A stretch of 64,000 bases of DNA from a virus, in the IMG/VR virus record IMGVR_UViG_3300027747_000967, positions 1 to 64,000 of that record; one strand, 5' to 3'. The position numbers and the translations under genes are program-made. The stretch's first letter is position 1. Each line of letters begins with the position of its first letter. The notes under the pieces were generated by a model, which was given only the letters and a program-made list of their open reading frames with translations, did no database searches and was not told where the DNA came from. This document shows, piece by piece, positions 1 to 64,000 of this stretch.

Positions 1-1
1 T

Positions 2-595
2 ATGACATCTAAACTAACGGAACTGGCGCAAGAAAGAAAAGCGGAAGGACATAAAATGTCCTCAAGAGAAGCATATCAATGGCTTTTGACAAAAATTTCT
101 GCGTTAAGAAATCCTTCTGTTATAGCTAGAACAATACAAGATGAAGAACTGAGACCGGGTAGATTTAAATTAGGTCAGTTATATTACTTTTATTATGACC
201 CAAAAGGTAAAGATGATTTACCATATTACGATAGGTTTCCATTGGTATTAACTTTGGAAAAATACCAAGATGGGTTTTTAGGATTAAACTTACATTATTT
301 GCCTATTAAATACCGAGTGGCATTTATTGGTAAATTAATGCAATACGCAGTGCCGGGTAAAGACGATGAAATTAAAAGATTAAGAGTTACCTATGACATT
401 TTAGTTGCGTCCAAGCGCCTTAGAGAATTCAGGCCTTGTATTAAACGATATTTGACGCCACATATTAAGTCTAAGTTACTTGCCGTTCAGCCAGATGAGT
501 GGGATACGGCAATTATGCTTCCGGTACACCAATTTAAGGGTGCCAAACCAGAAACGGTATGGAAAGATTCAGTAGAAGAAATTAAGAGAACTTAA
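2..595 (+). CDS. 2: DNA end protector protein (T4 gp2-like)
   Basis: Motifs YYFYYDPKGK..LPYYDRFPL, GFLGLNLHYLP and CIKRYL typical of gp2. Confidence 0.85.
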   Translation: MTSKLTELAQERKAEGHKMSSREAYQWLLTKISALRNPSVIARTIQDEELRPGRFKLGQLYYFYYDPKGKDDLPYYDRFPLVLTLEKYQDGFLGLNLHYLPIKYRVAFIGKLMQYAVPGKDDEIKRLRVTYDILVASKRLREFRPCIKRYLTPHIKSKLLAVQPDEWDTAIMLPVHQFKGAKPETVWKDSVEEIKRT

Positions 596-1339
596 ATGCC
601 ACAAAGTATATCAGATTTTTATAGTAGTTTTGTAACTGGCTTGGCGAAACCTAGTCGTTTTGAGGTATCTATTACTGCGCCTACTGGATTACCTTCTACA
701 CCTATAAATTTAATGTATAGGTGTGAATCTGCCGAATTACCTAGTAGAACTTATGCTACAACGGAACAAAAATTTGGTTCTAATCCTATTGAAAAATATC
801 CATATCAAGTAACATTTAATGATTTGACGCTTACTTTTATGGTTGGCGGAGACATGAAAGAAAAGGAATTTTTTGATAAATGGATGGAATTAGTTGTTCC
901 TTCATCCAATTATAATCCAAAATACAAATATTCATATGTTGCGACTATAAGAATTACACAATTTGATTCTACAGGCAAACCAACCTATGCTGTAGATTTA
1001 ATAGATGCTTATCCTATTACTGTCAATCAATTAGATTTGGATTGGTCGGCAGAAGGTTATCATAAGTTAAGTGTTGTTTTTGCATACACATATTGGGAAA
1101 AAATAGATAACCCTTTATCTGAAGAAGTTAGAACTAATAAACCGCAACCAAGTGAGAGTGTCCGTACTACATCACAGGGAAATACTTTAGGACCAATGAC
1201 AAATCCTATAGATAATAATACACCAAATCAATCTTCTGGGGTTTCACAGATAGGTACGATTGGTCCAATATCAAATCCTGTAGTTAATAATACACCAGAC
1301 CAATCACCTGGTCCAATTTTTGTACCTTTAATTCGTTAA
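596..1339 (+). CDS. Baseplate tail-tube initiator (gp54/gp19-like) with low-complexity C-terminal extension
   Basis: AKPSRFEV, CESAELPSR, FFDKWME, DAYPITVNQLDLDW and VVFAYTYW tail-tube-fold motifs; lies between gp2 and gp26. Confidence 0.7.
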   Translation: MPQSISDFYSSFVTGLAKPSRFEVSITAPTGLPSTPINLMYRCESAELPSRTYATTEQKFGSNPIEKYPYQVTFNDLTLTFMVGGDMKEKEFFDKWMELVVPSSNYNPKYKYSYVATIRITQFDSTGKPTYAVDLIDAYPITVNQLDLDWSAEGYHKLSVVFAYTYWEKIDNPLSEEVRTNKPQPSESVRTTSQGNTLGPMTNPIDNNTPNQSSGVSQIGTIGPISNPVVNNTPDQSPGPIFVPLIR

Positions 1340-1359
1340 TTTAAAATGGAGATTTAAAA

Positions 1360-2082
1360 ATGTTGCCCCGTATTGACACACCTGTTTATGAACTAGACTT
1401 ACCTTTATCAAAAAAACATATTCGCTTTAGACCTTTTCTTGTAAAAGAACAACGAAATTTGCTCATGGCGTTAGAATCTGATGATAAAGAAACGATTGAA
1501 AAAAATATTCGTCAAGTTTTACATAATTGCACATTGACAGAAAACATTGATATTGATAAATTGCCTATTATTGATGTTGAATTTTATTTTCTCAATTTAA
1601 GAGCTCGCTCTGTTGGTGAAGTCATTGAAAACAAATACCGTTGTGAAAATGAAGTAGAAGGAAAAAACTGTGGTAATTTAATGGAATCTTCAGTTAATCT
1701 TTTAGAAATTAAAGTTAATATACCAGAAGATATTAAAGATGAAATTCAATTAACACCACAAATTACTATCAAATTAAAATATCCTGAATTTTCTATACTA
1801 CAAAGAGCATCAAAATTTGAAAATGTTACCGATATGGCATTTGATATGATTGTTGAATCGGTAGAGTACATTTATGATGGTCAACAATTTCACTATGCTA
1901 AAGAATCTACACCTGAAGAAATGGTAGAATTTATTGAGTCTCTTAATCAAGAACAATTTAGTAGAATTGAAGCATTCTTTGAAAAAATGCCTACATTAAA
2001 TAAAAAAATAGAAATGGATTGCAAGAAGTGTGGTTTTCACCATATCATTGATGTGGAGGGTCTAGACTCTTTTTTCGTTTAA
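1360..2082 (+). CDS. 26: Baseplate hub assembly protein (T4 gp26-like)
   Basis: MLPRIDTPVYEL, FRPFLVKE, LRARSVGE, CxxC and C-terminal GLDSFF. Confidence 0.85.
   Translation: MLPRIDTPVYELDLPLSKKHIRFRPFLVKEQRNLLMALESDDKETIEKNIRQVLHNCTLTENIDIDKLPIIDVEFYFLNLRARSVGEVIENKYRCENEVEGKNCGNLMESSVNLLEIKVNIPEDIKDEIQLTPQITIKLKYPEFSILQRASKFENVTDMAFDMIVESVEYIYDGQQFHYAKESTPEEMVEFIESLNQEQFSRIEAFFEKMPTLNKKIEMDCKKCGFHHIIDVEGLDSFFV
2070..2076 (+). other. Putative -1 ribosomal frameshift slippery heptamer T TTT TTC
   Basis: X XXY YYZ heptamer in the gp26 frame, one codon before its stop; the -1 frame is the gp51-like ORF. Confidence 0.6.
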
Positions 2083-2267
2083 CATTTCGTCATGACAATC
2101 TGAAGAATTACTACACGACAAACTTTTCATTGATACAGCATCACAAATATAGTTTGTCAGAACTTGAAAATATGATACCGTGGGAACGTGATATCTACAT
2201 TGCTATGCTTACACAATACATTGAAGAAGAAAATGATAAAATTAAGCAAAGACAAAATAGTAGATGA
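2070..2267 (+). CDS. 51: gp51-like baseplate hub assembly module (missing from ORF track; probably the frameshifted C-terminus of gp26)
   Basis: Translated by hand: FFRLTFRHDNLKNYYTTNFSLIQHHKYSLSELENMIPWERDIYIAMLTQYIEEENDKIKQRQNSR*. First in-frame ATG only at 2172; TGA overlaps the next ATG (ATGA). Confidence 0.8.
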   Translation, partial: FFRLTFRHDNLKNYYTTNFSLIQHHKYSLSELENMIPWERDIYIAMLTQYIEEENDKIKQRQNSR

Positions 2268-4957
2268 CACAAAAAACACTTGAACAACTCCAAAAAGAAC
2301 TAAAACAACTTGACAAGTTGATTGAAGAAAAACGACCTCTTACAAGAGAAGAGGCCAAAAAGTTTAGAGAAATTGGTTTATTGAAAAGTATCACGCAGAG
2401 TATTGTTGAAGGTAATTCTAAAGGCCGTACCATCTCCAAGGCCACACAAGCAATTACGATGGGTATACAAGAAAAATTTGATCCTTTAAATATTGGCAAA
2501 ATGATTGCTGGTAGTTTAGGTGTTGGCTTAGCCGGTAAATTGACAGGCAGAAGCCAAGAAGATATGGAACATTTTTCGGGTATAACGGGTAAAAGGGGTA
2601 AAAAATCCATAAAAGAATCTACTAACGAACCTAGGAAATTAGGTAAGGTAGATACAAACTTTTATAACACCGTATTAGATAACCAACCAGTAAAGAATGG
2701 TGAGGGAGTTGCAACTGTAGCAGGTAAATTATTAAATCTTTATAAAAAAAATATTGTTGATAAAAAATTGCAGAATGAATTAAATCGTAATTTTGAAGAA
2801 GAAATACAACAAGAAGATACAAGAAAACGTAAAGATTTAATTGTATCAATAGAAAATAGAACTAAAGAATTAAAAAAAATATTCTTTGAGGAAAAACTTG
2901 ATAAAAAAACATTAGATAAAATAAAGAAATTAGAAATAGATAAAAGTGGAGGCAGTTTAATAAAAAAAACTATTTCAACAGCTAAAGATTTGGCCACCGG
3001 TATTTCGCCTAAAATTATTTCACCTAAAACTGGCACTTCTATTATTTCTGGAGCTGCTACTGGAGCTGCTATCACCGGTGGTGCTGTTATTGCTGGTTAC
3101 GGAATTTCTTCATTATTAAAGAAAGGTGAGGCTGCAACATACGACACACAATTTGGTGGAAAACGCAAAACTGGTTTAGAAGAAATGACAATAGATGAAG
3201 TTTTGCAATACCAAAAAACTAAATCTGACTGGAATCAAAAAAGTAGTGCAATTGGTAAATATCAAATAATGCCTAAAACATTAGAAGGTGCAAAAAAAAG
3301 TTTAGGATTAACGGGAAAAGAAAAATTTGATAAAAATACACAAGATAAAATTTATATGGATTATCTTATTGGTGGTAGCAAAAGGCCAAATCTTAATTCT
3401 TATTTAACGGGAAAATCTAATAATATTGAAGAAGCACAAATGGATTTAGCTAAAGAATTCGCTTCAATACCAGTACCACATGATGTGAATAGACCAAAAG
3501 GTGCAGGAGGTCCTACTGATCCAGGAGGCCAAGTTAAAATGGGACAGTCTTATTATGAGGGTCTTGCTGGTAATCATGCAATGAAAGTTTCTAAAGAAGA
3601 AGTTCAAAAACGTATTAACGAACAACGTGATTTAAAGATGGGTAAAGTTTCTCCTGAACAAGTACAACAAATTGCCACGGCAAAAGAACCATCAGCTGTT
3701 AAAGTTTCAAATGAGCCATCAAAAGTACAGTCAAATCAAAAATTAGCTATTGCTGGTGATAGTATTGCTTATGGTGTAGGTAAAACCAAATTGGGTGAAG
3801 AAGCAAAAACGCAAGCAACTGTAGGTCTGTCCACAAAAGAAATTATTTCAGCAGTTAAAACTAAAACAACATCAGACCTTAGTAAAAAAGGTATGGCGGG
3901 CACTAGTAAAAATCAAGGTGATGTAACTAATTCGGATATTGCCGTTATTAGTGCCGGATCAAACGATTGGGGTAATTTAACTAATTTAAAAAATGATTTA
4001 GCTGAATTAAGAAAAGTCACCAACGCAAAGAAATATATTTGGGTATTGCCTGCTAACACAATGCCTGATGGAAAAAATATTGCTGGTGCAAGAAAAATTG
4101 TAGAATCTTTTGCTAATGAGAATAAAGATTCTACAGTTAGTTTTGAACCTGGTAAAGACCAAATACATCCAAAAAGTCCTGAAAAATTACAACAAGATAT
4201 TAGAAGTAAAATAAAAGAGTTGCAAGGTGAAACCACAAATAAAGAAAACAAAGTTATTGAAACAAAAAATATGAACACATCTACAGACTTTGTTATGTTT
4301 AGAGGAAAAGACCCTCAGACAGGCACAAGCAAAGGTGTTGATTCTTCCGCAAGTTCATTGACAGAGGCAGGTTTTAAAGCACAAGCATTTAATTCTTTTT
4401 CGGCACCATCATCATTAGCAAAAGATGGTTCACCGTTATATGGTTTTAGTTTAGGTGGTATGTCAGTTTTAGATTATGCAAATAAAAACAAAAATGTTAA
4501 ATTTTCAACGGCATATCTTGTAGACCCATATGGTGATTCATTAAAGATGTTATTAGATAATCCTCCAAAAAATGTTGATAAATTTATCGTTTGGTATAAT
4601 CCAAATCATGAATATTTAAAAAAATATGGTGTATTATCAAGAATGAAATCTCAAGATAATATTCAATTTATACCTATATCTGGTGTATCTCATGCTGAAA
4701 TGCCACAAAAAGTATTGCCTACTATTCTTTCAGATTTACAAAAAAATAAATCAAGTCAAGTTGCTTCTACTAATAATATGGGTGGCGAGCTAAATAGTAG
4801 AACAAAAGAAAATCAAAACTTAAAAGAAGGTATGAAACCTGTTTCTTATATTGATAATTCTTCAAAAACAAAAGAAATTGGAAAAAAATCATCACCTAAA
4901 ATACTAGCTGCGGCAGATAAACTAGATTACCCTATACACATAAAAGTTCAATCATAA
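2264..4957 (+). CDS. Tail hub/tape-measure-like protein with lysozyme-like, SGNH esterase and alpha/beta-hydrolase domains
   Basis: AIGKYQIMPKTL/FDKNTQDK/LAKEFASIP (lambda-R-like muramidase); GDS, GSND, DQIH (SGNH); GFSLGG..VDP..H (alpha/beta hydrolase); position after gp26/51. Confidence 0.7.
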   Translation: MTQKTLEQLQKELKQLDKLIEEKRPLTREEAKKFREIGLLKSITQSIVEGNSKGRTISKATQAITMGIQEKFDPLNIGKMIAGSLGVGLAGKLTGRSQEDMEHFSGITGKRGKKSIKESTNEPRKLGKVDTNFYNTVLDNQPVKNGEGVATVAGKLLNLYKKNIVDKKLQNELNRNFEEEIQQEDTRKRKDLIVSIENRTKELKKIFFEEKLDKKTLDKIKKLEIDKSGGSLIKKTISTAKDLATGISPKIISPKTGTSIISGAATGAAITGGAVIAGYGISSLLKKGEAATYDTQFGGKRKTGLEEMTIDEVLQYQKTKSDWNQKSSAIGKYQIMPKTLEGAKKSLGLTGKEKFDKNTQDKIYMDYLIGGSKRPNLNSYLTGKSNNIEEAQMDLAKEFASIPVPHDVNRPKGAGGPTDPGGQVKMGQSYYEGLAGNHAMKVSKEEVQKRINEQRDLKMGKVSPEQVQQIATAKEPSAVKVSNEPSKVQSNQKLAIAGDSIAYGVGKTKLGEEAKTQATVGLSTKEIISAVKTKTTSDLSKKGMAGTSKNQGDVTNSDIAVISAGSNDWGNLTNLKNDLAELRKVTNAKKYIWVLPANTMPDGKNIAGARKIVESFANENKDSTVSFEPGKDQIHPKSPEKLQQDIRSKIKELQGETTNKENKVIETKNMNTSTDFVMFRGKDPQTGTSKGVDSSASSLTEAGFKAQAFNSFSAPSSLAKDGSPLYGFSLGGMSVLDYANKNKNVKFSTAYLVDPYGDSLKMLLDNPPKNVDKFIVWYNPNHEYLKKYGVLSRMKSQDNIQFIPISGVSHAEMPQKVLPTILSDLQKNKSSQVASTNNMGGELNSRTKENQNLKEGMKPVSYIDNSSKTKEIGKKSSPKILAAADKLDYPIHIKVQS

Positions 4958-4960
4958 AAA

Positions 4961-7198
4961 ATGAAAATAATAACAAAAAAATTAGGAAATCAAGAATTTA
5001 TATGGGACGCTACCGCTTATAAAAATAAGGGTTATTGGTATATTCTAGGTAAAAAAGGTGCATACGGAAGACCAGCAAGTAGAAAAGAATTTTCCCAATT
5101 AGGAAAACCAAACGAAAAAGAAACCATACCAGTTTCACCGGAAGTTTATGAAGAACCTGAAATTTATGATGAACCTGAAGAATCTACAAATGTCGGTATG
5201 TCGTACCAACGTGCTGCAAATATAAGAGATAAAGGATTAAGAAATCTTATCGCAGGTAAAATTATTGCGGGTGGAGATATTGGTGAATCTATTAAAGACG
5301 GCATCTCAGAAGGTGTTAAAGCAAAATTAACAGGGCTTAAAGAGAGATTAGACCCCTTAAATATTGCTCGCAAGTTAACCGGCAATTTAGGTGCAGCTCT
5401 TTTTGGTAAAATAACAGGCAGAAGTCAAGAAGATATGCAATATTTTACCGGTTATGGTAAAAAGAATGGTGCTACTGCTACGCAAGTACCAGAAAAAAAT
5501 ACATTGAGTAAAATTGAAGAAGCCACAACTACCAAAGTATCTGGTGGCCAATCAAATGCGAATTTACGAGTAAAAGATAGTGTATCTGATGTTCTTGCTA
5601 AATTATATAACTTACTTAAAAAAAGTTTTGATGATGAAAAATTAAATTCAGAATTAAATAGAAATTTTAAAGCCGAAATTGAAAAAGAAAAAAATAAATT
5701 AAATGATAAGTTATTTACTGCAATTGAAAAACAATCCGACCTAATCAAATACTGTTTACCAATTTCAACATTTAATCAATTTACAAAAGATTTACATAAA
5801 AAATTAAAAGATATCAAAACTAATGTTGAAGATAAAGATAATGATGGTTTACTAAAACAATTAGAAACAATATTAGGAGCAGGATTATTTTCAAGAATGT
5901 TTGGAGCAGTTCTTCCTTCTTTTATACCATTGATGAGCTCATTGCTCTTAGCAGGTGGAGTAGGAGTAGCAATTTATGCTGCCACAAGAGGACTAGAATA
6001 TTTAAACAAAATAACACCAGATTATAAACAAATTTCTCCTAAGGAAGCAGAAGCTGCTTTAAGTGGTAGCCAACACGATATTGATTCTTATGCTGAAAGA
6101 GATAAGACAGGTAAAATAACTAAATCAGGTAAAGATGTTTTAAAAGATGTTATAAAAAATAAGCCAAAAGAAGCGCAAGCACTTGAAGAAAAAAGAAAAC
6201 AAATTGATGCAATGCCTGCAGGTACCGAAGAAGAAAAAAAGGCAAAAGATAAAGAAATCGAATCCCACAAAGATTCTGTTAGAAAGTTTGGTGGTGAGAA
6301 ATTACTAAAAGAAGTCCTTAACGATAAAACAATACGCAAAGCACCAGAACCAGAAAATATTGATAAAGGTCCTGAAAAAGTTCCACCACGTCCCGTTACA
6401 GGAGGCTCAGCGTTAGAATCCAAGCAAAAAAAATGGGACATAGATTATGGTGATAGACATGACCCTAAAACTGGAATTAGAAAAGATTTATTACCAAAGA
6501 CAAAAGAAAACACCGAAGAAAATTCTAATGCAATTTCCACATCAAGTGTTATTAAAGAGATTAAAGATAGTTCTACAGAAATAAAATCTAGTAGTAATGT
6601 TAATACCAATAATGTTAATAATAATAGTGCTACATCATTAGCAAGTAATATTAATAATAGTAATGTTAATAATAATAGTGCTACATCATTAGCAAGTAAT
6701 ATTAATAATAGTAATGTTAATAATAATAGTGCTACATCATTAGCAAGTAATATTAATAATAGTAATGTTAATAACAATACCAATAGTGCTACATCATTAG
6801 CAAGTAATATTAATAATAGTAATGTTAATAACAATACCAATAGTGCTACATCATTAGCAAGTAATATTAATAATAGTAATGTTAAAGATAAAGGTAGTAA
6901 AAGTAGTGCTAGTGGTGTTCAATCTGCTCAGAATATTATTAGTCAAGAAATACAAACAGCATCATTGCAACCAAGTAATAATTCTTTGTCTACAAAAATG
7001 CAAAATGTAAATAGTCAATATATTGATAATAGGTTAACGCAAGAAGGATTAACTTCTACAATTATAGCGGACAATTCAAAGCAAACAACTATTATCAATC
7101 AAAACTCAGATGGTTTAATGGTAGAAGAATTGGTTGCTGTGAGAGAATATGAACCAACATTTGAAAAAGTTAATAGACAATATTTAAGAATGGTATAA
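4961..7198 (+). CDS. Second tail hub/tape-measure-like protein, paralogous N-terminal region, hydrophobic segment and Asn-rich repeats
   Basis: Shares DPLNI..GK(L/I)TGRSQEDM..F.G and ELNRNF with 2264..4957; coiled-coil composition. Confidence 0.55.
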   Translation: MKIITKKLGNQEFIWDATAYKNKGYWYILGKKGAYGRPASRKEFSQLGKPNEKETIPVSPEVYEEPEIYDEPEESTNVGMSYQRAANIRDKGLRNLIAGKIIAGGDIGESIKDGISEGVKAKLTGLKERLDPLNIARKLTGNLGAALFGKITGRSQEDMQYFTGYGKKNGATATQVPEKNTLSKIEEATTTKVSGGQSNANLRVKDSVSDVLAKLYNLLKKSFDDEKLNSELNRNFKAEIEKEKNKLNDKLFTAIEKQSDLIKYCLPISTFNQFTKDLHKKLKDIKTNVEDKDNDGLLKQLETILGAGLFSRMFGAVLPSFIPLMSSLLLAGGVGVAIYAATRGLEYLNKITPDYKQISPKEAEAALSGSQHDIDSYAERDKTGKITKSGKDVLKDVIKNKPKEAQALEEKRKQIDAMPAGTEEEKKAKDKEIESHKDSVRKFGGEKLLKEVLNDKTIRKAPEPENIDKGPEKVPPRPVTGGSALESKQKKWDIDYGDRHDPKTGIRKDLLPKTKENTEENSNAISTSSVIKEIKDSSTEIKSSSNVNTNNVNNNSATSLASNINNSNVNNNSATSLASNINNSNVNNNSATSLASNINNSNVNNNTNSATSLASNINNSNVNNNTNSATSLASNINNSNVKDKGSKSSASGVQSAQNIISQEIQTASLQPSNNSLSTKMQNVNSQYIDNRLTQEGLTSTIIADNSKQTTIINQNSDGLMVEELVAVREYEPTFEKVNRQYLRMV
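6611..6877 (+). repeat. In-frame tandem repeat, 3 x 51 bp plus 2 x 57 bp
   Basis: Unit aatgttaataa(..)tagtgctacatcattagcaagtaatattaataatagt encodes NVNNN(TN)SATSLASNINNS. Confidence 0.95.
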
Positions 7199-7239
7199 AA
7201 AACCCGCCAAAGTGTGCATCGTTGAGAGGCATGGCGGGT
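7197..7239 (-). terminator. Intrinsic terminator between convergent units (U-tract on minus strand, after gp32)
   Basis: acccgcca (7202-7209) / tggcgggt (7232-7239) inverted repeat next to an A6 run. Confidence 0.7.
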
Positions 7240-7252
7240 GTGTCAAAACTAT

Positions 7253-8143
7253 TTAGTCGGATTCTGCTAACCGTGCAAAATATGCTAAGTCATCATCTTC
7301 AACATCAGTATCAAAAGGAACTTCTTCTTTAACAACCTTAGGTGCTTTCTTTACTTCTTCTTTGATTTGCTCTACAGTAGTCTTAGGTGTAGGTACTTCA
7401 CCATTTAAACCTAATACTTTGTCAAGACGAGCTTTCAATACATCATAAGACTTAAACTCTTTATCACCAACCATCTCGGTTAAAGAATACTCTTTCTTAT
7501 AGATTGCTTCTAACTTATCGTCAGCAGCCAAAGGAGATGGAGAATCAAATTCTGACTTATCATAATTCTGATAACCTTCTACTTTACGAATCTTTAACTT
7601 GAAGTTAGCGCCTTTCCATAAATCAAATGGATTGATTGCTGTTTCATCTTCAAATGCTGGATTCATTGCTTCTGTAATCTTATCAAAGATTTTCTTGCCG
7701 AACTTATACAGAAATACTTTGCCTTCATTTTCAGGATTCTTAGGGTCAGCAACCACATAAATGTTAGCGATGTAATTTAACTTACGTTTTTGTTTACGGA
7801 CGATTTCTTTGTTTGCTTCAATACCTGAATTCCATAATGTAGAATTATGCTCACAAACAGGACAAGTTTGATTCTTTGTAGTTAAACAATTATCAATTAA
7901 CCAACCGCCAGTTCCTTGAAATCCATGTGAGAATACTTTTACCCATGGAAGACCATCATCACCATCAACTGATGGTGCTGGTAGAAAACGAATGACTGCT
8001 TGGCCATTGCCTGATTTGTCGGTCTCGCATTTCCAAAAATTATCGGATTTGTCTGAACCTTCTGATGTTGTGTTGAGTGCCTCAATTGCTTTTGTTAGCT
8101 TATCAAGGTTGCCGGATTGGCGTTTTAGATTTTCAAAACTCAT
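7253..8143 (-). CDS. 32: Single-stranded DNA-binding protein (gp32)
   Basis: GNGQAVIRFLPA, HGFQGTGGWLIDNCLTT, CPVCE, YKFGKKIFDKI, acidic tail. Confidence 0.97.
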   Translation of the reverse strand: MSFENLKRQSGNLDKLTKAIEALNTTSEGSDKSDNFWKCETDKSGNGQAVIRFLPAPSVDGDDGLPWVKVFSHGFQGTGGWLIDNCLTTKNQTCPVCEHNSTLWNSGIEANKEIVRKQKRKLNYIANIYVVADPKNPENEGKVFLYKFGKKIFDKITEAMNPAFEDETAINPFDLWKGANFKLKIRKVEGYQNYDKSEFDSPSPLAADDKLEAIYKKEYSLTEMVGDKEFKSYDVLKARLDKVLGLNGEVPTPKTTVEQIKEEVKKAPKVVKEEVPFDTDVEDDDLAYFARLAESD

Positions 8144-8207
8144 GTAATGCTCCTTATTAACGGTGTATAAACGGAATGTGTCAAGTTACTTCTCATAATC
8201 AACTGCT

Positions 8208-8236
8208 AGTATATCATATATTTAGGCGTTTGTCAA
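8208..8236 (-). promoter_or_regulatory. Sigma70-type promoter for gp32
   Basis: TTGACA-17 bp-TATACT with extended TG; CTAAATA late-like box in the spacer. Confidence 0.7.
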
Positions 8237-8724
8237 ACATACATACGCAAAATAGTGAGTGTTGTCGCCCAATCTAGGTGAAGTATACCAATACCACCTG
8301 CTTTTTTCCAATCAGTAATATTTGAGCTGGTGTCATCAATAAGTATACGTTGTGGTGTGGCATAATTTTGTTTCAAATGTTTACCTGGAACAAAAATAGG
8401 ATTAAATGTAATGCCATGACTTTGCAACCAAATACTTTTTTGTTTCATAATCTCATCATGCCTTCTTTCGTTGGCAGTAGAGGTAAGCATTTGTGTTGGT
8501 ACATTTGATTTACGGAGAAATTCAATACCTTCCATTGCACCTGGCATTAAATCTAATGTAGCAAAATTATTATCTTGTATGAACATATCAAAGAGTTTAT
8601 TAAAACGTTTATCTTTTTCTGCTTTGTTTGGACTCATACCAAACAATTCTTCATATCGTTTTACAAAGTCTGCAATCACGCCATCCATATCTAAGTAGAT
8701 ACATTCTATTTTAGGTTTATGCAT
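8233..8724 (-). CDS. HAD-family 5'(3')-deoxyribonucleotidase-like phosphatase
   Basis: YLDMDGVIADF, ILIDD, WKKAGGIGILH. Confidence 0.85.
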   Translation of the reverse strand: MHKPKIECIYLDMDGVIADFVKRYEELFGMSPNKAEKDKRFNKLFDMFIQDNNFATLDLMPGAMEGIEFLRKSNVPTQMLTSTANERRHDEIMKQKSIWLQSHGITFNPIFVPGKHLKQNYATPQRILIDDTSSNITDWKKAGGIGILHLDWATTLTILRMYV

Positions 8725-9325
8725 ATGACTTTATCTTTTCTTTTAGTGTTTGTTTAAATTTTTGTTTATCGTATTGTATCAGCGGTTTATATTTATGAAT
8801 TAACCTATAATGAGATGGCCAAATTAAATCATCAACAATTTCTTTTTTCCATTTTGGTGTAAAGTTCAGTATATCATCTAATATACAAACAGTTTCTAAT
8901 GTAATCTTGCCTCTTAACATCAAACCTAATAAATCTGGATGTTGACCAAAGAAAACTTTAAATGGCGCTTCACGGTCATCTTCATACGCACTCAATAAAA
9001 ATTCAGTATCGTTTGCAAAGTTGTATGATAATGACTGCATACGCTTTTTCCATTTAGCATAATTCTCAGGACCATCTTGTAACAAGGCCATAACATATTC
9101 GCCTTTGCCTTCTATAAAATTAGAAATATAAAAGTCTTTTAATTCTTCTACATTATATTTACGAGATAGTTTACTAAAATGCCATCTAAATTTATTCTGC
9201 ATGAAAGATTGCTTTGATACATTTGTTTTACCATGATACTTAATATAATCATAACTATCGCTGGTGAAATGTAACTTTAAACTGTTCCAAAGTTTATATG
9301 CTTCAAATCCTGTGTTATCTGTCAT
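8717..9325 (-). CDS. 59: Helicase loader (gp59)
   Basis: LKLHFTSDSYDYIKYHGK, ITLETVCILD; synteny 33-59-32. Confidence 0.9.
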   Translation of the reverse strand: MTDNTGFEAYKLWNSLKLHFTSDSYDYIKYHGKTNVSKQSFMQNKFRWHFSKLSRKYNVEELKDFYISNFIEGKGEYVMALLQDGPENYAKWKKRMQSLSYNFANDTEFLLSAYEDDREAPFKVFFGQHPDLLGLMLRGKITLETVCILDDILNFTPKWKKEIVDDLIWPSHYRLIHKYKPLIQYDKQKFKQTLKEKIKSYA

Positions 9326-9543
9326 ATAGGTAAACGAGATACTTTCTTTAATAAATTAAGTTCTTCTGCTTCCATTTTAATCTTGGCTTTAAGTGGTGCA
9401 CTAATTAAAGTAGCAGCCACTTCTATTTCAAGTCCTGTGACTTTGCAATGATGACAGATAGCATCCATCAATGCTAAATTTTCATCCAATGCTAGTTTTT
9501 CAATAAAATTACTGAAGTCTATCTGTTCTTCTTTGCTCGCCAC
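9322..9543 (-). CDS. 33: Late transcription coactivator (gp33)
   Basis: MDAICHHC..LEIE..LISAPLKAKIKMEAEELNLL..SRLPI. Confidence 0.85.
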   Translation of the reverse strand: MASKEEQIDFSNFIEKLALDENLALMDAICHHCKVTGLEIEVAATLISAPLKAKIKMEAEELNLLKKVSRLPI

Positions 9544-9694
9544 GGTAATTCTCCAATGTGATAATTAAATAATCCAATTCATCTTTTTCCATCGTAATAC
9601 ATTGAGACCACTCAGGTGGTTTCCCACCTGTTTCGTGTGTCCTTACCAACATAATACTACTGTTAGCATATTCTTTTATTTTAAATGTTGGCAT
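9509..9694 (-). CDS. Hypothetical protein
   Basis: Fills the gap in the operon, overlapping both neighbours. Confidence 0.4.
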   Translation of the reverse strand: MPTFKIKEYANSSIMLVRTHETGGKPPEWSQCITMEKDELDYLIITLENYRGEQRRTDRLQ

Positions 9695-10208
9695 AAAATA
9701 TATGTCTTCCTATTTGAATGACTTTGCGTAATCTCCAACCTGGATTTACATCAATGCTATGAAAATACATTGCATTAGTTCTTCTAACTATATCATCAGG
9801 TTGACCTTTTGTCAACACTTCTAGAGCAATATCTTGTGATTCCTTCCAAGCATTATTATTTGGTTGCACCAACTCTTTAAATGCTGCCCATGAGAATTGG
9901 TAAATAAAAAATCCATTAACAATTGACTTTTGATAGACAACTTCACATATTGTTTTTGGAAATCTTGGGTCATTGAGGCGATTCATCACTACATTTGCTA
10001 CAGCGATTTTGCCTGCTCTTGGTTCACCTGAGGCTTCATAATATATTGCTCTTGATAGACAACTTAAATCTTTTGAATTTACTTCATTTTTTACTATCTG
10101 TTCAATCGTATCTTCTTGTGTAACTTGTGCTGAAGGTAATGTTGAAAATGTTAAACTACTGATTAATAAAATTGCTGCTGTTGTTTTAAGTTTATTTGCG
10201 ATAAACAT
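9681..10208 (-). CDS. SleB/CwlJ-like cell wall hydrolase with signal peptide
   Basis: CLSRAIYYEASGE, AVANVVMNR, FPKTICEVVYQ, QFSW, IGRHIFY. Confidence 0.9.
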   Translation of the reverse strand: MFIANKLKTTAAILLISSLTFSTLPSAQVTQEDTIEQIVKNEVNSKDLSCLSRAIYYEASGEPRAGKIAVANVVMNRLNDPRFPKTICEVVYQKSIVNGFFIYQFSWAAFKELVQPNNNAWKESQDIALEVLTKGQPDDIVRRTNAMYFHSIDVNPGWRLRKVIQIGRHIFYANI

Positions 10209-10288
10209 TCAAACTCCTTTCTTTTTTGGTGCTTCTTCGGCCGAGTGTCCTCAACCCTAACGGCTTCCGCATTGCCGATTCTTACGAA

Positions 10289-10420
10289 TTACTTAATCGC
10301 TTCGGTTTTCTTGCCTTTTAATGACTTCTTAATAGCTTTGAACCAAAGTTTCTTTTCTTTCTCTTTGTTATGCTCGATACAAGCCTTATACATCTTTTTG
10401 ATTAATTTCTTAACTTTCAT
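10289..10420 (-). CDS. Small basic protein (43 aa, not in ORF track)
   Basis: MKVKKLIKKMYKACIEHNKEKEKKLWFKAIKKSLKGKKTEAIK*; GGAG RBS; follows the promoter at 10442. Confidence 0.6.
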   Translation of the reverse strand: MKVKKLIKKMYKACIEHNKEKEKKLWFKAIKKSLKGKKTEAIK

Positions 10421-10441
10421 AATAATCTCCAGTAAAATTCT

Positions 10442-10470
10442 ATTATAGAGGTTTATTTATCGCTTGTCAA
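10442..10470 (-). promoter_or_regulatory. Consensus sigma70 promoter
   Basis: TTGACA-17 bp-TATAAT. Confidence 0.75.
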
Positions 10471-10474
10471 GCGA

Positions 10475-11110
10475 TTATTTTGGTAACAATGTTTGAATGT
10501 CTACCGGTTCTTTTTCTATCACTTGTGCATGGTCAATATTGTCACAATAATAATATTTAACAGTATTATCAATATAAACAATCTTCCAATAACCTGTTGG
10601 TACTGGTATACCTTTCATCTTCTTATCGTCACCATAGATAGCAATCGTTACCACATCCATATCATGCATTGATTTATCAAAGGTTTTTCTAACATTTTCT
10701 TCTAATATTCTCCATGATTCACGGTTAACAGTAGGAAGTTGCGGTGTCATGTTCGTCATAAGAAATGTGTCATACATTTCATCATCATTAGATGCGTCTC
10801 CAGCGGGCGCCATATGACCTTTATCGTAACCACTTTTTAGATATTGTTGTGGTTGTGGTAACGTACCAACTCTAGTATCAGAACGGAAAGAATCCACTCT
10901 CTTTGCTGTACCTACGCCTTTGTTTGCTAAATGTTCTGATACCAAAATAACCCTTTTGTTTTTGTTATCAAATAATGAAACATAAAAAGAATTACAGAGC
11001 TCTACGGTATTAGGTACAACGATTGGTTTAGAATCTGGATAGAGGTGTTCACAAGAACTACCAAAACAATAAGAAGATAGGAAAACTGCGAGTAATAAAA
11101 ATTTTTTCAT
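10475..11110 (-). CDS. DNA/RNA non-specific endonuclease (NucA/EndoG family) with signal peptide
   Basis: SGYDKGHMAPAGD, TFLMTNMTPQ..NR..WR.LE, VPTGYWKI; N-terminal MKKFLLLAVFLSSYCFG. Confidence 0.9.
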   Translation of the reverse strand: MKKFLLLAVFLSSYCFGSSCEHLYPDSKPIVVPNTVELCNSFYVSLFDNKNKRVILVSEHLANKGVGTAKRVDSFRSDTRVGTLPQPQQYLKSGYDKGHMAPAGDASNDDEMYDTFLMTNMTPQLPTVNRESWRILEENVRKTFDKSMHDMDVVTIAIYGDDKKMKGIPVPTGYWKIVYIDNTVKYYYCDNIDHAQVIEKEPVDIQTLLPK

Positions 11111-11112
11111 GT

Positions 11113-11140
11113 GGCCTCCGCAAGGAAACCTTTATTTAGG
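11113..11140 (-). promoter_or_regulatory. Late-promoter-like box plus RBS-occluding hairpin
   Basis: CCTAAATA followed by GGUUUCC-UUGC-GGAGGCC, which contains the GGAGG RBS. Confidence 0.5.
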
Positions 11141-11157
11141 ATTTATTACAGGAGTAT

Positions 11158-11757
11158 TTACCTTTTGTTATTCAGACCTGGTGTGAATACCAATTGAAAT
11201 GTGCTTGATTTTTTGAGTGTAAATGAACCTGTTGCAATACCAAGTTTATCTGCTGGCATATCAGTTAATTCTTCTCCGTTCCATAATTTCCAACCAGCAT
11301 TGACTCTTAAACATTTTGTAGCATTATAATCACTTACAAAATACCATTGAAAAGCAATGAGTTTTGTACCTCTATAAAGTTTCCAATTACATGAACCTGG
11401 ATGATATGGACCATCACCTGTTGCTCTATCGCCTGAGATTACTAGTGTATCACCAACTTGACAACTTGCGCCTAATAACATATCAAAACCATACGCAGGG
11501 TTTCTCCATAACCATCCGGTACGATTAGCCCAACGTTGGAATCCATTCGCATTTGCAGGAAAGAAACGATGTTCTTCTTTGTAGCCGTCATCACCATCAC
11601 AGGTATTATCGTATGTTTGAAATAAACTTAACCATTTTGGTAAGTTACCATCTTTATCACAAAATAAAGCAACAAATGGTGCTAATGGATAACTAAAAAT
11701 ATCAATAACAAACTGAATGATTGCTAAGATAATATACTTCGTGAGTAATAAAAACAT
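11158..11757 (-). CDS. Phage membrane-anchored hypothetical protein (start trimmed to MFLLL)
   Basis: N-terminal TM; LPKWLSLFQTYDN..DGD and WLWRNPAYGF; AGGA RBS before 11757. Confidence 0.6.
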   Translation of the reverse strand: MFLLLTKYIILAIIQFVIDIFSYPLAPFVALFCDKDGNLPKWLSLFQTYDNTCDGDDGYKEEHRFFPANANGFQRWANRTGWLWRNPAYGFDMLLGASCQVGDTLVISGDRATGDGPYHPGSCNWKLYRGTKLIAFQWYFVSDYNATKCLRVNAGWKLWNGEELTDMPADKLGIATGSFTLKKSSTFQLVFTPGLNNKR

Positions 11758-11758
11758 T

Positions 11759-12415
11759 TTAATTTTCCTTGTAGAATTGAATTGCTCGAACAAGACCTTC
11801 AATATGTTCTTCCACTTTTTCAACGAATACCAATGGATATTTAGTGTCCTCAACTGCCATAATAATAACGATTTGGTTGATTGGTTTGCCTACTAATTCT
11901 TCATAAGCAAGAGCATAGAATGTTGATTGCCAGAAATAAGAAAGAATATTCTCTCTGTATTTAATCTTTGAGGATGTTTTATAATCCATCACAGATAATT
12001 CACCATCAAATTCAGCAATTAAATCGGAACGACCTGCTGAACCTATTTTCTTAGAATAGAAAGATTGTTCAACATAATGAATATTGTTTACTCTTTCTTG
12101 TAGAACAGGTTTAATTGATTTAAACATCTCCAAAGCATCAGGCATTGATTCTCTAAGTGGTTTGTTCTGTATGAAATCTTCACAAAGATTATGCACTCTG
12201 GTACCACGACCAGAGGCTTTAGCGGATACACGATTGGCTTCTTCATTACCTACTCTTTTACGCCATGCGGCAATACCTGCTTTGCTTTGTGCTGAGAGTA
12301 TGGTAGTAATTGAAGGTAGACGAGTACCATCAGGCAAGGTATAGAAACGCTTGCCATCAGGAAAAGTTTCAGATGAAAGGTCTTGTAATTCTTTAGGTGG
12401 GCAATAGTTGAACAT
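11759..12415 (-). CDS. PD-(D/E)xK exonuclease (T4-like phage exonuclease family)
   Basis: LPSITTIL, WRKRVG, RGTRVH, AGRSDLI, DYKTS, Q..FYA. Confidence 0.85.
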   Translation of the reverse strand: MFNYCPPKELQDLSSETFPDGKRFYTLPDGTRLPSITTILSAQSKAGIAAWRKRVGNEEANRVSAKASGRGTRVHNLCEDFIQNKPLRESMPDALEMFKSIKPVLQERVNNIHYVEQSFYSKKIGSAGRSDLIAEFDGELSVMDYKTSSKIKYRENILSYFWQSTFYALAYEELVGKPINQIVIIMAVEDTKYPLVFVEKVEEHIEGLVRAIQFYKEN

Positions 12416-12422
12416 AATATAA

Positions 12423-12452
12423 TACTTGGTAGTGTTTAAATTCTACCAAGTA
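12423..12452. terminator. Perfect 10-bp inverted repeat (terminator or translational hairpin)
   Basis: tacttggtag-10 nt-ctaccaagta just upstream of the exonuclease ATG. Confidence 0.45.
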
Positions 12453-12461
12453 ATTTTTCCA

Positions 12462-12674
12462 TTAAGCCGCTGGTGCTGACTTTTTTTCAGCTGTATCCTG
12501 CGGTTGTTGTGGTAACTGAGGAATAGCTTGCTCTTTGATTTTGTCAATCAAACCACGACTTACTTTGTGTGGTAATTCATCTAAGCCGGTTAGAATTAAA
12601 TTTACTTCTTCAACAAATAAAGTTAAATCAATCTTAACTGCCTGTTGTGTTACAGATGATGTGTTATCACTCAT
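12462..12674 (-). CDS. Small late hypothetical protein
   Basis: GGAG RBS; TATAAATA at 12729-12736 upstream. Confidence 0.65.
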   Translation of the reverse strand: MSDNTSSVTQQAVKIDLTLFVEEVNLILTGLDELPHKVSRGLIDKIKEQAIPQLPQQPQDTAEKKSAPAA

Positions 12675-12786
12675 TTATATCTCCATTAAAAGAACATTTA
12701 AAAATACTACTAAAAAATCATTGTATCATATTTATATGATGTTGTCAATACTTTACCAAACCATTATTGGTATAATTAGTTTCATA

Positions 12787-12978
12787 TTATTCATCCGCAG
12801 GAATTGGAATTCCACCTTCTGCAAGCCACGCTAGGTATGCTTGGTAGTCTGTGTTGTCAGGGTCAAAAGGAATAGATAAATAACGACCATCTTCTGTAAT
12901 GCCAACAATAGAATTATGTGTAGTTGGATTTGGCAATCCAATTGTTGAAACAAGTTTTTCTAGTTGATAATTTTTCAT
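12787..12978 (-). CDS. Tail-fibre-associated small protein (chaperone-like)
   Basis: SIPFDPDNTDYQAYLAWLAEG..P.PAD motif; abuts the fibre gene. Confidence 0.65.
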   Translation of the reverse strand: MKNYQLEKLVSTIGLPNPTTHNSIVGITEDGRYLSIPFDPDNTDYQAYLAWLAEGGIPIPADE

Positions 12979-14226
12979 TTATAACTCCGCTGATGCTTCA
13001 TAACCATATCCAATATAACAATCAGAACCGCCTGATACTTGAGTTGCAAGAACTGAAATACCAGAAGTTGTTTTATCTAAATTGGTATATACAGTTGTTC
13101 CACCACGAACTTCTACTTGATTTGTATAGGATGTGGTACGTGTTGAAACTGTAACAGTAGGAGTAGCTCTTTTTTCTATTTTAAAAGATGTAGAAATTGA
13201 TGCTTGCGTTCCTGTTGCTCCTGAAAATCCAACTAATGTATTTACCATATATCCAAAAATAGCTGTAGCAGAAATAATTGTTCCATTAGAGTTTCTATAT
13301 GCCATGCTTGGGTACATTTCATAATACCTCTGACACAACGCTAACTCAGTACCATACGGTCTATACTCAAAACTTGTAGCGTTTGAGCCTACTTCTAATT
13401 GAACACCTGTTATGTAGAATGTTGCACTTGATGTGCCGACTACGGATGTTGCTCCTGTAGCTGAAACATATGCACCAGCAGCCCATGCTCCTGCTGTATT
13501 GCTTAATGTTGAACCAGCACCTAATGAAAAATAAACTGCTATTCCCCATCCATTAGTAGTCCCCCATGTTCCAGTAGTGTCACCTGCAACCGTTATTGAA
13601 ATTTGTGTCCATGTATTTGCTGTTGGTATTGAATAACTAAATGGGTAACTTCTAGTAAAAGATGCGTTAATAAATGCACCACCAAAAGTACCAGTTAATG
13701 AACTGCGAACCCAAAAAGATAGAGTTACTGTTTTAGCATTTGCCGTACCCCATCCTAAATCAGCAATATTGTAACCTTCTATTCTTTGAGAAACAGTAAA
13801 ACTATCTCCAGCACCTACTGTAAATGCTGAAGCCACAGTTAAACCTTGATAATATGTAAATCCCGTAGGAGGAGTCACAGAACCAGCATTTTGTTGTGCA
13901 GTAAATTTAGACGCTTGAGAACTATTAAATGCAAATCTATCTACCAAATAATCACCATTGGCAGGTGTAACACTAGCACCAGCATTTCTTTGGTCTATAA
14001 CCATAGCACCGTTAATAATACGATTCCTAAACACAGAACTTGCAGGTGCAAATGAATTACCTAAAGTATCCGTTATCTTATTACTAACTAAGGTGTTTGC
14101 TGTTGTTGTACCACTTAATGTAAGGTTAGCAGATAACTGATTAGTACCAATGGCATTATTAGCAACTTGTAAACCAGTGATGGTATTTGCTAATATATCA
14201 TTATTTGTAATTTGTTGTAACGCCAT
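12979..14226 (-). CDS. Tail fibre / carbohydrate-binding virion appendage protein
   Basis: RNRIINGAMVIDQRN, VTLSFWVRSS, ITGVQLEVG..ATSFE..ELALCQRYY; Thr/Ser/Gly-rich. Confidence 0.75.
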   Translation of the reverse strand: MALQQITNNDILANTITGLQVANNAIGTNQLSANLTLSGTTTANTLVSNKITDTLGNSFAPASSVFRNRIINGAMVIDQRNAGASVTPANGDYLVDRFAFNSSQASKFTAQQNAGSVTPPTGFTYYQGLTVASAFTVGAGDSFTVSQRIEGYNIADLGWGTANAKTVTLSFWVRSSLTGTFGGAFINASFTRSYPFSYSIPTANTWTQISITVAGDTTGTWGTTNGWGIAVYFSLGAGSTLSNTAGAWAAGAYVSATGATSVVGTSSATFYITGVQLEVGSNATSFEYRPYGTELALCQRYYEMYPSMAYRNSNGTIISATAIFGYMVNTLVGFSGATGTQASISTSFKIEKRATPTVTVSTRTTSYTNQVEVRGGTTVYTNLDKTTSGISVLATQVSGGSDCYIGYGYEASAEL

Positions 14227-14252
14227 TATTCTTCTCTCTGAATGTTATTATG

Positions 14253-14260
14253 TATTTATA
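14253..14260 (-). promoter_or_regulatory. T4-type late promoter
   Basis: Exact TATAAATA 27 bp upstream of the fibre gene. Confidence 0.75.
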
Positions 14261-14455
14261 TCAGTTATAAAATGAGTTTCTGTGTGGGTCAAATGGTGAT
14301 GCTAATATCACTTCTTCGTAATTTCTTGTTTCTTTTGCTTTATCTTGTAATTCTTGTAATACTTTTTCCTTATTGTTATGTTCATAATAGAGTCTTTGTT
14401 TTTTTGACATTTCTCTTTTAATTGACATAATGCTCCTTTAAGGTTGTTTAATTTG

Positions 14456-14737
14456 TTACCACTCTCTTGGCATTTTTGTTTTATGTGACTTGTGTAATGT
14501 ATTGCCAGGTATTGTATCTTTCATGCGTTGAATGACACCTTGTTCAAATGCTTTATCCGCAGTTGCAGTTCCTGGTACAGACATACGACCAGCATCAGAA
14601 AACTTTGGTAAATTCTCAGCAAAAATTTGTAATTCTAAATTTGGGTTATCCCGTTTGAATAAATCCAGAACGGTATATGACATTTTCTTTTCAAATATTT
14701 CACCTGAATCTTTGTCTTTAAATGTATAAGTTGGCAC
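14456..14737 (-). CDS. FmdB-like small protein lacking Zn cysteines
   Basis: MPTYTFKD..GEIFEK N-terminus. Confidence 0.55.
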   Translation of the reverse strand: MPTYTFKDKDSGEIFEKKMSYTVLDLFKRDNPNLELQIFAENLPKFSDAGRMSVPGTATADKAFEQGVIQRMKDTIPGNTLHKSHKTKMPREW

Positions 14738-15333
14738 TAATATGCTCCAATTTCTTCTGAAAATTCCATGAGTGAATCTAAGGCTTTTTCACGCCACCAC
14801 ATTGGTGATTCTCTGTTATTTATCTTACCTTCCCATCTTGCCAAATGTTGCTTGTTCATCCAGTAGTAATTACGATAAGAAGCAATAGAATCACCTGGTA
14901 TTTTACATTCATCAGGCATAGCAGTTGCAAAAGGCGTTCTATTGGATATTTTTATATTATTAGGTAAATTTTTTAAATAAGGTAATAATTTTTCACAAGC
15001 ATGATTTTTACCATAACGATATGTGTATTCTTTTAACATTTCTAATAATAAATTATAATGCCATTTATAGTTTTCTGATGTTTTGTATGTCCATACACTA
15101 CATGGATGGTTCAAATGTGATACCCCGTATAATACACTTTCTCGTTCATCATTGAGTATATATTTTTTTACATTACGATTTGTTTTTGATTTGACGATTG
15201 TTTCAGTACCATCAAGGTAACGATGAGCTGTAGATAACATCATTGCACTTTCAAGAGGCATTTTTACACAATGTTTATCTACTTGCCACCTAGCAATTTC
15301 TTTAACGTTTTCAGATAAGGCAAAGATGTTCAT
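14737..15333 (-). CDS. Pyrimidine-dimer DNA glycosylase (DenV-like)
   Basis: MNIFAL, DKHCVKMPLESAMMLSTAH, HLNHPCSVW, EYTYRYGKNH, AMPDE. Confidence 0.8.
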   Translation of the reverse strand: MNIFALSENVKEIARWQVDKHCVKMPLESAMMLSTAHRYLDGTETIVKSKTNRNVKKYILNDERESVLYGVSHLNHPCSVWTYKTSENYKWHYNLLLEMLKEYTYRYGKNHACEKLLPYLKNLPNNIKISNRTPFATAMPDECKIPGDSIASYRNYYWMNKQHLARWEGKINNRESPMWWREKALDSLMEFSEEIGAY

Positions 15334-15529
15334 ATAATAAATTCCAATTTTCTTTATTTAAAATGTGTTCTTCTTCTGTAAGAACTTCAAATCTATATTT
15401 TTTCTTAGCTTCAAGAAATTTCGTTAGATTATCTCCATAATTATACATTGAAATTGGCTTTATTTCAACCACCAAGTCAAAGTTTACCAAATAAAAATCT
15501 GGAAAATATGTTCTAATTTTGATTCTCAC
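15311..15529 (-). pseudogene. C-terminal remnant of a TnsA/gp4-like PD-(D/E)xK endonuclease
   Basis: RTYFPDFYL..VVEIKP..F.VLTE with no ATG start and no N-terminal half. Confidence 0.55.
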
Positions 15530-15544
15530 TTATTAAAATTTTGT

Positions 15545-15586
15545 TATAAATAGGTGTAGGTCACGGTACTGGACATACCCACCTAC
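15545..15586 (+). promoter_or_regulatory. Late promoter plus leader hairpin for the homing endonuclease
   Basis: TATAAATA 15545-15552; gtaggt..ggta-ctggaca-tacc..acctac stem-loop. Confidence 0.6.
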
Positions 15587-15619
15587 TCTATGTTCATATT
15601 TTAACAGGAAACACAGCTC

Positions 15620-16189
15620 ATGTCAAGCAATATTTATCAACCATCATTGGTATATTATGTTTATGCTTATCTCCGAGAAGATGGCACACCTTATTACATT
15701 GGTAAAGGTAAAGGTGATAGAGCATGGTCTAAACACCACACCTATCATATACCAGCTTATAAAAATAGAATAATCATAATAGAAAAAAATCTTACCGAAA
15801 TTGGTGCTTTATCATTAGAAAGAAGATTAATTAGATGGTATGGCCGTAAAGATAATAACACCGGAATCTTACGAAATTTAACTGATGGTGGAGATACAAC
15901 TATTGGTTATAAACATACCGAAAAATGGAAAAAAGAAAATGGCAAAAGAACTTCACATTTTAACAAAATAAGATGGAAAAATGATGAATTTAAGAAAAAA
16001 ATGTCCGGTCATTTCAGTAAACAAAATAGTAAGAATTGGTTAATATTTACTCCACAAAACGAAACAATACAAATAAAAAATTTAAGAATATTTTGCGATA
16101 ACAATAATTTAGATTACGGATGTATGAAAAAGGTTTCACAAGGTAAAACTAAAAAACACCGAGGACATTCTTGTAAAAGAATAGATTAA
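15620..16189 (+). mobile_element. Free-standing GIY-YIG homing endonuclease, antisense to its neighbours
   Basis: [31 protein letters not shown]-like GYKHTEKWK and [10 protein letters not shown]. Confidence 0.8.
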
Positions 16190-17502
16190 TACTTCCAATC
16201 CATGCAATAACCGTGTTTTTTGAGTTTTTTTAGTGCTGTTTCGCAACGCTGGCCAATATCCGTCCGGTACTGTGGATCATTACCAACTTTTACTTTTTTG
16301 ACATTGGCATATGCTTTGTCTTTAGCTTCACTAATAGTATCACCAGTACCGGTGAGAACAATGATATAAGAACCAGCAGTACCTAATTCGGGAATGTTTT
16401 CACATAGTTCTCCATCAATCATCTTCATGGTGCTTGAGAGTTTCATCTCACACGGGTGTAAATTCTTATAGTCAATGTCATCTGTCAATACAGGAAAATC
16501 TAAGTAATCTTCTTCGTCACGCTTGTTGAATGGAAAATCAGCATTTGCAATGACCACACCTACTGTTGTTTTGTATTCCACTTCTAATGTATTCTTACCT
16601 TTGACACAATCTAACATCCACTCAGCAGGATCCTCATTTATCATACAAGGTTGCATGATATTCCACATAGGATAACCAGGTCTCGCAGTCCATTCCATTG
16701 GCCATGGCGTTCCGTCTTTCTCATCTACGATAACATTCATGTCTAACATACCAACGTAACCAATCTCTTTTAGAGTCTTTTCCATTGGTTTCATCAGTAT
16801 GTCTGCTAACTTGGATTGTTTAGTGTAACGAATAACTGTTCCCATTTCACCTGTGTTTACGCCTAAGTCACCATTCATTTGTTTCTTAAACTCAAAACCT
16901 TCTGCCCAAAAGTCCATCCAACCGGCAGGACCAAAGATACCAGTTACAGCAATTTCTGTACCAGCTCTAAATTCTTGTAATATGAAATACGGGGCGCCAT
17001 TTTTACCTGAATTCTTACGCTTGGTTAAGAATCCGATAAGGTCGGCTTCGTCTTTTGCTACATATGAAAGTGTTTTATCTTCTTCTTCACCACATGGTTT
17101 GCAGACATAACGCTTTGGATTATCTTTAACAAATTTAATAGCTGCATCGTAATTTTTAAATTCGGTAGAAGGTATAATTGGTCCTTTAAATGCTTTAATC
17201 ACATTTTGACCATACATTCTATCCAATTCTAATTTGGCTGAACGCTTGCCAGGTCCGAATACAGGATAACCTTTTTTAATATAAGAATCAATCTCATCCA
17301 TATGCTCAAGGTTGTCTGCTGAGTAAATTAAATCAGCAACATCCATATATTTTTTCCAATTGGTGACTTTATCTACTAAACCTTGACCAATATGGGAAGA
17401 ACGAGAACCTTTGGTATACCATTTTACAGTATGACCAAAGGCTAGACATCGGAGGCACCAGTCGAGATTAAGACCTGAAGGGTCTATTACCAGTATGAAC
17501 AT
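16186..17502 (-). CDS. PurD-like ATP-grasp ligase
   Basis: [52 protein letters not shown]. Confidence 0.75.
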
Positions 17503-17538
17503 TTGAATTCCTAAGAGTTTATTGAACTATACTCTTAT

Positions 17539-17883
17539 TTATTCATCGTCAGTTTGTGGAGATTCCACAACTTCTTCTTTTATAGGTTCAGTTGGAAATG
17601 GCCATGCCGCATTTGCATCTAATTTCTTAGCTTTTTCTTTTGCACTACCAAACCATTGGTCTAAATCATCTAAATCATCATTAGATAAATCTTCAAAGAA
17701 ATCTTCGTCTTGAATGATGTCTAGACGACCATCAAATACAAATCCTGAACCTTTAAGAAACAATTCAAATTCTTCTAACAGACGGTCTAAAGAAACAGCA
17801 TTAAATTCAAAGGTGAGTTTACTGTCCCCTTCTTCTAACCAATTATCATCTTCGGGTTGTTTAATGAATGTATACTTACTCAT
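17539..17883 (-). CDS. Acidic hypothetical protein
   Basis: LLEEFELFLKGSGF motif; coupled to upstream ORF. Confidence 0.65.
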   Translation of the reverse strand: MSKYTFIKQPEDDNWLEEGDSKLTFEFNAVSLDRLLEEFELFLKGSGFVFDGRLDIIQDEDFFEDLSNDDLDDLDQWFGSAKEKAKKLDANAAWPFPTEPIKEEVVESPQTDDE

Positions 17884-18146
17884 AGTTTTGGAATCTCTAC
17901 ATTTGTTGATTTAAGTGATTTAACTTTCTTTGCAATATCTTCAGATGATACTGTTTGCATAGCAAATTGCTGAAATTGTGAATAAGAATCTTTTACTTTA
18001 TAAGATGTCTTGCCACCTGTTGCAGCTGAATCAGAGAAGAATAATGCAGCACCACCTTCCATTAACGGAGCAATCTCTAATACTAAATCCATATTAACTA
18101 ATACTTTGCAGTTTTTTTCAACTGACGTAACTTCAACCAATAACAT
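17880..18146 (-). CDS. Hypothetical protein
   Basis: ORF with GGGG RBS-like run and ATGA coupling. Confidence 0.6.
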   Translation of the reverse strand: MLLVEVTSVEKNCKVLVNMDLVLEIAPLMEGGAALFFSDSAATGGKTSYKVKDSYSQFQQFAMQTVSSEDIAKKVKSLKSTNVEIPKL

Positions 18147-18668
18147 TCTATTCCCCTTTTTCAGATTTAACTTCTTTATACTTCGCTAATTTTGCTCTTG
18201 ATTCGCTTGCTTCTGCATCAATCAACATTTTTCTCCAATGATTGTGCTTTGCGCCATCCAATAAAGCAAGAGCTCGTTTGCTTGATTTGGACAATTTAAA
18301 ATCTTTGTTTGTTTTCAATTCAATAACTCCATAGTGTAGACAGTATATAGTATAACACATAAAACGATAAAACACAAGCAGTACCAACCAAACTTTACCA
18401 TTTCTTCACGGTAATATTCCATTTCGAATCTTATCATATCGTTTTGTGCCACAATTTGAGGAGGACATTCATGCTCACCACCTAACGCAACAATAGTTTT
18501 ATGTGATTCTTTTAATCTGCGTTTGGCAGAAACATAATTGATAATACTATTCATCTTCCTCTTCCCAATCGGTATCTACCGAAACATTGTCGCAATCCCA
18601 CATTACATACTCGCAATCCATTTCATAAGGCAAATATGTTGAGGCTCTATCTACTTCAGGCATATCCA

Positions 18669-18872
18669 TTACATTATTTTATAGTCAATTCTGTGGCACT
18701 CAGGACATTCCACAGTCTTTTTTGGTGGTATACTAGTCAACAATACATATGGTTGTGGATAAAACATTTCCACTTTACAATCATTACACAGAACGTCTGC
18801 TCCATGTTCCGCTTGTAATTCTTTATATGTTTGTTTATTGTGTTCATCAATAGTTTTCATAATTAATCCCAT
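18669..18872 (-). CDS. Small zinc-finger protein
   Basis: CNDC..LLTSIPP..CPEC. Confidence 0.55.
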   Translation of the reverse strand: MGLIMKTIDEHNKQTYKELQAEHGADVLCNDCKVEMFYPQPYVLLTSIPPKKTVECPECHRIDYKIM

Positions 18873-19513
18873 AAATTTTGATAATACTTCCCAAACAATC
18901 TAAACCCATTTGCCTTACGCTTTTGGTGTGCTTCCAAACCTGCGTAGTCAACTTTAATTTTACTTATATTTTCTTTCCAATCCTCAATGCCACTACTTTC
19001 TGAATGGTCAAAGAATTCATCTTCATCATCATCTTTGAGCTCTTGAGCAAATGCCCAAATCATTTCATCAAGAATATAATCCCAGCGTTTGAAATGATTA
19101 CCATCTGTATCGTAGTCATTCTCTTTTGGTCCTGCCATCCAACTTCTTAATTCTTTTGGCACATCATCATCATCTGTAAATGGGGCGCCATGCTTTGTTT
19201 CTTTTAATTGCACAAGCATCGGATGAATGATATATGATAAAGTTGAATCCATGCTCCATGTATCGTATCTATCAATCTTCACATAACGAATAGTTGGATG
19301 AATTACTTTACGGACTTTCTGTAATGCTTCACATAAAGGTGCTAAACGATTTACCCATGGTTCAACCCATTCAGGTCGTTCAATAAAATCTTTATCTTCA
19401 ACAATACCTTTATCACGATGGCACTTAGACCAATCTGTCCAAAAGAAGGCATAGTCCATAACTGTGTATGGACTCAACCAATGATTTGGATACCCATTAA
19501 AAAATATTTTCAT
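18863..19513 (-). CDS. Conserved phage hypothetical protein
   Basis: DTWSMDSTL..HGAP..RWDYILDEMIWAF..GFRLFGKYYQNLWD. Confidence 0.75.
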   Translation of the reverse strand: MKIFFNGYPNHWLSPYTVMDYAFFWTDWSKCHRDKGIVEDKDFIERPEWVEPWVNRLAPLCEALQKVRKVIHPTIRYVKIDRYDTWSMDSTLSYIIHPMLVQLKETKHGAPFTDDDDVPKELRSWMAGPKENDYDTDGNHFKRWDYILDEMIWAFAQELKDDDEDEFFDHSESSGIEDWKENISKIKVDYAGLEAHQKRKANGFRLFGKYYQNLWD

Positions 19514-19709
19514 TTTGTTTTCCTAAACTCAGCATTTTCACTGGCCAATATTTTTGACCACTTTTGACAACTTTTTAATCTAACTTCAAGTATTTTAATT
19601 TCTTCATCTTTTCTAGATAATTCGTTTTGATAATACAATCTCTCTTTAGTTTTATTGGCACGGTTATAGCCAATCGCATAACCAAATACTAATCCTATCA
19701 CAATCCATA

Positions 19710-20045
19710 TCATGCCGTCAACCATTTTTGTTTTTCCTTTAACATAATAGATTCAGCACCATCATATTCTTTAATATAGAATTCAGTACCAACAGGTAAC
19801 CAAAAAACAATTAAATCTTCAATAGCACTACAACTAATACCATAAGGCATATCATCTTCGTCAATGATACCCAATAACTCAGCAATTAAACCTTCTGTAA
19901 TTTCTTTATGTTGATTATTCTCAACCATTTCAACCAACTTTGGATGATATAGTAATTCTTCCATTTTATGCCAAGAATACCAACCTGCACCAAAACCTGA
20001 TGATACCAATACTGCTACTTTACCATCTTTAATTACTTTTTCCAT
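19710..20045 (-). CDS. Conserved phage hypothetical protein
   Basis: GKVAVLVSSGFGAGWYSW..EYDGAES. Confidence 0.7.
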   Translation of the reverse strand: MEKVIKDGKVAVLVSSGFGAGWYSWHKMEELLYHPKLVEMVENNQHKEITEGLIAELLGIIDEDDMPYGISCSAIEDLIVFWLPVGTEFYIKEYDGAESIMLKEKQKWLTA

Positions 20046-20647
20046 TATAAATCTTTCGCATTATCAATTAACATCTGCATCTTTTGTTGTCTATCAAGTA
20101 TATTGAAAAACAATCTCAACGTATTCAAAGCATCATCATCAGCACGATGCGGTGTTCCTTCAAACTTCATTTTATACGTTCCCATTGCAGACCTCAAGCC
20201 TCCTGCAGGTCTTTTACCATTTGCCAGTAGTCTCAACACATACCATGTCTTAACATCAATCCAGCGATGACCAAAATATGGAAAAGGAATGTTTTTATCT
20301 ACCATTTCTTTCTTCAATTCTACCGAGTCTCCGCCACCCCATGTAACAGGATTAACAAAAGGTTTATATTCTTTTATCAATGCTCCAAATTCTTCTGCAA
20401 ATACTTCATGTGTTACTGATTTATATAATACATCATTATCAGTAATACCAGTCAATTCGGTGATGAATGGATAGATTGGTTCATTAGGATTAAAGTACCA
20501 TTTCTTAGTAATGATTTTATTATCTACATAGTGATTCCAAGTTCCTATCGCAACACCAACCTGTATGATTGGTGGATTAGGCGTAGAATTATCTTGAGCA
20601 TTGTTTAACTCCAAGTCTAGTGCTAGATAATATTCAGTTACGTTCAT
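20045..20647 (-). CDS. DEDDh 3'-5' exonuclease
   Basis: ALDLE, ITELTGIT, TWGGGD, HRADDDA. Confidence 0.85.
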   Translation of the reverse strand: MNVTEYYLALDLELNNAQDNSTPNPPIIQVGVAIGTWNHYVDNKIITKKWYFNPNEPIYPFITELTGITDNDVLYKSVTHEVFAEEFGALIKEYKPFVNPVTWGGGDSVELKKEMVDKNIPFPYFGHRWIDVKTWYVLRLLANGKRPAGGLRSAMGTYKMKFEGTPHRADDDALNTLRLFFNILDRQQKMQMLIDNAKDL

Positions 20648-20892
20648 TTTTCAATTCCAAAAGTTTTTCTAATTACAAGAGCAGAATCCATTGATAACCA
20701 ATAAGCATGGTAATTAGCCTCTTTACTAAGTTCATAATTTTCAATAGTTTCTGCACGAAATTCAATTATGTCAACACATTCTTGCACAATCAGTTTAGCA
20801 AACTCCAATACTTCTGTTCTCTGAGATGAACTTGCTCTTTCAATACCAGCTTTTAAAGCTAATTCAATAATCTTTTCGTTCATCATTTTCAA
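20644..20892 (-). CDS. Small phage protein, paralog of 21467..21769
   Basis: MNEKIIELALKAG..EFAKLIVQEC..IRKTFG. Confidence 0.65.
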   Translation of the reverse strand: MKMMNEKIIELALKAGIERASSSQRTEVLEFAKLIVQECVDIIEFRAETIENYELSKEANYHAYWLSMDSALVIRKTFGIEK

Positions 20893-21466
20893 TTCTTTTA
20901 ATTTTAATCATTTGGCCATTCATAAACAATGCTTTGTATTCATGCCAAATATTATATCCATCAACACGATAAAAATAAATTGTACCATCAAAATCATCAC
21001 AACGAACCCAATGATGATTAGAAGTTTTCATATGACCACCAAGCCAGAATTTATAAAACGGGTCAGGTTCATTAACCCATTCAGAATCATATTCTTCTAA
21101 CCAAAGATATGGTAAACCAGAATCTTGGTCAACTTCAATCTTATAGTTTTCACAAAATTGTCTAGGCGTATCTTTGGTTTGATATTCATCACCTTGATAT
21201 TTTATGGTATCAAACATTCCCATTTTTTTGTCCTTTCGTTTCAAAACCGCAATTATAACCTGCTTGATGTTCCCATGTCAATAATCCTGCTCGTGGTGAA
21301 GATGGATTAACACATACACCCCAATCGCTATCTATTGCTTGCCAATGAATACAACCACTAGAACAATCAGGATAAGATTCATCTGGTTTTTCCCAACGCT
21401 CTATTTCACCACCATAATCTTTGTAATCACTTGGTAATCTTTTTAGAACCAGCCACAAAGAATCAT

Positions 21467-21769
21467 TCATTCTTTAATCCTAAAATGTTCTTTAATTGCG
21501 TTACCGACACCAAGTGTAACACCTTCAACCTCTGAATTATGTTCATCGGCAATTTCAGCACATTCCGCCACAATCAATTGGGCGAACTTTTGTATATCAT
21601 GATTCCATAACATGAGTGTAGACCCAGGCATCAAATCATTTGTGTCTAAAAACATTCCGGCTTGTAGAGCCAGAGTTTTAATTCGTTCTGTCATTCCGCA
21701 CTTTAGAGCCTGTTCGTTAATCCATTGTTGTTCACGATGTTCTTCTTCTTTAATTTGTTGTTCGTTCAT
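21467..21769 (-). CDS. Small phage protein, paralog of 20644..20892
   Basis: MTERIKTLALQAG..KFAQLIVAEC..IKEHF. Confidence 0.65.
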   Translation of the reverse strand: MNEQQIKEEEHREQQWINEQALKCGMTERIKTLALQAGMFLDTNDLMPGSTLMLWNHDIQKFAQLIVAECAEIADEHNSEVEGVTLGVGNAIKEHFRIKE

Positions 21770-21780
21770 TTCTTTTCCTT

Positions 21781-21996
21781 TTACAAAGATACTTCTTTTA
21801 ACTTTTTGTTTTCTCTAAAAATGTCATCAAGTTTTAAACCATTACATTTTGCAATCATTGTTGTATCACCTTCTTTAATGATACACATGGGTTCTTGTTT
21901 TGGTAATGTACCTAATGCTTGTAGATATAATGGACTAGGACCACGATTTGCACAACCGACTAATGTTACCGCTAATAATAAACTAATTAATTTCAT
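21781..21996 (-). CDS. Predicted lipoprotein
   Basis: Signal peptide with LVGC lipobox. Confidence 0.6.
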   Translation of the reverse strand: MKLISLLLAVTLVGCANRGPSPLYLQALGTLPKQEPMCIIKEGDTTMIAKCNGLKLDDIFRENKKLKEVSL

Positions 21997-22381
21997 AATT
22001 TCTTTTCTTTGTAAATTCTTCAGCCTGTTCTAATGTACCAACTTTATAACCTTTATCAGAATGAATCTCAGCACCCTCTAGTATGTTTACTATCTCAATA
22101 GTAGCATTTGCTTGCAATGCTTTCTTCTGCATATTCATTAGTATGCCTGAAGTATAACCACTCATACCTTCAGCACCTTTGATACAAGTATAAATGCTAC
22201 CTGATTCATTATGCACTTCATAAAACTTTTCGTGTTCTACTATCTTTGTAATACCTGAGCTGAAGCGCCAATGGTCAGTACCTGCGTATCCGCCATACCA
22301 ACTACCTAACACTTTGCGAATCTTGCCATGCTCAGAATTCATTTCTGCTATGACCCAACGGTCTGGTGTATATTCACTCAT
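21983..22381 (-). CDS. Conserved phage hypothetical protein
   Basis: YTPDRWV..KVLGSWYGGY..WRFSSGI..SGSIYTC. Confidence 0.7.
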   Translation of the reverse strand: MSEYTPDRWVIAEMNSEHGKIRKVLGSWYGGYAGTDHWRFSSGITKIVEHEKFYEVHNESGSIYTCIKGAEGMSGYTSGILMNMQKKALQANATIEIVNILEGAEIHSDKGYKVGTLEQAEEFTKKRNYEIN

Positions 22382-22463
22382 TTATCAATCCTTAGTAATA
22401 ACATCAACAATAACCGTAGCGGAATAATTTGATACAAATGTATTATATTGCATTTTAAGAGTA

Positions 22464-22529
22464 CCGACTGCACTCCATCTAGGATCTCTTTCTAATCCGA
22501 CTGCACTCCATCTAGAATCTCTTTCTAAT
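22464..22529. repeat. 33-bp in-frame tandem duplication in ORF 22385..22603
   Basis: ccgactgcactccatctag(g/a)atctctttctaat x2, one mismatch. Confidence 0.9.
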
Positions 22530-22604
22530 TCAAAGTATTCTACATTAGTTTCATAACAAATTTTTTCTATTTCTTTTAATTCTTTTAAACTTAATTTAAT
22601 CATA

Positions 22605-23495
22605 TCAAATCTCCATATATTTCAATTCAAACTCTTTTGCTCTTTGTTCATATTTCACATAACCACGAGGATTACAAACCACTCTCGTATCACCCATCAT
22701 GTAATCTGATACATTATGCATATGTCCGTGAGTCCAAATTTTAATCTGTGGTCTATCCATAATAAACTCTGATAAGTCACTATGAAACCCACCATTCATC
22801 AATGTATCTTCTTTATACCATTCAGCAATACTCAATGGTGTTGGTGCATGATGTGTTACTGCCACATAACTTTTTGACTTATCCTGCGTCACAATGTTAA
22901 TGTAGTCTAACATTTTCTTGTGGTCAGCAACTGCATCATCGGTACTCCATGTAGCAATTTCTTCCTTGAATTTATAAGAATCAAGAATCATTGAACCTTT
23001 TTCATCAAGCACATATTTACCATCGTCATCTTTCTTATACAATGGAACTTTTCTGCTTAACATGCGATTACTATTTTTGATGCATTGAAAATCATTCATG
23101 CCTCTACCAACGTGCCACATTGTCAATGAATCTTCTTTGTTCATATTAGTCCACAATGTACCACCAACGAATGTAACATCATTGTGTATCCATGTTTCTT
23201 TTTCTAACAAGTGAACATTAGGCCAAATACTTAATTGGCATTTTAATGTTTCTTCAGTCTTAGCAATATCAAAATCATAATGCTCATGATTACCCATCAC
23301 ATAAACAACATGAGGGAATTGGAATGCTACACGGCTGAAAAATTCCAAAACAGTTTTTCTGGCATAACCACCTTTTTTGAATACTTTAGCCGTGCAAATA
23401 TCTCCGCTGAGGATTAATACCTCTGCGTTTTGTTCATTCTTTAAGATAAGGTCCCCAAATTCAAGGTGCACATCACTTGCTAATGCTATTTTCAT
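22605..23495 (-). CDS. Calcineurin-like metallophosphoesterase
   Basis: SDVHLE, LSGD, GNHEHY, THHAP, HGHMH, NPRGY. Confidence 0.9.
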   Translation of the reverse strand: MKIALASDVHLEFGDLILKNEQNAEVLILSGDICTAKVFKKGGYARKTVLEFFSRVAFQFPHVVYVMGNHEHYDFDIAKTEETLKCQLSIWPNVHLLEKETWIHNDVTFVGGTLWTNMNKEDSLTMWHVGRGMNDFQCIKNSNRMLSRKVPLYKKDDDGKYVLDEKGSMILDSYKFKEEIATWSTDDAVADHKKMLDYINIVTQDKSKSYVAVTHHAPTPLSIAEWYKEDTLMNGGFHSDLSEFIMDRPQIKIWTHGHMHNVSDYMMGDTRVVCNPRGYVKYEQRAKEFELKYMEI

Positions 23496-23883
23496 TTTTT
23501 ATTTGCTCACTATGTTTACATTTATTTCTATATCCATAACCTACACAATTGCAGCTATACTTGCCTGCAATCAATTCAACCGTATATATTTTACCTGAAT
23601 CCGATTTGACTTGCCATTGTGGATTATTTGATTTCTCAATCACTTCTTCAGCTTGAAATTTCTTTGCTAATGCATCTAATGCTTTATGTTTAACTTTTTC
23701 AAATTTACGGCGTGTCGTGCTGACTTTTAAGGGTTTCTTAAATACTACAACTTCTTTACTGCCAGCTATTTCATATGCCAAAATATTTGATTTACCGTCA
23801 AACAAATAAGTATGATTCGGTACCAGATATTCACTATCCGACCAATCTGTAATTTCACGATATGCACTTATACCCATAATCAT
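23473..23883 (-). CDS. SWIM zinc-finger protein (start probably 23883 or 23877)
   Basis: VKSDSGKIYTV..CNC.GY.YR..CKH; AAGGA RBS near 23885. Confidence 0.7.
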   Translation of the reverse strand: MIMGISAYREITDWSDSEYLVPNHTYLFDGKSNILAYEIAGSKEVVVFKKPLKVSTTRRKFEKVKHKALDALAKKFQAEEVIEKSNNPQWQVKSDSGKIYTVELIAGKYSCNCVGYGYRNKCKHSEQIKNENSISK

Positions 23884-24020
23884 CCTTATATTAAAATATT
23901 GCCAGTTTTTTCTTTTTGAAGTTAGTAAAAACTGAGCCAAAAAACATTAACTCGCCTTTGTTTACAGAACTCAAGGTGCCTGAAGGAACGCCCTTGTCCC
24001 TTTAACCTTACTACACAACC

Positions 24021-24081
24021 ATTTTAACGGAAATACAGAAAAAAGTCAAGCATAATCCGCAATTTGTTGTAAAAAAACAAC
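24021..24081 (-). promoter_or_regulatory. Early promoter with palindromic box
   Basis: TTGACT-17-TAAAAT; GTTGT-N6-ACAAC at 24066-24081. Confidence 0.75.
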
Positions 24082-24345
24082 GCTTTCCTACGCAATAGGA
24101 GCGTCTAGGACGCCATCGGTAGGACTTGTCATAGATGATTCAACCACATCCATAAATCTGTCCACCATCTTATCCAAGAGAGGGATAGCATCATGGTCTG
24201 GATACTCATCTTTAGTAATTGCATATAACCTAGCGGCAATCATTGCAATTACGGAAATTGTAGTAATATCATGTTTGTATGAAATCTCAAAAATAAAATT
24301 ATCTAATTCTTCCGCAACTTGTTGAATTTTTTCGTTTTGCATATT

Positions 24346-24663
24346 TTACCAGTTTTCACAAGAAACAGAAACAGGAATTTTTAAACTACCTGAATCGGTA
24401 CGAATATTTAGGTAATTGATTTTAGGTTTCATTTGAACGGAAATACATTGTCTTGCGCCTGATACAACTTCCGAATTGTCTAAAGCTTCAGGTCCTTCAT
24501 AGTTACGCAACTCATAAATTGGTCGGGTATCTTCATAAGTTTTTTTGATGCGAGCAACTGTTTCAGGATTTTTTATTTGTATAACAGCTGGCGGTGGTTC
24601 TTTTGAAGCACAACCAATTAAACCTACTGATACTAATAATGCAACTAATAATTTTGATTTCAT
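24346..24663 (-). CDS. Predicted lipoprotein
   Basis: MKSKLLVALLVSVGLIGC lipobox. Confidence 0.65.
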   Translation of the reverse strand: MKSKLLVALLVSVGLIGCASKEPPPAVIQIKNPETVARIKKTYEDTRPIYELRNYEGPEALDNSEVVSGARQCISVQMKPKINYLNIRTDSGSLKIPVSVSCENW

Positions 24664-24882
24664 TTCACTACTCCTTTATAATTAATTTGCCGATTCCAAT
24701 ATAATCTTCCACGGCATTTTTGATTTGTTTGTCGGTTGATTTGGGTGGCACAAAAACATAATCGTATTTTTCATCCACACCTTTGTCACTCAAAACAGTA
24801 TTTAGATATAACACGGCATCTTTAGCATTATCAAACTCTTTAAGACCTTTATTATTGAATAAAGAAGGTTTAGCAGTGTAAA

Positions 24883-25723
24883 TCATTTCTCACTCGCTTT
24901 TTCAATCAATTGGTATTTAAGGTCTTGATTTGCTTGGCGTAAATCATTGATAATAGATTCTAAATATTTAACGTGTATTCTTAAAGCTTCAACTTCAGCT
25001 TTCATTGTTGAAAGTGCATCAATCATGATAACTCCGAAATATATTGATAAACATAAACAATACCTTCAATTAGTAAATAACTAAAAGCACCCAATAAAAC
25101 ATAACCACATAATTCTTCAATTCTTTCTCTTTTCATTTCTCACTCGCTTTCTTTGTTGTGATAACAGGCACCATTTCTGTTGCTTCTAATAACTGCCGTC
25201 TTAATGCGGAACACTCATCATTCACCATTGTGTTCTCACGCACAATTGGCATGATTGCGCCTTCAAATAAATCCCACAACTTATTAAATTTCAATTCATA
25301 CATCTGGCGGAGTCCACTTAGAATATCACACGCTTGGGTTGGATCCAAATCGCCATCTATAATACCATCATGCACATCTCTGATATCATCGGTAACTCTC
25401 CAACATTGAAGAATTTGTTGCTCAAAATCAAAGCGGTCTACATTATCGTTTGCCATAATTTTCCATCCATTCTTTTAAAATTGCTCTTGCTTCGCTTCTA
25501 GTTAAGTCAAATGCTTCTTGTAAATAAGGAGCTGCACCAAACATATTGGTAACTCCTGATTCTCTTAAAACATCCAAATAATCAAAATATTCTGCTTTTT
25601 CTAATACAGTCATTTCTCACCCCCATTTTTTAATTAAATACATCATGCCACCAACTAAAAGTAAAAAGCAGGCAACAATACCAAACAAACCAATTACAAA
25701 TTCAATCATTTCTCACTCTCTTT
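24883..25723 (-). repeat. Four copies of a gene-junction motif (GAGTGAGAAATGA-like)
   Basis: tcatttctcactcgcttt identical at 24883 and 25133; variants at 25610 and 25706. Confidence 0.8.
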
Positions 25724-26044
25724 CATTTTAATGTTGCAATTAAACCAATGTTTGCTACAGTATAACCAAAATATACAATCGCCATTGGTGTGTTTCCACT
25801 AAAATACTGCTGAACGCAAACATACAAATAAATGATACTTACCAATATAATCAATGGCGTGCTCATAACTTATTTTCCTTTTTTAAATGTTCATTATGTA
25901 ATCGTAATGCTTCAGGACTTAAATGCAACACATAATCAGGTGAACCATAACTGAAATATGAATGGCTCGTATGCGTATTAATGTGTTGTGTATTTGCATG
26001 ATGATACATTCTATCACGGTAAATATGTGCTAATGATTCTATTC

Positions 26045-26716
26045 TCATGCTCTTAGTTTAATCTCCACATTCGTTACTGAATCCCAACGGAAACTCCGCC
26101 AGCCTTGTGCTTCTATATCATAAACAGGCAATACATCATCTGAGATTGCTTTAGTTTTCTTTGTTTCTTCTTTTACAACTTGTGGTACAACCTTGCGGTC
26201 AAGTGTGCATTTCATTACACGCTCTGTACCATCATTCTTAGTAAATGTAATGGTCGCAACACCATCATTCAATATAGATTTCAACCAATCTTTGCCTTGT
26301 TGCGTATCAAATGCATGATTAGGTTCATTAGATTCTTTCACAGTTCGTTCTTCAGAACAATACTCTTTTAATTCTGGCCATGAACCATTAAAGATTTCTT
26401 TCTTTGAAGCACTATCATATCTTGTTTCATATATTTCAACTTGATTTTCTGAAACATGATATTCATATTCTTGTCCACAATCGGTAGAATCCGTAGGGTA
26501 AATATAAAAACCACCAATGCTTTGTTTAAAGTGTGCAATCATTGATGCAGCTAAACAACCCATGCCATTATTTTCAGTTTTAAGTAAAAACTCTGCCAAT
26601 TCGGCACCGTGGCCGGTTGGATAACCATCAAACTGGCGATACATACAAACTAGTTTAGGTGTTGCTTCACCTGGATATCCATCTTCATAGACAAATGTTA
26701 AACTTCTCGTTCCCAT
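26045..26716 (-). CDS. Two-domain protein with C-terminal WYL_2/Sm-like domain
   Basis: N: MGTRSL..YRQFDGYP.GHG; C: ITFTKNDGTERVMKCTL..VYDIE..GWRSFR. Confidence 0.65.
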   Translation of the reverse strand: MGTRSLTFVYEDGYPGEATPKLVCMYRQFDGYPTGHGAELAEFLLKTENNGMGCLAASMIAHFKQSIGGFYIYPTDSTDCGQEYEYHVSENQVEIYETRYDSASKKEIFNGSWPELKEYCSEERTVKESNEPNHAFDTQQGKDWLKSILNDGVATITFTKNDGTERVMKCTLDRKVVPQVVKEETKKTKAISDDVLPVYDIEAQGWRSFRWDSVTNVEIKLRA

Positions 26717-26735
26717 AATATTTTCCTTTTCTAAA

Positions 26736-27638
26736 TTAACCTGCTATTGCATATGTTGCTAAATCTTTCCAGTTATTATTTGGATTAGATTTACGAATTT
26801 TTACAACTTGAATCAATGTGCGTAAAGATAACTCTTTTACTTCATCACGAATAGATGCAATTAAGTCTAATGCATCAGTCTTAAACTGTTTGTCAAAGTC
26901 AGGCATAAAGTCAGCTTCAGTAGCAATATGACGCATGCGTTCTACTTTCTGCTCAGTAGTCATAGTCAAATCCACAACCATAGAACGAGTAAGAATTGCT
27001 TGGTCTAATGATGATGATGAAAGATTAGAAATGAATACAACACGACCTTTAAATTCAAATGATTGTGGCAATTCGTCATCTTTCATATCAGCACGCCATG
27101 AGATGATACGCTTCGAATAACTATCTAATGCACCTTTGAGTAAGTTTAATGATACTGCATCTTTCAATACTGAATCGCAATCATCAAAAATGATGGTTGA
27201 TTTACGATTCTCATATAATGTTCTATATAAACCTTTTGGTGTTGAATAACCTTTGATTGTAACAAATGCATTCTTTGGAACTTCTGCGCCAATTTCAAAA
27301 TCATCTAACACGGACATATCTTTAAGTCCGAATGTAGTTAATGCTTTTGTTACTGTATGAGATTTTCCAAGACCACCAGGTCCTGTTACAACAACGGATG
27401 GTTGGTCGCCTTTTGCTAACATTGTAACCATGTCAGTAAGAAAACCAAAGCGTTGATTAATTGTAAATTTAGACTGCGTAGGTTTGCACTCCGCAACGGA
27501 TGGAAGGCCTGCTTTACGCAAAGTATATTCCATGTGTTGCAGTTTAGTGCGATAAACTTTCTTGCCATTGATAACTGCTGTATAACGACCGTTTTCTACT
27601 GTAATATTTGGATTCATAATCTGCCTTTGTTTAATCAT
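26736..27638 (-). CDS. P-loop AAA-like ATPase
   Basis: GPGGLGKS, IIFDDCDS, FEFKGRVVFISN, SRS. Confidence 0.8.
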   Translation of the reverse strand: MIKQRQIMNPNITVENGRYTAVINGKKVYRTKLQHMEYTLRKAGLPSVAECKPTQSKFTINQRFGFLTDMVTMLAKGDQPSVVVTGPGGLGKSHTVTKALTTFGLKDMSVLDDFEIGAEVPKNAFVTIKGYSTPKGLYRTLYENRKSTIIFDDCDSVLKDAVSLNLLKGALDSYSKRIISWRADMKDDELPQSFEFKGRVVFISNLSSSSLDQAILTRSMVVDLTMTTEQKVERMRHIATEADFMPDFDKQFKTDALDLIASIRDEVKELSLRTLIQVVKIRKSNPNNNWKDLATYAIAG

Positions 27639-27649
27639 TTAATACGACC

Positions 27650-27724
27650 ATTCTACAGGTTCCACGGAGAAAATCAAGCACTTTTTGCGGTTGTTGTATA
27701 GAAACAACGTTGTATTTTTACAAC
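27650..27724 (-). promoter_or_regulatory. Early promoter with two tandem palindromic boxes
   Basis: TTGATT-16-TAGAAT; GTTGT-N6-ACAAC at 27693-27708 and 27709-27724. Confidence 0.7.
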
Positions 27725-27737
27725 ACTTTTTTAAGAT

Positions 27738-27763
27738 AAAAAAAACCAAGGCCGAAGCCTTGG
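27738..27763 (-). terminator. Intrinsic terminator with cUUCGg tetraloop
   Basis: CCAAGGC-UUCG-GCCUUGG followed by a U8 run. Confidence 0.9.
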
Positions 27764-27785
27764 CGCAAATCCCATCATGGGAGAG

Positions 27786-28130
27786 TTAAACTGTTACTGG
27801 TTCACTAGGAACTGCGGTGGACGCAACTGGTGATACAGGAGTAGCTACAGGAGTCACTTGTTTGCCAATGTAACGACCATTAGCATCAAACTCTGTAAAG
27901 TTAACCAATTGGTATGCTTTTACTTTCTTGCCATCTTTGATAACTTTCACAATACCACCATCTTTACGGATATTGTAAATGTTTGTTGATAGGCGATATA
28001 ATACTGCCTCTTGGTCTGTGCCTTGAAATACTGTTGCAATTTCACTAGGACTCACAGGTTTGCCAGATAATAAAACTTGTGTGATTTTCTCGTGGCGATT
28101 GATTTTGCCTTTTCTTACTGTTAATGTCAT
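27786..28130 (-). CDS. Putative winged-helix DNA-binding protein, monocistronic
   Basis: LLSGKPVSPSEIA..RLSTNIYNIRKDG..KVKAYQLVN; own promoter and terminator. Confidence 0.55.
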   Translation of the reverse strand: MTLTVRKGKINRHEKITQVLLSGKPVSPSEIATVFQGTDQEAVLYRLSTNIYNIRKDGGIVKVIKDGKKVKAYQLVNFTEFDANGRYIGKQVTPVATPVSPVASTAVPSEPVTV

Positions 28131-28184
28131 AATATATTTCCTTTATATTTAATTTAAATAATACATTTCACTACTACACCAACC

Positions 28185-28213
28185 ATTATACAGACTTTTG
28201 GTTGGTTTGTCAA
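28185..28213 (-). promoter_or_regulatory. Consensus sigma70 promoter
   Basis: TTGACA-17-TATAAT-GGTT. Confidence 0.8.
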
Positions 28214-29344
28214 GCGGTATTAGGTTGTTTACCACTTCAACAATCGGGGTCGAATGAATGCCATTCTTCCTGTTCGGATGGTTGTCCATCGTCCTCATCT
28301 TCCGATTCATTATAAACTTCCAAATATATTGCCTTGATTTTTAAATCTGGATATTTTTCTTCAAAATCTTCTTTGGCAATATACATATCTTCCGCCACAA
28401 AATGGTAATTACTACCATCATTTGCTTCTATCATATATTGTCTAGGGTAATCAGCATCTTCCCAACTCATTCGTCATCTCCTGGTGCAAAAATTGTTAAT
28501 GCAACCAAAATACCAACTAAAATACTTATAATAATAATTAAATAATGTTGAATCATACATACTCACTTTCTATAATATTCCAGCCTTCCGCACGTAATTT
28601 AGCACGGCCTTCTGGTGTTTCTTTCATTTTATTCATAACTCCATGGATAACTTCAATTCGTTCAACCAACCAATCACGGTTAACCCATTGTTCATTGGTT
28701 GCAAAACGAGGACGATATCCATAAAAGTCTTTATGAAAATCAGAGAAATAACTCTGTAATTCATCTAAACTCATACTATCAAATGTATTCATACTAATTA
28801 AGTCCTTCTGGTAATTGTTTTGAATCTAATACTGAAACACTAAAATCTTTATCACTTGCCATTTCCAACCAACGCCATAAATCTTGTTTTCCTTTCGGAC
28901 CACGCTGGGTTGGTTCAATCAAAATCCATTGGCCTACGACCGATGAAAAATTAACCTTTTCTTCCGTTTTAACAATTTGCCAGATATCCGTCTTTGCTTC
29001 ACGAATACGGTTTTTGCCTTTTGTGGTTTTAGGTGTTAATCTAACGAATGTCTGCGTCTGCATTTTTCCATTGCTCGTCTAAAAGTTTATCTTTTAATTC
29101 TTTAATTTCATCTTCAAGTTTAATACATTCTCTGCGTTCAGCAAATAAGTCATCGGTAAGACTTACAATACCATCACGCATTTTATCAATCTTTTTTTGT
29201 TGCTGTTCGTTAATATCTAATTGTTTGGTGTATAACTGCCATAAATCTTCCAATCTTTCTTTTGATTCTTTATTTTCTGCATGAAGTCTACGAATTGCTT
29301 CTGCGGCATCTGCCATGTATTGCATAATTTCTTCTGCGTTCATA

Positions 29345-29668
29345 TTAAATCCCAAAAGGTGAAATTGTTGCATAATCGCCAGTCAATACATTTCCTCTAG
29401 AGAAATTCTTTGCGGGCGCCTTCCAACTGGCCGATTTTAAAATATCGCCATGTTTAAACTTTCCTTGGTCGCCAATCACAATGTAAGAATGTGAAGTGCG
29501 ACCTGAACCAAATTTACCATAAACGCTCTCGGCAATAATTTTTACATATTTTCTGCCTGCCTCATACACGAATACTGTTTCGCTACGAGGAAATTGTGCA
29601 TACAATGCTTTTTCTAAATGCCTGCAATATTCACTTATTGCTAAATCTAAATCAGAGAATTGGCTCAT
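29345..29668 (-). CDS. Conserved phage early protein (start likely MSQF)
   Basis: GRKYVKI..GDILKSASWKAPAKN..RGNV; AGGA RBS. Confidence 0.7.
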   Translation of the reverse strand: MSQFSDLDLAISEYCRHLEKALYAQFPRSETVFVYEAGRKYVKIIAESVYGKFGSGRTSHSYIVIGDQGKFKHGDILKSASWKAPAKNFSRGNVLTGDYATISPFGI

Positions 29669-29836
29669 TTTGCTTCCTTTCTTTATAAATGTCATCAATC
29701 GTATTATCATTTAATTCTAACAATACACGCTCTTGCAATTCCATAACTAGTATCAATAAATCTCTTTTTTTCATTTTAGAGATTTCTTCCATATCCTTAC
29801 GGATAATAAAATCTATTTTATCGTAAACTGTCATAA

Positions 29837-30115
29837 TTACCTTAATTTCAATACTCTAAAATCAAATTCCATAAAACTTACTTCGTGCGGTACGAATACA
29901 ATCTGGCCGATACGGTTATCTGGAGTTTTGATTGTTTCTACGTCCGCAATAAACTTATCTGCCGTGACTGTAATCTTATACGCCAAATAACCAGGTTCTG
30001 TGCAACGGTCGTTTTCTACAATTCCTTCAACATACGCATCACCACGACCTGCCATTGGAATAAAATCATATGCTCTGATTGTATCACCGATTACTGCTTT
30101 ATTTGAATGTTTCAT
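29837..30115 (-). CDS. Conserved phage hypothetical protein
   Basis: GDTIRAYDF.PM.GR.DAYVEG; first gene after the 30145 promoter. Confidence 0.65.
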   Translation of the reverse strand: MKHSNKAVIGDTIRAYDFIPMAGRGDAYVEGIVENDRCTEPGYLAYKITVTADKFIADVETIKTPDNRIGQIVFVPHEVSFMEFDFRVLKLR

Positions 30116-30144
30116 ATAGTTCCTCTCTCATTTAATATACAACC

Positions 30145-30205
30145 ATTTTAAAGGATTACCTGCAAAATGGCAAGTAATCATTTGAAAGTGTTGTTTTTTA
30201 GCAAC
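30145..30205 (-). promoter_or_regulatory. Early promoter with palindromic box
   Basis: TTGCCA-17-TAAAAT; GTTGT-N6-GCAAC at 30190-30205; near-duplicate of 32254-32314. Confidence 0.75.
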
Positions 30206-30546
30206 ACATTGATTTTAAAGAAGTTTCACCATAAACTTGTGTTTTACAATTTTGCTTTGAAACCTCAATAAAATCAATCATTTATACAACAAAATCCAAG
30301 GTTTCAATCTGCACAAATTCTTCATGGATGCCTCTGGTTTCGTGAAAATCCTTTAATTCAAGAGTTTTGGCAAACCAATCAGCATCTGTTTTTCTTGCAA
30401 ACGCCATACGATTGACATAACCATCTTCCGGCCCCCATGTTTTGACTAGATAAACTTTATCACTCATATTATTTCCTTAATTTTTAAAAAATAAAATTGC
30501 TAATACAACACCTAGTATTATGTGTAACATTATTTCATTTGACATA

Positions 30547-31173
30547 TTATTCCTCTATTGTAAATTTGCCTTCAGTATTAAATTCATGCGGAGTTTCATT
30601 TTCTTCCTCCGCCATTTCTTCTTCCCATTCTCTCATATTTTCTGAAATACAAAACATTTCATCTAATTCTTCAGGAATTGATTCTGCAACAGCATCAGCA
30701 TTTGCATAATCACTTAATTCGTAATATTCATCATTTCCATCTTCCCAGATACCACAGAAAGCCATACCTGATTCATAGTAATATGCACGAATTGTAAAAC
30801 CCATTTCAACCAATTTCTCATATGCTTGAATTGGAGGACCCCATGGCGTATCAAATGATAATGTGACATTATCGCCATCTTCATTGTAATTACTCCATGG
30901 TGAAATATCCCATTTACAACCCCATTGATTGATACAAAAATCGTACCATGTAGAATAACCACATTTCTCTCGGTTTTCTTCCATTTGCTTTTCTAGAGCA
31001 ATTTGATTTTCATCATTATTATCACCTACACGACCAGCTGTAATTTTTAACTCTGCTGGTACGGGTATAAATTCTTCAAGTAATCGACCTTCATTAAAAG
31101 AAGATTTTACACGATTCATCATTTCCGCATCTTCGTGAGAAATCTTTACTATGTTTGAGTTCCAATTTGGCAT
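30547..31173 (-). CDS. YubB/Api92-like ferredoxin-fold protein
   Basis: MPNWNSN, WYDFC..WGCKWD, FDTPWGPP, YYESGMAFCG. Confidence 0.7.
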   Translation of the reverse strand: MPNWNSNIVKISHEDAEMMNRVKSSFNEGRLLEEFIPVPAELKITAGRVGDNNDENQIALEKQMEENREKCGYSTWYDFCINQWGCKWDISPWSNYNEDGDNVTLSFDTPWGPPIQAYEKLVEMGFTIRAYYYESGMAFCGIWEDGNDEYYELSDYANADAVAESIPEELDEMFCISENMREWEEEMAEEENETPHEFNTEGKFTIEE

Positions 31174-31226
31174 ATTGTATTCCTTTTCTTTATGTTAGTT
31201 TATGTTGCTAAGTCTTTACTTCGTTA

Positions 31227-32006
31227 TTAAGCTGCTACTCGTAATTGTGATAATTTTTCAACCGATAAGCTAGAAACATATGGAGATTTTACGAATCCAG
31301 TCGTATCTTTCTTTGCTTTACCTTTTGCATAAAGACCTACAACCACACCTTTTGGATCCAGAAAGCGTAAATCGCTATCATCGCCATTGAATACAGGACG
31401 GTTATAATAAGTTTCAGGCATTTCTTCAGTTTTCTTTAAATCAAACACTACGGCAATATTGTAACCTTGCTGTTTTGCCATTAAAACATCTAAATCATTA
31501 CCATCAGCAGCAGAGAAAGTTAAATGATAATTCGGAATGCCAGATACTTTACGACCTAACACTTTTGTATAATCATAGAATTGAACAAAAGGGAATGCTT
31601 CAAAGATATTAACATAATGAATATTGCCTACTTGCACGCCATACTTTTCCCATGATAAGTCCGAAGTACCGTTTAAACGAAAAACTGGAATTAAACCTAA
31701 TCTCTCGCTTTGCTTTAATGCCAATAAAATATCTTTTACTAACAATGACATAAACGCATTTCTGTCATCAAAAAACATCTTGGTTTTACGAATACGAGCT
31801 TGCTGTATCATATTAGTAAATTCACCTTTTTTGAACATACCGCCACGACCTGCAAGATTCAAACAAGCATTAGAACAACCGACCGTCCGTTTTGGACAAA
31901 CCTCACGACCTGACAAATCAGCCGGTGCTAAGTGTAGAATATAAGTATTATAACCTTGTTTAATACCTTTTAACACTTTTGGATTACCCGTTGATAATAA
32001 TTTCAT
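31227..32006 (-). CDS. Gene-product-88-like Cys-cluster protein
   Basis: CP....GC...CL..AGRG, FRLNGTSDL.WE, FYDYTK, NYHLTFS, GDDSDLRFLD. Confidence 0.7.
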   Translation of the reverse strand: MKLLSTGNPKVLKGIKQGYNTYILHLAPADLSGREVCPKRTVGCSNACLNLAGRGGMFKKGEFTNMIQQARIRKTKMFFDDRNAFMSLLVKDILLALKQSERLGLIPVFRLNGTSDLSWEKYGVQVGNIHYVNIFEAFPFVQFYDYTKVLGRKVSGIPNYHLTFSAADGNDLDVLMAKQQGYNIAVVFDLKKTEEMPETYYNRPVFNGDDSDLRFLDPKGVVVGLYAKGKAKKDTTGFVKSPYVSSLSVEKLSQLRVAA

Positions 32007-32253
32007 ATTACACCATCCTGTTTAATTGAATACTATAAGAATTTCTTTTCATGTTACTATCATATGAATATACAGTCTGCGCAATACCGTCTGCATTGAA
32101 CAAATTACCATATAAACATTTAACTGCATTATTGATAACTGTATTATCACCTACTCTGCATTCTTTTATTGCTTTCTCGCTAGTGTAAAATGATACACCG
32201 TTTACGATAACTCTAAATTTACTCATATAACCTTTCACATTTAATATACAACC

Positions 32254-32314
32254 ATTTTAAAGGATAACCTACATTTTGGCAAGTAATCTTTTAAAACTGT
32301 CGTGTAAAAACAAC
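32254..32314 (-). promoter_or_regulatory. Early promoter with palindromic box
   Basis: TTGCCA-17-TAAAAT; GTCGT-N6-ACAAC at 32299-32314. Confidence 0.75.
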
Positions 32315-33402
32315 AGCTTAACCACTACAACCTCTATATCCAATAAATTGAACAATTCATTTTATATTCATTTTGAAGTAAACGTAATTCGTCCAAATTG
32401 ACCTTACGCTTACCAAATGATTCAAATAACGTATGAGCTAAAGAACATCTAGGAGTAAAAATATCATTACCATCTGAATCCATTTTACCGTTTATCTGAA
32501 TTACTTTAAACATATAAAATCCTTTTTTTCCAATAATATCTCACTTATGCTATTATCTCTATATGATACAGTATATGGATTATCTAAAGATATTGTATAA
32601 ACAACCTTTTTACCAGAACCGCCATATAGTCTAGATGATAGAATCGTACCTGTAATTCCAGATGCATAACCTGACTTTACTTGAATTTTAGTATTATTTG
32701 CTAATATTCTCATATTAAAACCTTTCTTATTCAATCGTTACTTTTTGCAATTCGTCTTTTAATTCATCAATAGACATATTGTTTAAACCTTTAAAACCAT
32801 ACATGATAAAATCGTATAGAGTATTATCATTATAACTTGTATCATTTTGGCAATTATCTATAATTAAATTGCATATTTTGGTAATCATTTTATCTTGATT
32901 CATTTAAAACCTTTCAATATTTACATTAAATTTACATCAAATATATTCTATATAACTAAAAGTAATATAGACGCTTATAGTGTCGCTAGTATGACATACA
33001 CTGCGAAACTTAGTTTCTACTTACAATTCTCCTGAGCGCATCCAGAAACATCCTGTGCGGTTCCAGAGATACTTTAAACTGCCATATCTTGAAGATTTTG
33101 AATTTTACTCTCAAGATACTTAATGCGTTCATGTCGTAATTGTGCCACTTCGCTATCACTACGAATATATACATCAAACGAATGTGCATCAGCTTTTGGC
33201 GTAGCATTACTTGTAGTATTCTTGCGAGTTCCTCTATACATTACATAAAATCTCTGGGAGCCATCTACAATACTTCTAAATGTATCAATCTCTTTTATTG
33301 GAATATTCTTATATGTCGAGCGTAAACCGGAGCTGGCTCTAGTAGCATATCTACCATACAATGTTGCAAGTGTATCACTAATTTTATAATCTGTTCTATA
33401 AT

Positions 33403-33591
33403 TCATACTATCTCTTTCTTTGTTAAATTGTGAATTTTTCTTATTACTTCGCAAATATCATCTGAAACGTCATCTTCTATATCAGCATAATAATTTAATG
33501 CATCGTATATAACGTCTAATTGTTTATCAGTCAATTCTACTGTTTTTTCAAGTTTTAAATTCTCGACTTTTACTAGTTTATATGTAATCAT
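33403..33591 (-). CDS. Small protein lacking Gly, Pro and Trp
   Basis: ORF track translation; lies in the GG/CC-free zone. Confidence 0.55.
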   Translation of the reverse strand: MITYKLVKVENLKLEKTVELTDKQLDVIYDALNYYADIEDDVSDDICEVIRKIHNLTKKEIV

Positions 33592-33603
33592 ACTATCTCT
33601 TTC

Positions 33604-33921
33604 TTAAAGTAATTCGTTTAACTGTGAATATAAGAATTCTACATCATCGTGAATATCGCAACTTGTAAAATCATCATCATCATGATTTGACGTATTATTC
33701 TCATTATCATAATATATTTCAAAGACTGTATGGTCGAGTTTAATAGGCTCGTTTTGAAAAAAATTACACGGACTATAAAAATGTTCGATTACATAACATA
33801 CTTTACGATTGAATTTATCAAAAAACTCATATTCATTACATTCTACTGATTCAAATGATTGTTTAATTGTAACATCATAATCATTCGCAATACTTGTTAT
33901 TTCATTTAAAAATTGATTCAT
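33604..33921 (-). CDS. Small highly acidic protein, no Gly
   Basis: D/E-rich, e.g. NHDDDDFTSCDIHDDVEF. Confidence 0.6.
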   Translation of the reverse strand: MNQFLNEITSIANDYDVTIKQSFESVECNEYEFFDKFNRKVCYVIEHFYSPCNFFQNEPIKLDHTVFEIYYDNENNTSNHDDDDFTSCDIHDDVEFLYSQLNELL

Positions 33922-33938
33922 ATTTTCTTTCTATATTA

Positions 33939-34160
33939 TTATTGTGACATAAATTCATCAAACTCTTGTTTAATTGTGTTTTCAATCAATTGAATTTCAT
34001 GTAACTCTTGTTTTCTTTCATCTGATTCTAAATAATCTTCAATACGTTCAACGCAATGTTGATGAACGTTGATATATTCAGTTCTGTAGTTTTCACATGA
34101 ATTTAATAAAAATTCATAAAATTCTTTTGCAGTTTTTTCTTTACTCATTTTTTCTTTCAT
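33939..34160 (-). CDS. Small acidic protein lacking Gly, Pro and Trp
   Basis: First gene after the 34180 promoter. Confidence 0.6.
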   Translation of the reverse strand: MKEKMSKEKTAKEFYEFLLNSCENYRTEYINVHQHCVERIEDYLESDERKQELHEIQLIENTIKQEFDEFMSQ

Positions 34161-34179
34161 TTGTTTAACTAATACATCT

Positions 34180-34240
34180 ATTATACAGTAATCTCAAAAA
34201 AAGTCAAGAAATTACTCTATATTAGTGTCTTAAAAACAAC
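34180..34240 (-). promoter_or_regulatory. Early promoter with degenerate box
   Basis: TTGACT-16-TATAAT; GTGTC-N6-ACAAC. Confidence 0.65.
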
Positions 34241-34830
34241 ACTAGCGGGCGTCTTTTACTTCGGCATCTGATAATAACGAGAAGCAAAATCAGCTCGTTC
34301 TCGCTCATAATCGCTTCTTCTATCTGGATTATTAACTTTTAATTCAGCCCACCATACTAATTTTTCTTGCGTCATCTCTGGATGCTTTTGTTTCAAATCA
34401 GCAACATAATCATTTTGCTGTTCTTGCGTCATATCGCACCATTTTGTTTCATTGATTATACTCATATACTCTCTTTCTTAATTACTTCAATAATTCAAGT
34501 ATTTCTTCGCTTGTCTCTTTTACCCAAATGTGAGCAGTATTAGATAATGATATGCGAGTCGCAATTATTTCATAATAATTATCTTTTGCAAGCATTGATT
34601 TTGATTCATCTACTTTAAAGCCAAATTTGCGAGTTCTTCCAAACATTGTAATTGCATCTTTATTTACAAAAATGTCGTAAACAGTCGTTATAATATCGCC
34701 ATTTCCAGCTTTAGTAGAATAATCATCTACATGAGTTAATTTTATTGTATTCATATTTCACTTTCTTTATTAATTAATCTTACTCTAATATACTCATAGA
34801 ATACATTAGATAAAACAATTAAAAAACTAC

Positions 34831-35235
34831 TTAAACAGTAGCAGCTTTCTTAGCAGCAAACTTAGCAGCTATTGCGTTCGCTTCTTGCGCTTCTACTTGT
34901 AACATTGTCACTTTAGAAGCTTTGCGATTCGCTTTAATCGCTTTTGAGCCGACTGGCTTCGCTTTCTTATCTTGTAACTTCTGTAAACGCAACTGAGCTT
35001 TCGCAATTCTATCTTGTAACTTCAATTCAGCATCAGCAGCTTTTACAGCACGTGCTTGAGCTCTTGTTTCACGGTCTTGCTCACGCATCTCTTTTTGAAT
35101 TCTCTTATAATCTCGATTAAGAGCTACTTCATTTTTAATAGAAGCTTTAAGAGCTGTTAATGTTTCTCTTTTTTGGGCAAGAGTTAAGCCTTCAATGGAA
35201 CTACAAGCAAATGTAAACATAGTGTTTTCTTTCAT
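34831..35235 (-). CDS. Lys/Ala-rich basic coiled-coil protein, first gene of the early island
   Basis: Composition (AAKFAAKKAA); downstream of the 35356 promoter. Confidence 0.65.
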   Translation of the reverse strand: MKENTMFTFACSSIEGLTLAQKRETLTALKASIKNEVALNRDYKRIQKEMREQDRETRAQARAVKAADAELKLQDRIAKAQLRLQKLQDKKAKPVGSKAIKANRKASKVTMLQVEAQEANAIAAKFAAKKAATV

Positions 35236-35355
35236 ATAAAATAAATGTTAATAATTAATAATACTGCTGATAATATCATAGAGTATAAACAAATAATCAA
35301 TAAATTGTCTATATACTGTAATTCGTTTTTCTCTTTAATCTTCATCATGTAAACC

Positions 35356-35383
35356 ATTATACAGTAATTTAAGAATTTGTCAA
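35356..35383 (-). promoter_or_regulatory. First promoter of the early island
   Basis: TTGACA-16-TATAAT-GGTT. Confidence 0.7.
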
Positions 35384-35399
35384 TCGTTATTTTTTGCGT

Positions 35400-35760
35400 T
35401 TCTATCTATTTGATTTTATTGAAGAAAATACTTGAGTAAATTAGTATAGTATAGAAATTATAACGAATTTTTCGTGTTTTTCTGCGTTTTTGTGTGTTTT
35501 TGTGTAAAAAGACGCAGCTCCAAGAGTCAATGAGTGTAAGAGTGAGAGAGTGATGAGCTCCAGAGCCGTGTGTAGACTGACTGAGAATGATCGAAGAGTG
35601 ACTGTAGAGCCGTGTGTGTGTTGAGTGTGAGTGATGAATAATAAAAAAAGTTCATTCCAGGTCGGACTGATTATTTCCATTATTTTTTTTCAGGAGGAAT
35701 TCGTGTTCCTCAAAATTTTTCCCGCAAGAACTCTGTGTTCCTAGAATTTTTTTTGGAAGG
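35400..35760. other. Non-coding strand-asymmetric repeat region (candidate origin, packaging or terminus element)
   Basis: GT-T5 repeats, GAGTG/GTGTG-rich tract, agagccgtgtgt x2, gtgttcct..aattttt x2. Confidence 0.45.
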
Positions 35761-36433
35761 CTACTCGCTTCCTACGACATTTTCTATATTTGTGTTTATC
35801 CTTAGGCCCTCCACGAGTGGCAATCCACACAGGTAGACTTACACAAGAGCAAAAAATCACTAAAGCCCATAATTGGTCAAACGTAATCATACATTATCCT
35901 TTCAATCAAAGTAATCTTCCTCTATGATTCCATTATCCAGACATTCCCTGATGAATTCGTTTGCACATCCATCACTTAGTATAGCATCAGAAATCATATT
36001 TTCAATGATAACACGTTTTTCTGTATCAATATTGTGTTCCGACCATGGAAAATTATCTACAAGTCGTTCCACACAAACAAATACCCAATTTTCCTGATTT
36101 TGTTGTTCCATCCAATTCATTTACAGTCCTCTCCATCCTAAAAGAAAGCAAGTTTTCACCCATTCATTGAAATTCTTAGAGAATCGTGTTTTGTGTAGTA
36201 AATCCAAGTAAATATATGGAAACCAAAGAACAAACAATGGTCTCCTTACATAAGGATTCTTTATATGTGATATTTTAGCAGTAATATTCATTCTTCATAA
36301 CCTAATTCGTATTTTTTCACTTTTTTCATCAATGCCGACCATTCCGTAGCACGTTCTTTGAGTTCACCATTGAGCCAAAACTCAAAATACTTACCATTGT
36401 GTTCATATTTTATGTGTATTTTTTCTTTGGACT

Positions 36434-36853
36434 TCATTTCTCTTGTGCCTTTCTTAGTATTGCTCTAGCAAACCATTTCAACTGCTCCATTGATGAATGA
36501 CCATCAACATTAGCCCTTGCTATGCTTTCTATTTCCTCATTTGTTAGTTCCCGTTCAATCTCTTGCCCAATATCAGATAACCGTTGTAATGCTAATTCTT
36601 TTTTCAACGCTTCTATTTCAGCTTGTTGCAGTTCTATCTTTTGATACAGTAAGTCAATCAGTCTTTTATCACCGTTGGCCGTGCGTTCATCTATATTTGT
36701 GTTCGTCTTACTACGCAACCCATCTATTTCTTGGGCTTGTTGGCGTAGCATGGTTTGTGCTAGTTCAATATTGTTGGCATAATCATAATATTCTTCACTG
36801 GTTAAAATTGATATTGAACCTTCTAATTCATCTGCTAGTTCATTTGCAGTCAT
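36434..36853 (-). CDS. Modular small phage protein
   Basis: MTANELADEL..TMLRQQ..EIEALK..ELT.EEI..FARAILRKAQEK. Confidence 0.65.
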   Translation of the reverse strand: MTANELADELEGSISILTSEEYYDYANNIELAQTMLRQQAQEIDGLRSKTNTNIDERTANGDKRLIDLLYQKIELQQAEIEALKKELALQRLSDIGQEIERELTNEEIESIARANVDGHSSMEQLKWFARAILRKAQEK

Positions 36854-37474
36854 TTCTCAGGTCCTTCACTCCATTTAAATCCTAATAGTTTATACATTAC
36901 CTTCTGTAAAACAGACGGTTTCTTCTCAATCCCAATATGCATTACCCCAATCTTCAGTTCTCCTACTGAATTGCTGGGCGAAACAGTAAGTGAAGGAGAA
37001 ATGGTTGTCATACCAACACCAAGAGGAACATTACCTGATCCAAAGGTGTAGTTAGCAGGTACAGCATAAAGTTTCCGTCTTGTATCACAACCTTCAGTAT
37101 CCAAGTCAAGACTTAACTGAATTCCATAGTGAGGCCACAGAAACTCCATTTCAGTTTGAGTTTGTATCATGTTTTATTCCGAGTATGTAATGACATTTTT
37201 CTACATTCCTCTTTCACTTTTATTGGAATGTCAGGTGAAATCTCTGCAAGCCGACAGTCATATCCTACTTCTTTGTATTTCGGATGTAAAAAAATGATAA
37301 GAAACAATAAGGCAAGTCCTACAGCAAACATTCCAGCAACAATGAGAACATCCTTAGTAGTTATTTCAGTTATTTCAGTATTCTTGGTATATTTTTTCAT
37401 ATTGTATCAGAGTATATCAGTAATTATCAGGAACTGCGTGGAACCCCCCAGAGGAGGCGTTCCAAACCGTTTAG

Positions 37475-37741
37475 TTATTCAAAAACACCGACTACGTTTT
37501 CTTCCTTAACAATCCAAAGTTCTTTATCTTCGTGTTTGAACTTAGTGGATTTGCTCCAGTCTGCTACTATTATATCACCTACTTGAACATCAAGGCAATC
37601 AGATCCTGCAAATAATACCGTACCACGAGATACTTCATCACGGTCAACGGAGGTGAGGATGATACCAGAATCGGTCACCTTTTCTTTTTGAATTAATTCT
37701 ACTACTAATTTATTTTTGGTTGGTTGTAACATGGTAGACAT
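37475..37741 (-). CDS. groES: GroES-like co-chaperonin
   Basis: LQPTKNKLVV, TDSGIIL, GTVLFAG, VQVGD, EENVVGV. Confidence 0.85.
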   Translation of the reverse strand: MSTMLQPTKNKLVVELIQKEKVTDSGIILTSVDRDEVSRGTVLFAGSDCLDVQVGDIIVADWSKSTKFKHEDKELWIVKEENVVGVFE

Positions 37742-37817
37742 CCTTTCATGATATGAAATGTCATATTAAATATTAAAAAAACTATCGTTTCTACTTAGAT
37801 TTCTCCTATATAGATAT

Positions 37818-38249
37818 ATGGAAAGCAATAGTAGAGAATACGCTAAATTTAAAAGAACCTTTGTTGGTCCTCCACTTCCAAGAAAAATTAGGAAAGAAAG
37901 GAACATAGGCGGTTCTAAACCTATGCCTGCTGAAAAACCTTTAAAACATAATTCTGAAACAAAACAAACTATACATCATTTTATGCCTTTTGTAACGGAT
38001 GATTGGCGTAATGTTAGACATTGTAATAATATTAACCAAATTATAACGCCTAGTTGGGCCAACAAAGCGAAAATAAAAGAATTATATTATACTGCTAAAA
38101 AATTAACCGAACAAACCGGTGTAAGACATGAAGTAGACCATATAATACCAAAAAGACATCCTTTGGTTTGTGGTCTCCACGTTGAACACAATTTACAAAT
38201 TTTACAAAAATCTGAAAACTTACAGAAAACAAATACTTTTAACCTCTAG
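37818..38249 (+). CDS. HNH endonuclease domain protein, antisense orientation
   Basis: TPSWAN, HEVDHIIP..VCGLHVEHNLQIL..EN..K.N. Confidence 0.8.
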   Translation: MESNSREYAKFKRTFVGPPLPRKIRKERNIGGSKPMPAEKPLKHNSETKQTIHHFMPFVTDDWRNVRHCNNINQIITPSWANKAKIKELYYTAKKLTEQTGVRHEVDHIIPKRHPLVCGLHVEHNLQILQKSENLQKTNTFNL

Positions 38250-38257
38250 GAAAACAA

Positions 38258-38410
38258 ATGAACTTACTTAACTTACTTAAAAAACTCTTTAATACAACTA
38301 CTGCTTTAGAACTTTATATTGAATCAAAGCAACCTACAAATACTGCTGATATTGAAAATGCCACTAAAGACTATTTCACCAAATCAGCTAATGGTTATTT
38401 CTATAGCTAA
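38258..38410 (+). CDS. Small protein (50 aa, not in ORF track)
   Basis: AGGA RBS; MNLLNLLKKLFNTTTALELYIESKQPTNTADIENATKDYFTKSANGYFYS*. Confidence 0.55.
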   Translation: MNLLNLLKKLFNTTTALELYIESKQPTNTADIENATKDYFTKSANGYFYS

Positions 38411-39216
38411 ACCTTTAGCATTTCTTCATAGGTATAATTGCGTTCCATATAAGGTGACGGTTCTTTTAAGTAAGATTCAGCTAAGTCACCTTCTCTCCTT
38501 GGTCCATATGATGGCCATAAATTTATATCATTTACTTTAATAAATGTGTCAACAATTTCTTTGGTTGTTCTTGGATCGCCATAGGCAAGATTCTCAATTT
38601 TGTTTGATGGGTTATCAATCGCTTTGATAATAGCACGACAGATATCATTCACATGAACATACTCACGGACACAAGTACCATCTTTTGTCGGATAATCATT
38701 ACCAAAGATAGTAAAAGTAAATTTACCAATTTCTTTGGCTTTCATTAAGTTCATCATCAAACCATCAGGATTGGTTGGTGGAAATCCATCAGTACCAATG
38801 ACATTGTAAAAACGGAAGATGGTGTAATCGTAAGCTCTCTCTTTTACAATATCTTCTGCCATGCGTTTGGAGAAAGCATAAGATGAAACAGGATTCTCTG
38901 CGGCGCCCGTAGAAGCAAAAATAAAATTATGGTGGCGAATACTTTTTAATACATTCATTGTACCATTTACATTTGTATCAAAATAAGCACTAGGATTCTT
39001 TACCGATTCACCAACACGAACTAAAGCAGCCAAATGAATGATGGTATGAAATTCATACATAGCAGTAAATGGATATCTAATATCAACTCTATGGTTTTTC
39101 CTATCTTCTTCAATATCACAACCATGAATCAATATATCAGGTCGTGTCTGTTCAATCATCTTTACTAGATGTTGACCAATATAACCTTTGTTACCTGTAA
39201 TTAATACATTTTTCAT
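38407..39216 (-). CDS. NAD-dependent epimerase (GalE-like)
   Basis: LITGNKGYIG, HLAA, YAFSK, RFYNV, DGTCVREYVHV, RREGD. Confidence 0.9.
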   Translation of the reverse strand: MKNVLITGNKGYIGQHLVKMIEQTRPDILIHGCDIEEDRKNHRVDIRYPFTAMYEFHTIIHLAALVRVGESVKNPSAYFDTNVNGTMNVLKSIRHHNFIFASTGAAENPVSSYAFSKRMAEDIVKERAYDYTIFRFYNVIGTDGFPPTNPDGLMMNLMKAKEIGKFTFTIFGNDYPTKDGTCVREYVHVNDICRAIIKAIDNPSNKIENLAYGDPRTTKEIVDTFIKVNDINLWPSYGPRREGDLAESYLKEPSPYMERNYTYEEMLKV

Positions 39217-39331
39217 GGTCTTTGTGCTTTCAAATGATTCAATACGTTCATTACTTCTTGACGCATAGGATTATCATGCGGAAGCCAAACGTATACTCTA
39301 TTCAATAATTGAATTACTTGATTTAAATCCA

Positions 39332-39673
39332 TCATTTAAATATTCCCGACCATGTTTTGAGCTTATCACGTTTAGCATGACGAGCTGCATTGACATTAGA
39401 ATCGGAAAGAATTCCTTTTTCAATCAAAATATCAACCATGCAAAGCAAATCACCAATTTCTTCTTCTAGTCTGGCTTGATTACTTGGCCCATCTTTTGGC
39501 CAAGCGTCATTTGCACCAAAACGAAATATTTTAGAAATTGCTTGAATTACTTCAGCACATTCTTCTTGTGTGATAAGAAAAACCTCACTATTTGATATAT
39601 TATTCATTGAGTAATGTAGGTTTATCACCTTTAGATATATATTCAGCGGCAAAGTTATTAGCAGATTCTTCAT
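39332..39673 (-). CDS. MazG-like nucleotide pyrophosphohydrolase (true start likely near 39607)
   Basis: QEECAEVIQAISK..RFG..LEEEIGDL. Confidence 0.75.
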   Translation of the reverse strand: MKNLLITLPLNIYLKVINLHYSMNNISNSEVFLITQEECAEVIQAISKIFRFGANDAWPKDGPSNQARLEEEIGDLLCMVDILIEKGILSDSNVNAARHAKRDKLKTWSGIFK

Positions 39674-39811
39674 TCATAAAGACTTTACTAAATGTGTTTG
39701 GATTGTTAGGTGTTCCATAATTGACTTGGTAAAAAGTAACTCCACCATCGTCACCCTCTAAAACTGCGGCGATATATTTACCTGCACCACCCATATATGT
39801 TGCTATTTCTT

Positions 39812-41974
39812 TCATGATATTAATCCTATAAAACGGTTAAGAACTACACGGTTATTTAAACGACCTTTTGTATACTTATTAAAAGCAGTTACAAGGCCTC
39901 GGGTTGTTGCATTTTCTTTTACTTCAAACTCTACTTCTTCATCGGTGTCCATACCTTCAGCACGGAGAATGTAATACTCATCATATCCTGCTGTTGTAAA
40001 CACATGATAATTATTTTTACGGAAATCACTGCGTAACAAATCAAAATCATCCGCCTTACTAGCATACTTATAACACAAAGATTTGAAGTTACGAGAAGCA
40101 GTAACATAAAAACCAATCACATTACAACCTGTTGTCTGTTTCAACATTTCAAGGAAAGGTAATGATGAAGAATAACCTTGATGATTACACACTACTTGAT
40201 GCATTGTCTTTTTATCACGGATAATCATAGTACCAGGTTGTGGGCGTGCCATCAAGAAATCTTTACCATCAAGAGATGTTTCTTTTCCATAAACTCTTTT
40301 TGAACCATGGCCTTCACCGTCTGTCAAGAATACAGTATTCACAATTTGTAGTTTATATTGTTTCTTAAACTCAGGTATAATTTTCATTGCGGCAAGAATA
40401 CATTCATTTAATGGAGTTCCACCCAACTGTAAAAATTCAGGACGGTAACGATTACAAGCTCGTAACAAAGCGGCACAAGCATAATTAAATTCAGCCGCAC
40501 TCATCTTACTAGATAAGAAATTGAGCAAACTTAATTTACCCATTTGAAGATTTCCTTCTTTCATTGTATCATTCATCCATTCATATGCTTTACGATGTTC
40601 ATCCGAGAAAGCATACACCTCAAAAGGAATAAGAACCTTCCTACAGAACAATGCAAGATTGATTAACTGTTTGACTGTGCCTTCTAAGTGGTCAGACATT
40701 GAACCTGACCAATCCACGAACATCACCAAACCATGTGATTTGCCATTGGGTACGATTGTCGCTTTCTTGAACAAATCTTCATTAAATTTGTATGAGAAAA
40801 TCTTAGACATATTCAATTCACCAGTTTTTGAAATTGATGCACGCTTCATCTGGTCAGCATTTTTACGGAGTTCAAACTCTTTTGCTAGATATGATACAAT
40901 CTTGGTAGAATCTTGACGAACTTTACTTAAACCTTGTGTGTCAAGGCCAGCATCATAATCACACGAAATACAATAATATTCTTTATGTTCTTTCCATAAA
41001 TCTTTGTATGACACAATTATTTTGTCCAAGTCAACTTCTGGAAGATTGGCGTAGTGATAAGTTTCACCACCTGTGGCAAATAATCGTTTTTGATTTTCTT
41101 GGAAAGCTTCATCAGTTTTGGATCCAGTATCATTACCACCTTCTGAACCTTCAGCCATATCTTTGGTTTGATTGCCTTTATCGGATTCATCATCTTCAAT
41201 ATTGGTATCACCTGTTCCAGAATTGCCATCCTTGAAGATATGGTCATTTCCTTCTTCTTTTGGTTTGGCATCATCTTCAGTAGGACCATTTTTAGGAACA
41301 AAGAATTCTTCATCTTCGGATTCTTCATCGGAATCGTCATAGAATGAATCGTCAAATGATTCCATTTCTTCGTCACCATCTTCATCCGGTATTAATACAA
41401 GTTTCTTCTTACGCTCTTCTTGTTCTTGTTCTGCGTATTCAGATAATTTCTTAGCAAGTTCAATCACATCATCATATGTATTGGTAGATTCAATTTCTTG
41501 GATTAAATCTCTTTCTTCTTCCGTAAAATCAATACCTTGTGTCGGACCACCTTTGCAGAATAAATTTGCACGGTCAATAAAACGTAAACTACTTAAATTC
41601 ACGCCTTTTGTACCAAAGAAGTCTTTCTCAATAAGTTCTTTGTATCCACGGACAAAGGATGCACGAACACCTGGATATTTGTATTTGATTTTACGTTCAA
41701 TACGAGAATCTTCTAATACATTCATTAAACTCATATTTAAGTTTAAATCAATAGCTTTCTTCATACCTTCTTCAGGAGTATATAAAGCGTGACCTACTTC
41801 ATGTGCAACAAATAGGTCATACAAATAACCTGAAATATTCTTATCAAGAATAGGTAGTGTAAGAACACGATTCTTCACATCAAACGAAGCAGTATCAACA
41901 GCCTTTTGTTCTACAATAAGATTTTCAGTTGCCATTAGTTTGGCGAGAAGGGATTTAGAATCTAACATTTCCAT
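39812..41974 (-). CDS. Peptidase-like plus VWA domain protein (CobT-like partner)
   Basis: HEVGHAL..NVLED.RIE; acidic linker; MIDAS DWSGSM, GGTPL, LTDGE. Confidence 0.85.
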   Translation of the reverse strand: MEMLDSKSLLAKLMATENLIVEQKAVDTASFDVKNRVLTLPILDKNISGYLYDLFVAHEVGHALYTPEEGMKKAIDLNLNMSLMNVLEDSRIERKIKYKYPGVRASFVRGYKELIEKDFFGTKGVNLSSLRFIDRANLFCKGGPTQGIDFTEEERDLIQEIESTNTYDDVIELAKKLSEYAEQEQEERKKKLVLIPDEDGDEEMESFDDSFYDDSDEESEDEEFFVPKNGPTEDDAKPKEEGNDHIFKDGNSGTGDTNIEDDESDKGNQTKDMAEGSEGGNDTGSKTDEAFQENQKRLFATGGETYHYANLPEVDLDKIIVSYKDLWKEHKEYYCISCDYDAGLDTQGLSKVRQDSTKIVSYLAKEFELRKNADQMKRASISKTGELNMSKIFSYKFNEDLFKKATIVPNGKSHGLVMFVDWSGSMSDHLEGTVKQLINLALFCRKVLIPFEVYAFSDEHRKAYEWMNDTMKEGNLQMGKLSLLNFLSSKMSAAEFNYACAALLRACNRYRPEFLQLGGTPLNECILAAMKIIPEFKKQYKLQIVNTVFLTDGEGHGSKRVYGKETSLDGKDFLMARPQPGTMIIRDKKTMHQVVCNHQGYSSSLPFLEMLKQTTGCNVIGFYVTASRNFKSLCYKYASKADDFDLLRSDFRKNNYHVFTTAGYDEYYILRAEGMDTDEEVEFEVKENATTRGLVTAFNKYTKGRLNNRVVLNRFIGLIS

Positions 41975-41975
41975 A

Positions 41976-43115
41976 TTAAAGTGTCTCTACGTTAGTGGTT
42001 GTATTATTAGCAGGTGAAACAACTTCAGCATCAACTTTAGAATATAAGTCTAAGAAAGCCATTTTTGTTTCTTCATCAAAACGATTCACACACAATGTAA
42101 TTGCTTTCATCTTGTCACCAAAGATTTTATATGACTTGGCAATATGAACAAGACGGCGAGTGGAGATAATTTCATCTGTAGCACCTTGCATATAGGATTG
42201 ACGAACAACATCAGCCCACTTTACAAGATTTTCAGCAAAGGTTACATCATAATTAATTAAAGCAGACAAAATCTTTTTCTCTGTGCGAGCATCAGGATAT
42301 TGTTGTTCAACGGTAATTGGAAAACGCTCTAAGAAAGCATCATCAAGAATTTGTGATAAGTATTTACCTTCATCACTACCACGACCTTTAGTATTAGCAG
42401 TAGCAACAATATTAAAACCAGATTTGGCATAAACCATTTCACCAGTTTTCTTATTGTAATAAGGTTTGCCTTCAAGAATACCTTGTAAACACATTAAGTT
42501 GCTTGAACCACGGTCTACTTCATCAATTAATAATACTGCGCCACGTTTCATAGCAATAAGTGTGGGACCGTCTTTGTAAACTGTATTGCCATCAATTAAC
42601 TGATAACTACCAATCAAATCAGATTCATCAGTTTCTTTTGAAATGTTTACACGGATACATTCACGATTTAATTCGGAACATACTTGCTCTACCATCAATG
42701 TTTTGCCGTTACCGGATAAACCAGTAACGAAAACAGGAAAGAAATCTTTTGCTGAAATGATAGAACGTAAATCTTTGAAGAAACCAAAAGGTACATAATC
42801 AGGATATCTTGCAGGAACGGAAGGTTCGCTTTCGTCCATCATTTTGACTTGACGTAATTGCACGACATTACCGTAAGCGACTTCAAGTTCAGGTTCTGCA
42901 ACTGGTGCAGCTTGTTTTGGTTTTGCTGTTTCACCTGAATCAGGTAATTTGTATTGGCCACGACCAACACGATATTCGTCTTTTGTTACTAACCAATAAG
43001 GATAAGCAACACCAGATTCTTTCACAACTTCAGCGATACCATCTCTAGTGAGGATTTGGTTTTTGCCAAAAATATTTTCGGCCGCTAAAATAAATTTCTT
43101 TGCATTTGCATTCAT
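41976..43115 (-). CDS. MoxR/CobS-like AAA+ ATPase
   Basis: GLSGNGKT, LLIDEVD, ATANTKGRG, AFLERF, ISTRRL. Confidence 0.9.
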   Translation of the reverse strand: MNANAKKFILAAENIFGKNQILTRDGIAEVVKESGVAYPYWLVTKDEYRVGRGQYKLPDSGETAKPKQAAPVAEPELEVAYGNVVQLRQVKMMDESEPSVPARYPDYVPFGFFKDLRSIISAKDFFPVFVTGLSGNGKTLMVEQVCSELNRECIRVNISKETDESDLIGSYQLIDGNTVYKDGPTLIAMKRGAVLLIDEVDRGSSNLMCLQGILEGKPYYNKKTGEMVYAKSGFNIVATANTKGRGSDEGKYLSQILDDAFLERFPITVEQQYPDARTEKKILSALINYDVTFAENLVKWADVVRQSYMQGATDEIISTRRLVHIAKSYKIFGDKMKAITLCVNRFDEETKMAFLDLYSKVDAEVVSPANNTTTNVETL

Positions 43116-43142
43116 AATAAAGTTCTCATCAAGTAAAATAAT

Positions 43143-43192
43143 AGTATAACATAACCACGGAAAAAATCAACCGTTTGTTGTGTATATACAAC
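43143..43192 (-). promoter_or_regulatory. Promoter with palindromic box
   Basis: TTGATT-16-TATACT; GTTGT-N6-ACAAC at 43177-43192. Confidence 0.65.
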
Positions 43193-43379
43193 AGTTTAAG
43201 CAAACATTTCTTTCATTTTTTGGTACATACTTTGGTCTCTTTCATGTCCAGTCAATGCAGCCATCCTTCGAATAGCGTCATCAACTAATTTCCAAGGTTC
43301 ATCTGCGTTTGGTGTTTCCAACCAAATATAATAATCTTCTTTGTTACTCATATTTATTTCCTTTGTTTATATAAAATGT

Positions 43380-43754
43380 TTATCTTCTCATACTTGAAAT
43401 TTCTTTTGCTTCCTTATCTGTGAATACCGGTACTGCATTTGATTTGTGCATTGTTGCTACACCTTTCATTTTTTCACCAGTATATGTATTACCGTCAACT
43501 GGTTTGGTACAAGGAATAAATCCTGTATTTAAAGATTGATACTTTGGCGTTTCACGACCTGGTGGTACCAATGATTTTTCTTTGATTAATACCTTTTTTG
43601 TGGATTTTGCAGAACTTCTTGAAAATCCTTTTTTAGACAAATCGTTGATTGATTTGATAAACTCAGCCTTCTGCTCTTGTTGAGCTTTGGTCAGTTTTTT
43701 TGGTTTAGATTTTGGTATGTAACCGTATATCATCATATTCAAGACTCCTATCAA
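43380..43754 (-). CDS. Conserved basic T4-like phage protein
   Basis: YTG..MKGVATMHKSNAVPVF..AKEISSMRR. Confidence 0.75.
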   Translation of the reverse strand: MIGVLNMMIYGYIPKSKPKKLTKAQQEQKAEFIKSINDLSKKGFSRSSAKSTKKVLIKEKSLVPPGRETPKYQSLNTGFIPCTKPVDGNTYTGEKMKGVATMHKSNAVPVFTDKEAKEISSMRR

Positions 43755-43765
43755 TGTAAGAATCC

Positions 43766-43817
43766 ATTATACTCTGGTTACAGATTTTTGTCAAGCGGAC
43801 TGTTGTATGGAAACAAC
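43766..43817 (-). promoter_or_regulatory. Promoter with palindromic box
   Basis: TTGACA-17-TATAAT; GTTGT-N6-ACAAC at 43802-43817. Confidence 0.75.
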
Positions 43818-44002
43818 TATCTGGTACGTTTGGTTGGACTGCGTTCTGGACGGTCTGCATATAAAGATTCTTCAAAATCTCTACTTAACAATTTTTTGAT
43901 TTCCGAATGTTCATTACGATGCCTTCTATTATCGTAATTGTAATCGTCATTATAATTTTTATTTTTGCGAAACTTACCTACAAATTTAGACACCAACTTC
44001 TC

Positions 44003-44374
44003 CTATCTCATCACTTCAAAAGTAATACCACGAATTTTGGTTTCAGGCATATTATGCATATCATTTTCTGATACATATGTAATATTTGCCATTGGCCAGC
44101 AGATTTGAACAATTTTTAATAATTGACATACCGTGCCATCTAAATCGTCAAATGAATAAACTTCATCTACACATTTTAGACTTTCAATGATTTTTCTTCT
44201 CGTTTGGTAATTATGAACAAACCCACCTTGCGTATACATGAGATGATAATCTGTATGGATGCCAACAGCAAGCCAATCTCCTCTAGCTCTGCATTTTTTG
44301 AGGAATTCCAAATCTTCACCTGATAGTGGGTCAAAACAACCAGAAACTACGATGACTTTATCTTTTTTTGCCAT
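44003..44374 (-). CDS. Cytidylyltransferase-like protein (TagD/RfaE fold) with degenerate HxGH
   Basis: VVSGCFDPL, GDWLAVGIHTD, R..IIESLKCVDEV. Confidence 0.7.
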   Translation of the reverse strand: MAKKDKVIVVSGCFDPLSGEDLEFLKKCRARGDWLAVGIHTDYHLMYTQGGFVHNYQTRRKIIESLKCVDEVYSFDDLDGTVCQLLKIVQICWPMANITYVSENDMHNMPETKIRGITFEVMR

Positions 44375-44796
44375 TACGGTAATAAATTAGGAAATGCCTC
44401 TTTAACAAATTTATAATCCAAACCTCTTACACCTAAATCTTTTTTAAATATTCCCATGATAACTTCTGCTTCACGGCGTTCCATTGATTCTAACATAGAT
44501 AAAAGTAATTCGGTTCTTTTTTGTGGATGTAATATTTCAGCTGTTGGGTCGCCTTTACGGAATAGATATAATTTTCTTAAATTGCCGGCAAGTTGTTGAA
44601 ATGACATACCTGGTATTAAATCAGGAAATTTATAACTGTGGGGAATTTCAGTAACCATCCATTGATAATCAGGATGATAAGTGAATAATAATACATTGAC
44701 TAAAACTTGCGATAAGTTTCTTTCAACAACAGCCATTCTTTCTTTTTTGTTTTTTGCTAAATCAAATTCATCTAAAATTTCGTAAATATTCTTCAT
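44374..44796 (-). CDS. Conserved T4-like hypothetical protein downstream of RNase H
   Basis: IYEIL..RKLYLF..MLES....EAE..VKEAFPNLL. Confidence 0.7.
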   Translation of the reverse strand: MKNIYEILDEFDLAKNKKERMAVVERNLSQVLVNVLLFTYHPDYQWMVTEIPHSYKFPDLIPGMSFQQLAGNLRKLYLFRKGDPTAEILHPQKRTELLLSMLESMERREAEVIMGIFKKDLGVRGLDYKFVKEAFPNLLP

Positions 44797-45638
44797 TAAA
44801 ATTCCTCAATTACTTCTAACAGATTTTTCAATTTATGTTCTATAAAATAGTTCAGTAAATGTTGGCGAGATGCCGGCTTTATTTCATTATATGTATTTAT
44901 AATCTTTTCTTGTATTTCTTTTGGTATATAGTCAAGGTCAATTAAAGTGGTGTTGCGGATAAAGTTTGTTTTGTCAGTATCATTATATTGGTTTGAATCT
45001 TCTTTCAAATATTTATCAAGAACAGTTTTGGTAACAGGTTTCTGTCTTAAATCACGGACAAAACAATCGGAAGGTGAGAAGATATTAGGAATACCATCAC
45101 CTTTATCACCACGGATAATCTTTTCTTTTAATTCTAATTTTGGATTAGACGATACAATATATTTCTTCAATGATGGATTGTATTGTTTAACATTAGGATA
45201 TTGCTGTAACTGTAGGAAATCACCATCACTAGATAAAATTAATATCTTCTGTGTATGAGCATGAAGTGGAACTAACGTACCAATGATATCATCGGCTTCT
45301 GCACCTTCAACATCAATGACCTTATATGGAAAGTTTTCTTTCAGTTCAGCCTTAAATTTAGCAAGCATATCAAAAATCATATGCCAATCTAAATCGGACT
45401 TTTCTCTAGTCTTTTTACGACCCGCTTTGTAAAATGGAAAATATTCTTTTCTCCAATACTTACGATTATCGCAACATAATATAACTTCACCATATTCTTT
45501 GAAATTCTTCACATGGTTACGAATAATGTTTAATGTCATATGACGAATTAGATTTTCGTCTAATTTATTTTTCTTTTGTGCTGAGATTTGTGCCATGAGT
45601 CCGGCAAGTAATACCTGATTTAAATCAATAAGTAACAT
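44796..45638 (-). CDS. rnh: T4-type RNase H (5'-3' exonuclease)
   Basis: YWRK..FPFYKAGR, EADDIIG, SSDGDFLQL, GDKGDGIPN. Confidence 0.95.
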   Translation of the reverse strand: MLLIDLNQVLLAGLMAQISAQKKNKLDENLIRHMTLNIIRNHVKNFKEYGEVILCCDNRKYWRKEYFPFYKAGRKKTREKSDLDWHMIFDMLAKFKAELKENFPYKVIDVEGAEADDIIGTLVPLHAHTQKILILSSDGDFLQLQQYPNVKQYNPSLKKYIVSSNPKLELKEKIIRGDKGDGIPNIFSPSDCFVRDLRQKPVTKTVLDKYLKEDSNQYNDTDKTNFIRNTTLIDLDYIPKEIQEKIINTYNEIKPASRQHLLNYFIEHKLKNLLEVIEEF

Positions 45639-45670
45639 AATAAACTTTCAAGTTTCAAAACTCTATTATA

Positions 45671-46009
45671 TCACTTCTCGGTCAGTTTGTCAAATAAAAC
45701 TTTAGCAATTGTACCGGAAACTGTTGTTTTTTTGAAAAAGACACCAAACCAGCCTTGTGGTAGTAATCCAGAGAGGTATTCTAATGGGTCTATTAAAATG
45801 GCTTCAAACATATCGACATTATACAATTCACCTTTTCTATCTTCTTTAAAAAGTATAATATGGTAGTTACTACCTAATTCACTTTCATCAAGTCTTGTAA
45901 CTTCGCCTTGATAATAATTACCGTAAACATCTACACCTCTGTTATCGGTTGATACACAATATAATACATCAAAGTTTTTCCCTTTGAATTTGTTCAGCGA
46001 TTCTAACAT
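45671..46009 (-). CDS. Hypothetical protein
   Basis: ORF in operon. Confidence 0.5.
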   Translation of the reverse strand: MLESLNKFKGKNFDVLYCVSTDNRGVDVYGNYYQGEVTRLDESELGSNYHIILFKEDRKGELYNVDMFEAILIDPLEYLSGLLPQGWFGVFFKKTTVSGTIAKVLFDKLTEK

Positions 46010-46415
46010 TATAGTCCTTAATGTGTGATTTTCTAATTCGGCACATTATCCAATTATTGTAATAGTCATCTGTTTCCATTACACAACGGATAAACTGTTC
46101 TTTTGCTTCAAGATAACCACATTCACCTTTAGAACGGCAAAGATGTAATATTTCTCTCGTAAAGTTGTCCTTACCTAATGATAACACATCTTGCTTCAGG
46201 ATGTCATTACTTCCATAATAAGTTTGCCAATCTGAGTTGGCTTTATATTTTTTCTTTTTACCCTTTAACTGCTTGGTACGCATTGAGTAAAAGAACTTTT
46301 TACCAATATATTTTTTTCCATTGGAAAGATTGGTGATACAATATACAAATCCATATGAATCACCAATCATATCTTCCGTAAAATCAGAGCCTTTATGAAC
46401 CCAATTTAGTCCCAT
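45969..46415 (-). CDS. GIY-YIG endonuclease (EndoII/DenA-like)
   Basis: GFVYCITN..GKKYIGKK, SDWQTYYGS, FTREIL, YYNNWI. Confidence 0.85.
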   Translation of the reverse strand: MGLNWVHKGSDFTEDMIGDSYGFVYCITNLSNGKKYIGKKFFYSMRTKQLKGKKKKYKANSDWQTYYGSNDILKQDVLSLGKDNFTREILHLCRSKGECGYLEAKEQFIRCVMETDDYYNNWIMCRIRKSHIKDYNVRIAEQIQREKL

Positions 46416-46594
46416 TGTTCATCATCAATGATTTCATCATCTTCTTCATCAACTTCTTCGGTAATTGATTCAATTGTTTCACCACAAAACGGACAAAATT
46501 CGGGGAACTCAGCAGATACTAATTCTTCCATATATTCTACACCATAAGTTGATTCACAACTTAGGCATTCTCCTGTTAAAATTTTATTTGTCAT
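46406..46594 (-). CDS. Small zinc-ribbon protein with acidic tail
   Basis: CLSC..CPFCG. Confidence 0.65.
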   Translation of the reverse strand: MTNKILTGECLSCESTYGVEYMEELVSAEFPEFCPFCGETIESITEEVDEEDDEIIDDEQWD

Positions 46595-46604
46595 TTCTTT
46601 TCCT

Positions 46605-47588
46605 TTAAGCCCATATATCGGACCAGTTTCCTGTTAAAGCACCTTTCGCATAATCTGTTGCTCTGTTTTCAAAGAAGTTTGTATGTGTAGGAGCATTAAT
46701 CATTTCTTCTACCCACGGCAAAGGATTCTTCTTAACTTTAAAGATACCTTTTAATCCTAAACTAATCAATCTTCTATCGGCAATATAACGAATATATTTC
46801 TTCACATCTTCCGAAGTTAAATTCTCCATAGGACCCATCTTAAATGCTAAGTCAATAAACTTTTCTTCAAGTTCAACCATCTTCTCAGCTATACTATATA
46901 TCTTCTCTTTTAAGGTATCATTCCAAATTTCTTTATTTTCTTCTATGTATGTTCTAAACAATTTAATCATAGATTCGCAATGTTGTGTTTCATCTACAAT
47001 TGACCATGTAATGATTTGACCCATACCTTTCATTTTACCGTGGCGTGGGAAGTTTAACAACATAATAAATGAACTAAAGAGTTGCATACCTTCAGTAAAT
47101 GCGGAGAATACTGCGATATGGGTTGCTGTATTTTCTTTTGTTGTATTTTTACTTGATATGTCTAAAAGATAGTCATGTTTCTCTTTCATCTCAGCATACT
47201 CCATAAACTCATTATAGGTAGTCTCAGGAAGACCTAAGGTTTCAATCAAATGAGAATATGAAGCAACGTGAAGTGCTTCTCTTGCCGCAAATCCTAACAA
47301 CATCATACGCACTTCAGGTTGTGGAAAGTAAGGAAGATAGTTCTTCACATAACCACCGGCCACATCAATATCGCCTTGTGTAAAGAATCTAAAGATGTTT
47401 GTAAGAAATTGTTTTTCACTATCAGTTAATTTTTTCTTCCAATCTTTTACATCTTCCATCATAGGAACTTCCGTATGTAACCATGATGACTGCTCATGTT
47501 TTAACCATGCGTCATAAGCCCATGGATAGTTAAAAGGTTTAAATGCTGTTCGTTCTTCTGTTATATTTAAATCTGTTTTTTTTATCAT
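46605..47588 (-). CDS. nrdB: Ribonucleotide reductase class Ia beta subunit
   Basis: FFTQGD, EALH..SY, EGMQLFSSF, DETQH, NFFE. Confidence 0.97.
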   Translation of the reverse strand: MIKKTDLNITEERTAFKPFNYPWAYDAWLKHEQSSWLHTEVPMMEDVKDWKKKLTDSEKQFLTNIFRFFTQGDIDVAGGYVKNYLPYFPQPEVRMMLLGFAAREALHVASYSHLIETLGLPETTYNEFMEYAEMKEKHDYLLDISSKNTTKENTATHIAVFSAFTEGMQLFSSFIMLLNFPRHGKMKGMGQIITWSIVDETQHCESMIKLFRTYIEENKEIWNDTLKEKIYSIAEKMVELEEKFIDLAFKMGPMENLTSEDVKKYIRYIADRRLISLGLKGIFKVKKNPLPWVEEMINAPTHTNFFENRATDYAKGALTGNWSDIWA

Positions 47589-47815
47589 TTTTTAAACCAA
47601 ATTAGAGTTGCGATAATATTAACTACACAAAAATATGCATTCTGTATAATTAACGGTTTATTTTTTTCTGTTTTTAGTTGGTCATAAAGTATAACAAAAT
47701 GAGCCACCACAAAACAAGGAAAACAATACTGTATCCATGGCATTTTTAGTGCCACGGACGTACCTGCTAAGATGAATAGTATGGTAGAAACCCACTTGAT
47801 ATCAAAGTCTTTCAT
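47585..47815 (-). CDS. Small membrane protein (three TM segments)
   Basis: Hydrophobic segments; coupled between nrdA and nrdB. Confidence 0.6.
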   Translation of the reverse strand: MKDFDIKWVSTILFILAGTSVALKMPWIQYCFPCFVVAHFVILYDQLKTEKNKPLIIQNAYFCVVNIIATLIWFKK

Positions 47816-49611
47816 TATCCTTCACACGCAATACAATCATTACCTTGCGCTATTTGTTCCATGTCAAGTTCTTTAATCACTTGGCGTTCAATTCGTTTTG
47901 ATACTTTATCTGCTTTACCAATCTTTTCTGAACGGCAATAATATAAAGTTTTCAATCCTTTTTTCCATGCCATATAATGTATAGCATGAACATATTTAAT
48001 ATTTGCATCAGGTCTAAAGAATAGATTTAATGATTGTGCTTGGTCAATATATTTCTGTCTATCAGCAGCCAACTCAATCACCCATCGTTGGTCAATCTCC
48101 ATTGATGTTTTGAATACTGCTTTGTCGTTCTCTGACATCCAATCTAAATGTTGAACCGAACCATCATTGGCGATAATGGAAGACCAAACTTCATTATACC
48201 AATCTTCCGGTTTTTCGTTTGATATTTCAATAATCAATTCATCTAGCCATCTGTTCTTGTTAAGGAATGACCCCGATAAAGTGTCCTGACGGTACGCATT
48301 AGCACGATAAGGCTCAATACTAGGGCTAGTATTTCCCATAATGATAGACGAAGAAGCATTTGGAGCAATAGCCATAAGATGACTAAAACGCAAACCAGTA
48401 CCGTGAGCATCTGGCGCTTCGCCTCGCTCTGTTCCCAAAGTTTTATTAGCTTCATCCAATCCCTTTCTAATTGAACTAAAGATTTTATTATTGGCAATTT
48501 TTGCCATTACGCCTTCAAAAGCAATATTATTTTTTTGTAGATAAGCATGAAAACCCAACGCACCAATCCCGATACTTCTTTCACGCTGAGCAGAAAACTT
48601 AGCACGACTAATGGAATCAGGAGCGTTATCAATAAAATACTGTAAAACATTGTCCAGCATTTCAGCAACATCTTTAAGAAATAATTTATTATCTTTCCAC
48701 TCATCATATGTCTCCAAATTTAAAGAGGATAAACAACATACAGCAGTGCGTTGTTCGTTTGTTGGTAAAATAATTTCACTACACAAATTTGATTGATGAA
48801 CTTTCAAACCTTTATCTTTTAACCATTGAGGTAAATGTTCATTACTTGTATCAATAAAATGTAAGTATGGTTCTCCTGTGTGCATACGCAACTCTAGGAT
48901 CATTTGCCATAAATGTTTTGCTGAGACTACTTCTCTTACTTCTTTTGTTTTAGGATCAATCAACTTCCAAGAATCATCAAAATCTGCATCTAACATACAT
49001 TGTTCTATAATGTACATAAAATCATTTGTGATATTAACTCCATGGTGCATATTTAAACAACGCTGATTTTGGTCGCCTGTTGGCTTCCTCATTTCGAGGA
49101 ACGGAATGATGTCAGGATGAGAAATATCAAGATAAGCGGCATAAGAACCCCTACGAGTGCGACCTTGCCTATAAGCGAGAGAACTTGCATCATAAATTTT
49201 AAGATGTGGCATAACCCCTGTAGACTTATCATCAGCAGAACGGATACCAAAACCAATGCCCACACCACCGCCCAACATGGATAACCAATTAGTTTCCGAA
49301 AGGTTATCAACTAATCCCTCCGCAGTATCTTCAATATAGTTAAGGAAACATGATATAGGCATACCACGCTTACTGCGACCGAAAGAAAGAATGGGAGTGC
49401 TATAAGATAGCCAATGCTGACTAGAATACTCATACAATCTTTGGGAATGGTCCAAATTGCTTCCAAATGTTTTTGATACAAAGGCAAAACGTTGTTGAGG
49501 AGTTTCTTCATCATCTCTCATGTAACTTTCTTTTAATCTTTTAATTCCAAGTTCGTCAAATAATTTATCTCTTTCTAAGTCTATTTTAATTCCTAGATGT
49601 TCCATGTGCAC
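47815..49611 (-). CDS. nrdA: Ribonucleotide reductase class Ia alpha subunit (short form)
   Basis: ISCF, SNLCSEI, AVCCLSS, APNASSS, KTLYY, C-terminal CIACEG. Confidence 0.97.
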   Translation of the reverse strand: MHMEHLGIKIDLERDKLFDELGIKRLKESYMRDDEETPQQRFAFVSKTFGSNLDHSQRLYEYSSQHWLSYSTPILSFGRSKRGMPISCFLNYIEDTAEGLVDNLSETNWLSMLGGGVGIGFGIRSADDKSTGVMPHLKIYDASSLAYRQGRTRRGSYAAYLDISHPDIIPFLEMRKPTGDQNQRCLNMHHGVNITNDFMYIIEQCMLDADFDDSWKLIDPKTKEVREVVSAKHLWQMILELRMHTGEPYLHFIDTSNEHLPQWLKDKGLKVHQSNLCSEIILPTNEQRTAVCCLSSLNLETYDEWKDNKLFLKDVAEMLDNVLQYFIDNAPDSISRAKFSAQRERSIGIGALGFHAYLQKNNIAFEGVMAKIANNKIFSSIRKGLDEANKTLGTERGEAPDAHGTGLRFSHLMAIAPNASSSIIMGNTSPSIEPYRANAYRQDTLSGSFLNKNRWLDELIIEISNEKPEDWYNEVWSSIIANDGSVQHLDWMSENDKAVFKTSMEIDQRWVIELAADRQKYIDQAQSLNLFFRPDANIKYVHAIHYMAWKKGLKTLYYCRSEKIGKADKVSKRIERQVIKELDMEQIAQGNDCIACEG

Positions 49612-49626
49612 CTTCTAATTGTTATA

Positions 49627-50100
49627 TTAATTACCGTATCCAAATATTTCTTTTTTGTATTCTTCTGACCAATAATCGTAATACTTTGTATTTTGTAACT
49701 TCTCACGAGCTTGGATTAATTTCTCTCTTGGTTGAACAAGTATGATGGGATATTCACCGTTACCTGTATTAACACCATTTATAAAACCGGGATTTGATGG
49801 GTGGTCTTTGAGAAAGATTAAGTCTGGTCTTTTTTTTTGCAATTCTGATATAGTCTCTATTAAATCTCCATCCGTTAAATTTTTCAGTAAATTATAAAAA
49901 ATAACTATTTCAAAATTTTCTAATGATTCAATGTATCTCAGTATGTAGGCTTTACATTCATAAGCAATGCATGACCAATGTATTTGTTTTTCTTCTAACA
50001 CTTTCTTGGCAAATGGACAAATACTAAACCCACCAAGTTCATCCTTTTTCTCAGATATGCGTTGTATCCATTGTATTAAATTTTCTTCCAATTCACCCAC
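49627..50100 (-). CDS. Hypothetical protein (DUF1415-like)
   Basis: ICPFAK, DHP, L....YYDYW. Confidence 0.55.
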   Translation of the reverse strand: MGELEENLIQWIQRISEKKDELGGFSICPFAKKVLEEKQIHWSCIAYECKAYILRYIESLENFEIVIFYNLLKNLTDGDLIETISELQKKRPDLIFLKDHPSNPGFINGVNTGNGEYPIILVQPREKLIQAREKLQNTKYYDYWSEEYKKEIFGYGN

Positions 50101-51083
50101 TCCATTTTAGCTCTGAGATTTACAAATGTATTTTTACTTATAATATCTTGGATTTCATCAGGAGAAAAACCATTTATAACCATATCATTAATATCTTTAT
50201 CTTGCATGAACTCAGGCCATATTACAACATTAAAATGATTATCTATTGCGTGTTCTAATTTTTGAACAATTTGTTTATTACGAGGTTCATTATCAAATAC
50301 AAGAACTACTTTACTTCTATCTAATACATTAACAATTGATTCTAAATTAGCATCAGCAGTAGCCACCGCATTGTCTAGGAACATGGAGTCAATAGGACCT
50401 TCCACTACATATACTTTTTTATCCTGGTCTATCCTATCGAGTCCGAATACTTTATGATTATCGTCATGTAACTTGATAGTGATATATCTCAGTTTACTTT
50501 CACCGAGAGCCCTACCTTGTACCGCCACCAGATTTTTGTTTTCGTCAAAGAAGGGAATAACGAGCCGCTGGTCATTTTTTTGCAATGACTCTTTTTCAAT
50601 CCCAAGATTTTGTATGAAGGTTGAGAAATCTGGCGCAAAGTATAATTGCGAGTGAAAGTCCTCAGGAATCCGTCTCTGCAGAACATAGTTCTTAGCAAAA
50701 TGCGCCTCTGGTAACGATTGTATTGATTCCAGTTGTATCTTTTCTTTGAAGGTTGGTTTTTCTTTCGCTTCAGAAAAGTCTGGTCTAGGCGTGTTCGCAT
50801 TATTTGTTCCATCTTTATATCTCTCCAACTGGTATTCTTTTAATAAAGATTCATCTACACTCTTTAACAAATTATAAAAGGTAGTAGATGCGCCACAATT
50901 ATGGCACATATAGAAGTAATCATCCTTCTTGCGAAAGACAAAGCCTCTTGCTTTAGTTTTATTTTTTTGAGAATCTCCACAAAGAGGACACCTAAAGTTA
51001 TACAAGTCAGGTTTCTTTTGTGTAAACCTACTCAATTTAGGTGACATACGGAGAAGAAAAGTTCGGTCAATATATATACTCAT
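50076..51083 (-). CDS. 61: DNA primase (gp61)
   Basis: NFRCPLCGDS..CHNC Zn finger, QGRAL, VEGPIDSMF, DNEPRN, KDINDM. Confidence 0.97.
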   Translation of the reverse strand: MSIYIDRTFLLRMSPKLSRFTQKKPDLYNFRCPLCGDSQKNKTKARGFVFRKKDDYFYMCHNCGASTTFYNLLKSVDESLLKEYQLERYKDGTNNANTPRPDFSEAKEKPTFKEKIQLESIQSLPEAHFAKNYVLQRRIPEDFHSQLYFAPDFSTFIQNLGIEKESLQKNDQRLVIPFFDENKNLVAVQGRALGESKLRYITIKLHDDNHKVFGLDRIDQDKKVYVVEGPIDSMFLDNAVATADANLESIVNVLDRSKVVLVFDNEPRNKQIVQKLEHAIDNHFNVVIWPEFMQDKDINDMVINGFSPDEIQDIISKNTFVNLRAKMEWVNWKKI

Positions 51084-51109
51084 AATATGACCAGTATACT
51101 ACAAAAATA

Positions 51110-51538
51110 TTACTTTGTCAAGTGACCAGTTAGGTATTGTAAGCCGTTAGTAATCAGCCACGTTATGGTAATTACCCCACCTACAATCATCCATTTCCAT
51201 TGTAGAATTTTATTCAACTGGTCTTTTTCTTCTTTGTTATGATACATCATATCATTTCTTAAAGATTTCAATTCTTCCATTAATCTTAATTCGGTACTTT
51301 GAACTTTATCCAATACCGTATCAATCCTATCGTGGATTTCTTTAATGTCGGCATCAGTTTCTAATCTACGCTTGTCCATGTCTTTGTATATTTGTGTAAG
51401 GTTTCTGTCGTTTTGTTCTACCAATTTTTGAATAACAACATCCATTTTACCACATAATGTAGTAATAGAAACCACTTGTTCTTTAAGAACACCCACATCA
51501 ACTCTAGTTTGTAAAAAATCTTTATCGTCAATCGCCAT
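51110..51538 (-). CDS. Coiled-coil protein with C-terminal TM segment
   Basis: Heptad pattern then WKWMIVGGVITITWLI. Confidence 0.65.
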   Translation of the reverse strand: MAIDDKDFLQTRVDVGVLKEQVVSITTLCGKMDVVIQKLVEQNDRNLTQIYKDMDKRRLETDADIKEIHDRIDTVLDKVQSTELRLMEELKSLRNDMMYHNKEEKDQLNKILQWKWMIVGGVITITWLITNGLQYLTGHLTK

Positions 51539-51565
51539 TTTATTATTCTTCTATATTATATGTTA

Positions 51566-51808
51566 TTATTTATTGGTATTAGTTTCAGTAGGTTCAGTAT
51601 CTCTTTTAGCATATATCGCTACACCATGTGCACCAGCAATTACTGCGCTTGCTTGAGCAAAATCAGTTAAAGAAAATGTTACTTGGTGAAATGCATTCCA
51701 TGCCGATCCAGCAACAACAGCTAATAAAGATATTAACCATGCCCATCTTGCTAAATCATGTGTCTGTCCATCTTTGCCAGTCAATAATTGTTTTAAAATA
51801 TCAGGCAC
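51566..51808 (-). CDS. Putative holin
   Basis: 80 aa, two hydrophobic segments, coupled to the endolysin. Confidence 0.6.
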   Translation of the reverse strand: MPDILKQLLTGKDGQTHDLARWAWLISLLAVVAGSAWNAFHQVTFSLTDFAQASAVIAGAHGVAIYAKRDTEPTETNTNK

Positions 51809-52427
51809 TTTTTTCTCCTACTATACCTAACGCTAATGTAAAATGATTTCTTCTATCAATAAGTCCATTAGTACCACCGTTAATAACTTGACTTACTTTA
51901 TCAATACCTTGCGTATCGATTACAGAATTCAGGTTGCGTGTTTTCCAAAACCAACAAGCACTTTCTAATGCACCTTTAGGAGTTTCTAGGTATTTTACAA
52001 CTTCATCTAAGGTCATATTTTTTGTTTTTGCAAACTGTTCGTAATTTGCTTTGCCTGTCAACTGAAACACACCACGACCACGGAATTTATAACCTTCGCC
52101 GCTTGCTTCTGTACCGTTACCCATACGATTCGAATAAACTTTATTGGCAATCTTTTCTGGTTGCTTAGCAAATGGCACAGCAGATTGTAATGTAGGGAAA
52201 TAACGACCAAAAACTTTATTCAATCCTTGTGCTGTGTAATATAAGTTTTCAGATAACACGGAAAAATTACCAGACTCATGTTGACATTGAGCAATAAAAG
52301 CAGCTATTCTTTTCGGTGTATTAATTTCATACAATGGAAAAAGTTCAGTCATCGCTTGATACCAAACATCCAGTAAAACATTAGCTGGCATTATTTTTCG
52401 TAATTGTTCTTTTGTTATAGTTGTCAT
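51801..52427 (-). CDS. GH19 endolysin
   Basis: AAFIAQCQHES, ENL.Y, RMGNG, RGRG..QLTG..NY, INGG.NGL.DR. Confidence 0.92.
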   Translation of the reverse strand: MTTITKEQLRKIMPANVLLDVWYQAMTELFPLYEINTPKRIAAFIAQCQHESGNFSVLSENLYYTAQGLNKVFGRYFPTLQSAVPFAKQPEKIANKVYSNRMGNGTEASGEGYKFRGRGVFQLTGKANYEQFAKTKNMTLDEVVKYLETPKGALESACWFWKTRNLNSVIDTQGIDKVSQVINGGTNGLIDRRNHFTLALGIVGEKSA

Positions 52428-53014
52428 TATTCTACCTTGTCAAAGAATTCTTTGTTTTTCTTATACCATTCTTGCCATGCTTTTAATTTATCTACTTGTT
52501 TGTAGTAGGTTGCATAGTTTTCGGTGATTGTTTCAAGCAATTCAGGCACTTCAACATTGGAGGTTCCTGTAATAGTTCCGATGGCGCTGTCGGGAACGGA
52601 GTTTTGACTGGAACTGTCGTGCAAGCTGACAGCAGTATTAGAGAGCTTGCAAGTATCATGCACATATTTTTTAATCTCTTTAATTGTTTCATTTTTCTTT
52701 CCTTCAATAATACTGGTTTTATAATTTAACGCTTCTTGTAATCTTTCATTTAAATCTGCTGACTTTTGTTCTGCTAGTGCGACTTTTTGTTCCTGCTCTT
52801 TTACTTTTGCTTGCCATGATTCATTGTTTGCAATTGAACCTTCTGAATATAAAGCAAAAGCTAAAACAAGTATTGAAATAATTTGTATTGGTGTTTTATA
52901 TTGACTAACGAAAGGTACCATGCCTAAAAAGAAGCTTGTTAAAATACCTACTACTGATATTAATAGTAATATATGAAAAATAACACTTGGTATATAATTA
53001 ATCAACCAAAACAT
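52427..53014 (-). CDS. Inner-membrane spanin (Rz-like)
   Basis: N-terminal TM segments, coiled coil; carries an embedded lipoprotein gene. Confidence 0.7.
   Translation of the reverse strand: MFWLINYIPSVIFHILLLISVVGILTSFFLGMVPFVSQYKTPIQIISILVLAFALYSEGSIANNESWQAKVKEQEQKVALAEQKSADLNERLQEALNYKTSIIEGKKNETIKEIKKYVHDTCKLSNTAVSLHDSSSQNSVPDSAIGTITGTSNVEVPELLETITENYATYYKQVDKLKAWQEWYKKNKEFFDKVE
52492..52692 (-). CDS. Outer-membrane spanin lipoprotein (Rz1-like), fully embedded
   Basis: MKQLKRLKNMCMILASSLILLSAC lipobox, Pro-rich mature part, GAAGGA RBS. Confidence 0.7.
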   Translation of the reverse strand: MKQLKRLKNMCMILASSLILLSACTTVPVKTPFPTAPSELLQEPPMLKCLNCLKQSPKTMQPTTNK

Positions 53015-53226
53015 TTACGCCTCTATTTTTATCCAACCATCGTTTGAAAATTCGTATGCTGCTGTTTGTTTTACATCTATTTTTAATTCAGAAAATTCTT
53101 CTTGTAACCATTTTGCTAATGATAAATTATCTAATCCTAAAACTTTCACAAATATCTTATCATTAACTTTTAAAATTTCTGGTTGTAATTGAAACTTTTC
53201 TTCTATACGACTTTTAATACTATCCA

Positions 53227-54021
53227 TCAATTACGTTTACCCATAATCATCATAATTGGATTACGTTTTTTTCTATTTTTTGGTACACCTGGTTCTCCAC
53301 CCTTACCACCTGTACCGGCAATTGCACCTCCACCGACAACATTAGTTGGTGCAACAGCCATAGCATCTTCTTCTATCCTATTTATTTCCTCAAAAGTTTT
53401 AAATAAAGCAATTATTTCTTCATTTACTTTTGTTGTTGAACCATCGCCTGATACATGGTGAGCGTGAAATTCTGTATTAGGATGATTATTTTTTAACTTC
53501 AGAAAATGATGTAAATTTGTTTTACTATCATCATACATATGTGCATCTTTATATTTGTGCTTTTTAATATAACCATGTATCACTACTGCTTTCTTTTCAG
53601 CAGGCAGACCTTCTCTATTGAGATTACCAGCTCTAATGACATGAATTTTTTTCATATCAATGCCGTGTTTTTTGAATGTATGTAAAAATTTATTCTTATC
53701 ATCAAAGTTTGCTCTTGCGGTATTGAAGATAACGTGATTCTTTTTGTCTTTAGATAAATCTTTAACCTTTTTTATCATCTTATGAATAGGATGAGATTCA
53801 TCATGGAATTTTTGCGCAGAACGGAATTCACTAAAATCGTAATGGTGACCATGTTTCAAATGATGGTCATTGAATTCTTGATTATTTAAAGATTCAACGT
53901 GCTTGTTATTCTTATCTTTAACATGAATTTTTGCATTAGTGTGTAATAAAGTATCATCAATGTCAAAAACATGAAGTGATTTTTTTTTATTATCGTCTAA
54001 GTGCTGTTTAAAAGTTTTCAT
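53227..54021 (-). CDS. HAD-family phosphatase with capsid-targeting-like N-terminus (start trimmed)
   Basis: MKTFKQHL; FDIDDTL, TAR, K, YDDS..NL. Confidence 0.75.
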   Translation of the reverse strand: MKTFKQHLDDNKKKSLHVFDIDDTLLHTNAKIHVKDKNNKHVESLNNQEFNDHHLKHGHHYDFSEFRSAQKFHDESHPIHKMIKKVKDLSKDKKNHVIFNTARANFDDKNKFLHTFKKHGIDMKKIHVIRAGNLNREGLPAEKKAVVIHGYIKKHKYKDAHMYDDSKTNLHHFLKLKNNHPNTEFHAHHVSGDGSTTKVNEEIIALFKTFEEINRIEEDAMAVAPTNVVGGGAIAGTGGKGGEPGVPKNRKKRNPIMMIMGKRN

Positions 54022-54509
54022 TAATCGCCACCTGAAGATCCGCCACCCCAATAACCACTAGAACCACCATAATAAGTAGATGAATCTGAAGAACCACCAT
54101 AACCGCTGTGTGGTTCGTATTTTGGTTTCATCATTTTTGCAAAAGAACTCTTAACTTTTTTAATTAAAGGATGCTCATGATGCCAATGCGTTAAGTGTTT
54201 ATCCAATTCTTCTTTAGTTTTGCCTTCACCTGTTTTTAAACTATCTTTATGTTGTACTAAATGAGACCTATTAGAATCGGTTTCGTTTGTGTGTGTTGTC
54301 CAGTGTCCTGTTTTTTGGTCTACTGACGCATAATGTTTTTCACCTGTTTTAGGATGTGTTTTGGTGAAATTGTGTTTTTCACCAAACGTATTTTTGTTGG
54401 TAATTTTGTGAAATTTATACCCATGTTTTTCTAATGTGGGTTTAACTGAATCTATTTTGTCATTGATTGACTCAAATAATTCGGACCTTAAAGTTTTAAA
54501 TGTTTTCAT
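54021..54509 (-). CDS. Putative internal head protein, His/Lys-rich
   Basis: MKTFKTLRSELFE N-terminus; Gly/Ser tail. Confidence 0.55.
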   Translation of the reverse strand: MKTFKTLRSELFESINDKIDSVKPTLEKHGYKFHKITNKNTFGEKHNFTKTHPKTGEKHYASVDQKTGHWTTHTNETDSNRSHLVQHKDSLKTGEGKTKEELDKHLTHWHHEHPLIKKVKSSFAKMMKPKYEPHSGYGGSSDSSTYYGGSSGYWGGGSSGGD

Positions 54510-54892
54510 ATTTCTAGTAATATTTTTGCTACATTTGGATCCAAAGGTATGTCATATGAGGATATATTATTTCCATTAATTCCATAAACCATTTCAGGCA
54601 TTAAATTTAAATAACATAAAAATGTTTTTAATACATCATAATCTTTTTCATCAATCTTAAAAAATAATATTCTTGGTGTTGCATCAGGACCAAAAACATT
54701 ATTTAATAAGATGATGTGATTCAATATCAATCGTTCTTTTAATGATTTAGTCACCTTATATCTACGAAACAATCGCTTTAGATATTTGGTTCTTTTTAAA
54801 TCATTTTCAAATTCAGACATAATGCAATTTGGTGAATCGTACCACTTCATCGCATATATCAAAAAGTTTTCTTCATTCAAGTCACTAATCAT
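54506..54892 (-). CDS. Conserved T4-like hypothetical protein
   Basis: NFLIYAMK.Y..P.C..EF..DLKR.KY.KRL..ERLILNH. Confidence 0.75.
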   Translation of the reverse strand: MISDLNEENFLIYAMKWYDSPNCIMSEFENDLKRTKYLKRLFRRYKVTKSLKERLILNHIILLNNVFGPDATPRILFFKIDEKDYDVLKTFLCYLNLMPEMVYGINGNNISSYDIPLDPNVAKILLEI

Positions 54893-54923
54893 ATTTTTTA
54901 TCGTTTAATACGATATTCTTTTA

Positions 54924-55550
54924 TTATAAACCACCGTAAATTGCGTTGGCAGAAGTATTAGCAGAACTTGTATTTGAAGCCGTAGCATTTGCTAAACATA
55001 CTAAAGTTTCTTTGAGGAAACGAATAGTACCATCACTATTAATCTTTCTCGTAATTAAATTCCAACCTTGATTAACACTACCTAAGAAAGTATTGGCTAC
55101 CGTACTTCCTTGCGGATTTGATGTACCTTGCGTATTAGCTAGACGAGTTGATGTTACTAAAATTGTATCGGAAAAATTGTTTTGTGTATAAGGGTTGTTA
55201 AAAGTAATATTTGAATCTATTTCTAACATTATACCTGTATTAACGTTACCGATAACTGGATTTAATAAAACAATATTATTACCAGAAACTCTTAAAACTT
55301 GATTGTTTGACTTAAAGAAACTCGCTGTACCTCCAACGGCAACGTTAGTGCCATAAACACTCATACCAGCAGTTACACCCAAGTTAGCTACGTTGCTACC
55401 TGGTGTTCCATCGGTATATGTAACGGTAATTACAGTATTTCCTAGTAAAGCAGTATTAGCTACTGTAAATTGTTGTAGTTCTCTTGTTTGACGCAAAAAA
55501 CCAAATTTTGGTTTGTTATTTGCGGAATCTGTATTTCCCCATGTTGGCAT
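54924..55550 (-). CDS. Virion structural protein
   Basis: MPTWGNTD..GW..R...ETLV; Asn/Thr-rich; GGAG RBS; GATAAATA late-like box upstream. Confidence 0.6.
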   Translation of the reverse strand: MPTWGNTDSANNKPKFGFLRQTRELQQFTVANTALLGNTVITVTYTDGTPGSNVANLGVTAGMSVYGTNVAVGGTASFFKSNNQVLRVSGNNIVLLNPVIGNVNTGIMLEIDSNITFNNPYTQNNFSDTILVTSTRLANTQGTSNPQGSTVANTFLGSVNQGWNLITRKINSDGTIRFLKETLVCLANATASNTSSANTSANAIYGGL

Positions 55551-55587
55551 TTTTTTCTCCTTGAATTAGCCTCAGTTAGTTATATTC

Positions 55588-56898
55588 TTATTTATCTTTC
55601 TTCTTATCTTCTTTTTTACCGTCTTTTTTATCATCCTTCTTTGTTACATCAGGCTGATTTGGACGGTTTCTCATCAATGGATCCAACTCAACCGTATCTC
55701 TTGGTTGTCCCGTTAATGTTTTACCACCAGTTAATATTGCGGCCGCAGATGGTTTTTTCTCTCCACCTTCATCTTTTTCAGCTTTCTCAAATTTAGGTTT
55801 CTTACCGTATGTTACCACCGACTTATCTGCTTTCTCGTGGTCATACATTTCTTCTTTGAGTTTCTTATGTATTGACTTAACTCTCTGTGCGGTTGTCATC
55901 TTCTCAGCAATACCTTCACCAGGTGACATAACGGATGGGTCAGCAGCCTTAGCATCCGCAAAAGTTTCCTCTTTCATTTTTATATTCTTAATAGGCTCAT
56001 GTTTTTCAACAGCAGATAATTTATACTTACGATAAGCATCAGTTCTCAATAAATCATGTGCTTGTGAAACAGCATCATCATCATTTTTAGCAGTAATTAA
56101 AGCCATACTTGCCCATTTATTTGTTTTTGGGTCGTCAAAGTGTGCAGCGTGTGTAATATTTGCTTCATCCAACTCAACATCTTCTTTAGACATTCTATCC
56201 ATAACTCTGTGCAACCCATTTTCACGATTATTAGCTTTCCTTGATAAAGTATTTTGATATTGTTTTTCTCTATCCTTATCATCAAGCGGAGGTCTTTTAG
56301 AGAAATCATTAATCATACCTAAATCTTGCATTGATTTTGCAGCATAAGAAGCTTGAGTTTTTTTGGAAATCTCATCAATCTGTTCAACTTCTTCTTTATT
56401 CAAATTGGATTTAATTTTATCCATCATCGCTTTCATTTGTTCGCCATGAGGTTTATCTTTAATACTATCCATAAACTTTTTATGCTCTTGGCTTCTTTCA
56501 TATGCAGCCTTTGCAAATTTTTCTTTGGCTGTTTTTCTTGCTTCTTGTATTCTAGTTTTAGTAGATTTAACAGGAGCAGTTTTAATTTCAGTATGTGCGG
56601 ACGTTCTGGATTTTAAATTTTTTAATCTTTCGGGTGTAGCATTGTCATCAACGGATTCTATTTGATGACTTTGTTGCCAGGATCTATACGCTGGAGATTT
56701 AGAAATAGATATCTTAGTGTCTCTTGCAACAAACTTAGGATTCATACCTTTTGATTTAAGGTATGCATCTAAACCTGCACTTTCTTCCAATTCATTTTCT
56801 GCAATATTTGCTTTTGCTGACCATGGATCCATAGGGTTTACTCCAAAAGTAGGCCTTGACGGCTGAGGATTAATCTTAACTGTTTCTTTCTTTTTCAT
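55588..56898 (-). CDS. Putative internal head polyprotein with acidic linkers
   Basis: ELEE, EEVEQIDE and EDVELDE linkers between basic modules. Confidence 0.55.
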   Translation of the reverse strand: MKKKETVKINPQPSRPTFGVNPMDPWSAKANIAENELEESAGLDAYLKSKGMNPKFVARDTKISISKSPAYRSWQQSHQIESVDDNATPERLKNLKSRTSAHTEIKTAPVKSTKTRIQEARKTAKEKFAKAAYERSQEHKKFMDSIKDKPHGEQMKAMMDKIKSNLNKEEVEQIDEISKKTQASYAAKSMQDLGMINDFSKRPPLDDKDREKQYQNTLSRKANNRENGLHRVMDRMSKEDVELDEANITHAAHFDDPKTNKWASMALITAKNDDDAVSQAHDLLRTDAYRKYKLSAVEKHEPIKNIKMKEETFADAKAADPSVMSPGEGIAEKMTTAQRVKSIHKKLKEEMYDHEKADKSVVTYGKKPKFEKAEKDEGGEKKPSAAAILTGGKTLTGQPRDTVELDPLMRNRPNQPDVTKKDDKKDGKKEDKKKDK

Positions 56899-57830
56899 TA
56901 CATAGTATCTTTTTTAATCTTCTTAAAAGATTTTTTTGCTAAGTCTTTTGCACGACTCATTGGTGTATGTGTTGCACCAGACTTATCTTTTACATTAACA
57001 GCTACTTTTTTCCATGGAGTTTCTTCTCTCCATTTACCAGTATCTTCCTCTTTAGCTTGAACAACTTTGGAAGCAAATGTATCAATTTCTTTATTACGTT
57101 GTTTTACTTCTTTAGAACGAATATGTTTTAATTCTGGTTTAACTTCTTCGTTTTTAACTTGCTTGTCTTTAGAAAAATAAGTATGTGGAGGAGTTGTTAA
57201 TTTATCATCTAACTTAATATCTACAGGACCAGGGTTTGTTGAAACTTTTTGTTTTTCTTTTGTATCTACACCTTGGTCAACTACTTCAGGTTTAACTTCT
57301 CTTTCGCTTGTTTTTAAATCTACCTTATAACTTCTAAAAGAATTTAATTTAGCAAACTTGCCATCTCTGACACGACCACGGAGCATATCTACTGTCAATA
57401 AATCTGCATCAGGATCTTTTTCTATACCAACTGCTTCATCCATTTCAACTTCTTCTTTCATCTTACCTGAACCAAAGTATTGACGACCTTTCATTAAATC
57501 TTTAACGGTCTTTTTACGGTCAACAACATCAGCCATCTTTTTTGTTGGTGTAGTCTTTTTGTATGTAGCATCACCTTCTTCTAAATCTACTTCTTCTTTA
57601 GCCAATCTATCCATAACTCTGTGTAAACCTTTTTGACGGTTATAGGATGCTCTTGTTAAATTGTCAATAGTTTTTTCTTTTTCGTGGTCGGGATGTATCG
57701 TGCCGTACATTTTTTGTTGTTGTAAAGCGCTTCTTACATGAGTAGTTTTGGCTAAATCTTGCATTGAGTTGCGAGCATAAGAAGCTTGAGTTTTTTTAGA
57801 AATCTCATCAATCTGTTCAACTTCTTCTTT
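56341..57830. repeat. 57-bp direct repeat shared by two adjacent genes (56341-56397 and 57774-57830)
   Basis: 56 of 57 bases identical by eye; extra shared 18-mer at 56194-56211 and 57606-57623. Confidence 0.9.
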
Positions 57831-58508
57831 TTCATTTAATACAAATTCATATGAACCATTCCATGTATCAGAAGAATCTTCTTTCATCGCTTGCTTTGTA
57901 GCAGTAGCATACATGACATTCTTATAGTTTTTACCATAACGCTGTTTGAAACCTGCCAAGCCTTTTTTCATTGACATAACAATCTTCTCACGCTTCTTCA
58001 TTTGAGCGTCAGTCATTTCTTCACCCATATTATTATCTGTAAATACTGGTTCAGTACCTGTCGCTTTGTTTTCTTTAATATGTGTCAATAACTTATTTGC
58101 AAAAGAATCTTCACCAATTTTCTTTAATTCTTTTTTAGTTGGTGCTTTGATACCTTTTAAATCTTTTTTACTTGGACCTTTTTCAAAAGGATTTTTATGT
58201 TGCACTTCATGTGCCTTTTTTGAACCATATCCAGAACCACCAAGAACTTTAGTACCTGTTGCAGTAGGAAGTTTTAATGAAGCTTCACTTGCGATTTCAA
58301 TTGATTCTTTGTGAGATTTAGCAGTAACAGGATATTTTTTACCTTGAAACTCGAAGTGTGATTGATTTGCTCTCTTAGCGGCATGAGCAGCCTTATGAAA
58401 ACCAGTTTCATCTAATTCTGGTTCAAGTAACATTCTCTTTTTTTCTTCTTCTAATACTTGATTAACTGCATCAATCATAGACTGGCTTATTTTATCTTTT
58501 GCAAACAT
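56898..58508 (-). CDS. Putative internal head polyprotein with acidic linkers
   Basis: ELDE, EEVEQIDE, EEVDLEE and EEVEMDE linkers. Confidence 0.55.
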   Translation of the reverse strand: MFAKDKISQSMIDAVNQVLEEEKKRMLLEPELDETGFHKAAHAAKRANQSHFEFQGKKYPVTAKSHKESIEIASEASLKLPTATGTKVLGGSGYGSKKAHEVQHKNPFEKGPSKKDLKGIKAPTKKELKKIGEDSFANKLLTHIKENKATGTEPVFTDNNMGEEMTDAQMKKREKIVMSMKKGLAGFKQRYGKNYKNVMYATATKQAMKEDSSDTWNGSYEFVLNEKEEVEQIDEISKKTQASYARNSMQDLAKTTHVRSALQQQKMYGTIHPDHEKEKTIDNLTRASYNRQKGLHRVMDRLAKEEVDLEEGDATYKKTTPTKKMADVVDRKKTVKDLMKGRQYFGSGKMKEEVEMDEAVGIEKDPDADLLTVDMLRGRVRDGKFAKLNSFRSYKVDLKTSEREVKPEVVDQGVDTKEKQKVSTNPGPVDIKLDDKLTTPPHTYFSKDKQVKNEEVKPELKHIRSKEVKQRNKEIDTFASKVVQAKEEDTGKWREETPWKKVAVNVKDKSGATHTPMSRAKDLAKKSFKKIKKDTM

Positions 58509-58522
58509 TTTATTCTCCTATT

Positions 58523-59533
58523 TTATCTGCATTTCCACTTGCGTAATGCGAGTGCTTTTCTTGTTGGTTCACCATTTGGTTTCTTCATTGCACCAGGCAT
58601 ACCACCCATCCTAGCACAAAATGACTTTCTACGCTTAGCTGCTTTACTTCCTGGTTTTACTTTACCTGTAACTGCTTTCTTTAATGTAGAACCTGGATTT
58701 TCTCTACGATATGATGCAATACCTTTTGCATTTAGTCCGCCTGTAGGATTCTTACCTTCTTTTCTACGCCAAGCGGCAGTCTCGTATAATTCTTCGTCTG
58801 AAACATCTTCAAGGTTTTCCCAAAGAATTTCAGGATCAATATTACTTTCTTCTGCAATACCGTTAACAACTTCTTCTAAAATGTCAAACAATTCTTCAAC
58901 ATCATATTCTTCAACTTCTTCATCAATATCTTCAGCCGTCCATTTATAATAACTGTGTTTATTTAAATGAGCAAGGGCTTCTTTATGTTTGCCAGCAGCT
59001 ACTAGATTTCCCACAGCTCTAGCATGGCTCACAGGAACATTATCACCTCCATGACCCCGTGGAAATATATTAGCTGGATGAAGTGCAGAGCGTTCACCAT
59101 GCACTTCATGATATAGTTTACCATTGTTTTTACCGACATTAAAGTGATAATGGTTTTTTGATTGGTCCTGCGCATGAAAAGATGCCAGTCTTGTTTCAAC
59201 CAATTTTTCAACTTCTTCTTTCATTTGCACAACAGAATGTAATTTATCTTGTTTACCATCTTTACGTTCTAATCTATTACCTTGAGCGTGTTTCTTTGCA
59301 GCATCTAAATTTCTATGAGTGAAATCCATATAATGCGTTACTTCATTGGTATCAGGATCGTGATAAGTTGCACGAAATTTATATGGATAGTGTTTTGCTT
59401 CTTCTAATTCAACTTCTTCTTCTTTTACACAAGAACCTTTTGAAAATGCTTTTTTACCAGGAACAGGTTTGTATCCTGACCAGCATCTACCTTTTTCTTC
59501 TAAGTATTCTTTAAATTCTTTAAATGTTCTCAT
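58523..59533 (-). CDS. Putative internal head polyprotein with conserved basic C-terminal domain (DUF6321-like)
   Basis: MRTFKEFKEYLEE; CWSGYK..CVK; AAWRRKEGKNPTGGLN..RRKSFCARM..LRKWKC. Confidence 0.65.
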   Translation of the reverse strand: MRTFKEFKEYLEEKGRCWSGYKPVPGKKAFSKGSCVKEEEVELEEAKHYPYKFRATYHDPDTNEVTHYMDFTHRNLDAAKKHAQGNRLERKDGKQDKLHSVVQMKEEVEKLVETRLASFHAQDQSKNHYHFNVGKNNGKLYHEVHGERSALHPANIFPRGHGGDNVPVSHARAVGNLVAAGKHKEALAHLNKHSYYKWTAEDIDEEVEEYDVEELFDILEEVVNGIAEESNIDPEILWENLEDVSDEELYETAAWRRKEGKNPTGGLNAKGIASYRRENPGSTLKKAVTGKVKPGSKAAKRRKSFCARMGGMPGAMKKPNGEPTRKALALRKWKCR

Positions 59534-61374
59534 TTTTTTCCTTTAATCCAATCGTCAGGTATCTTACCATGTTTCTTTTTAAAATCGTTATGTAAATCTT
59601 TGCCGGTAATTCCATGTTTAACAGCAATTTTTTTCATTAAACTATCAATTGAATCATAACTATGACTATCTAACTTCTGTAAACCTTTTTCTAATTCTAC
59701 TACACAGTCCTCATTAAATTTCTTCTTACCTTTTTTCTTAATGATGACACCAACATTTCTATTTAAATCTTTATAGGTATCCATACCTTCTTTGTTGCTA
59801 GCACCACCTAAAACACCACCTAAACCAGATTCAACATCATTTTGAAAACCATTATATTCTTTAAATGTTCTCAACTTCTTCTTTTTAGGTACATCATAAT
59901 CACTACTTAAAGGATTTACAGAACCACCACCTGGCATTGCGTTACTAGCAGGACTTGCATTACTATATTCTACTGTCTCTCCCATGCCACCTAATCCAGC
60001 ACCACCAGTTAATCCCGAACCATTAGTTCTCGTATTCCATTCTCCACCTAAACCAGTTGGTCTTACAGATTTAGGTTCTTTACCTGAAGTATCGCCACCT
60101 TTTAATCTTTTCTTTTTATCATTATCATAATTAAAATTGGGTTCTTTAGGTAAAGGCAATGCTCTTAAAATAGGTTTACTTTCTGTCAATACACCCCTAT
60201 TCCTTTTCAACCATCCTTCTGCTACATCGGTAAATCTGTTGGAATCTAAAAAGAGGTTTGTATTTTCATATACTGTATGAATATCCTCTTCCTTGGTATC
60301 TAGGTTTCCTGTGTTGTCAAAGCCTATAAATGTCTCAAAAATTTCATAAAAACTATTAATATTTTTTTGCGATTTATTCCATTTGTGATATCGAGCAGAT
60401 TCATTCATCATTTTAGACAATGATTCATTTCTTTGTTTACTAATTTCATTGGTTGTTCCAACAAAAATCATCATGGTTTCGTAACCAAGTTCTTCAAGTT
60501 CTTCTTTAATATAAGAAACTTTTTCATAATCGTCCGCAGGTCCATTAATGATTAGTGGGCTTCTTCTGCGAATTGACTCTCTACGATAATCGTTGGTTTT
60601 TTCGGATAGTTTTTGTTTATCACCAAGAAAATCAATAGCTTGCGTAAAATTAATTTCAGTCATTTTACTCTCAGCAATGGCTTCACGGATAATAATGTCT
60701 TTACCTGAACCTGGACCACCAGTTAGAAAGATTGCCTTGAATGAACCACGATATATTTGTTCATTTAATCCCATGCCTTTACGGACATCATGCATCAATT
60801 CTTTTGTGTGTTCGTCAGAAACATGAGATGGAACACCTTCACGAAAGCCAGCGAAATTATTATTTTTTGCGTGTTCTCTCATTTTTGTAGCAGACATACC
60901 TTCTGCACCTTCAGCGTCAGGGTCACGATGACCAGCAGACACAACACTTATCTTTTTGAACTTATAAAAACCGTGTTTACCTTTTACGTCATTGTATTTG
61001 TCCAATGTTGTTTGGAATTCTTTAACACGGTCAGAACCAGCAACTACGATTAGATGGTCATGTCCTTTATTATAAAGTCTGGTAGCATGATGAAAAATAG
61101 AAGGTTCTTCGGAACTAGAAGATTCAAAATTTGTACCAGGAGAATATCTTCTTAAATGTTTAATTTTTTGTTTGGCAGACAAAGGATTCTTTTTTGTATC
61201 TTGTGAATGTGATACAATAATATGATGTGGTGCATGATTTTTTTCTGCAACTTCTCTTATTTTATGAATTAACTTTAAATGACCAGTAGTAGGAGGATTC
61301 ATACGACCAAACGCCATCACCACAGGATTATGTGTTTTTTCTATTTCTTCATATAATTCTAAAAATGATTTCAT
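59530..61374 (-). CDS. Cytidylyltransferase/NMNAT-like nucleotidyltransferase fused to a P-loop kinase-like domain
   Basis: FGRMNPPTTGH, KNPL, VAGSDR, MSATKMR; then KAIFLTGGPGSGK. Confidence 0.8.
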   Translation of the reverse strand: MKSFLELYEEIEKTHNPVVMAFGRMNPPTTGHLKLIHKIREVAEKNHAPHHIIVSHSQDTKKNPLSAKQKIKHLRRYSPGTNFESSSSEEPSIFHHATRLYNKGHDHLIVVAGSDRVKEFQTTLDKYNDVKGKHGFYKFKKISVVSAGHRDPDAEGAEGMSATKMREHAKNNNFAGFREGVPSHVSDEHTKELMHDVRKGMGLNEQIYRGSFKAIFLTGGPGSGKDIIIREAIAESKMTEINFTQAIDFLGDKQKLSEKTNDYRRESIRRRSPLIINGPADDYEKVSYIKEELEELGYETMMIFVGTTNEISKQRNESLSKMMNESARYHKWNKSQKNINSFYEIFETFIGFDNTGNLDTKEEDIHTVYENTNLFLDSNRFTDVAEGWLKRNRGVLTESKPILRALPLPKEPNFNYDNDKKKRLKGGDTSGKEPKSVRPTGLGGEWNTRTNGSGLTGGAGLGGMGETVEYSNASPASNAMPGGGSVNPLSSDYDVPKKKKLRTFKEYNGFQNDVESGLGGVLGGASNKEGMDTYKDLNRNVGVIIKKKGKKKFNEDCVVELEKGLQKLDSHSYDSIDSLMKKIAVKHGITGKDLHNDFKKKHGKIPDDWIKGKK

Positions 61375-62378
61375 TCGTCTATCGTTTTCTTAAAATTGAT
61401 ACCTTTATGGCCTAATGTTTTGGCCATTGCTTGTAAGTGTTCATCTTCATCTAAATCAACATGACTTTTTTCCAAATGTTTTACTTTAAACATCACCATT
61501 CTTTTCATAGGATCGCCAGTTTTTTGATAAACTCTGAATTGTCCTTTACCTTTTGCTTCAGGTAATCCGTGGCCAGTTGCATCTTTTTTTCCTACTTTAT
61601 AAGTACCGTGTTTACCAACTTGCAAAACATGGACATGATGGTCTTTTAAATATCCGTTTGCTGGGTCCAAATTTTCATGTTCAAATAAAACATCTTTAGC
61701 TCTTTTGACATTTTCATTGGGCATATGATGTTTATTCATATGTTCTAAGATACCTTTTGCTTCAATATGTTTTGCATAAGTAGGCCTATTCGCCTTATTC
61801 TTTTCGGGCATATGCCAACCGCCTTTGTTTTTATCATAGGCAATCGTCAATTGACCAAATGCGGCTGTTTTACCAATTTTTGTTTCACCTTGTAACACTT
61901 TTTTATCTCCAACTTCTCTTTCACTATGAACTCTACCTTTATGTTTCTGTCCGGTTTTTTTATTAATTAAATTAAAATCATTACCAGCAGAAAAACCAGC
62001 GGCTTCTCCGTGCATCAAACCATGTTTTTTTAATCTTTCAACAAATTGTTTTTCATAATCAAAACCTTTATTAGCTTTTTGTTCACCAGGTTTAACAATT
62101 TTATTTGCAGGTATTAAAGTTTTCTTTTTTGTAACATTATCGGTAGCATGAACAAATAATTTACCGTCATATCTTTCTGCTTTATGTAATATTAAATCAG
62201 CGCCTGCAGGAACATCTTTATGACCTACGCCTAGTTTATGAGTAGGCGTTTTACTATTCAAATGAGGTGTAACATATTGTTTTTCGTGTCTTTCTGTGTC
62301 AAATCCAGTTGCAGCAATATATCCTCTCGATTCAAGAATTAAATCTTCATAGAGAATATATTCTTTAAAATTAAACAT
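61371..62378 (-). CDS. Putative PD-(D/E)xK nuclease-like virion protein
   Basis: GFDYE, AG..GND, GETK..AAFGQ; MFNFKEY..LILE N-terminus. Confidence 0.45.
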   Translation of the reverse strand: MFNFKEYILYEDLILESRGYIAATGFDTERHEKQYVTPHLNSKTPTHKLGVGHKDVPAGADLILHKAERYDGKLFVHATDNVTKKKTLIPANKIVKPGEQKANKGFDYEKQFVERLKKHGLMHGEAAGFSAGNDFNLINKKTGQKHKGRVHSEREVGDKKVLQGETKIGKTAAFGQLTIAYDKNKGGWHMPEKNKANRPTYAKHIEAKGILEHMNKHHMPNENVKRAKDVLFEHENLDPANGYLKDHHVHVLQVGKHGTYKVGKKDATGHGLPEAKGKGQFRVYQKTGDPMKRMVMFKVKHLEKSHVDLDEDEHLQAMAKTLGHKGINFKKTIDE

Positions 62379-62381
62379 TTA

Positions 62382-63557
62382 CTATCTCACCTTTAATAAA
62401 TTTGCACGAGCAAATTCGGCTCGGTTGACTAATTTTGTAGGCTCGCCTGCATGATTGACTACAAAACCTTCTGGTTTACTTCTTTTACCTGCAATATGGT
62501 GGTCTAATCCACCTTCATGTTGTTCTAAATTTTTAACTAAAATATTTTTAGCTTGTTGTAAGTGGTGATGCATATTTAATAAATTTTCATAATGGTCTTT
62601 ATTTTTTTCTATATGGTCAGTATGCATTTTTGCTTCTTGTTTTTTTCTTGATTGAGCCGCAGGCGTTTTTAATTTAGCAATAGCTTTATTATATTTTTCT
62701 TGTATATGGTTTGATAAACCTTCAGCGGAAGGTTTTTCACCTGTTCTTACTGTTTGATTTATATAGGTTCCTAGTTGACCAGATTCACCACGATGTGGTT
62801 CGGTTGCCTTATACATTTCACCTTTATGTTCATCATGTATTGCTTTTGCGGCATTCATATGATTATTAAATTCTTCTTGGTCTTTTTCTGAGTAGTGTAT
62901 CTGACTAGTATCGTGTTCTGCGGATTTAGTCCAAACATCCGGATGTTGTTTGAAGTTATGTAAATCTGGATGAGGATCAGCAGACATACTATCAATTGTT
63001 TTTCCGTGATATTGTTGGTGAATAACAACACCCATTTTTGCTTTACGAACTTTATCTGCTTCTTCGCCTTTTGCGGTATAACGAATTGTGTTAGGAGTAA
63101 AAGAGACACCCCCATCCGATTCTTCTTTATCACCTTCTGAAAACATCATATCGCCTTGATATACACCAGACTTGGGTGACATCTTTTTAAGATGTTTAAG
63201 TGCTGAATGTAATTTTTCTACAAGGCCAGGAGCGTGTCCGTGATTTTTAACAATATCTGCGTGAGTATAGTTGATTTTAGGATTTTTATTGAAAGCAGAT
63301 TTCGAAGCAACAAAAAATTTACCTGTTTCTGGATGATGACCAAATACAATAGATGGAGAACCATCATACTTCATAGTTAAAGCGGTACTTTTACTTCCAG
63401 ATTTAATGTGTTCGTGTGTTTGACTTAAAGCGTTATATGTATGTGTAAAACCTTTTGAGCCATATAATAAAGGTCTATCTTCAGCATGGTCTATATGCTT
63501 AAGTTTTTGACCTTCTTCTTCGGCCTCTTCTTTTATGAATACTAAAAATGGTTTCAT
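62382..63557 (-). CDS. DUF6267-like protein with ATP-dependent ligase/nucleotidyltransferase motifs
   Basis: KYDG (motif I), ASKS, QGD, EGFVV (motif IV), KLVNR (motif V). Confidence 0.7.
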   Translation of the reverse strand: MKPFLVFIKEEAEEEGQKLKHIDHAEDRPLLYGSKGFTHTYNALSQTHEHIKSGSKSTALTMKYDGSPSIVFGHHPETGKFFVASKSAFNKNPKINYTHADIVKNHGHAPGLVEKLHSALKHLKKMSPKSGVYQGDMMFSEGDKEESDGGVSFTPNTIRYTAKGEEADKVRKAKMGVVIHQQYHGKTIDSMSADPHPDLHNFKQHPDVWTKSAEHDTSQIHYSEKDQEEFNNHMNAAKAIHDEHKGEMYKATEPHRGESGQLGTYINQTVRTGEKPSAEGLSNHIQEKYNKAIAKLKTPAAQSRKKQEAKMHTDHIEKNKDHYENLLNMHHHLQQAKNILVKNLEQHEGGLDHHIAGKRSKPEGFVVNHAGEPTKLVNRAEFARANLLKVR

Positions 63558-63563
63558 TAATTA

Positions 63564-63607
63564 CCTCATGGATTGCAACACACTTTGGTTGCCATGATGT
63601 ATTTATA
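63564..63607 (-). promoter_or_regulatory. T4-type late promoter and leader hairpin for the internal-protein operon
   Basis: TATAAATA 63600-63607; UCAUGG/CCAUGA and GCAAC/GUUGC stems overlapping the GAGG RBS. Confidence 0.7.
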
Positions 63608-63624
63608 CAACTTTTGATTTCATA

Positions 63625-63651
63625 TAACCGAACTTTACAAAAATTCGGTTA
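63625..63651. terminator. Inverted repeat downstream of the epimerase
   Basis: taaccgaa..ttcggtta. Confidence 0.4.
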
Positions 63652-63689
63652 AATATATAGAGAGAAGTTTGAGCTTAAATTATTGGGTT

Positions 63690-64000
63690 TTATACCAGTA
63701 ATTCAATCATCTTTGACATAGGATATTGAGGTTCATATCCTAATTTTTTGATTTTTTTGATGTCTAGTATCATATCTTTTGCTTGAACAATACTATGAAA
63801 TCTAGGTGTTGGTATACTATTAAAAGATGAAGAAGAATTTGTCATTTCCTTAACCTTCAACATTACGTCCATCAAACGAATACCTTCACCGTTCGCTAGG
63901 TTGTAGATTTCATTCTTTTTTCCAGAATTTAGAATAAGGTTGATACCAGACACGACATCATCTACATAAATGTAATCTCTATACACTTCACCACCCTCAT
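63690..64000 (-). CDS. C-terminal part of an NAD-dependent epimerase/dehydratase (runs off window)
   Basis: RDYIYVDDV, EIYNLANG, KIKKLGYEP. Confidence 0.8.
   Translation of the reverse strand, partial: EGGEVYRDYIYVDDVVSGINLILNSGKKNEIYNLANGEGIRLMDVMLKVKEMTNSSSSFNSIPTPRFHSIVQAKDMILDIKKIKKLGYEPQYPMSKMIELLV

Follow-up and report, generated by a model that had tools for sequence, protein, structure and literature searches.

Near-complete avoidance of GG/CC dinucleotides in an island of small genes of a T4-like freshwater phage

A 2.3-kb island of small genes in the phage record IMGVR_UViG_3300027747_000967 is almost purged of the dinucleotides GG and CC; this reflects true avoidance in the sequence itself, which exceeds what low GC content would produce and cannot be put down to base composition or to protein composition alone. 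The record comprises 120 kb (71% complete); its positions 1 to 64,000 form the stretch analysed here (the window; 64,000 nt), and the features of the island are compiled in Table 1. Across the 2,295 nt of the island, 13 GG and 17 CC were counted (39.5 and 61.9 expected), an observed/expected ratio (O/E) of 0.30 relative to base composition. The 2,263 other segments of this length that do not overlap with the island have a mean O/E of 1.06 (sd 0.10) and a minimum of 0.79, and there is no second trough of like depth in the 120-kb record. Its overall GG/CC content is normal (O/E 1.09 for GG and 1.04 for CC; median segment 1.04), and the depletion is thus confined to 2% of the genome.

Two stretches within the island, 33356-33730 (375 nt; G 36, C 60) and 33772-34246 (475 nt; G 40, C 71), contain neither GG nor CC, while about 13 and 14, respectively, are expected from base composition; the 41 nt that separate them hold three GG. 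These counts, and the total of 30, are those given in the original prediction, which had been drawn from the letters of the sequence. Its view that low GC does not suffice is likewise borne out, as GC (76, O/E 1.54) and CG (59, O/E 1.19) are enriched in the island and avoidable GG/CC steps number far below expectation (see below); no corresponding increase is seen for TG/CA and TC/GA. The boundaries of the depletion are sharp (33354 and 35657). The predicted purge of the entire zone stood for 33356-35440, where the ban on GG and CC is symmetric; in the coding part, the plus strand carries 13 GG versus 27.9 expected and 13 CC versus 60.8, so both strands are affected. It did not stand for the non-coding DNA at 35236-35650, which is free of GG only (0 versus 15.4 expected; CC normal with 5 versus 4.5). 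The G-rich element therein (G 59/200 nt) has no GG versus 17.4 expected and 4 CC versus 2.2; no significant fold on either strand, no Rfam match, and no match of its core in relatives were found. The GG that follows P1 (CC at 35354 on the plus strand) is the sole GG/CC within 35199-35519.

Table 1. Positions and properties of the GG/CC-depleted island and of the features in and around it
Feature	Position	Strand	Description
GG/CC-depleted island	33356..35650	none	30 GG/CC observed vs about 101 expected
G-rich GG-free non-coding element	35441..35640	none	Upstream of P1; minus strand C-rich, G-poor
Promoter-like P1	35356..35383	-	TTGACA, 16-nt spacer, TATAAT, then GG; 12/12 consensus positions
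134-aa ORF	34831..35235	-	Predicted Ala/Lys/Gln-rich helical protein; family conserved across phage group
90-aa ORF	34482..34754	-	Accessory; minimum possible GG/CC (6/6 unavoidable)
69-aa ORF	34256..34465	-	Accessory; minimum possible GG/CC (7/7 unavoidable)
Promoter-like P2	34180..34207	-	TTGACT, 16-nt spacer, TATAAT, then AG; 11/12 consensus positions
73-aa ORF without Gly, Pro, Trp	33939..34160	-	0 GG/CC vs 3.6 expected from own protein
105-aa acidic protein	33604..33921	-	Conserved small family; predicted helix, five strands, helix
62-aa ORF without Gly, Pro, Trp	33403..33591	-	0 GG/CC vs 3.2 expected
109-aa ORF	33074..33403	-	12 GG/CC vs 15.0 expected; first 16 codons only inside island
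RBS/start junction repeats (family D1, three copies)	33400..33422, 33585-33607, 34459-34481	- (33400..33422)	Natural deletion joints fall here or close by

The avoidance reshapes synonymous sites, codon junctions, ribosome-binding sites (RBSs) and one promoter, and it also shifts the amino-acid composition of the encoded proteins. Six consecutive island genes contain 5 synonymously avoidable GG/CC instead of the 33.0 expected (rest of the genome: 2266 versus 2372.0), which corresponds to a z of -4.91, the lowest of 177 such runs; four of the six are at the theoretical GG/CC minimum, and these are the four lowest genes of the genome. As many as 18 of the 23 GG/CC steps in the six genes are irremovable without a change of the protein, in keeping with the earlier remark that the remaining ones lie largely at Gly, Pro and Trp codons. 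An NNG codon precedes a G-starting codon in none of 41 cases in the island; for neighbouring small early genes the figure is 28 of 163, and for the remaining genome 203 of 2173. Where no GG/CC can form, G-ending (28/94; 30%) and C-ending codons (25/149) are used as in the rest of the genome. The proteins encoded by the ORFs at 33403 and 33939 are devoid of Gly, Pro and Trp, as had been read from their translations, and four of the five proteins lowest in these three residues among 182 ORFs are island proteins. No GG is present at positions -18 to -4 of any of the seven island genes, versus 115 of the 182 ORFs genome-wide (the seven included). Here the original prediction was right about the island RBSs, but the usual RBS near 26725 that it used for comparison reads AGAAAAGGAAAAT, and the string that it quoted has no match in the window. 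Its promoter change at 34180 was recovered, with AG after the TATAAT of P2 in place of the GG that follows that of P1.

The island is a hyperplastic array of cassettes of small early genes with, as judged from sequence matches, sigma-70-type promoters. Two near-consensus promoters lie inside it (P1 and P2), and promoter regions of the related loci L002, L003 and L085-L087 share 76-84% identity with that of P2. Similar promoters also occur at 10-46 kb and 82-84 kb, which places the island within a long early region and not at its head and gives no support to the leading position that had been assigned to these genes. No terminator-like site was detected on the minus strand between 32500 and 36500. 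The presence or absence of the cassettes varies among lake-metagenome contigs, with deletions in contigs from three of four runs (X2, X3, X8); the indel joints (33403>34752, 33407>34770, 33419>33604, 33443>34256, 34461>34751) fall at or near the D1 RBS/start repeats, and those at the left edge cluster at 33403-33443. The 109-aa ORF represents the left edge of the island because only its first 16 codons lie inside. The ban continues across cassette joints and promoters.

A set of 80 related loci contains no homologue of four island ORFs, among them the 69-aa ORF; for the 90-aa ORF, which is missing in some natural variants, a single 97%-identical cluster was found. Homologues of the 62-aa ORF are present in L002, L018, L003, L085 and L086. 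The 105-aa protein has 13 homologues, and its gene contains 3 GG/CC, 2 of them unavoidable; its AF2 model (pLDDT 91) gave no significant fold match, and no island protein matched an anti-defence family or a known fold. The 134-aa gene is conserved and syntenic, with homologues in 13 of the 80 loci, and has 4 avoidable GG/CC versus 12.8 expected, while seven of its homologues have 7-15 versus about 10. Homologous genes in relatives in general carry avoidable GG/CC at expected rates, the exception being the distant L003 cassette (39% amino-acid identity) with its 578-nt GG/CC-free stretch (13.3 expected), the sole other long one in 1.97 Mb of this phage group; the ban is therefore specific to the lineage and arose in place. 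Relatives lack it at this locus, and none of four whole relatives has a comparable GG/CC trough anywhere.

The source of the record is an uncultured T4-like freshwater (lake) myophage with a T4-type core. Pfam matches above curated cut-offs identify the gp23 capsid, gp20 portal, gp17-type terminase and gp18 sheath proteins as well as UvsX, UvsW, gp41 helicase, gp43-type PolB and gp46. Cultured phages provide distant matches only, and the 64-kb window contains no tRNA genes. Palindromes are strongly avoided genome-wide (GATC 43 versus 363 expected, CGCG 1 versus 56, TCGA 40 versus 159), which argues for bare, unprotected DNA; the avoided palindromes differ between relatives, each lineage of the phage group having its own set of sites. 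The island does not partake in all of this, as 5 of the 40 TCGA sites in the genome (genome-wide O/E 0.25) lie there. With 249 distinct REBASE sites versus 293.5 +/- 20.0 in other segments, the ban is weak as a general restriction stealth.

Several explanations have to be weighed. The whole block might have been imported from another phage in which it was already GG/CC-free, so that its composition would be a legacy and not a trace of current selection. The variable presence of the cassettes, the four ORFs without homologues, the retained TCGA sites and the likewise GG/CC-free L003 cassette are compatible with such an origin. However, codon use at positions where GG/CC cannot arise matches that elsewhere in the genome, the syntenic 134-aa gene is depleted here and not in its seven homologues, the ban crosses cassette joints and promoters, and the question would merely be shifted to the donor; we regard an import as unlikely. 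Somewhat more doubtful still is the first of two mechanisms offered by the original prediction, a modification by the phage itself of G or C in GG/CC contexts, from which a target-free block would be spared. The record is incomplete and harbors a large cluster of sugar-nucleotide and glycosyltransferase genes, which leaves some room for it, but genes for C5, N4/N6 or D12 methylases, TGT/DpdA, QueC or a thymidylate synthase-like enzyme are absent from the 120-kb record. DpdA (TGT family, PF01702; a very divergent DpdA could escape this model) and QueC (preQ0 pathway, PF06508) gave no match in the record or in five near-complete relatives; a C5 methylase was also found in none of these five, an N4/N6 methylase in two, and the palindrome avoidance implies that the DNA is unprotected. 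A low probability is assigned to context-dependent damage or mutation, in which GG steps are hot spots (one-electron oxidation, or a motif-specific deaminase or nickase) and genes expressed before repair are spared or eroded. Such a process would suit a depletion that is symmetric across strands, operates at the dinucleotide level and is confined to early genes, and this phage has CT at 3 of 5 changed sites at which homologues share CC. Yet these informative sites number only five, TG/CA and TC/GA do not rise correspondingly, the ban is missing in relatives from the same type of habitat, and GC and CG, far from being lost, are enriched, which fits a rearrangement under selection and not a loss of G and C.

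Lower still do we rate a reading at the RNA level, in which early mRNAs avoid structure or a GG-reading factor such as a RegB-like GGAG endonuclease or a CsrA-like GGA binder. RegB of T4 cleaves GGAG in early Shine-Dalgarno sequences, and all seven island RBSs lack GG; CC is banned from the message as well, however, the folding of island mRNAs is no weaker than that of neighbouring early regions (mean z -0.69 versus -0.33 to -0.67), and no match to the RegB family was obtained in a search whose control was silent. The second mechanism of the original prediction, in which the island enters the cell first from a fixed genome end in the manner of T5 first-step transfer or a T7-like leading region, fares slightly worse again. 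A motif missing locally and present elsewhere has a precedent in Murciavirus (PMC12455610, as far as its available text goes), but the terminase, the portal and the capsid are all T4-type, relatives assemble as circles whose "terminal repeats" are 25-127-nt assembly overlaps with breakpoints at differing map positions, early-type promoters flank the island on both sides, and relatives lack the ban at the same locus. That there is no rule at the DNA level, and that the depletion simply follows from low GC and from helical, acidic proteins that by chance lack Gly, Pro and Trp, has next to no probability. Protein composition alone does lower the mononucleotide-corrected O/E of the relatives' homologous genes to about 0.5, but synonymous and junction sites at the theoretical minimum contradict this explanation, and RBSs, one promoter and non-coding DNA are affected too.

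The explanation that we favor, tentatively and with less than even confidence, is selection against a DNA-level defence that reads short GG/CC motifs and acts on first-wave genes. The near-minimum GG/CC content implies that something in the infected cell reads the GG/CC step. Natural selection would have rewritten the DNA of the island in place until GpG and CpC steps on either strand were close to their minimum. The candidate pressure is a host defence that needs a short GG/CC-type motif, possibly a nuclease that cuts frequently or nicks, or a CRISPR system whose effector or adaptation complex has a CC/NGG-type PAM, and it would otherwise strike genes whose products must come before all else; these products are probably first-wave takeover or counter-defence proteins. 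The palindrome avoidance on apparently bare DNA is consistent with pressure from DNA-cutting defences. Thousands of GG/CC steps elsewhere in the genome mean that selection must act locally, on whether the cassette itself stays intact or is expressed in the first minutes, rather than on whether the genome as a whole survives. The same fact weighs against a defence, since in a genome of normal GG/CC content a cut elsewhere should be just as lethal to the phage; for a ban that is only local, an extra assumption is thus needed, either local criticality or a cooperative infection such as that reportedly practised by anti-CRISPR phages. Also against it are the lack of resemblance of the island proteins to anti-defence families and the four whole relatives that do without an island.

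The DNA of T5 that enters by first-step transfer is reported to be free of EcoRI sites. In Murciavirus, restriction is determined solely by whether a motif lies in the leading region, according to the available text of PMC12455610. The island resembles both in that a motif is absent from a short early region with variable, possibly anti-defence genes and is kept elsewhere; it differs in that a bare dinucleotide and not a 6-7-nt site is banned, in its T4-type packaging core without a sign of a fixed end, and in a purge that reaches amino acids and RBSs. The mild, genome-wide PAM depletion in phage genomes described, with codon-controlled resampling, in the available text of Kupczok and Bollback (2014, PMC4246573) is likewise a selection against a 2-3-nt motif beyond codon bias; here, it is local, near-total and restricted to 2% of the genome. 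T4-type phages possess hyperplastic regions with promoter-early/stem-loop (PeSL) cassettes (Arbiol et al. 2010, PMC2839356), with which the island shares small, poorly conserved ORFs between conserved blocks, sigma-70-like early promoters (by sequence match) and indel joints in repeated regulatory sequence. In contrast to PeSL cassettes, no stem-loop terminators were detected on its coding strand, its joints lie at RBS/start repeats, and it avoids a dinucleotide, a property not mentioned in the available text of that study. From the palindrome avoidance of unmodified phages, which is strong and lineage-specific in its sites in this phage group as well, the island departs through a rule that consists of the GG/CC ban without the TCGA avoidance of the genome.

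Since selection has stripped Gly, Pro, Trp and the GG of Shine-Dalgarno sequences from 2% of the genome, a single GG/CC step must be costly there despite the thousands elsewhere, and such a per-site fitness cost points to a reader of a two-letter DNA word that acts locally and early. For a T4-like phage, no defence, modification or expression mechanism known to us explains a reader of this kind in full. "Dinucleotide-blank" immediate-early cassettes, of which no description was found in print, may constitute a recurrent phage strategy, although we hold this with less than even confidence. If true, they would reveal a process in freshly infected cells that reads GpG/CpC on duplex DNA, the present T4-like case would show this process to be independent of 7-deazaguanine (DpdA) modification, and lineages would turn the ban on or off, presumably according to host or defence repertoire. 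If the reader is a defence, its identity would be directly testable, and such islands would mark the first-wave counter-defence genes of phages and provide a cheap, sequence-only means of finding them.

The near-absence of GG and CC steps between positions 33356 and 35650 is real, unique, shaped by selection and lineage-specific in its onset. The two stretches described in the original prediction as free of both dinucleotides (33356-33730 and 33772-34246) each contain neither GG nor CC, with three GG between them, and the zone as a whole holds just 13 GG and 17 CC, against 39.5 and 61.9 expected from its base composition. CG and GC, said to remain common, are in fact enriched, with observed/expected ratios (O/E) of 1.19 and 1.54, compared with 0.74 and 1.09 in the genome. 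Similar troughs do not arise at random elsewhere: the combined GG/CC O/E of the zone is 0.30, while 2,263 windows of 2,295 nt that do not overlap it have a mean of 1.06 (sd 0.10) and a minimum of 0.79, and the lowest raw count in windows of this size outside the zone is 83, against about 30 inside. With 500-nt windows, the genome median is 1.04, and the only contiguous run below 0.5 spans 33251-35500, apart from a single isolated window at 26751 (0.47). The edges are abrupt, with the density of GG/CC changing at 33354 and 35657.

The depletion survives a control in which the protein sequences were fixed and the codons were redrawn from the genome's own usage. The six genes at 33403-35235 hold 23 GG/CC against 51.0 expected; the z values of the individual zone genes lie between -1.6 and -2.4, and the combined z of -4.91 is the lowest among 177 six-gene runs. 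When the floor for each protein was calculated as a dynamic-programming minimum, 18 of the 23 could not be removed without changing the protein, and the avoidable GG/CC number 5 against 33.0 expected (ratio 0.15), compared with 2266 against 2372.0 (0.96) in the remainder of the genome. Four zone genes sit exactly at their minimum, and these are the four lowest genes of the genome. A G in third position is found in 28 of 94 Lys, Glu and Gln codons (30%; 21% in the genome remainder) if the following codon begins with another base, and in none of 41 ahead of a G-starting codon, a context in which the genome remainder has 203 of 2173 and the neighbouring small early genes 28 of 163. Two-fold codons of the zone end in C in 25 of 149 safe contexts and in 2 of 16 risky ones, the latter to be compared with 422 of 1481 elsewhere. 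Since G- and C-ending codons are used normally in safe contexts, the background codon preference is that of the genome, and the ban is limited to GG and CC junctions. Both strands of the coding part are hit (plus strand: GG 13 vs 27.9 expected, CC 13 vs 60.8). The depletion is a rule on the DNA and no by-product.

As had been read from the sequence, two zone proteins lack Gly, Pro and Trp altogether, and four of the five proteins with the lowest content of these residues among 182 ORFs are encoded there. The ribosome-binding sites (RBSs) are altered too: GG occurs at -18 to -4 in 0 of 7 zone cases and in 115 of 182 ORFs genome-wide, the zone versions reading AAGAAAGAGA or GAAAGTGA in place of the AAGGA of neighbouring genes. 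One of the two zone promoters is followed by AG, and GG stands there in 6 of 18 promoter-like sites of the genome.

In the direction of transcription, the order is P1, the genes for proteins of 134, 90 and 69 aa, P2, those for 73, 105 and 62 aa, and finally a 109-aa gene that the ban covers no further than codon 16; three of the RBS/start junctions are near-identical repeats, and no terminator-like sites were found on the coding strand. Promoter-like sites resembling P1 and P2 are also present at 10-46 kb and 82-84 kb, which makes the zone an internal part of a long early region rather than its start. The G-rich, GT/GA-type non-coding part of the zone (GG 0 vs 15.4 expected, CC 5 vs 4.5) may be a separate feature. 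It includes a 200-nt element with 30% G, no GG and two internal repeats, whose minus strand is C-rich, G-poor and unstructured. In these respects the element resembles a rut (Rho-loading) site placed upstream of P1, and relatives contain nothing that matches its core. Just beyond the island, a GTGTTCCT-like / CGCTTCCT motif occurs three times at intervals, with a T-run after each copy, and one copy gives a terminator-like hairpin on the plus strand. Rfam yielded no match in 32500-36500, and no tRNA was found in the window.

Coordinates of features in and around the zone and elsewhere in the record (L081, L082 and L083 are pieces of the same record past the window)
Feature	Position	Direction	Remarks
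P1, sigma-70-type site	35383-35356	leftward	12/12 consensus positions; sequence match only
P2, sigma-70-type site	34207-34180	leftward	11/12 consensus positions; sequence match only
Non-coding part of the zone	35236-35650
200-nt non-coding element	35441-35640		GT/GA-type
Internal repeats of the element	35562-35591, 35606-35635
Spaced motif copies	35694-35775
Sugar-nucleotide/glycosyltransferase cluster	window 59530-64000 and L081 1-12336		about 59-72 kb of record
DruA-matching proteins	L081 13495-14610, L082 9060-10325		record 73.5-74.6 kb, 89.1-90.3 kb; adjoin gp41-type helicase and gp46-like gene
477-aa protein with Mtd_N domain	L083 15451-16884		record 115.5-116.9 kb

Searches of the zone proteins against PHROGs and Pfam gave nothing significant, the top match (LPD25, E 0.026) lying under the cut-off, and atlas look-ups led to viral clusters without names only. 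The 105-aa family, which is strongly acidic, is modelled as a helix, five strands and a helix (pLDDT 91), a fold without a match at E <= 0.001 in PDB or BFVD.

The window represents the first 64 kb of a single viral contig of 119,998 bp (GC 33%), classed as linear in IMG/VR and estimated by CheckV to be 71% complete, in which almost every gene between 7 kb and 120 kb is on the minus strand. The T4-type core is present (gp23 capsid, gp20 portal, gp17-type terminase, gp18 sheath, UvsW, a gp46-like protein), together with UvsX, a gp41-type helicase, a piece of a B-family polymerase, ribonucleotide reductase and CobS/CobT-like proteins. As a protein query, the CobT-like gene returned only cyanophage and pelagiphage relatives at no more than 36% identity (about 35% to cyanophages), and blastn of 32500-36500 gave no match to cultured phages. 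The record also encodes a cluster comprising a cytidylyltransferase/P-loop fusion, epimerases/dehydratases, a DegT aminotransferase, methyltransferases, a GT2 glycosyltransferase and an HtrL/YibB-like protein; this cluster may act on DNA, on the virion or on the surface of the host. Two proteins match the Druantia DruA domain (E 1.3e-08 and 4.7e-19), and a protein of 477 aa carries an Mtd_N (major tropism determinant) domain at its N-terminus and is, judging from this domain, possibly a receptor-binding protein of the retroelement-diversified kind. Parts of the phage stretch are present in runs of nine studies; the runs containing it are labelled freshwater metagenome, aquatic metagenome or plain metagenome, and no RNA dataset is listed among them.

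Of 575 confirmed related uncultured contigs, the best 80 were kept. They are IMG/VR loci with the conserved neighbour gene at 31227-32006 in the middle; most lack the trough, four zone ORFs have no homologue in them, and the 134-aa family occurs in 13. No comparable island exists anywhere in four whole relatives of 150-163 kb. Close relatives are represented by contigs encoding proteins of 83-97% identity (P0001-P0005). Homologues of zone genes were found in four metagenome loci (L084-L087), with the gene order kept in three (L085-L087) and a mononucleotide-corrected O/E of about 0.5-0.8, a partial depletion that comes from protein composition only. Avoidable GG/CC in the homologues number 6 and 8 (4.7 expected for each) in the 105-aa family, 11 and 8 (3.9 and 3.7 expected) in the 62-aa family, and 7-15 (about 10 expected) in the 134-aa family, for which this phage has 4 against 12.8; a Gly common to three of seven homologues of the latter and a Pro common to all seven are both replaced in this phage. 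Because the homologues use avoidable GG/CC at or above expectation and the genes of this phage do not, the gene families predate the ban, which was imposed in this lineage.

It is not confined to it. GG/CC-free stretches of at least 150 nt number 32 in 1.97 Mb of the phage group. Ranked by expected count, the top four are three zone pieces (476, 377 and 243 nt) and a 578-nt stretch (13.3 expected) in a related locus, L003. The L003 stretch spans a promoter and a 114-aa gene and covers the following gene in part. The product of the 114-aa gene and the 105-aa protein are distantly homologous (39% over 82 aa). A second, divergent lineage thus applies the rule to a cassette of this kind, and intermediate lineages lack it. 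Related-locus searches with the 134-aa protein alone, and with an alignment of the 105-aa homologues (A1) in viral contigs, gave no relatives, and alignment A2 retrieved the L003 contig only. A low-GG/CC run in the relative G005 (105001-106500) was ruled out as a comparable cassette, as it is a gp46-like core gene in a low-O/E genome; the genome-wide median of G005 is 0.84, compared with 0.94-1.10 in other relatives, with its strongest dip in this gene.

Natural populations vary at this locus. Contigs of four runs, from four studies, were aligned to the stretch, and skipping variants join 33403 to 34752 (run X2), 33407 to 34770 and 33419 to 33604 (X8), and 33443 to 34256 and 34461 to 34751 (X3). 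These are whole-cassette deletions with joints at or near the RBS/start repeats, seen in contigs from three studies; the bridging letters of one joint in X8 include CC, which corresponds to an RBS of the usual GG type. Parts of the zone recur without a single difference in contigs from X2 and X6. Of 40 listed substitutions (175 further ones exist), 16 fall in the zone, where none creates a GG/CC and two GG/CC steps are removed, which is weak evidence because G or C was the new base in only four of the 16. The zone shares its architecture with the hyperplastic region of T4-type phages, as portrayed in PMC2839356, but the promoter-linked stem-loops described there were not found in it.

Neither mechanism of the original prediction finds support. 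As regards modification of GG/CC contexts by the phage, with early DNA kept free of the mark, the 71% complete record was found to have no C5, N4/N6 or D12 methylase, TGT/DpdA, thymidylate-synthase-like gene or QueC; TGT, QueC and C5 methylase are likewise missing from all five near-complete relatives, and an N4/N6 methylase is present in only two of them. Palindromes are strongly avoided in this phage (GATC 43 vs 363 expected, CGCG 1 vs 56, TCGA 40 vs 159, ACATGT 0 vs 17.6, TACGTA 0 vs 7.9), and different ones in the relatives G002-G005 (AAGCTT 0 vs 45, TGATCA 0 vs 33; also CTGCAG, TGCGCA, TCATGA and GCATGC), which points to unmodified DNA and to hosts with many type II restriction systems. 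The second proposal, entry of the zone first from a fixed end, gains no support from the packaging genes, which are of T4 type. In three relatives the 'terminal repeats' amount to overlaps of 127, 25 and 127 nt, and the contigs end at different places on a common gene order, which fits circular maps.

Stealth towards restriction enzymes in general is a weak explanation and was rejected, its effect being only modest: distinct REBASE sites number 249 in the zone, and 293.5 +/- 20.0 in other windows. The zone also keeps five of the genome's 40 TCGA sites. Selection for unstructured mRNA is rejected by a folding z of -0.69, three early regions nearby having values of -0.33 to -0.67. A reader of GG that acts purely on RNA leaves the ban on CC in the message unexplained; a search for RegB gave no match, which is uninformative because control genomes were equally silent. 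Two findings contradict a foreign legacy: codon use in safe contexts is native, and a conserved syntenic gene has been recoded. What remains is a reader with two-letter specificity on duplex DNA, of which the known kinds are CRISPR systems with a CC/NGG-type PAM and frequent-cutting or nicking nucleases. We propose that the reader of the zone belongs to one of these kinds, an assignment that we hold to be possible rather than probable.

One source of this logic is motif avoidance in leading regions, as outlined in PMC12455610, and PAM depletion in phage genomes is the subject of earlier work (PMC4246573). The literature searched covers PAM depletion, PeSL shuffling and leading-region restriction motifs, and holds no local GG/CC-free island in phage early genes. 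A second source is cooperative anti-CRISPR infection, in which a counter-defence locus reportedly matters even when the genome carrying it is lost. As thousands of GG/CC are tolerated elsewhere in the genome, a cost per site in the zone needs either a local early effect, which would fall on the integrity or the expression of the cassette, or a temporal isolation of the cassette.
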